A stretch of 63,715 nucleotides of DNA, counting the filler, from Collodictyon triciliatum (Eukaryota): assembly GCA_043381765.1 (NCBI GenBank). It is 9 parts of 9 records of this genome, joined end to end, with 100 filler letters (N's around TTAATTAATTAA, not from the genome) between each part and the next. Parts side by side here need not be neighbours in the genome. Positions count along the whole stretch, not along the records: positions 8,578 to 17,042 come from JBHJMP010003416.1; 8 more parts are not named here. One strand, 5' to 3'. The translations under genes were made by a program, and so were the position numbers. This document shows, one piece after another, positions 1 through 63,715 of the stretch (position 1 is its first letter; every line of letters begins with the position of its first letter). A model generated the notes under the pieces. The model was not told the DNA's origin and ran no database searches. It was given only the letters and a program-made list of their open reading frames with translations.

Positions 1-184
1 ACAAAAACAAAAAACAATAACAAAAAACAATAACAAAAAACAATAACAAAAAACAATAACAAAAAACAATAACAAAAAACAATAACAAAAAACAATAACA
101 AAAAACGATAACAAAAAACAGGAACTTCAAATGATTTCATAAATTCATGACGTTTTATTTTGGTAATGAAACAATTCGATACAG

Positions 185-1362
185 GCGTGCATAATCAAGA
201 ATCTCGTTTCCATCCTGTCTGGGCCCAATGGTGAACGTTATGCATCCGATATTGCATACGCTCTAAACGAGGAATTGAATCCTGTGGCACCGAAAGCCCA
301 GCTCAAGGTATGCTATGCTCAAGTTTGGATTTAAAAATGGATGCTACGAGACTTTCCACATTTCATATCAGATCAAAATGCAGCGACTCCACTTTTTTTT
401 TGTATTTTTCTTCTAGATTATCATTCAATTAAAATCATGTATACATGCCCAATACATAGCAGAATAAATATATATATTGAAACTATTTGTTCGTATTGCC
501 ATGCCTTGTATTCATTCTTAACCATAAAATTATCAAGGTTCCTTTGCCAGAGGGGCTAGACCTCGACAAGCAAATCAACGAACCCTCGTCTGATTCAGAC
601 GAGGAAGAGGAGTATGACGAATATTATCGTGGCATGGAGTTTGATATTTTTTCGCCGTATGCTTCAAAATCCGGTTCTCGTTCTACAAAAGGAGGAGCCC
701 AAGCTGATAAAGTTTGCCTATAATTTTACTTTTATCCATCTCACTCCTTGAGGTATCTTTGAAAAATGTAAAGTTTACAATATTAAATCCATGGCACTAA
801 ATGAGGAATATATATCACCCAGCAACGGTCCAAGGACCCCTTCTACATAAAATCTTCAAAGGATGATAACCTGGAACTTGATGATATCCCAATACAAACA
901 TTAACCTTGGACGATGTTGGCGAGCGTATATCTGGTGCTTATTTCATGCCTTTTACTCAAGTCATGCGTTCATGTCGAATCGAAATGAGAGTTTCCTCTG
1001 AAACTATCTTATAACTATTTTATCTTCATGTATAATATTCAACATTACCACCACCTTGCACAAATTGAACGGAAGAATATAAAAAAATCTCTATGTATAA
1101 TATTAGATAAATTTAATATATGACAGTGCAGCTTTCCCCTTTCATTATGGAATTGATTGCAATATTTAGATTACAATTACGGAAATCTTTCGATACACCA
1201 ATCGTCAAAACCGCTAACAGCAGAAAGCCTCGGGTTTGGAAAGCAGAAGGAAGAAAAAGGAAAGAAGTCAAAGAAAGGAAAGAAAGAGAAAGGCGAGTGA
1301 AACGATTTCTTTAACTCGTTACAAAACTTTGTATATGAACAGTCATTTTTTTCTACAAAAAC

Positions 1363-1415
<53 letters not shown>

Positions 1416-4400
1416 CAAGCAAACAAACTAATTATGAAACTAAAATACACCTCGGATGCATATCATGCACCGAAAACATCTAGGCATGGAGGATGAAATC
1501 GTTGTTTCTACTCGATACGATATGCCTGAAGGTGCTCACATAAGTTCTGACGAGGATAAAAATGAAGTAAATTTCATTACATTTGATTGAAAAGAAGCGA
1601 ATGACATTGCAAATTCACCACTTTATATTCTCACGAGCTTGTTTGTGTTACTTGAAGCAATTATGTAGGTTATCCTGCAAGCAATGCTTAACATGAGATA
1701 TATTTCTTAGTTGGAACCCATGGAAAATGCAAGTGGATTTGACATTGATTTGACCACCCCTCTGGGTGCTCACGAAGTGCTCCCTACTATCAAGCCATAT
1801 GTCATGCAAACTGCAGAAGCCTTAAAGGTAAGTACCACCGCAGAATTATTATTATTTTATTTATTTAAGAATGATGTTCTTGAATAAGACGTTTGTCCTA
1901 TTATTCAGTTTGTATATTTTACTATATAGCTTGAATGCGCATGGTCGAGTAATTTTCGTTCATTTTATTTTTAATATTCCTTATGCTTTATTTTCGATGC
2001 TCATCAGAAGCAAAAGAAGATTGAAAGTGAAGCAAACCTGAAAAAAGAAAAGGAAAAAAAGAAGGCAGAAAAATCGGGGAGGTCAGGAAAAGCACCCGAT
2101 AATGACGAAGATGAAGAAATGCCATCGAAGGCGGAGAAGAATCAAAAGCCAATGAAGAAATCAGCCTTGGTTCGCATATTTTTTCATCATCCGCCTATGT
2201 CAACTCTGAATTATTTTTAATTGAAAGGATGCGAAATGATTAACTTGATTCTGGATTCAAAAGTTAAATAAAAGAAAGTTTTCCTCCTTTATTCGATTCA
2301 AAGAAAAAAAAGAAAGTTAAAAATAGAGAATACGGGCTGACTAAAAGCAATGCAGTTTTTTTTTTAGTACAATTGAAAACAATATTTTTTTTTATGTTTA
2401 TTTAATTCTTTTCTTTATATCCCTTGACACTCAGCCCGTGGTCTTTCCTTCGCAGCCATCCCCAACCCTGTCATCATCTTCCCAAACATCACCATCCAAC
2501 CAAGCTACCGACCCGTTTGGAATTGTCCCTCCTGCACCTTCATCCAAGAAAGAGCAGCCGCTCGGATTCATCGCATCCCTGATTTCACCCATGCCCTCTA
2601 CTACAAAGCAAAAGAAGGCCTCAACATCAGCCCCGCCACCTTCAAGCAAACCTGCCGATATGACTTTGGCTGACTTTGACAGCATCTTCGGTGCTGCTCC
2701 GCCTGCCCCAAAATCTTCATCAAAAACTCCGATTCAACCCACCCCATCAGGTCACTCTCGATTAGATCGATCATTTTAACAATTTTTCATGCCCATATTC
2801 TTGGTTGCATGCACCTAGGAATGCCTGTGTTAAAAAATTCAATATTTTAACTGCTTAATCTCCAAAGATGGGCCTCTTATTCTCATCTTTCAACTTATAT
2901 TTATTGGAGTACAGTGCTTCATACACCGTTTAACTTTGAGGAATGCCATAAAACAATATTAATTTTCTTAATTTGGTGCTTACATAGTTGATGACATTTT
3001 AATGGGATTCGATCCAATCTATGCTGGTCCATCGAAGCCGTCAAAAACACCTGCGTTCCAAGTCCCTCAAACAACAGAGGTCAGTAATCCGTCTAGGCTA
3101 ATTATTTAATTCCTGGTTAATTTTATTTGTTTTATCCTTCTTACTCACTTCCTTCGTTTTTTATTTATTTATTTATTTATTTATTCTCTTTTTATGTCTT
3201 CACTTATTTTTTCCTTTTCTCTCTTTCCTTCCTCCTTCGTTTTATTTTTTGTTTTTATTTTTTATTTGATTAATCCTGGTGAGTCAATTTTCCTCGAATC
3301 AACGTATTGTCATTTTATATGCACAACGTCGATGTTTAGGACATTTTAAGCTTCTTAGCTAGTGTGAAGCCAGTAGCGAATTCAGACTCAACTCCAGCTA
3401 GGGATGAGAAGAAAAAGAAGAAAAAATCAAAAGCGGATTCTGATGAGGTACTATTATTCTTCGATTTGGTCATTTTCTTCATTAAGGGATGCACCATCTC
3501 TCCATCTGATATTTCCATATAATTAAGGATGAAACGAGCATGGACGAGAAAAGAAAGGAACATTCTTCAAAGAGTAAATCAGGCTCGTCCTCACGTCAGA
3601 GACAAAAAGATTCAAAGTCAAAGAGAAAGGAGGATTCTGATGAGGTTATCATTATTTCTCCTCTTTCATTTTCGCACATCACCTCAGTATTATTTTATAT
3701 TTCTCTCTGCACCTTTAACTCTTTATAACTATCTTTATTCATATGTTCAATTCAAGTATTATTATCATTATTGTCATCGTCATCGTCATCGTCATCATCG
3801 TCATCATCATCGTCATCATCTTTGTGCAGTACAGTGGTTAACTTAGTAAATATGCGACATAGGATGACGAACCTAAGCCCAGAGAAAAGAGTAAATCGGC
3901 CTCTAATATTCGCATGATCGTGGAAGAAACAAAAAGTAGCAAGAAAACAAGCAAGTTTATGGATGACTCTGATGAGGTAATGACCACACTATGATTACGT
4001 AAGGTCATTAGAACATGCTTTGCAACCAAGTGCACACCAAAGCGAACTAAGGTTTGTAGGGTTGTAAGGCCGAATTAAGCTAATAATATTTCACTAGGAA
4101 GAGGAAGAATATAGACCAAAGACGAAGGTGGACTTTAACAGTAAGCTATTCGAGGAGCCAAAGAGCAAAACCCATACAAAATCACAAAGTAATCCGAAGA
4201 GCGACGTGGGAGATGTAAGTAAAATGCAAAATGATGTATTCATTATTGAGTAAATCGTAGGGCTTATCACCTGTCCTTCAAAAAAAAAAAAAAAAAGTCG
4301 ATTCGTCAATACCTTCTGAATAACCTATGAACGAGTGAATATCTTAATAGATATGACTATTGTAATTATTATTGTTATACATAAAATCAACACAAAAAAC

Positions 4401-5753
4401 ACAGTCGGATGAAGAGATGGCTCATAAGTCAAAGTCAGCATCGAAGACAAAGCATAAGTCAAGAAAGGTGGAAATTGATTCAGATGAAGAGGTTTGCGCT
4501 TCTGGGAGTAATTCTTTTTGATAATGCATTTCGCTTCTACCCTCATCAAATATATAATATAAACGGAGGAAAAACGCTTCGCTATCAACTTTTAGTCCGA
4601 AGAGATACCCAAATCGAAATCTTCGTCAAAGCCAAAGTCCAAGTCCAAGTCCAAATCCAAGAAGACCAAAGACGAATCTGACGAAGAGGTCTGACATTGG
4701 ATATAACACCCATATTTTAAGCTTCATCATATTTTCTTTGCAACAGATAAGAATGTGATTGAATGTCCTCTTGATTTTCGCAGTCCGAAGAAAAATCAAA
4801 GTCAAAGTCGAAGTCGAAGTCTTCATCAAAGTCCAAATCCAGGAAGACAAAGGATGAATCTGATGAAGAGGTTCGATATTTGTTTCCTATTATTTTTTTT
4901 TTAAAAAAAAACAACATTCTCGGGCCAATTGAACACGGTCACGAATTACAAGGTTAAATAGTAATATATGACCATAATTCTATTCTATCACCTTCATAAA
5001 GTCTGAAGAGGAAGCCAGGCACAAACACAAGTCCAAGTCTTCCTCGAAGTCTAGGTCCAAGTCTAGAAGGGATAAAGATGAATCTGATGAAGTTTGTTTA
5101 CCAACATTTTGATAAATAAACGACTCACATATCACTGGGTCATCTTTGTAAAAATAAAATAACTATAAAAGAATAAATACATAATTTAAAAATAAAAACG
5201 AGACTGACGTTTGACTATTATTCGGGCAGTCTGATGAAGATGTCAAGACCAAAACTAAATCATCTTCAAAGATGACGAAATCGATTTCAAAACCCAGGAG
5301 GGTGGTTGAAGAGTCCGATGAGGAGGTTTGTTCTTTTCTCTTTTCCGCTCAATATTATACCTTCATATTGACATTACTTTATTTTCCCTGTGCATAAATG
5401 ATTCTGAGATGTACCACTAATACACATGTATGTTTTCTATGTCTCGATTCATTCTATTAAAAGAGCGAGGACGAGCCGGCACCGAAATACAGGCCCAGCT
5501 CAAAAGCAAAAGCAAGCAAGGAAACCGAACGATCGGAAAAGAAATCAAGTAGTTAATATATAAACAAATAGTTAATTATTTCAAATGGGGCTGCAATTTG
5601 TTTGTCACGCCGCGCATTAAACAGATGTCTTTGATTGTTCCCTCAATTTTTGTTCAAAGGTCTATTTCTTACACCAGCAACCAATATTCTAATGATGCAT
5701 GTCATTCAGAAACAAAGGCAGCTTCGTCCGTCGACCTTCTCCTCGATCTATAA
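185..5753 (+). CDS. AP3D1: AP-3 complex subunit delta, C-terminal part (5'-partial, multi-exon)
   Basis: Spliced exons read ELNPVAPKAQLK|VPLPEGLDLDKQINEP, DPFYIKSS, a K-rich run, DMPEGA and FDIDLTTPLGAHEVLP, matching recalled AP3D1 hinge motifs. A low-complexity tail ends SVDLLLDL* (TAA 5751-5753). Confidence 0.85.
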
Positions 5754-6162
5754 AAGAGCCAATCTGATATCCTCCACTGGCGAAAGAATCACCGGAATAA
5801 ACTCAACCCGTAAATAAGCAATCAAGAAAGGGGGAGAGAGAGAGAGAGAAAAAAAAAGAAGAAAAAAACTCGAAGGACGCAGAACTGTAGTGATAGGTTG
5901 TTCTGCATGATTGTGATGTATAGGCTCCTTCAGAACAGATAAATGTGCATCAAAGGGTGCGATTATTTGCAACGCAGTGGGAAAACCTCAAATACATCTT
6001 CCAAAAACCGAGGGTTGAACCAACATATCAGTGATATTTTGTTTATTTATTTATTTTTAGAAAAGAGCAGCATTTATTTGACTTGTCATCAACTGAGCAT
6101 CTTCAGTAATATCTTGAGCTTCACCACAGCCGTCTCAGAGAAAGCGGTTACTCCGTGGCAGC

Positions 6163-7081
6163 TTACTGAGGAAAGAAATACTTTACGATACGGGCATCTA
6201 ATTGTGCTTAGGGGTGAGTTGTTTGGCCATTACAAAAGGAACACATTATCAGACAGAGTTGTTTCTTTTTGAAAGAGAATTTACCACACGGAACTACGGA
6301 TTACAAACAATGATAAAGACGGCCGATTTCAATTTTCAGGGAAACACTTACATTCGATCTTTCCATCCTTCTTTACACCCGCAGCAAAGAGCATCATGTC
6401 ATATTCCTGGTCTGTCAGCGCCTCTCCCAACTGAGTCATAGCCTGCGTTAAAAACAACAACATTAGAGTGAACTCATCCGTTGATTCTACGGAATTGGAT
6501 ACGCTATTGAACGGGGGTTAATAAGTACGCCGCTGAATAATATGGCTCGTATGTCAGTGAGAATACGGCATTATAGCGCAACGCTTTGCGTGACTGGTGA
6601 TGGGAGAGAGAGAGGGAAGAGAAAAAAAAACCTGACGGAACTCCGAGGCCTCCACAAATCCAGTGTTTTGTTGGTCGAAGCAGCGAAAGGCTGGAAGTTG
6701 AGTCGTGTGCGTCATAAAATGGGTTTGCAAGAAGAAAAAAAAGAGATAATCAACAAGCAATAATAAGGAGGATGGATTATATTTCTCGTTTTTTTTTTTT
6801 TTTTTATCTTTTAACTGACACTGACAATTTCTATAAAATGCCCTGCTCTTTATTTTTTTTAAGACTATGCATTCACCAAAGACTTTGGCTCGACATGTTG
6901 CTCACATGAAACGTAATGCAGCTTCGAAGGAGGGGAAAGAAACATAGGTGTGGGGTTTATTTTATTTTATTTTACTTTGTTTTTGTTTTTGTTTTTGTTT
7001 TTTTTTTAGACTGGGGTGTGAAATACCTTCGTAGATCTCGTCCTGGGTGTTATCGTGCTTGAGTTTGCACTTTCCAGACAT
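6163..7081 (-). CDS. 79-aa single-lobe calmodulin/myosin light chain-like EF-hand protein (exons 7081-7027, 6690-6632, 6442-6352, 6197-6163)
   Basis: GT-AG splicing gives MSGKCKLKHDNTQDEIYEAFRCFDQQNTGFVEASEFRQAMTQLGEALTDQEYDMMLFAAGVKKDGKIEYARIVKYFFPQ*, colinear with the calmodulin C-lobe. Exon lengths sum to 240 nt. Confidence 0.85.
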
Positions 7082-7574
7082 GGGCTCAGCAAGTGAGGCG
7101 GTATAAAAAGGTTTCTCTGAAGCGAAAAGGGACACACAAGTGCGTAAGATTTAGTTCTCGACTATGCTAGCTTATCAACTCGAAGCAACCTTCGCTCCTC
7201 TCGCTCCTCAACACGGCGCGATCAAAGCAGAATCAGAAAAAGAAAAGAATCAAAAAACAAAAAGAAAAAGAAAAAAAAAGGATGACAACTAGGAAACCGC
7301 CTGTCCAAGTATGGCATGATTCCTCAGGAAGTCCACCTTTCGTTTCTGCGCAAGCAGGTTTGATTGCCTGCCCTCGCCTGGTGATGATGGGCGGGTTTGG
7401 TGCGAGTCTGTACGAAATCATAATGCCAGGAAGATAACGAAGAAAACTACGGCCTCGATTCTAAAATATGAATGGCACTCGGACATATCACTGGTTGTGC
7501 TTGAATCGGAAGATGGGAGGAAATAACAATGTATGCTACAGTTTATTGCAACCGAGGCTGCCTTGCAAGAACAG

Positions 7575-8363
7575 TCATGGCTGCGTTGGTTTTGAGACGC
7601 TGTCTTTGGAGGGTGCGTGTTTGTAGTAGATGAGGTAAAAGAAATAGAACAGATAGATCAGGTCACAAAGAACTGAGACAGCCAGCACTGATGCGATGAT
7701 GGCAAAGTATTCGTAGCGAATCTAGTGCATATACGAAGATATTCAAAATCAATGCAGTCTTAGGATTATCCAAACGTGCGCTGTCGCGTTGTGATTACAG
7801 GAAACTTACACATTCTGAGGACCTGAAAATGGAAACACATAGGAAAACATGCCATCCAAGGATTGAACAGAATATCCAACACAAAAGTCTATTCCGCAGG
7901 TCATCCGAACTGCATTATTGTTTTTAGGGAGAAAGCATTGGCTGATAAATAATAAATCAATTGAGGACTTTTTAAGTATCGATTCAAAACGTGAAAGACA
8001 TCAAGCCACATATTTCTATTTCATTTCTCAAGCATCGAAACCATACATGATTGCATACAGAGAAAATGACACAAAATACACGATTTCACAACTTGAATAG
8101 AGCTACAACTCGGACGAACTAATCGAAAGCATACCAGAACGAATCGAGACAGTATGTACACTGAACCCCAGGGAAGAGGAATATCCAGCACAAATAAAAT
8201 ATATACGCGATATTGAACAAAATGTTTGACACCAAGAACCATCTTATCCAATGATTCTCTGGGTCACAAGGAGCATTCCATGACGAATGGACGAGGAATC
8301 CTTGAAGCACTAGCATCCCAAGGGCAAGAAAGCTCGCCATGGACGGAAGTGATATGTCCCCGC
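7575..8363 (-). CDS. Hypothetical small multi-pass membrane protein (5'-partial, at least 3 exons)
   Basis: In-frame splicing gives ...MASFLALGMLVLQGFLV...CDPENHWIRWFLV...LDSFC|SDDLRNRLLCWIFCSILGWHVFLCV...EC|IRYEYFAIIASVLAVSVLCDLIYLFYFFYLIYY...QP*, with four hydrophobic stretches. Confidence 0.55.
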
Positions 8364-8380
8364 TATTACCAAGATCGAAT

Positions 8381-8384
<4 letters not shown>

Positions 8385-8477
<93 letters not shown>
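8385..8477. repeat. (AAT)n microsatellite; similar tracts near 22224-22323, 24733-24835, 30757-30848, 42635-42751, 49564-49638, 56428-56520, 60790-60852
   Basis: Direct reading; intronic or intergenic. Confidence 0.95.
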
Positions 8478-8577
8478 NNNNNNNNNNNNNNNNNNNNNNN
8501 NNNNNNNNNNNNNNNNNNNNNTTAATTAATTAANNNNNNNNNNNNNNNNNNNNNNNNNNNNNNNNNNNNNNNNNNNN
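8478..8577. other. Artificial contig spacer (N44-TTAATTAATTAA-N44); same at 17043-17142, 25606-25705, 30849-30948, 39407-39506, 47967-48066, 56521-56620, 61672-61771
   Basis: Identical 100-nt structure eight times; the 12-mer places stops in all six frames. Confidence 0.98.
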
Positions 8578-8652
8578 AGAATTTAACATCTCATAAAAGT
8601 GAACGACGCCCTATTAAAGCAATTGTTTTGTGTAACTTGTCTCTGAAATAGT

Positions 8653-8691
<39 letters not shown>

Positions 8692-8782
8692 AGAGCATAA
8701 ATTTTGGCAACTTTTGTGGAACGCCCTCTAATCGAGTCGAAAGAGTCTCAAGGACTTAACACCAACCTCATGGTCAGGAAGT

Positions 8783-11700
8783 TTAAGCCTGTATATTTGA
8801 GCTCCGACGTTGCGATAGCCTAAAATCAAGCATTAATTTATTATTTACATTTTGAAAATCGACTTCAATAATAAATAGTATGAGAAATAAATCCAACACA
8901 CCTGTTTGAAACGGTGGTCCAAGTAATCCGAGTAAAATAGCAATTCTTGACTTTAATTGGTTAAATGGTTTTAAGTAATGTGTATCAAGGTTCAATAAAA
9001 AAACATCTACACAAAATTACATGGCAACTTTTACTTAAAAAGAAAAAATACCCACCGACTTCATAGTGTAATTATTTTTTCTTTCACATACAAACATCCA
9101 TACATCAATAAACCTACAAATATAAAAGTATTAGGTCCTATTACTTATATTTTTTGAATAAATATGCGGGATAAACAAACTTGTTGATATTTTCTTCTGA
9201 TATTGATCCGCAGAAGGAACTCCGTGCGTCGATGTAGTTGTCCAAAAAGATTGCTGTTTGTAGATTTTCTGCTTGTTAGTACTAAAGTACAATTCATTTC
9301 TAAAAAAATTTAAATAATTTTACCGTTGTAGATATTCAGGGCCATAAACCCCATCAAAAAGAGGAAACTGAAGAAGAAAATATTTGCTGTTATGGGAAAA
9401 CCGCAGTCCCCTTTTTCCATATCGCACAACGGTGGTTGAATCATGCATCCCCTTCGTATTTCATCCCAACGATCAAAAGTCATGACCCTTTAGAAGAAAA
9501 AAAAACTTTTTTTTAAAAAAAACTCATCACTCAAGCTGCATGTAGATGAATTTGATGATATCATTGACAAAATAGACATCTTCATACACACCTTAGTAGA
9601 GTTAATGACGACGTCCAGAAATTCGAAAAATTTGCATGAGAGTTAAGACCACTTTGGGAATACTTCACATCCTTGAAAAGTTCTCTTCCAATCATAGAGT
9701 ATAAGAATAAAACGGAAACCATAGGACTAATCACTTTTCCCAAAACTACCGAAGAATCCCTAATTTTTTATACTAGTCTTTACTATGACAAATGGCTGAA
9801 TTTTTCTAAGAGCTTGTTAATGCAACCTAATCTAGATTTGAGAAATTTTAAAATGTTTGATAAATGAAAACTTACAAAGCAGTTAGTAGTAATGTATAAA
9901 TATCATCAGATAGATGAAAAAGTCTAAACAATCTGACGAATCGAAATAATCGAAGCATTCTCAAAATAGAAGATGTAGTCTCTCTTTTGTTTCTCAAAAC
10001 GGAGTATATTATTTCTAAAAATTATAATAATAATAATATAAAAAAGACTTCAATATTGTTCTAAACACAGTAACACTAGTAAAATAAATTAAAAGTTCAG
10101 ACCTGACAGGGGTATCATAGTGACAATACAATCAAATAAATTCGCTTTAGAGTAAAAATAAAATTTTCCGTGAGCCACCATTCTGATAATAGCCTCAAAA
10201 AGAAATATAAAAGTAAAAGCGTCATGTACAGCTCCTGTGTTAGATTAAAACAAAATCAATTTGGAAATATTAATTAAAAATTCACGTTCTTTTTTATTCT
10301 ACTCGAATCCTGCATGAAATACAGTATTAATAGTCTTATAAATATAATAAAGCCGAAAAACAACTCACCAAATATCACTGAGGAGACTACATTCTCAATA
10401 TATCCGTCCATTATCAGTGCAAATATACTTAATAATATGCAAGAGCATATTCCGATTTCAAACCTTTTGGAGCTGAACAAAAAAATTATTGAAAATAGTA
10501 CAGTAAATTTGAATTTCTATTTGCAGCTTACCTGGTCATATCGAACAATGACCTTGAGAAATTATTTCTTGGCTTTACTTTAAGCGGATTAGGCCGAGTA
10601 TGCACGTAATATTTCTTTCAAAAAAGATAGTCATGATTACCATAGTTTGTTTCGTATTAATTTACAACATATAAACTATGCATACCCATAAATAGAACCA
10701 TCTCTTTTCATTTGGGGACAATGCGTTAACTCCTCTTTCAACATCTTTTATCTTAATGGGCATAATTAGTTTTCTTTTCGGTTATTATTTTGGTACATCT
10801 ATATCATGAAAGTAACACACCTTTTTGTACTGATGTATTATAATACCCATAATCAAGGAGGACATATAAAATCCCCCAAAAATCATAAATATTACAAAAT
10901 AAACAGATAGCTCTTGTCTGTTATTGTACTTTGGCTGCTTTGATACCTATATTAAGTCCAAAAGAAATATTAGATTCACAATTTTGGAAGAGCCCACTAT
11001 TTTAAATTTTAATTCATTTTAAAACCTTTCAATACAACTTACATGAACAGAGTCCATTCCTTGGTACATAACTTCAAGCCAATCCTCTCTCATAGACAGA
11101 AGTATTAGGGTTTGAAAAGAGTTTGTAAAATCATCGAAATTGTAATATGCATTCGTCCATTCTCTTTGTAAGACCTAATCGACAATGATTTTCTTATGAT
11201 ATTGAAATCAATGGTATGACACTTTAGGAAAATACCTGTCCATCGATACTGACTATTCCATGACATTGAATTGATAATTCTACATCTAATTTTTCATTAA
11301 ATATAATATTGTCTATTTTTGATATGTATTGCTAAAAAATTTTACCTTTATCGTTGCAAAAATTAAATTTGTCCTTGAAAAGCTGAATTCCTATCACAGC
11401 AAATACATACCACACCAATGTCATCAAAACAATCCCACTAATTACTTGTGGGATAGATATGATGATAGCCTTTACTAATTCCTATCATTTTATATAATGA
11501 AGAATATTTAAAATAAATCCATACCAAAATGAGATTTTCTGAATAACTTAATCCTTTATTTTACTTGTTTGTATATTAAATAGAAAAAATAATATCATCA
11601 ATACATACCTTCATTGCCTTGACTTTGTGAATAACTCTCAAAGACCTGAGTGAATTCATAGATCTTGACAACTTGAATTTCAGTAGAGACTTCGGCACAA

Positions 11701-14700
11701 AGTAGTTGGACATGATGAATATCTTTAACATTATACGATTAGTCAATTTTCAAAATAAATATTCAATACAAAAAGGTACTATTATCAAGAAAAAATCGAG
11801 TAGGTTCCAATAGTCCCTTAAGTAAGCGCCCTTTCCAAAGAAGAAGCCATTCTACATGTTAAAAAAGTTAATAATAATCAAATCAGAACTGCGTTGAATA
11901 GAGTTTTACCACTATGGCCTTCATTATGGCTTCTCCAATAAAAATGATCAGGCACACACCATCGACCATTTTTAGATCTATGATAGATGCTACATCTGAA
12001 GTATGTAATATAATGTAGATTAAAAAATAACATACTTTCAGACAAGTAATATAAAAAATCAACTATTACATGTGTCATCTTTTAGTATCAACGATAGACA
12101 GCTTATTATTATAACTAATAGCATCATCATATCAAAAATGGGATCTTTAATGATGCGGTATATTATCTAAATATGGTTTAATCTTACTAAAAAAACTATT
12201 ACAGTTAGTTTTCAATTTAATTAAGATAGAATACCTCTACATACTTATATTATAGTAAATTCATCTAAATTTCATACATGCCGTATGTAGTTATGCCTGT
12301 CAAATATTAGCAAAGATCTCCCAATCAATTGATTTGATATGGCTTGCTCTTCATAAAAGTCTTCAATATCTGAATCGACTCCTCCATCAGGAGCATCTGT
12401 GGGTACGATGCTCATGATTTCTTCATTTCTTTCATATTCTTTATTCTCCTACAAGGGATTATTGTAAGTAAAACTTAAATAACAGAATTTATTTTCATTT
12501 ACCTCGGGATTTGGATTGATAAGGGCACTCTCTTTAAGAACTGGTGCGGACCTAATTTCGTAGGCCACACCTTGAACTAATTCGGACTTTATAGTTTTTA
12601 TGATTAGAATAAGTGATTTTTTCGTTTCAAGATAATAAATCAAGTTTAATTGTAGATTCGTTTTATTACCAATTAAATTTTATTTACCAATTCATGGGAA
12701 GGAGCGATAGCGTTTGCCGATTTTTCTTTCATTTTGTAACGAAAACGCCTCATATTATTAGATATGAACATGTACTGCGAAACAACTTTACCAAAATTTT
12801 GGCTAGGGTTGGATTTCTTGTTATTCTCATTTGATTCCATACTATTTTGATTCATATTCGTGAATCCATTTTCCAGCGTTTTATTATCTCCAGTCTCCCT
12901 CTTTGTTTTAGAGTCGGAAGATAATGAAGATTCATCTTTAATATCTTCATTCTTTGTTTGTTTTGAAGATGCTAATGAAAGGAGAGATAATGTTCTTTTC
13001 TTGACAGATTCTGTATTATGTTCTATCTGAGGATATTGTAGCTTCATCTGTTTTAGATCCGTGGTGTTTTTCCCATCATTCATTTTTTCAATGATTTTGT
13101 GAGCTCCTCGAAGTTCCTTATCATCTCTTAAAATTCTGCAAAATTAAAAATAAAATTTAAGTTCTTAGATCAAATTGAAAATTTGGTGATGATTTAAAAT
13201 CACTCATTCCAGGTGGACTCAATTTTCTCCTCTATTTCAACTTCAGCATAAGTGTGAATAATGACAGCCAGCAATAGGTACGATAAGCAATCTATAAAGA
13301 ATTAATTTTATGCACGATGTCGCCGATATAAATTCTAAATTAACATTCTGGTATTTATTAAGATGATGTATACATTTTCCAATCATTATTATTGATACAA
13401 AGTAGAAGAAGGCCCCATAATTTGTTTGGTTCATGACCTCATATGCCATTTCTGTCCATCCAAAGGAAAAAAATATCTGATGATAAGTTAACATCTTTTT
13501 ATAGAAAAAAACACGCTGTTATTTAATTTGCGCAAATTGAATGAAAAAATTAAGAAAAAAAAATTAAATGAAAAAAAATTCATACTTGAAGTACGGAGAG
13601 AATAGAATCTGGGAAATTTGAAAAGCTCAATCTATATGCATCGGTTGTGACTGTAACTGTTTCAAAGTACTGAACTCCGATAAGAGCAAATATGCTCTAA
13701 TTTATTTTGAGAAATTCAAATTGGACTAGTGTTGGAGTATTAAACTATTTTCAACTATATTATTGCATAACTAAATTTACCATGAAAAATAGAACTATTA
13801 GACCCATGGATAAAACGCTGAAAAAATTCTTGGCCATGACTTTAGCAACCAAACGGATGAATATGAACCTCCTTTTCATGATGCATTATTTAAAAAATCA
13901 CATTTATGGTTCAATTTTTCTATAATAATAATATCAGATAAGTAACTTTTTGTGATATATGAGTAATTAATTTAGAAAATTACGTTGATAGATTCATGGT
14001 TCCTATAATTGATATTAATCTAAAAACTCTCAATGAAGCCACATTAATTTGTCCATATTTGATTATTTCTACGATGGTCATAGCTGTTATGAAAACATCC
14101 ATAACGTTTTCCTGAAGATTTATTTGATAATTAGATGAAAATGAAAAAATTGTCTTGTTTCGATTTCTTACACAAATATTACAATAAATGTAACATTATA
14201 ATTAATTTTATTACGTAATTTTTAGAAAACTTATCAGGACCAACAGCGACAAACTTTACAGCAGACATCAGGATGAACAAAAAAGTGGTCCCAAATTTCA
14301 TATAATCTGTTTATTGGTTTACTTCCAATAAAAACTTACGAATGAACCAGTAGAATTACACATTGAAAAATTAGAGAGAATTACCAGATAAAGAGCCCAT
14401 GAAATTCTCGTTAATGACTGTCAGAGACAAAACAAAAAGGGTGAAGAGTATTGAAACCCATTCGAATAAAATCCAAAAATAACTCGTAACCATCTGTGAG
14501 TACACCAGGTTAAGTAAATAATTCACAAACATATTTTCAATTGATTCTAATGACCAATATTCTACATGAAGAGACTTTTAAACCTTAAAAGAGATAATCG
14601 ACCAGTTTTTCTCCTTCCAAGGCTTCGGTTGACAGTCCAAACTACATTCAAAATTTTGTGAATTATTGTGTTTTCTTTTTATTATGATATTTAATCCATT

Positions 14701-16947
14701 TTTTTTAGCAAACCTGAGTAAGTGTGATAAACACCTCTCATATTCGGCTGTTATGATGGAAATTTTGATTATTCCAATAATTAGGCTTCGAATTTATGCG
14801 TTAAATAACGAGATGTCACATAATATAAAAAATAATTGTTTTTATAAATTTAAAATGAGCCAAATGTTACTTGGTTTCTTTTGGTTTTCATATGAGTGAT
14901 ACATGATAACGAGTATGATATTCTGTAAGAAAAATGCTGTTGAAATCAATAGCATGATAAAAAATGCTGTTGCCACTAGAGGATATCGGTCTGATGTCTA
15001 AAGTGGTTGATATATTCGGAATGATTAGCATTATTTTAGAAAATGACACAAATGTTTTTCGAAGAATAAAGGAAGGCACCTGATACATTATTGTGCTCCA
15101 GTTGTCCAGAGATGCTACGCGAGATATTGTAGCAAAAGTAGACGAAGGGGATTGAAATCCTACAAATCCATAGTTTGGCAACTTATCTGTTTTCATGCAT
15201 TCATATCCTAGGGTTGAAAATTGAAGCAAAAAATGTGCAAATGAATTAGTGTATAATGAGAGCCTGTTTCATTTTTCGTTGCATAAAAGTAAAATAACTT
15301 TTTGAAATGAAAATTATTAATATTCCACCTATAGAGGTTTTTTTTTTGGAATTAACATATTACCATATGGACATTTTCTAGCATACAATAGATCTCCACA
15401 TCCATATTCCATTGAATAAATATCGCCTTTGGATGACCAGTGTGATAAGTATAAAAAAGACTTAATTTCATGAGTAAATTATTCAGGTACCTTTATTGAT
15501 ATCAATGCATCGAAAAAGAAATGCATCTTCAAACATCAAAGATGCAGTGATGGAAAAACATCCAACAATTGTGATTATTATAATCCAGAACGACACAAGC
15601 ATATGAAAGGACCTAAAAATTGCTTCCAGTAGCCAATTGAACCCCTTCATTTAAAGTTAATAATTCCAAGTCAATATTATGTAGCGAAGTGAAAGATACT
15701 TTCTATCTTCAATAACTTTTTAAAAATGTTATCATTAATATCATTTTCACTGTAGAAAAAAATACTTTGACTTTCCCAATCACCCTTAGTGGTCTTAATA
15801 GTCGAAAAAGTTTTACAAAAGACATTCCTTTTAGCCCATGGACATACTCTAGGGAACTAATTTTAAAAATTAAGTTTATAATTAATTATAAGTCTATCCT
15901 TTATTTTATGATATCTGTGAATGCATAAAAGAAAAAATAAATCAGACCTCCCCAAGAGAATCAGAAACTCAAAAACATTCCACGGCTGTCTTAGATACGC
16001 CTTTTTGCCCATTAAAAGTGAGTCGGCAATGGACTTCATTATTGCCTCGACAGTAAAGATTGCGAAGAACAGAGCATCCAACTTTCGAAATGCATAAATT
16101 CATATTAAAATTTTGATTCATCTGAGTTTTGATTTACAATTTGAATTCTAAATAACTGTTGTGAAGCCTGATTGAAGAGATTAGGGAGGTTAATGTATAT
16201 ACTTTGTCCAGTATGACCATCATTTCTTTTGATTTCTCTGTGTTTGTATAGATAGCCACCAAGAAAGAAAAATTAAACGCTAAAATGACACTCATACTGA
16301 CATCGAACCATCTATTAATTGTCTACGATTATTTTTTTCTGGGGAATAGTTGGAAAATGATTTCATAATCATTAATAAGTAAACGTATCGCTGATTCGAA
16401 GAATTAACCATACCGACTTTTAACGACTTTGTTGGAATAATAGCGAACGGCATTTCTACCACTGAACACTTTAAATGACTTTCCAGTGAGGATCTGAAAA
16501 TATTGAATGCCGTATATTTAACATTCGTCGATATCAGACAAAAAAAAATAATCGATTTCACATTTGTATGCTATTTATTATCAACCTTTCTATTCTTTTC
16601 CTCTAATTCTCTTTCTTCCCTCTGGCTTTCGAATTCTTCACGTTCTTGTAAAATATCATGCAGCCCGGCGCGCTTGAGGACGTATTTTTCAAACGGTGGT
16701 TTCTCCCCAGGATTCTCGAGGTGCTGCATCGCAATCTTTTCATCTCTGTGTGCGGCAACTGTGGGCTTCTTTGCTCCCTCGACAGGTACAATTTTCCCTT
16801 AAATGGAAATTACGCAGAAAATTGTAAATGAGCCGTGATGCCAAATATGGAATCATAGTGGTGACGCAATCTGGAGACGTTTTTGGAAGGTTCCGAGCAG
16901 GCGATCGGTTTTGCTGTCGACTTGCGCAGCTTACCCACAAGGTGCAT
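8783..16947 (-). CDS. Four-domain voltage-gated Na+/Ca2+ channel alpha subunit-like (many exons; both ends approximate)
   Basis: DI: YLRQPWNVFEF, S4 KLFRLLRPLRVI, pore RVASLDNWSTIMY. DII: pore FSNFPDSILSVLQIFFSFGWTEMAY. DIII: YLRDYWNLLDF, pore YNFDDF...LSMREDWLEVMY. DIV: S4 RMLRLFRFVRLFRL, pore HANFSNF...LLRVMTFDRWDEI, then S6 ending LNIYNAIFLDNY. Confidence 0.93.
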
Positions 16948-17524
16948 GGGACATTAAGACAGGAACAAACACAAACACAAATTGAAAAATTCTGGAGAGA
17001 AGGGAAAAAAAAGGAGGAAAAGAAAGAGAAAAAGAAGGAAAANNNNNNNNNNNNNNNNNNNNNNNNNNNNNNNNNNNNNNNNNNNNTTAATTAATTAANN
17101 NNNNNNNNNNNNNNNNNNNNNNNNNNNNNNNNNNNNNNNNNNTGTTTGTTTGTTTGTTTATTTGCTTGTTGTTTGTTGTTTTTTGTTTGTTGTTTTTTGT
17201 TTGTTGTTTTTTGTTTGTTGTTTGTTGCTTTTGCCCTTTCTATCGTCCTTTTGCCAATTTTCCTTCTCTCTTTGGTTTTTTTATTTTATTTTGTTTTGTT
17301 TGTTTCGTTTTCAGTTTTCAGTTTTCAGTTTTTTGTTTTTCGTTTGTTGTTTTTTAGTTTTCAGTTTTCAGTTTCTAGTTTTTTGTTTATTGTTTTTTAA
17401 GTTTTCAGTTTTTCCTTTTCCAAATCATTCATATTTTTCTTTTCAAGAGTTAGAGTGAAAGTTGCCGCACACCGAACTAGCAGCCAAGAGTAAATAGAAC
17501 GCGACGGAAACTTCCAAAGCCCCG

Positions 17525-20500
17525 ATGTCGAACATGTCTGCAAAGACGAAAAAAGGTCGTTCGGTTCGGGATTCTGCTGTGTTGAAGGATCCATCTTTGC
17601 CAAAGGTTATACTCGGAATGGTTCAAAGGGACTATGGTCCGAACATGAACATTAAGAATATTTCTCTTTTATGCCTCATATCCAGCATCTTAGATGATGA
17701 GAACAAGAGCATATATCCTCTGAAGGCCCGCTATGTCTATTTTCCCCATGACATAATGCGATCATGGTTGAAACACACCAACTTATCCTTCGGAAAGATA
17801 GGTATTTGTACGAAGCCTATTTTATCCTTATCTGTTAGAGCCACCTTTCAATTTTCAAAAAAGAAGGGAAAGGCGTTAACGTCTTATCCTATGACCATAT
17901 ATTCGTGATATATTTTATCTGTGTTGCTGTATTTCTCCCTTTGCCTTCAGTATTTTCATTTATTTTCAGATATCCACAGTCAAATAATGCCCTTTTATCT
18001 CCCATGCCCCATTCCTATGCAGTTGCCCCGTCGAAAGAAGGAAATGCTAGCACTACACATGATGATACGCAAATGTCATTCAACGACATCACTTATGAAA
18101 GAATGATTTTGACAATATCATCACGGAGCTTATATGGAAGGCAAGAAATCAGTAAATTGAAACGGAAATATCCAAATAGTGTCCAAAACGCTTTATTTAT
18201 CGACATTAGAGATTTATCGTATTTTATCGGGAAATCAGCACGCAAAGTCTTGCATAGATTCAACAAGTTTGGTCATGAAACATACTCAATCCATCACTTT
18301 AAACCAAAGTGTATGCCTTATTTGTTCAATGTATGCTATCTGTGCAGCATAAAATTGGAGAATCTAGTGATAGTCCAAGTAAATAATATCGATGAAACAC
18401 CTCCTTGCCCCTTCGATGGTTTAAGGAGCTTTCACAATGAAATATCGATATTTGACCACATGTCCTACCCTACCATTGAGAAATTCGAAGAAATGTATGC
18501 GTCAGTCTATAAGTCTCTTGGTAAGGCAGAAGTAGATGGCACTGTGTCATGTTCATCCATTGAAGGAAATAGAGTTCCCTCTAATATACCCAGAACCGAA
18601 GATGTTATGTTCGATACATCATCGAATGCACCACAAAAAGAAGGCGTAGACGTAAATCTACCACCAACTGAATCACACCAAGTTGGCCAAGAAGAAAGTA
18701 TTAAAATGAAGTCTAAATCAAAAACGAACACAAATAGTCCAAGGGAGATGAATTTGGATACAACCTCAAGTCACTCAGGAACATCAGCAATATATGGCCC
18801 ATCATCAAGGAGGAATTCTGAAAGAAGTGAAAGTTTTTTCATGTTATCTATTGAAAAATTTAATGAATATTCTTTCTTTGTTTTTTTTATTTTAAAAAAA
18901 TGTCTAATGATTATATCAAATTGTGCTTGCTTTCAAATATGCATTTCAAAGAAAATTATCTTATGCAGGCAGAGATACAAGAAAAGTGTATGATCCATCG
19001 ACTTTTCTAAATGATAATGGAGCGCAGCATCTTGTAGGACCCACCGATGAAGATATTCAACAAAATCACCAAAACGAAATTTCCTCTTCTTTGACAGACC
19101 ATCACTGCAGCAGCGAGGAATTATTGACCGATAATATAGGTAAAGATGATCCAAATCAAGCAAATACTCATTTATGTTGCCTCACCTATGAAAAATATTA
19201 CCTATGATTGTGCCATTGGGGTCGGACTGTCCATAATGAACGAACTTGTCCAGATAAAGAAAAATCCCAGACTTCTTCCAGTCTCATGGAGTTAAGAGGT
19301 GTAGCTGGTGAGTGCGAACTACCGAATCCGGATACATCTCTTCATTTTGTTGAACAAAACAACTCTGGGAACATCCCAAATAAAGAAGCCATCAATGAAA
19401 AAGGAACAGCTGGGGCACCAAATCAAACTCGAAATGAAGCGCAACCGTCCACATATTCTGATGCTCCATCGACCTTAGATATAGATAAGGATATTGAATG
19501 TAAGTCATTTAGGTGATTTTTTTCGTAATATTTATTCATATCCGATTTAAATTAGTAAATTACTCATTTATGAATCTGATTATGAGTGGTCACTAAATCC
19601 AATATATGCTTAAGACGCAGCTCCCATGGCTTGCTGCGTAATGGTACAATTATCTCCAATGTCTGATGTCGATTCATTCCTCGATGACAACCTTGACATG
19701 TTGCTTTCTTCCAGAACCAGCGATAACAAGTCTCTGAATGAAATGTCCCACAGAGATCCTTTCACTTATCTCCAGGAAATTCTAGGGGTTGCTCACGAGG
19801 TTGAAAAAGTCAGTCAATACGAAAACAGAATCGGAGATGAAAACAGAGATACATTTGTAGATGACATATTAAATGAAATCGGACTTGGACTTGAGGATGC
19901 AGATAATGTTGAAAACGAAGTTGGAAATAGAAATGAAAGCGAAATTCTAGATATACTGGCAAACGAAGAACTCAATGAAATTGTACTTCAGGATGCAGAT
20001 AATGATGGAAACGAAGTTGGAAATAGAAATGGAAGCGAAATTCCAGGTATACTGGCAAACGAAGAACTCAATGAAATTGTACTTCAGGATGCAGATAATG
20101 TTGAAAACAAAGTTGGAAGTAGAAATGACAGCGAAATTCCAGGTATACTGGCAAATGAAGAACTCAATGAAATTGTACTTCAGGATGCAGATAATGTTGA
20201 AAACGAAGTTGGAAATAGAAATGGAAGCGAAATTCTAGGTATACTGGCAAACGAAGAACTCAATGAAGGTGGAGTTGGAATTGAAAATCTTGATGACACT
20301 CCTCATGGGAAAAGGAAACGACTTTTTCTTCCCCAAAAGATTGCCAACTCTTATATTCAGCCCTCAGTTGGCGATATTTCACCCAGTCAGACAGAGCAAC
20401 ATTTCGAAGAACCTACCGCTAAAGTACAGAAAACGACACAATTTTCAGACACAAAATCCGTTCAAACTATTCAGGGTATGGACGCAAATGAATCACATGT

Positions 20501-20969
20501 AGTGCAATCTTCAGAAAGCAGTTCATCGAGAATAGGAAATGAAATGATGCATTCACTTGCCACGCAAAGTCACGATTCTATGGAAAACACAACCTTAAAC
20601 AAATACTCCACTTTTCGAATGTGGAATCCAAGAGAGAATCCTGCAATCTTGGAGCTGACACAAAACATCAGTACTGCGCCAGAAAAGATTACGGTTTTGG
20701 AGCGTATAGTTTTCCCAGCTATCATATCATATCTGTCTAGATGCACAGAGGCACAAACTGAACATGATATAATAGAAGTTCTCTCTCGGAAAATAAATGC
20801 TGATTCACAAATATTCTTATCAAATGCCGTTTACAATGTCCTCGGCTCCGGATTTTGTGGGAATCATCATAAAAACTGCCCCTCACTTCAGCGGAGTCAA
20901 TGGTCATCCTCAGGCGATGATACATTTTTATGGAAGTACAGCATTATTGACGAATATACGGCACCCTGA
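17525..20969 (+). CDS. Hypothetical protein with long exons and internal acidic 32-aa repeats
   Basis: Consecutive long + strand ORFs (17525-, 17905-, 18923-/19208-, 19626-20969) separated by AT-rich intron-like tracts. No recognisable domain; junctions not fully resolved. Confidence 0.55.
19896..20267 (+). repeat. 96-bp coding tandem repeat, about 3.9 copies (DADNVENEVGNRNxSEIxGILANEELNEIVLQ)
   Basis: Unit starts GATGCAGATAATG at 19896, 19992, 20088 and 20184. Confidence 0.95.
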
Positions 20970-21430
20970 AGAAAAAAAAAACTATCAGATTGAAACTATT
21001 CTATCCTCCCTTTTCTCCTCATTGGTCAGACACTTTGATCCCTTATGTATCACCAAAAAATATATATATATTTTGATCGAATTACGTTCTGTTACAAATA
21101 AATAAATAAATAAAGTCAGTTATAGACACCTTACACTTTCAATTATAGTTCTGAGTGCACAATAAATATACACAATACAATTGCACGTTTTCCAAATACG
21201 ATGATGGGAGTAGAAAAACGAAATCTTATTACAATGTCCTCATAGTATTTATGTATTGCTTTTATTCATATTATTTATCGTTGTGATTAAACAACTGAAA
21301 TTAGTAAAATGTCTGCAGAGCGTGGTGCCATGATAATACCGAGTATTGTCGAAAACTGCATGTAACGTGATTGTTATTATCTCAGCAAGAGTTGCATAGC
21401 CAAATGCGAAAGAGTTTCAATTCATGTTAC

Positions 21431-25400
<3,970 letters not shown>

Positions 25401-25530
25401 CCTAAGTGTTGTGGTTGAGTAGGTGTTTTGCATGATTCTTGATTTTCTTGAGAATTATCAGATAAAAGGCATGATTGTGGGAAATGCTTGAAAGATATTA
25501 AGGTAAATGATAAAGGTATCAATAGCCCTC

Positions 25531-25580
<50 letters not shown>

Positions 25581-25705
25581 AAAAAAAAAAAAAAAAAAAA
25601 AAAAANNNNNNNNNNNNNNNNNNNNNNNNNNNNNNNNNNNNNNNNNNNNTTAATTAATTAANNNNNNNNNNNNNNNNNNNNNNNNNNNNNNNNNNNNNNN
25701 NNNNN

Positions 25706-25805
25706 GGTTGGTTTTTGGTTGGTTTTTGGTTGGTTTTTGGTTGGTTTTTGGTTGGTTTTTGGTTGGTTTTTGGTTGGTTTTTGGTTGGTTTTTGGTTGGT
25801 TTTTA
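25706..25805. repeat. (GGTTGGTTTTT)n 11-mer tandem repeat at a contig end, inside a CLC intron
   Basis: Direct reading, about 9 copies. Confidence 0.9.
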
Positions 25806-25932
25806 GTCGTGATTCAAAATGCATATGAATATCACAAGTTAAATATCATATGCCGCATAATCATACTTATATAATCTGGATATAATTATGAATAGTATAT
25901 GGCTCATATTCAAATGATAAATTTTTGCATAC

Positions 25933-27824
25933 CAATCCTATACACTTGATAAACAATGTCCATCCACCGAGATATCCTTTCATCACAAAGCCACCAAGAA
26001 TCACCTTGATTTCAGGAATCCCACTGCCAGCAGCGGATTGGCAAAATATTTTAATAATCCAAGCACAGACGCCAGCTGCAATCATCTATGTATATAATGA
26101 CGTATGATTAATCGACCATTCTTTTCAACATCCACTTCTGTATAAAAATAGGATACACTTGTACGTATAAGAATTAATTTTTCATTTGTAGACATCTTCG
26201 AAACAAATACTAGTAGGTAAAGCACATTGCATACTGATATAAGTATGAAGAAGAAGTAGTTAATAAAGTCTCCAGTTTTTGTTGAGGAGAAGAATATGTC
26301 TCCCCAGTCTGTCCACGCTGTGCAATTTTCCTCTAGTATTATTTGCATTAGCACCTACTCCCTATTCCTCATCTTAATAATACAAGGGAAATGAAGTCTC
26401 TAATAGTATGAGCCGGAGGAGAACAGTGATATGTATATCGGTTATTTCAATGGCAAATCGAACCTAAAGAATGCTCTAGACAACATATATTTCTTGAAAT
26501 CCAGAAACCATAGCTGCAGTAACCAAATCGAATGTATGAGACCCATTCAGTCCCAAGGTCGATACATCCAGATATGAGTCCGGTAAATATTCCTAAAAGT
26601 AGTGATGGAGATGGAAAGAATACCTGTTAAAAAAAAAAGATAAGGAGAGAGTGTATTGTTCCAGTACTTGAAAGATACTACCAGCAGAATATTTTATCAC
26701 CGCAATCAAGCTATTCAGGGGGAAATGTAGGTTTGGAGAAAGGGAGAAGGAGGACCTGTCAGAAATACAACAATCCATCCTTGTGCCGCATCGTATGCTT
26801 TCCAAAGTATGCGCAAATTATTATTTTCTAACTAGATTATGCGCGTAAGGTAATTCAGTACACGAATAGAAAAATGCAATCATATCTTGTCCGTATGACT
26901 AATGATAATTTCTCTTTCTATTCTAACGTCAGGTTGGAATGATTGTTTGAAAGCGAGATGTAAGTATTGATTGAATATGATAATCGTTTTAGTGATTCTT
27001 TCTTGCAGACAAATGATTTACTTGCTGTTCCAGAGATATCTTCCTGTCAACTTCTTTTGAAGTATCATACATCCAGTCTAATTATATATATATATATATA
27101 TATTCGTGTTAGAAGCGTCATAGACTACCCGTATGAAGTGAATTATTTGGTATTAATGATTTAGATCATGTAGCTACCTATAGTTGGAAGATCTTTGGAT
27201 ATTTTAGCTTGCTCAGCCAGTCTCTGTTGCTGCTTTTTGGCATACCAATCATCACTGCTTGGAAGAGTTCCAGAGCGCTGGCGAATCAACTATCATTTTA
27301 GGGCACTATTAGATTTATGAAAAGGTTGGAAATATTAGATAGAAGGATAAGATATAAATGACAACTACGTATACCTCATTATCATTTTCGATTCGAGCAC
27401 TCATAGAAGCCTAAAATAAGAACTTGTTTATGTTTCAATCACAGGCTTTATTCTAGATAAAAAAAAAAGTGATAATCTTTAGAAACCTAAAAAAATGAAC
27501 ATATATGAATTATATTATGGTTCATCCTGAACAATTCCGTGAGGTGAAGTATATGGTTGGATTTGTTGAAACAAACTGTTCGTGACTTAGTCGTCCGTCT
27601 GTGGTATATAAATTTTTATTGTAATTGTATTGCATTGAGTTATGAATTTACTGAAAGTTACAGTTTACAACAGTTGGATGCAAAGCTTTTGGCAACCTAT
27701 CAAGGCCCATGGACTCAATGACGTGCGAAAAGGGGGAGCTATGGGATTGTGTTGGGGCTTCGTCAATCTCGATCAGCAGGGGTTGCATTTCAGCCTCATC
27801 CGTTTCTTTAAATGTATTAGCCAT
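25933..27824 (-). CDS. CLC chloride channel/2Cl-/H+ exchanger, ClC-3/4/5/Gef1-like (3'-partial; start approximate)
   Basis: AAGSGIPEIKVILGGFVMKGYLGGWTLFIKCIGL signature, preceded by WVSYIRFGYCSYGFWISRNICC and CTAWTDW. Probable first exon MANTFKETDEAEMQPLLI contains an ExxxLL sorting-type motif. Confidence 0.9.
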
Positions 27825-27984
27825 GACCCTACTGGTTTGCCTCTATGGGGTTAGCAAGGTTGCATTCACGAGAAAAAAAATATCACGAAAATGTGGCGGT
27901 GGAGTTAATGGATCTTCAAGCAACGGGAACACCCGGCTTTTCTTCTTTTCTTTTTTGTGTGTCTATGTGTGCTTTTTGTGCTTT

Positions 27985-28095
27985 GTGGTGTGTTTTATGG
28001 TGTGTTTTATGGTGTGTTTTATGGTGTGTTTTATGGTGTGTTTTATGGTGTGTTTTATGGTGTGTTTTATGGTGTGTTTTATGGTGTGTTTTATG
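27985..28095. repeat. (GGTGTGTTTTAT)n 12-mer tandem repeat in a divergent intergenic region
   Basis: Direct reading, about 9 copies. Confidence 0.9.
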
Positions 28096-28486
28096 TTTTG
28101 TGTGCCAGCGATTTATCGGAAATGGATTTAGTTGTTCATACCTAAATAAGTATGACTGCTATATTTGGTTTCTCTGCCTTGTGTCTTACCTTGTCGGTGG
28201 ATTCCTTCGACGCCAGTGACCGCGCACCTTAAACTGATTGATTATAAATATCACTGACATTATAAATATTTTCTATATATTCTCAATAATAATTTTATGT
28301 ATAGCAGGTAGCCATCTGATGGGGTGAGACCTATGTTACACGCAATAAAATATAATGTAGATACGTGAATTTAGTCGTTCTGCGCTAAATGAGTTTGTCG
28401 AACGAGAAAACACACTTCCTTGTGTTAAAGAGCACTTTATTTCAAAGAAATTGATTTAAACTCTCATTTTCTTCTTAAAAGTTCAA

Positions 28487-30445
28487 ATGGAAGCATCCCC
28501 AGACCGTGTCAGTCAATACCCTGCTCAGCATCGGCACGGAACTCCAAGTGGGATTTCAGGTGGGAAAGTGCCGAAGGCGGGTGGTGAAATCAGGCGCCCA
28601 AATCCCCTCCTTGCCATGAACCCGAATGCCGGTGCGATTATGAATCCACAAATCAGGATCCAACGAAAAGGACTGAAGGCAGAGAACAGATTACTGTGCG
28701 AAGTACCAAAAATCGAAAAGAGTAGTGAGGAATCGAAAGGACGCGATTCGTGCGGGAAGGAATCTATGACTCCACCGAACATGAGGTTATTGCAAAAAAA
28801 AAATCCTTGCTGTTTGCTTTGTAAGATTATAAAAAATTTGATGAATGCGCCTATGACTTGCAGTTTTAGTGCCAATTCACAACGAGAAAGTCAATCAACT
28901 ACGGAACGAGACGAGGTACTAGAAGGCGCCTCCGCTGAAAGATGTGGATTAAGATATGATGATGGCCAAGCGAAACAAAAGAGAACTTATCCAGATACTC
29001 AAAATAGCATTAAAAGGTACAGACGGAAAAAATACAATCATGACAGATGAAACTATTGTGATATTGGGGGAAATAAAATAACGCATTCCACAATTAAATC
29101 AAGGCTGCATCAAATTTCTATGTAGTAATACAACATAAATCAGTAACAAAAATTACTGCAATAGCGAAGAAATTTCTACACCAGAGAGGAAGTATGATAT
29201 CATCGATTGCAAGGAAGGTAATTCCAATACGGATGGTGATAAAAGGCTCCTTTCAAATACTGTGGCAGATATAAGTCATGGAGAAGTAATACATCACCCT
29301 GCCATAGCGCATAAATATGGTACTGTAATGCTCGAAGAAATGGTACCTTTTTTCATCACGATTACGCTCTTAGCATATTGACGTGTGTGAATAGCTGAAA
29401 TTGTGAGTCAAAAAAGCAATTGTGTTGCTGTTTGTATAATGCCTCATTAATGAACCAAACTTCAGAGTTTATTAGATAAAATTGCGTCCCTGGAAAAAGA
29501 GCTCGCTGAAAGTAAAAAATCACACGAAGGTTACAAACGCAAAATGGAAAGTAAGGCGTATAAATACAAAGCGTTATTTGTGGATTGTGTTTATGACATC
29601 CGTTTTATGGCTGGATATTGTTTTTTCCAGACCCATAAGAATAGCTTCTTTTTTTACGAAAGAAATAAAACAAAAAGGTATTATTACTGACCAGCGCGCA
29701 GAGTACGAAAAGAAAATTGAAGATGTAAGATGTTTCTATCTTGAAGAGAGAAAACAAATCCAGGATGAAGTTGAGGTTCTGCGGTGAGTAACTCCCTCAG
29801 ACTTCAGAAATTTTTTGGAGGGTGATAGATGTATTTTCATTAAAATTCGTAGTCAAAAGCTGGATGACATTGGATGGGATTCAAATATAATTATGAAAGC
29901 GACTGTTCTAGGTATAATGAATAAAAAAAATTGTATGTCCCTGTATTAAATAGTCTAACCAATTATGCAACACCACATTTCCATCGCTTTTTTAATTGTT
30001 AAAGTAGGAACACGCATACACTTCAGCGACATTAATTTTTTATGGAAAGAACGAAATGGCCCTTCAATGTGGGTACACCTATTGATTTGTTTATTAATTT
30101 TTAGATTCAGGTAGTAGAAATGGAGATGCAAGTAGGGCATTATTGGAACCGAACATGAAGCAAACCAAAAAAGAAGCAGAATTCTTTTCTGTTATTGCTG
30201 AACTCAAGACGAAAGGTTTACCCCAAAAAAGTGGTGCTGATGCAACTCCGACGGGTGACAACATGTACCCAAAATCGTGCAACTTCTTGGACTACTTAAA
30301 CCTTATACATATCTTCAGATCTGTGAAATTTGCACATATTAAAACTTCGCAGGTAGCAGACTTATCTAAGTTTCAACTTGCCTCTTTGAACAGGGCGACT
30401 ATTGATAGCTTCTACAGTTCCCAAGTCACAGCTAAGGACGGTTAG
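28487..30445 (+). CDS. Hypothetical multi-exon protein with coiled-coil-like segments
   Basis: Chain of + strand exon-like ORFs (MEASPDRVSQ..., IITDQRAEYEKKIEDVRCFYLEERKQIQDEVEVLR, ...SSQVTAKDG*) with GT/AG flanks. No recognised family. Confidence 0.45.
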
Positions 30446-30754
30446 ATTAACAATAAAATGGAAGAATCAGATTTATTGCATTCAATAAATGTAGCTAAAT
30501 AAGAAGGGAAACTAGTTTATGTCTATTTTATATGTATGTCCTTTTCATCTGCAAATATCCCAAAGATTTGACGAAGGTACTTTAGCACTTGTCCTCTTAT
30601 GTATTACTTTTGACTAGGTAACAGAAAATTAATATGTTATCGATATTTGTGCTTGAATATCGTTCGTAATATGGTTCATGCGCACACTAGATTAAAGAAG
30701 TAACTCCTTTTTTTCTTTTTTATCCGGTTCACGGGAAGGAATGGTTCTTCTATG

Positions 30755-30848
<94 letters not shown>

Positions 30849-31220
30849 NNNNNNNNNNNNNNNNNNNNNNNNNNNNNNNNNNNNNNNNNNNNTTAATTAA
30901 TTAANNNNNNNNNNNNNNNNNNNNNNNNNNNNNNNNNNNNNNNNNNNNAAAAAAGAAACAAAAAAAGAAACAAAAAAAGAAACAAAAAAAGAAACAAAAA
31001 AAGAAACAAAAAAAGAAACAAAAAAAGAAACAAAAAAGAAACAAAAATGAAAGAAACCAATACGATAATCAGACAGCGCCTTCTATACCTGCATCTTCCC
31101 ACGGAAATGACATTGTTGATAAAACACAAATAGAAAGATAGCTTAACTAAGAGAACAACGCCAATTTCCAAAAAAAAAATAATAATAACTTATAATAATA
31201 ATTAGGGGCCTTAAGGAGAA

Positions 31221-34200
31221 ATGGGAAAACCAAGCGGTGGCCTTAGAGGAAAGCCGAGTGGAAAGCCTGGTGGTGGTTTCAAAGGAAAGCCGAGTGGAAA
31301 GCCTGGCGGTGGCTTCAAAGGAAAAGGCGGGGGAAAGCCCAGCGGCGGCTTCAAAGGGAAAGTAGGAGGAAAGCCTCAAAGCAAAGGGAAGCCACCAGCG
31401 AAAGGAAAGTCCTCGTTTGGAGGAGGCAAAGCAAAGAAGCCTATGAAAAGCGCATACATTTCTCAGGCCAAGAAAGATGAGTCACGCAAGTTGTTGGCGC
31501 CTGCGAGCGAATTCAAGGAAGGCCCAGCCGCGATCGTGAAGAGAAAATCAGATCGCATAGAAAACTCGTACTCTGAGGAGGCCGCGGACTCTAATCAGCA
31601 ATTGAGTAAGCAACTGCCAATTGCTCTCCTTATTACATACTCTTGACTCTTTATTTCTTATTTCTTCTTTATTCGTCGCTGCATATTTTGTTCTTTTCAT
31701 TTCTATTTCTATTTTCTCCTCGACCACCGCTCCATTGAGTTAACAGTGGGGGCTTTTTACTTTATTTTATTTTATCTATTTATTCATTTTTCATTCTCAT
31801 CCTGATTTTCTACTTTGTTGTTTGTTTGCTTACCCGCTCACTCTCGGTCATCACATATTCTACAGAAAACTATGACCAAGCAGATTGGAGAGAACGAAAG
31901 AAATTCCGCCAGGCCAAAAAAACCAACTACGAGATTCTGACTTCTGCAAAGGCTATTTGGGAAAAGGTAAATGAATTGCGCCTTTTTTTTTAAAAAAAAA
32001 ATTCGTTAAATGAGAAATAATCAGACGAAAAAGCGAGGCAAAAGTGGTTCCACTAGAAAACTATCAAAGGAGATAAACATGAATCTACTTGGAAAGAATG
32101 CTAGGTTCTCAATCCAACAATGATCATATGTGTCCGTTGATCTTCAAAATCTTGTTTTTTTTCAATATGCCACTAGGCGAGACAAAAAGTGGTGTCCAAG
32201 CCTGTCCGGACGAAACTCATTAAGGAGCTTATGGACATTATTCAGGAGAAGATACACGAGGTAATTTAGAAGCCGCCTGCATGTATTTCAATGCCTGTTT
32301 TCCTGCCAGTTTAATTCTCCCTCATTTCAAATTCATTGATGGTGCTTGGAGCCACTAAATCATTTCCGTGCTATGATTAGATTATTTTCAAGCATGATGC
32401 ATCTCGCGTGGTCCAGACATGCTTCAAGTATGGAACCAAAGAACACAAAGACAAGATTATGGCTGCTTTGAAGGGTTAGAGCGAAAAATGTCATACCTTT
32501 CACTGATTTCACTTCAATATCACTGTTCCTGTTGCTTAATCGAGGAAATCTTTATTTTTGTTTGATTAGGACATATTGTGGAGCTTATCAAAAGTCATTA
32601 CAGTCGCTTCCTAATAATTAAAATAATGAAACATGGAGACAAACAACACAAAGATCAAGTTTTCCAAGAGTTGAAAGGACATTACGGAAAGCTGATCCGA
32701 CAGAAAGTAAGCCATTTATATAACTTTGGATTTCTGTTACTACACAATCAATTTTGTTTTAAGAAAAAAGTTTAGTAAATATGTAATGCTGTGTGAATTT
32801 TAGGGTAAATTTGATTAAATCCTGCCCTTGAATTGTATGTTTCCTTGTTTGTCTGTTTTGTAAGATTATTTTTAAATGTAACATCCCTCAATGTTGGTCT
32901 TCTCTCAATAGGATGCGATTGATATCATCGATCCATTGTATCAAGAATACGCAAGCAGCCAGCAGAAGCGATACATGATTCTTGAGCTATTTGGGCCTCA
33001 ATACGCTCTTTTTGATGTAAGATGTCAAAATTGTCTTCATATAAATGTAAAACGTCACCTAGAATTTACATGAGTTTGCCTTATCTAAATTCGTATATCC
33101 CGATCCAGGACTCGCCAGTTAACGATCTTAAAGATATTATCAAACAAAATCCCAATGAGCGAGAGCCCATCTTGAAGTACATGTCCGAAATTATCAGCAA
33201 TGTTCTGTCCAAGAAACTAGTCACACACACCATTATACACAGGCTGTTGCTGGAATATGTTGTGTAAGAGACTCTATCTTTTCTTTATCAAAGTCCGAGA
33301 TAAAATCTGTTCTTCAAAGGCTTTTTCCTGTAAACTGAGTACTTACTCGCCACTCACTCGCAGAAATTGTGATGAAAGCGCCCAGGCAGACGTATTCGAA
33401 ACTCTTCGCGAGTTATGTCCACAACTCATTCACAGTCGAGAGGGTGCTGAGCTATGTATGAGATGTGTGGCTGCCAGTAATGCAAAAGTAATAACCCTCC
33501 AAAAACAACTTTATATTCATTATTGCTACCGGAAGAAACAAAATCCTGACAAGTACGCTCTGTGCTATCATGAAATTTACTCCAATTATTGCGTTTTCTA
33601 AGAGACTCGAATGTATTTGATTTAGGAAAGGAAAGCCATAGCCCAGAGCTTCAAGGGACTGGTGACCAAAGCGTGCGAAAACACGTATGGATATATGGTT
33701 ATCTCCTACATTTTACATGCAGTGGACGATACTGTTCTGACGTGGAAAGCAATCGGACAGGTTTTCTCTGTTCTGATCATTTAGAAAGAGTTAAAATTTT
33801 GTACAGTTCTTTGCCACATCTAAATCTATTAATTTATCTCCAAACTGTTTTAGGAAATTACAAAAGATATTGCTGTCTTGATAGCACATGTACATGCATC
33901 TCGTATCCTGCTACATTTGCTCAACCCGAAGAGTGAATATATGCACGAGGTGAGAATTCCTATTCTTCTTAAATATCATACCGATAATACCATGTGAATT
34001 TGTAAAGAAAAAAAACTGTCCTTAATGAAAACATGTTAGGATACAAAGAAAATCTTTGAAATGGTTGATAAACCCGATGAAAACGGGAAGGGAGGAAATC
34101 AAAACAGGTTTGACCATCAACAATATCAATCCCTCAAATTTAGTAATTTTAATTAATAGAATATTAAGTGGCGCAACATAATAACATAGCTATCGTATAA

Positions 34201-35433
34201 TATGTTACCATTTTATCTGTGTACTTACAACAAATATATTTTATGTCGTCTAGTAAAAAAGACCCTGAGATAAGACGAACTCAAATTCTCGAAAATCTTG
34301 TGCCATTCATGATTGACTATTTCGAGTTGAATACACAAACTACCATAGCATCCCAGTCCGGCTGCAATTTTTTGTATGAAATATCCCGACAGACGATAGG
34401 TAATATCATTTTATCACCTTTATCGAGCGAAACATAAAATGTGGAACTGCCTTGCGCACACAAAAATATCTTTCATTTTAGAATAAATATTGAATTTTAC
34501 GTTTCAAGCCTTCAACTGAATGCTTTATGTGCTTTAATTTTAAGGCTCCAAGGAAAAGCTCCTTTCAAATATCGTGGATTCACTGGTAACTGGGAAGCTT
34601 GAGGACCCCGTAGGATTTCATGAAAGTAGACTATACAAACGATTAATCAAGGAGGACATCCATATTTCACAAGGGGAAGGTTGCTTGGCCTTTATAGTTT
34701 TAATATAATTCTTGCATTTTTTTTTTGTTCATAAAAGTAACTAATCTTTGTGCTATTCGCGTACATATGCTGCTTATATAATGTTTTTTGGAGACTGAAC
34801 GATTTAATGTTTATTTTCTATTTCATATTGTTATATACTTCCTTCAGATAAATTATAAACGATATGTCTACATTATTCTATCATGATTTGGCTGACGAAT
34901 GAGTGATTACCCACAGGTCCTGCACTCAGTTTTGCTTCTTTCTTGTACGAAAAGCTCCAGGGGAAATTAATGGATGTCTGCAACAGAAAGGGAGGTTTTG
35001 TTGTTTTGTCGCTGCTGGAATCTGCTGCTACTAAAGAAAAAGTAATTGCTTTCGAACCATCCAGTATTACAGACCTTTTTAGTGTCTAGTTTTGAAGAAA
35101 GCTATGGAACTGTTTTTCAATTTTTCTTTCATCTGATGTCCTTCTCTTCGCTTACAGGCCACTCAGGAGCTACTGAGCAACCCAGATAATATCAATGCAT
35201 TGAAGGCCATGGAAAAGAACGGCATACCACACATCCTGGCTATTCTCGAAGCTGCCCAACAGGTCAAGGTCAAGGAACAGGAAGAGCAAAGCCAGAAGCA
35301 AAGTCAGAAGCAAAGCGGAAAGAAGGGAGCGCCACAAACACCGAATGCAAAGACAAGTAATACCAACGCAGCCGCAACAGCCGCACCAACTCCAACAGTA
35401 ACCACACGAGGACGATCAAAGGGCAAAGCATAA
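31221..35433 (+). CDS. PUF6: Pumilio homolog 3 / Puf6 (Puf-A) nucleolar RNA-binding protein
   Basis: AKAIWEK, IIFKHDASRVVQTCFKYG, LIKSHYSRFLIIKIMKHG, LIHSREGAELCM, VDDTVL, SKKDPEIRRTQIL. Stop at 35431-35433. Confidence 0.92.
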
Positions 35434-35764
35434 GCTTCTTTTCCTTTTTCTTTTTTTTACTTCGGTGGCGCTTTGTTCAACTCTGCTGATGCTGCTCTTG
35501 TGTCACAGAATAAATGGCGACTTAATGTTAGAGTTGGAATGGAGTCTTCCTTTTTCATGTCCAAGTCTCGATAGTTCCAAAAGTATTCAAACCAAAAGGT
35601 TTATTCTGGGATTTGGGGGTAATCACCCCAGACAGCCTCGTGCGATTGGATGTTATTTTTTAATTACTTTTTTTTTTATGCTTTTTACAATATATTTTGC
35701 CTCTTGTCTACTGTTTATTTTCTTTGTCTTTCTTTTCTGGTTGAAGCAATCGAAAAGTGGGAGT

Positions 35765-38674
<2,910 letters not shown>

Positions 38675-39657
38675 TTTAGTCCATTTCTACATATTCGTGA
38701 AATGGCATCGACCGATTAATTTTGTGTATTATGATGTACTTACAATTATTATAAGCTGACATTTGCAAATTGTAGGAAAGTAGTTCTGTTCGTGTGCACG
38801 TCAATTATACTGCGCTTTGGTTTCACTTTCAAACAAAGGGAATATTGGCGTTATTTTTCTTATTTATTGTTATTTTTAAATTCGATTGATAGTTCCTACT
38901 GATTATGAAAATGTGATGAAGCAGTAAAGAAATTTTAAAGTACTTGAACATATGTAAGCGGGCTTACCTTTTCTCACTTCGGTGCAATCACAGAGAGAAA
39001 TTGGGAAACCATCGCCAAAAGATTACCTACATTATCGGAGCCAGTCCGTTCATCTATTTTTGAAACGAAAATGACACGATTGGCCGTTAAAACGGGCGAA
39101 TAATACCAATGTTAGAAGCAGATAATTGATTCTCATCCATGGTTCCATGACAAACGACCCCGAAGTCGCCTTCTCTGTTATGTGACATAACTGTGGGTGA
39201 TGGATTCGGGTAGCACTTCTAAAAAACAATTTGGCCAGCGAAGGCTCTGAATCTCGTCCGGCTCACGCATGCCTATTTTGTGTACTAATTTCGATCTCAG
39301 AAGAAACAAAAAAACAAAGAAATAAAAAACAAAAAACAAAAAACAAAAAACAAAAAACAAAAAACAAAAAACAAAAAACAAAAAACAAAAAACAAAAAAC
39401 AAAAAANNNNNNNNNNNNNNNNNNNNNNNNNNNNNNNNNNNNNNNNNNNNTTAATTAATTAANNNNNNNNNNNNNNNNNNNNNNNNNNNNNNNNNNNNNN
39501 NNNNNNCAAACCAAACCAAACCAAACCAAACCAAACCAAACCAAACCAAACCAAACCAAACCAAACCAAACCAAACCAAACCAAACCAAACCAAACCAAA
39601 CCAAAAACGGAAAAAATGGTTGGTCTACATTTGTGAACAAACTTATTTAATTCAAAG

Positions 39658-40379
39658 GTAAGTAATGAGGCCAGAGATTTAATAAGCAAGCTCCTGAAAA
39701 AAGAAAGCTCAAGGAGGCTGGGTTCGCGGTATGGAGCAGCTGACATTAAGGCACATCCTTTCTTCAGAACAATCAACTGGCCTCTCATTCGAAATCAAAA
39801 ACCGCCCATAGACGTTGTCATCAGGAATCCTTTGGACACAAGGTTTTCCCTCACTGATAATTATTTTCTTACATCCTCATCGAAGGTCATCTATTTGTTT
39901 GAAAAGTAACTCTTATGGCTTTATTCGCATGGGTCTAAACAATAGTGGTCTTATAATAAGTGTGATATATATGAACCACGTTTAACTTTCCCTTTTTTGC
40001 ATATTTTTGGGTTAATTTAAACTTGTACCTACCATTGTAATATTTTGAATATGGTATCGCTTTGCATACATCCCCAAAAAAGGACAATTCACAAATCATT
40101 ATTTCTAGTTTATACCAATTTTATCTATCCATTTATTTACTTATTCATTTATTTATTTATTCATCCAAACTAAGTCGGTCACGGAAGTTGAAGGACGACC
40201 TCCCATTCGACTTGGACCAAGAACTGCCTATGGATGACCACGTCGACCCAACCGGGCTTTTCTACAACTTTACATATCATCGACAGCCACTTCCTAATAC
40301 TTGTAAGTTTCCAAGTAAACCGAGTCATAATTCTCTCAAAATGAAAAAACACAAAAACAAGCAAAAACATACAAACTAA
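39658..40379 (+). CDS. AGC-family Ser/Thr kinase, C-terminal exons (Fpk1/Nrc-2/AGC-VIII-like; 5'-partial, last exon uncertain)
   Basis: ARDLISKLLKKESSRRLGSRYGAADIKAHPFFRTINWPLIRNQKPP, followed by hydrophobic motif FYNFTY. Confidence 0.8.
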
Positions 40380-40934
40380 CAAAAAAAACGAAGATAGCCG
40401 ATAAAAGAGAAAGGCATACAAAGAGAAAAAAAAGAGGATGTCGACACAATGAGAAAACGTTTAGCTGCGTTGGAAAATCTTCGATTGCTGGCTGTTCCTT
40501 AAACCATTGCACACTTCACTCACCTACTCTGCGCACAGATTGCGACGTTGCTCCTCTCAAAGTCATCTAACAGCAGACGGTCGCATCGCTTCCTGATTTC
40601 CTTGGGCAGCATCGCAACCTTATTTATCATGACCTGTACCAAAAATTGGAAAATTGTTTTAATGTCAAGCATAGAAGTTCCTGCGTATTCCTGAAATCCC
40701 GTCACATATCCGGCCACCCCCTAATAAAAAAAAAAAAAACTGAACAAATCAGAACAAAACAAAAACAAAAACAAAAACAAAAACAGAAACAAAAACAAAA
40801 CAAAAAGAAAACAAGAAAAAAAAAAAAAAGAGTGCTGGCCAGCGCATAGAGAATGTAGAAAACAGAGTAGGGACGAGAAAAATTGAAGGGGAAATGTCAT
40901 CGCCAACTAACCTTCTGCAAAAGCAAGTATCTGA

Positions 40935-42663
40935 ATGCGTCTTAGTCTTCGGTGGGGTATTGTTCTTCTCTGCCTTTCTCTACTGCAGGGCTTCTGCTTC
41001 GGATCGCTGAGGTAAGAGCTTTACTTTTCTTTTCCTTTTCCTTTTACTTTTCTTTTCTTTCCTTTTCCTTTTCCTTTTCTATTATTTTCTTTTCTTTTCC
41101 TTATAGTACCAACACCTTTTTCCTAAGAGGCACCCTAGCAATCTCACTCAACAACCGATCTACTCTACTAGTTCAAATAAAGCACATCAACTTGTTCTCA
41201 AATCCGATGATGACATTGATGCGCTTAGTCTGCCGCAACTCCAGAGCTACGCAAAGAGTTTGCGAGACCGCCTCTTCTATCTTGAGTTGGAAATCATGTA
41301 TGAAACATCTACCATGAAAGAAACAGTCGAGGTAGACAGCGCCTCAAAGCATTTCGACAAAAGAACGCCACCCACAAAGGCGCAACAAAATGTGTCAGAC
41401 ATAGCAATTCTATCTCAATTCTTTGACTTGATGGGAGGTGACAAATGGACCGTAAGCAAGGGCTGGAAGGATCAAAATGTCTGTTATTGCGAATGGTATG
41501 GTGTGAAATGCTTTGATGGTTGCTCGGCTTTGAGTTGTACAGTAAGATTTGACTTTATCAAATGATTATTTAAATCTCTATGTACTCTTTTGATGCTTGC
41601 ATGAATTTTTACTGTAACACACCCAACTTCATGGATTGATTGGCTTTTTTTTTTAAAAAAAAAGTTTACTTAAAATAGCTATCAGCCTTCACCTTTTATT
41701 GATATACTTTACCCAGTCAGCAAATATATCTTTATCTCAGATGAAAAGTGCCTCTGAAGTTATTTTTTCTTACAAATAGAATGGTACTTGCATTGTCCAA
41801 TCAATCAAACTCGCAAACAACAACTTGAGCGGCAACATGGCAGATGTGCTTCCTCTTCTTACAGATTTACAATACATGTTGGAGATTGATTTACGGGCGA
41901 ATAGAATCTTTGGGGAAATGCGCGAATTTTTACACCCTACAATCGAGTCAATCATTCTTTGTTATAACAAATTAAAAGGCGAGTTACCCACTCTGAACAT
42001 AGCTAAAGTTAAGCACTTAGATCTGTCAAATAACTTATTCGATTCAGGCCTTGTGAAATTTAGTGGTATGCCATCACTCACATACCTCAATCTCTCTACT
42101 AATGTCATTGAAGAGGTTGTTATGGCGATTGAAGCTCCTGCATTACAAGTCTTTGACATTTCTTTGAACGAATTTACGGGCCACATATCGATTTTGAATG
42201 AAATTTGTGTTATGAGCCCATTGGTAAACAACATTCGTTTGTCAATGAACCATCTGTTTGGAGCATTACTAACACTGAGCTTTCCACTACTCGAGGACCT
42301 CCAATTTTATGTGAATCTGGTCACTGGATCTATGGCCGATTGGGATATGCCCCTTCTGTATCGTTTGGACTCCTCTGTGAATCTCCTTTCAGGAACCCTT
42401 CCAAATTTTTCCAAGATGCCTAAGGTTGAAATTCTGTTTCTTCAAGACAATAAGTTGACGGGCTCAATACCAGACTTCAATTACCTTCCTCTGTTGATAG
42501 AGCTATTTGCAATAAACAATTTATTCTCAGGTTCCGAAATTATTATGTTCTTTTTTTCAAAATTTATTTCCTCATCATTTTTTCATTTATAACGACATCA
42601 TATGAAATTTGGTAATTGTCCTGTTCCACGTGTGATTATTATTGTTATTATTACTATTATTAC

Positions 42664-42751
<88 letters not shown>

Positions 42752-45700
42752 GACATTATCATTTTATTGACAGGAACATTACCTGATTTTACTGGAATTC
42801 CTCTTGTTGAAAATTTGGCTTTTGCTTTCAGTAACATTAATGGAACTATTCCAAATTTTTCTGATTGTAAACATCTAGTACACATCAGATTATTCAATAA
42901 TAACCTTACTGGCACCATACCCACTTTCCATGACCTGTGTGTGCTGTATCGAATAGATGTAAACAATAACTTTTTGACGGGCTCTTTCCCTGATTACAAT
43001 CACCTTCCTTTACTGACCCGAATCAGAGTAAGCGGAAATAGATTTAGTGGGTCTCTTCCACCAGTCAATCACCCTAGAATAGAGCTTTACAAGCTTGATG
43101 GGAACATGTTTAGTGGGACCATACCCGAGTACAATGGTATTTCGTTGAAATATCTGGATTTAAATCGAAACCGTCTAAATGGCACAATTCCTTCATTCAA
43201 GGATGCCCTACACATTAGAGATTTAGATCTGTCTTTCAATAACCTTGAAGGAGGTGTTCCTTTAGCACTTTCGAACTTGTCAGATATTTCTTCTGTTGTC
43301 TTATCCCATAATTTATTGTCTGACCGCCCAAACAAGGAATTCTGGCTTAGCGACCATTTATTCTACATAGATTTGAGCTACAACAGATTTTCAGATAAAA
43401 TTTATTTCTTTTTACCAGACGACTATACCACGAGCTATCCAGTGAAGTTTTTAAATTTGAAAGGGAATAAGCTATCTGGGTCTATTACAAATTTTATCTA
43501 CCACGCACTGCAGTTTGCTATTGAAGTTGATGTATCAAACAATATGATTGAATATGTCGAGGACCTCACTTTCGTGCGAGACTGGAAATCCTTTGATTTA
43601 TCTGAAAACCCTATAACCGGGTCTATTCCTGAATCATTCAAATCCTTCAATAAGCTGGAAAATTTTGACCTGACCAGCACAAACATGTCAAGCGACAGCA
43701 AGGAATATCCTCTTCCTTCGTTCTTGAGTCCAACAAAACAATTTAGTTTGGACTTTTTCCAACAAAAATACTCTTGTCCAATTATTTCTGGGACTACTCT
43801 GTTAATGAGCGTGCACATGGATCCAAAGTATTACGAATACGCTTTGTGTGTCTGCCAGCCAAATCACTTTGGATATTCAGCCTCGTGCCTCGAATGCACT
43901 TCATCGTGCCACTGTCCTGGCGGTTCGGTGATAGGAGAATGCTATCCGAGTCCATCCGTATCAAACCCTACACACACATTAGAGTGCCCAAATCCAGATG
44001 CTTGCAATAAAAACATGAATACAACATTTATGTGCACAACTGGTTACGAAGATCGTCTGTGCTCAAAGTGTGCCGACGGGTATTACAAAATCGGGTGGGG
44101 CTGTGTTGCATGCCCCAATTATGTTGTATACCTCCTCCCAGTCACATCGCTGATTTTTATAGCTATTTTGATAGTGTACCTAACTCAGACCCCAATCTCA
44201 TCCACAGGTTTACATATTTGCACAATATGATGAATATTCTTTCACAAAATTAACACAATCACCTTTAAAACCAGATATACTCTGATTTATTGTTAAAACG
44301 GTAACTTTCGCTTCTTTTTTCCTCCTACCTCTCTCTCTTCTGTTTTTATTTACCCAACAGGCTGCATGAAAATTCTACTTTTCCACGTGCAAACACTTTT
44401 TATGATGAATTCTGGTGTATTCCGCGTCGTTGACTTCCTCAGTTACATGGTTGACATCGGGTTCAAATTCAGCAGTGGGACATTTCCAGCTAGTGCATGT
44501 TTGCTTTCTGGCGCTGGGAATGGAATGGCCGAAAGCTACATGACACTTACCCGTTTGATAGTTTGCATGCTCTTGGCTTTGATATCTTTCAAAATTGTCA
44601 AAGAACACAACCAAAACAGAGTATTTTTCTTATTCATAAAAGATTTTTCATAATTTTTAACATTTTAGTTTACCTTTAAATACATGTCCATTCATAGGTT
44701 GCTGATGAGTTATCCATTTATTGACACATATTTTCTATCTTGATGCAGGTAATCTTCATTACACTTTTCTTCCTTCAGATAATGTTTTATGACGTTGCGC
44801 ACAAGGTTGTCAGCCTACTAGGATGTACATTACATGATGCTGGTACAGAAAAGTGGTATCTATCAGAATTTCCGTGGGTTCAGTGTAGCCCGATAAGTGG
44901 CGAGTACATCCCCTTGTTGCTGTATGCCTTATTTGGATTAGTGTTTTTTGTTGTATGGTTTCCAGTCCAAATATTCAAGCTTTTATACGACTGTCAAATA
45001 CATGGTGAATATGGCTATTACAGAGAGAGATATGGTTTTCTCTATCTAGTCTATCGTAAGGTAAATGCATTTTTCTATCTATCCTGCTTCCAACAGCCCC
45101 CAAAAAATTTTATATTAATAAACTTGTTTGCCACTTCTCCGGACTGGACCAAATCATATATTATTTCAATCAAGAAAAAATATTCATCCATTCGAATTGT
45201 TAAAGGAACTATACTTTTGGGAAATCGTCTTGTTGATGCGGCGGATGATAATCACCATAGTTATTTCTGTTGTCCCGTTCTCTGAGTTTGCCACGCGCAA
45301 TTTCCTTTTGTTTATCACCCTCCAAGTTAGTCATCATTTACTACATGAGTCTATCTGATAGTGATAATTGTCATCAAAACAATGATAATAATAATTCAAT
45401 ACATATCATACAGAGATATTCACCACATCTATGACATAAGAATGAACTGAAAAAGTCAGCTGGTTTTTGAGGATTTTTTTTTTCAATTGACTTATCTGGT
45501 TCCACCCGAAATTACAGGTGTCTATTTTCTTGCAACAAAGATTCAGTCCATACACTTCCACAACAGAAAACCGCCTTGAGCTTCTCAGCCTTTACACAAT
45601 ATACACATCATTCTTTGCCAATCTGCTTGGGGATTTCCTTCAAGTATCACTGTGGATGAGTGGTTTCGTGCTTACTCTGAATCTGTCTGTCCTAGGCATC

Positions 45701-45991
45701 CTTCTTTATCACTTGGGATATCAGAAGCTCATCAAGTTTCTATGGTGGTTTCTTCACTGGCTCTCTTCACACTTTGAAGCCGCCATCACCCGAGTCCGCA
45801 TTCTCCAAAGATGCTACCAGCCAAGCTTTTCAGGCATGGACTTTACATTTGGTGCCCGTCACCCATCTGATCTTTCTGACTGGTCACCGCCCGAGCGCCA
45901 AAGCAAAGTTACATACAAAGAAATGAACGACCAGGTTGTGCCAGACAAAGCAAAAGAGGCACCTGACAGCGAAAATGGATTGGGTGAATGA
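40935..45991 (+). CDS. Receptor-like protein: signal peptide, LRRNT, many plant-type LRRs, Cys-rich region, multi-pass TM domain
   Basis: MRLSLRWGIVLLCLSLLQG signal; WTVSKGW...CEWYGVKC LRRNT; LxLxxNxLxGxIP repeats; CTTGYEDRLCSKCADGYYK; several TM helices with RYGFLYLVYRK|ELYFWEIVLLMRR and PYTSTTENRLELLSL. Confidence 0.88.
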
Positions 45992-61040: not shown

Positions 61041-61785
61041 ATGAATGAATGAATGAATGAATGAATGAAAGAAAAGAACTTTACTGTCCTACACAAGTCC
61101 CACTGGCTCTCTTGAAAGTATCCACCCACCCTAATAGCACGCTTCAAAAGGTTGTCTTTTCTCTTTGAAGATCAAAGTCAAATCTGTGGGGCAATGACTG
61201 GCGCGGACGTTTCGGTATTTGCCTTCTCCTTTCATCACTCCTGTCGTCGATTGGCAGATTGTGGAACACCCAACTTTCCAAATGAAACTCTTATTGCGGA
61301 ATATATTACAAAATTATAATTATGTCATACAATTCATATTATATACATGTTTTTAAATTAAAAAGTGTTTATAGTCACAAATTTAAAGCATCACTTAATG
61401 AAGAGAATCGCCGTAAGTGCTTCCCATACTACGCAATACTAAATGTAGAAAAGGAAAGGTTTCTGTGCCTAGAATTCCAGAATTGGATTATCGCAACGGC
61501 GAAAGAGATGAATCTGCATCCTCAACCCCGCTTAGGCTCGAGCTGCCAGTGTGCTGTGTTAGACAGGCCGAACAAAGAGCGAGAGAACTCCAGGCCCAGG
61601 GAAGTCACCCAAGTATGCAGATGACATAGAAGGGATCTTGACGGGGTCAGACAGCAAGAAACCCATTTGATNNNNNNNNNNNNNNNNNNNNNNNNNNNNN
61701 NNNNNNNNNNNNNNNTTAATTAATTAANNNNNNNNNNNNNNNNNNNNNNNNNNNNNNNNNNNNNNNNNNNNAAAAAAAAAAAAAA

Positions 61786-61839
<54 letters not shown>

Positions 61840-62337
61840 AAAAAAAAACAAATAAAACAAACAAAAACAAACAAAAACAAACAAAAACAAATAAAACAAA
61901 CAAAAACAAATAAAACAAACAAAAACAAACAAAAACAAACAAACAAAAACAAACAAACAAAAACTAACAAACAAAGAATTACAAACAAACAAACAAACAA
62001 ACAAACAAACAAACAAACAAAAACAAACAAATAAACAAACAAAGTAAATAAATAAATAGACAAACAAAAAACAAAAAACAAAGTAAATCAACAACCTTTA
62101 CTCCTTCTCTAAACGGTACTCTGATATGTAAAATACCTGCTTTATGTAAAATCATCATCTGTGTGAGGATCGAGTGAGAATAATCTTTGATTATGTTAAT
62201 GGATGGCATACCAACATGTTCCACGAAAAGAAATGGGAGTCCCCGGAAGAATAGAAACAATAGAACTATATAAAAACAAATCAACGATGGAATCCCATCA
62301 ATGGCTACTCTGAAACCTGTATCTTGACTTCAAGCAG

Positions 62338-63589
62338 GAGGAAATGCTACGAAAATACAGATATCAGTGCACATCGAATTGACCAATCTTCTGACCTACT
62401 TTCATGACATAGGTGAGGGAGCTTTTGCGAAAGTCATGCATGTGTTAGATAATGATCGAAGACCCTCGGCCTTGAAAATTGTCACAGTCCCAACAGAGAG
62501 ACTTTCAGAAGCTGAAAGAGAAGCCATAATTCTGCGTAAAATCTCCGGCGTTCCTCATGTAGCTCAGCTGATTAATGAGTGTGCTGAACCAAGTTTGTGT
62601 CCGATAGATTATTTTTGAATATTTAAATATATAGGATAATCGTTTTCCATCTAAACACGTAGAGTGTGAGAATGCAATATGTCTGTTTTGAGATTCTCAT
62701 ATTCAAAAAATCAAAAAAATCTTTTTATTTTCATATATTCATTTCGTCTCTACCTTTCAAAATATATGTTTTTACCGCCTTTTTTAATGAAATTAAATGA
62801 ATGCGTTACAATATTGAGTCCCCCGTGATTAAACCCATTTTCAATACAAATTAATGGAACAGTTTTCACAAAATATCAAAACGTAAAGCATCGTTATTCA
62901 TATCAAATAAAATTTAGCGGAAAACGAAAATACATGCGTTTATATTATGATGAAGCTCTATCGAGGTGGTACTTTGGTAGATTATACGCATAGGTTTAGA
63001 TTTAAAAAATATCATACACGGAATAATAATCGATGCTTTATTCTTCATTTAAATACAAGAATAACCGACTGGGCCTATTTTAATGTATTCATTTTCTTTT
63101 GATAATCATATGAATTATCACCACTAGATATTCATTACAAACATCTGCGAATCTCCCGTTCCCTCCGTTGACGGAGGATATTCTAATTCCGATCATCCGT
63201 CAAATATGCCACGGTATTCACAATTTGCACAACATGCAACCCGCCATAGTTCACAGAGACATCAAGGTGAATGTCATATTTATCCATGGCTCCAATTTAC
63301 CTTCCTATCAAGTACAGAAATGACATGATGGCTTTATGAACTTTATCGTGACTGACATTGCTCTAAATTTATCGTTTCTCATTATATTTCTTTTTTATAT
63401 TTTGTATTTTTTTCCTTTGCTTTCTTTTTCTCTTTTTCCTTTTTCTTCACAATGAGAAAGCCAGAAAATATTGTTCTTGATGTCGACCTTGCAGAGTCTG
63501 CATGGACTTTGCTGGATTTTGGAAGCGCCATATTTGAGAATTCAAGCCCGCTAAACACAAAGAAAGAGGTTGCTGATGCGACAGAAGAG
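62338..63589 (+). CDS. Ser/Thr protein kinase, possibly NAK-like (partial)
   Basis: IGEGAFAKV, SALK, EREA, HNMQPAIVHRDIK|PENIVL, LLDFGSA. Confidence 0.8.
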
Positions 63590-63715
63590 GTTTTTCTTTT
63601 TCTCTTCTCTTTCTCTTCTCTTTCTCTTCTCTTTCTCTTCTCTTTCTCTTCTCTTTCTCTTCTCTTTCTCTTCTCTTTCTCTTCTCTTTCTCTTCTCTTT
63701 CTCTTCTCTCCTTTC

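Follow-up and report, generated by a model that had tools for sequence, protein, structure and literature searches.

The Na+/Ca2+ selectivity of the superfamily of four-domain channels is determined centrally by a four-residue acidic ring, of which the Glu of domain II (DII) is the most constant member. In the freshwater protist Collodictyon triciliatum, which belongs to the deep-branching and poorly sampled collodictyonids/CRuMs lineage, a gene predicted on the minus strand of the window (the whole stretch of DNA that was analysed, 63.7 kb) reads Phe at this very site. The locus raises the question of whether this is a working channel with an altered filter, a gene in decay or an error. The four ring codons, read at exact coordinates, give D/F/E/D from DI to DIV and agree in sequence and position with the original prediction. 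The features that bear on the question are the following.

8783..16729, minus strand: the whole predicted gene, from three-frame views, coordinate-based junction enumeration, assembly and translation, and collinear tblastn matches
15080..15207, minus strand: exon 8, DI pore loop (..ATISRVASLDNWSTIMYQ), with the ring Asp codon GAC at 15104-15106, in VASLDNWST
13984..14111, minus strand: exon 13, DII S3-S4, from the S4 alignment (LRVFRLISIIG)
13586..13696, minus strand: exon 15, DII S5 and pore helix (SIFALIGVQYF...NFPDSILSVLQ), donor gtatga
13374..13476, minus strand: exon 16, DII filter and first half of S6 (IFFSFGWTEMAYEVMNQTNYGAFFYFVSIIMIGK), acceptor atcatcag
13462-13464, minus strand: the ring Phe580 codon TTT of exon 16, F in IFFSFGWTE
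12688..13135, minus strand: exon 18, the largest exon, low-complexity DII-DIII cytoplasmic linker
11043..11174, minus strand: exon 27, DIII pore loop (..LILLSMREDWLEVMYQGMDSVH), with the ring Glu codon GAG at 11085-11087, in LSMREDWLE
9876..10014, minus strand: exon 33, DIV S4 with five regularly spaced Arg (LRMLRLFRFVRLFRLF), from the S4 alignment
9324..9487, minus strand: exon 35, DIV filter, Cys-rich post-filter loop and S6 (RVMTFDRWDEIRRGCMIQPPLCDMEKGDCG...)
9472-9474, minus strand: the ring Asp codon GAT of exon 35, D in VMTFDRWDE

The divergent four-domain channel that had been predicted is borne out by a complete gene model. Its 38 exons, whose ends were set by coordinates, are separated by 37 introns of 45-156 bp, all of them GT-AG, and the spliced translation of the 4647-nt CDS runs through DI-DIV for 1548 amino acids and a stop, with no internal stop. 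Matches to the Pfam family Ion_trans (PF00520) were obtained with eight of nine exon translations at E<=1 (two of the nine scored above the gathering score on their own), and exons from all four domains are among them. Taken in order, the 38 exons are collinear by tblastn with a 1746-aa homologue (P0039, see below) across all four domains, which together with the uninterrupted 1548-codon frame rules out a chance pattern; the spliced model can also be aligned from DI to DIV with 160 four-domain channels. The model is least certain at its start (ATG at 16729) and at its 3' terminus, and blocks of N lie a short way outside the gene on either side (17043-17142 and 8478-8577). A stop at 9145 was considered as the gene end and discarded because the P0039 alignment continues into a further exon at 9113-9052. 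In the predicted C-terminus the IQ-like stretch of the relatives is missing, a sign that the 3' end may be incomplete or have degenerated.

The nearest proteins found are three products of the Diphylleia rotans transcriptome (EukProt EP00002 P004665, P014058 and P018406, hereafter P0039, P0035 and P0161), which phmmer retrieved with the spliced model at 764, 608 and 594 bits, the next match falling to 488. They are 35.5%, 30.5% and about 30% identical to the model, and all three carry a D/E/D/D ring. The pairing of the model with P0039 received a support of 100 and the four-member clade an SH-aLRT of 99 in a quick IQ-TREE run (45 rows); the same groupings scored 1.0 and 0.998 in FastTree (160 rows). 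In trees built without NALCN and without non-animal Nav-like reference sequences, the clade adjoins the animal Nav channels (SH-like 0.955 in FastTree, SH-aLRT 94 in IQ-TREE). In the IQ-TREE analysis EEDD and EEEE sequences fall in other clades, Cch1-like rows (N/E/E/E) are distant from this one, and the model and P0039, on a long stem (0.61), form its fast-evolving half. These comparisons suggest, with moderate support, a position of the four-member clade beside animal Nav channels and not beside NALCN, and the clade appears to be located close to where animal sodium channels originated. Because Glu occupies the DII site in the sister, in the two cousins and in the outgroups, Phe is the derived state and, judged from this comparison, arose on the window gene's own branch.

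The possibility of an undescribed subfamily, raised in the original prediction, holds in part: we found no functional description of this small clade, but the clade is not wholly new because three of its members already sit in a public transcriptome set. With the window gene, a divergent sequence, a collodictyonid/CRuMs clade previously drawn from one transcriptome gains its fourth member. No relevant literature was found on Diphylleia voltage-gated channels or on DEDD or DFED selectivity filters. At the protein level, 1.84 billion representatives contained no near-identical sequence; the DIII exon matched at best with 41-49% identity. A word-based protein search with the DI S2-S3 and DIV pore exons, which detects only relatives sharing 5-residue words, returned no match, and neither did metagenome locus scans with a 91-aa open frame around exon 16 and with the DIV pore exon.

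How unusual is the ring itself? The DII Glu is kept in 93 of 113 surveyed channels, and a non-acidic ring residue occurs in 22 of the 113; Phe is found in none of them, nor at any ring position of the 161 sequences aligned with the window gene. The survey includes DII sites with Ala (P0166), Lys (P0014), Ser (P0089) and Asn (P0202), as well as a Tyr in DI (P0061) and a Val in DIV (P0103). In print, the text of Pozdnyakov et al. 2018 (PMC5824947) names the protist rings D/D/K/D, A/G/K/E, S/S/K/E, D/K/T/D, E/S/L/L and N/D/D/N, the E/S/L/L ring with its hydrophobic residues being that of Paramecium, and describes lineage-specific clades with non-canonical rings, the same phenomenon as the one met here; no Phe-containing ring is among those named in that text, its supplementary table of 277 rings aside. 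The earlier assertion that the established families all keep Glu in DII fails in protists and even in the animal families that it listed: according to passages of PMC5824947 and bioRxiv 10.1101/2025.04.04.647097, NALCN also occurs in E/K/E/E forms and some cnidarian Nav channels are D/K/E/A. The significance of the finding is limited by the known frequency of unorthodox rings in protists and by the predicted nature of the channel function.

The pore loops of the window gene otherwise resemble those of the Diphylleia trio, with which it has in common the Asp in DI and DIV, the motif SLD(N/D)W in DI, the motifs T(F/Y)D(N/R)W and C.(I/V)QPPLC in DIV, and, at the second position past the DII Trp, an acidic residue. 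The trio has Glu in DII and Asp in DIII, whereas the window gene has Phe (a radical change) and Glu (a conservative one); it also differs in its extra acidic residues past the Trp in DIII and DIV and in the Arg that follows the DIV ring residue. This DIV Arg, to which the original prediction had drawn attention along with one in DIII, is peculiar to the gene, but the DIII Arg is not special since the sister P0039 likewise has Arg before its DIII ring residue (CRDGW). The Trp two residues past the ring residue is kept in all four domains (DNW, FGW, EDW and DRW). Acidic residues are found in the model at the Nav outer-ring positions of DII-DIV (WTE, WLE and WD(E)), while the relatives have an acidic residue at the matching positions essentially in DII alone; the charge summed from one residue before the ring to two residues past the Trp, over the four loops, is about -6, as in the relatives. 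Among solved structures, the best match of exon 27 (41.5 bits) is the Cav3 T-type DIII loop and that of exon 35 (23.3 bits) the DIV of NALCN; exon 16 matched only an alpha-rhamnosidase, by chance, and Cav3.1, without significance (E 8.3), the latter match placing FGW on EGW.

The rings of animal Nav channels are DEKA in Nav1, DENS or DENA in Nax and D/E/E/A in the ancestral type. With animal Nav the window gene shares the Asp in DI and the acidic outer-ring positions in DII-DIV, and its net ring charge of -3 equals that of D/E/E/A. Unlike Nav1, it lacks the Lys of DIII and the Ala of DIV and, unlike in animal Nav, its neutral ring position is in DII and is aromatic. The Nav-specific families PF06512 and PF24609 are listed for the animal Nav matches but not for P0039, P0035 or P0161, according to the precomputed Pfam column. 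The Cav1/Cav2 and Cav3 channels (E/E/E/E or E/E/D/D) differ from the window gene with its Asp in DI and Phe in DII. P0039 scores 411 bits against Cav2.2 and 410 against Nav1.3, in a Cav/Nav range of 398-411. The DIV exon prompted us to consider a NALCN identity, as NALCN and the window gene share the post-filter CM(I/V)QPP(L/F)C; one S4 is also charge-poor in both. This identity was rejected on the whole-length score of P0039 against NALCN (230 bits vs 398-411 for Cav/Nav) and on the trees, built without NALCN. The NALCN rings (E/E/K/E, E/K/E/E and E/E/E/E) and the Glu-rich ring of Cch1 (N/E/E/E in the Cch1-like rows sampled) are unlike D/F/E/D.

DII departs from the other domains in its voltage sensor as well. 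The S4 alignment shows four to five basic residues at every third position in DI, DIII and DIV, while the S4 of DII is charge-poor, with two regularly spaced Arg only and a Gly in place of the conserved Arg at model position 502; a weakened DII S4 is also seen in P0039. Some voltage-insensitive members of the superfamily likewise carry a charge-poor S4, the standard of Arg or Lys at every third S4 position being taken from PMC5824947. With its ring Phe and its charge-poor S4, the whole of DII seems to have changed its function.

We propose that the gene is intact and encodes a probably functional, pseudo-tetrameric cation channel of the voltage-gated type, a member of the D/E/D/D clade in which the DII Glu was replaced by Phe on the terminal branch to yield D/F/E/D. 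We infer that the pore would still conduct cations, as three ring carboxylates are left and the net charge is that of D/E/E/A, a ring listed as cation non-selective in a passage of PMC5824947. Loss of the DII carboxylate would weaken high-affinity divalent binding and may lessen Ca2+ selectivity or block, the bulk of the Phe side chain may constrict the filter or reduce conductance, and DI, DIII and DIV, with their charged S4, would probably still sense voltage. That the predicted channel has an altered selectivity or conductance, as first suggested, is a reasonable inference. It is tempting to speculate further that the Phe in a working channel is offset by the negative charge of the outer vestibule in DIII and DIV, which would amount to a new solution for permeation and selectivity; we hold this extension to be possible but somewhat doubtful. 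If true, it would add a permeation solution absent from the characterised Nav, Cav and NALCN channels, for example a monovalent-preferring or weakly Ca2+-blocked one, with a ring of three carboxylates and one aromatic residue combined with a silent DII voltage sensor.

A different reading, which we consider unlikely, is that the Phe obstructs or dehydrates the filter and that the gene is a non-conducting or degenerating paralogue, either becoming a pseudogene or acting as a flux-free voltage sensor or scaffold. It would account for (i), the joint occurrence of two departures in DII, the ring Phe and the charge-poor S4 with its Arg502 to Gly replacement, (ii), an end branch that is the longest in the clade (0.79 vs 0.64 for P0039, IQ-TREE), (iii), an amino-acid composition flagged in the IQ-TREE run as skewed to AT-rich codons, (iv), the absence of the protein from the public collections searched, which would fit low or no expression, and (v), the missing C-terminal IQ-like region. 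AT pressure would also favour a TTT codon, a point against the proposed reading. However, pseudogenisation, which the original prediction had named among the dangers to the claim, has left no mark on the gene: its 1548 codons contain no stop or frameshift, 37 of 37 splice sites are intact, GC is well over that of the introns in the coding sequence (0.352 vs 0.234), and of the 68 near-universal residues (columns conserved at >=85%) the gene retains 56, one fewer than the expressed sister P0039 (57). Moreover, the pore-loop Trp is present in four of four domains, and extra acidic residues surround the filter. Nor is the divergence of DII above that of the other domains, identity to P0039 being 37% in DI, 37% in DII, 38% in DIII and 41% in DIV, with 39% in the DII pore module.

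That the Phe is an artefact of sequencing, assembly or gene modelling is highly improbable. The source assembly has many N blocks in microsatellites, a T7 run precedes the Phe codon by 3-9 bases, and among the matches listed exon 16 is covered by no contig of X1 or X2, the two freshwater-metagenome DNA runs that match in small shares (0.08 and 0.07). Yet GAA or GAG can become TTT only by three base changes, and an indel in the T7 run could not yield Phe because the downstream frame (SFGWTEMAY) fixes the reading TCC TTT GGA TGG; the intact frame and the improbability of a single base error, both argued originally, are upheld. The DII junction, predicted at about 13586/13476, is a valid GT-AG intron of 109 bp in phase 0 (13586|13476, giving ...DSILSVLQ|IFFSFGWT...), and the gap-free alignment of the DII loop now extends to the DII loops of 16 relatives (e.g. 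VFQVFIGEGWAEMAY and VFQILTGEDWNAVMY), F falling on their E. The sole other in-frame acceptor (13515) would add 13 residues before the filter and retain SFGW; it was dismissed because the pore-helix alignment with all relatives would lose its gap-free state. Elsewhere in the gene, five metagenome pieces of 186-321 bases from two studies (10273-10593, 15064-15324 and 15962-16186 from X1; 9825-10010 and 14490-14730 from X2, among the matches listed) show 0-1 differences, so the assembly is accurate at those places; the 261-base X1 contig over the exon 8 region (15064-15324) has its single difference at 15227, in an intron.

Least probable of all is a restoration of Glu in the mature product by RNA editing, which would require three base changes, or by a mutually exclusive DII pore exon of the kind documented for NALCN, whose ring is switched by alternative pore exons in some invertebrates (a passage of bioRxiv 10.1101/2025.04.04.647097, citing Senatore et al. 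2013): the channel is not NALCN-type (230 bits for the sister vs about 410 for Nav/Cav), no second DII pore-like segment exists in the window (tblastn, four relatives, E<=10), and the introns around exons 15 and 16 (84, 109 and 82 bp) leave no room for another such exon (about 100 bp).

If the channel conducts, as the preferred reading of an intact D/F/E/D channel would have it, the gene would constitute a natural experiment on an aromatic residue at the DII site and on charge compensation in the outer vestibule. Channels of CRuMs are reported as sister to NALCN/Cch1 in a passage of PMC12412391, and these may be different genes from the one in the window. In the DIII-DIV linker of the model, NAL-S aligns to the IFM-T of Nav, and two of the three triplet positions are hydrophobic.

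The channel locus lies on the minus strand in AT-rich DNA (GC ~0.30) and is split into many short open pieces bearing channel-like peptides; of nine open pieces, eight had Ion_trans (Pfam) matches at E<=1, and two passed the gathering score by themselves. By reading three frames and then enumerating by coordinates all frame-keeping GT..AG pairs between adjacent pieces, we obtained a model of 38 exons (16729 to 8783, minus strand), with 37 introns of 45-156 bp, all GT-AG and mostly with GTA(A/T) donors. The 4647-nt CDS encodes 1548 residues without internal stops, and GC is 0.352 in exons vs 0.234 in introns. A tblastn search with P0039, a Diphylleia rotans protein, matched the model exons in order through all four domains and gave no other match of meaningful score within the 63.7-kb window. 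Least certain in the model are its start codon and 3' end: relatives have longer N-termini, and their IQ-like C-terminal stretch was looked for at the model 3' end and not found. The selectivity ring, one residue per domain, reads as follows:

15104-15106, minus strand: DI ring codon GAC, D293, in SLDNW
13462-13464, minus strand: DII ring codon TTT, F580, in FSFGW
11085-11087, minus strand: DIII ring codon GAG, E1088, in MREDW
9472-9474, minus strand: DIV ring codon GAT, D1380, in TFDRW

The original prediction of a D-F-E-D ring is thus confirmed, all four codons having exactly the positions and residues claimed. The DII junction that it had placed at 13586|13476 (gtatga...atcatcag) is also sound, being a GT-AG intron of 109 bp in phase 0 that keeps the frame. 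After splicing, the DII loop reads FPDSILSVLQIFFSFGWTEMAY and aligns without gaps to those of the relatives, with Phe on their Glu. The sole other in-frame acceptor, 13515, adds 13 residues ahead of the filter and leaves SFGW unchanged. Exon 16, the DII filter exon, is preceded by an intron whose 3' part (13477-13518, minus strand) is open in the exon 16 frame; tblastn weakly aligned this part to P0039 where the pore helix ends (FYKKMLTYHQ vs FPKSLLAVFQ, 4/10). Chance is the probable cause, although a minor splice form is conceivable.

Word-based protein searches with two model exons gave no matches. An exhaustive HMMER search of a library of 1.84 billion representatives, with the DIII pore exon as query, returned 206 proteins at E<=0.001, none above 41-49% identity over that exon, so the model protein or a near-identical one is absent from this library. 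Local scoring of the spliced model against fetched proteins ranked first three proteins from the transcriptome of the collodictyonid Diphylleia rotans (CRuMs group), namely P0039 (764 bits), P0035 (608) and P0161 (594, from an additional search), the next protein scoring 488. Identity to the model is 35.5% for P0039 over 1368 aligned positions and 30.5% for P0035, and all three carry the ring D/E/D/D. Among the matches listed, short contigs of two metagenome studies of fresh water matched five gene pieces with 0-1 differences, one contig spanning the DI pore exon and none lying over exon 16; the source organism or a near-identical strain is thus a freshwater dweller like other collodictyonids.

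Trees were built with FastTree (160 four-domain channels) and by an IQ-TREE quick search (45 of those). The model pairs with P0039 (support 1.0 FastTree / 100 IQ-TREE) and forms a clade with the three D. rotans proteins (0.998/99), whose sister, in trees that hold no NALCN or non-animal Nav-like references, is animal Nav (DEKA) plus Nax (0.955/94); Asp-in-DI channels of diplonemids and metagenome eukaryotes are the next group out. We consider the Nav affinity of this clade moderately supported by these sequences. A NALCN identity, suggested by the CM(I/V)QPP(L/F)C that the DIV exon has in common with NALCN, was rejected: against solved structures P0039 scored over its whole length 411 bits with Cav2.2, 410 with Nav1.3, 398 with Cav3.2 and 230 with NALCN, which makes the likeness a local one. 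Passages of PMC12412391 place CRuMs channels as sister to NALCN/Cch1, and these may be different genes from the present clade.

Judged by its sequence, the model adds a new and divergent protein to a protist clade that lies near Nav channels and is barely known; its DII Phe is derived and unique within the sample surveyed. The ring survey covered those 113 of 162 aligned rows in which every loop has Trp at ring+2, and 49 rows (fragments, Nax, Cch1-like and oomycete-type loops) were dropped. The DII residue is E in 93 rows and D in 15; F, K, S, A and N occur once each. The dropped rows likewise contain no Phe at DII. Of the 113 rows, 22 carry one or more non-acidic ring residues, among them three animal Nav and the channels P0061 (Tyr in DI) and P0103 (Val in DIV). 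P0166, an abundant eukaryote channel of the Asp-in-DI group (a cluster of 47 members, ENA and JGI metagenomes), has the ring D/A/D/D, and its DII shows a GxW spacing like that of Nav; here too the carboxylate of DII has been lost naturally. A full-text literature search found no paper on a DFED selectivity filter. The selectivity-filter section and matching passages of Pozdnyakov et al. 2018 (PMC5824947), in which no Phe-containing ring was found, describe 'a great variety' of protist rings (D/D/K/D, A/G/K/E, S/S/K/E, D/K/T/D, E/S/L/L, N/D/D/N, T/E/N/D). On these passages, the earlier rule that all rings keep Glu in DII fails beyond the named animal families. The original interpretation is partly supported, its reading of a real divergent channel being upheld.

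Three carboxylates are left in the model ring, whose net charge equals that of D/E/E/A, given among cation non-selective filters in passages of PMC5824947. In the animal Nav rows of our alignment, an outer acidic residue occupies Trp+1 (DI, DIV) or Trp+2 (DII, DIII); the corresponding residues of the model are Glu in DII and DIII and Asp in DIV, whereas the three D. rotans proteins are acidic essentially in DII only. When the charges between ring-1 and Trp+2 are added up for the four loops, the total is about -6 in the model, -5 in P0039 and -6 in P0035. Taken together, these features suggest that the Phe channel most likely conducts cations, that loss of the DII carboxylate would weaken divalent binding, that the filter is possibly narrower with Phe and that gating would proceed via the DI, DIII and DIV sensors. 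In L-type channels, Ca2+ affinity is known to fall when a ring Glu is neutralised, as reportedly shown by Yang et al. 1993, a study cited in the preprint bioRxiv 10.1101/2025.04.04.647097.

As chief rival stands a paralogue that does not conduct or is decaying, which would be in keeping with the position of the model and P0039 as the fast half of the four-member clade, with a composition skewed toward AT-rich codons and with a charge-poor DII S4, where two spaced Arg only are present and Gly replaces a widely conserved Arg. Identity to P0039 is nonetheless even by domain (DI 37%, DII 37%, DIII 38%, DIV 41%; DII pore module, 39%), the IQ-TREE terminal branch is 0.79 for the model vs 0.64 for P0039, and of 68 alignment columns with at least 85% agreement among 161 other sequences the model keeps 56, against 57 in P0039, 68 in P0035 and 66 in P0161, P0039 also departing at 7 of the 12 columns where the model departs. 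Even identity and conserved columns, combined with the weak S4, make DII look shifted in function, not eroded. An artefact, a hidden alternative DII exon or RNA editing are all unlikely, because Glu to Phe requires three base changes (multiple substitutions, as originally argued), the TCC TTT GGA TGG reading is fixed by the downstream frame so that an indel in the adjacent T7 run cannot produce Phe, the flanking introns measure merely 84, 109 and 82 bp, and tblastn found one DII-like match only within the window. The importance of the D/F/E/D variant hinges on expression and electrophysiology.

In the intron that follows the DIV pore exon (9254-9323, minus strand), TACTAAC, the yeast-type branch-point consensus, stands 19 bases before an unused AG; the acceptor used, 9254, lies 16 bases past that AG, a choice that fits homologues. 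Eight paired N blocks, each 44 N + 12 bases + 44 N and several spaced ~8.56 kb apart, occur in the window:

8478-8577, 17043-17142, 25606-25705, 30849-30948, 39407-39506, 47967-48066, 56521-56620, 61672-61771: N blocks

Most are bordered by perfect ~100-base microsatellites, e.g. (TAA)31 at 8384-8477 and (TTA)31 at 30756-30848, and they look like gaps or masks within long simple repeats. Two, at filler between joined records, lie directly outside the channel gene, one on each side, and may hide its ends.

Elsewhere in the window, a 96-base repeat (four copies, 93% alike; 19885-20267, plus strand) encodes a repeated acidic peptide module within a 451-codon open frame in which no Pfam family scored above threshold. 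Phosphoacetylglucosamine mutase exons (AMG1 domain III, E 5e-26) lie at 36071-36762 (minus strand). At 41780-44227 (plus strand) lies the gene of a long protein of leucine-rich repeats that may be receptor-like and whose C-terminal part is Cys-rich (DUF7630, weak); an (ATT)39 microsatellite (42635-42751), read as poly-Ile, interrupts it without breaking the frame. A 483-codon open frame at 46286-47734 (minus strand) has WGR, PARP regulatory and PARP catalytic domains (E 5e-29); with GC 0.535 and GC3 0.617, compared with 0.352 and 0.368 in the CDS of the channel, it shows that composition differs strongly between neighbouring genes.
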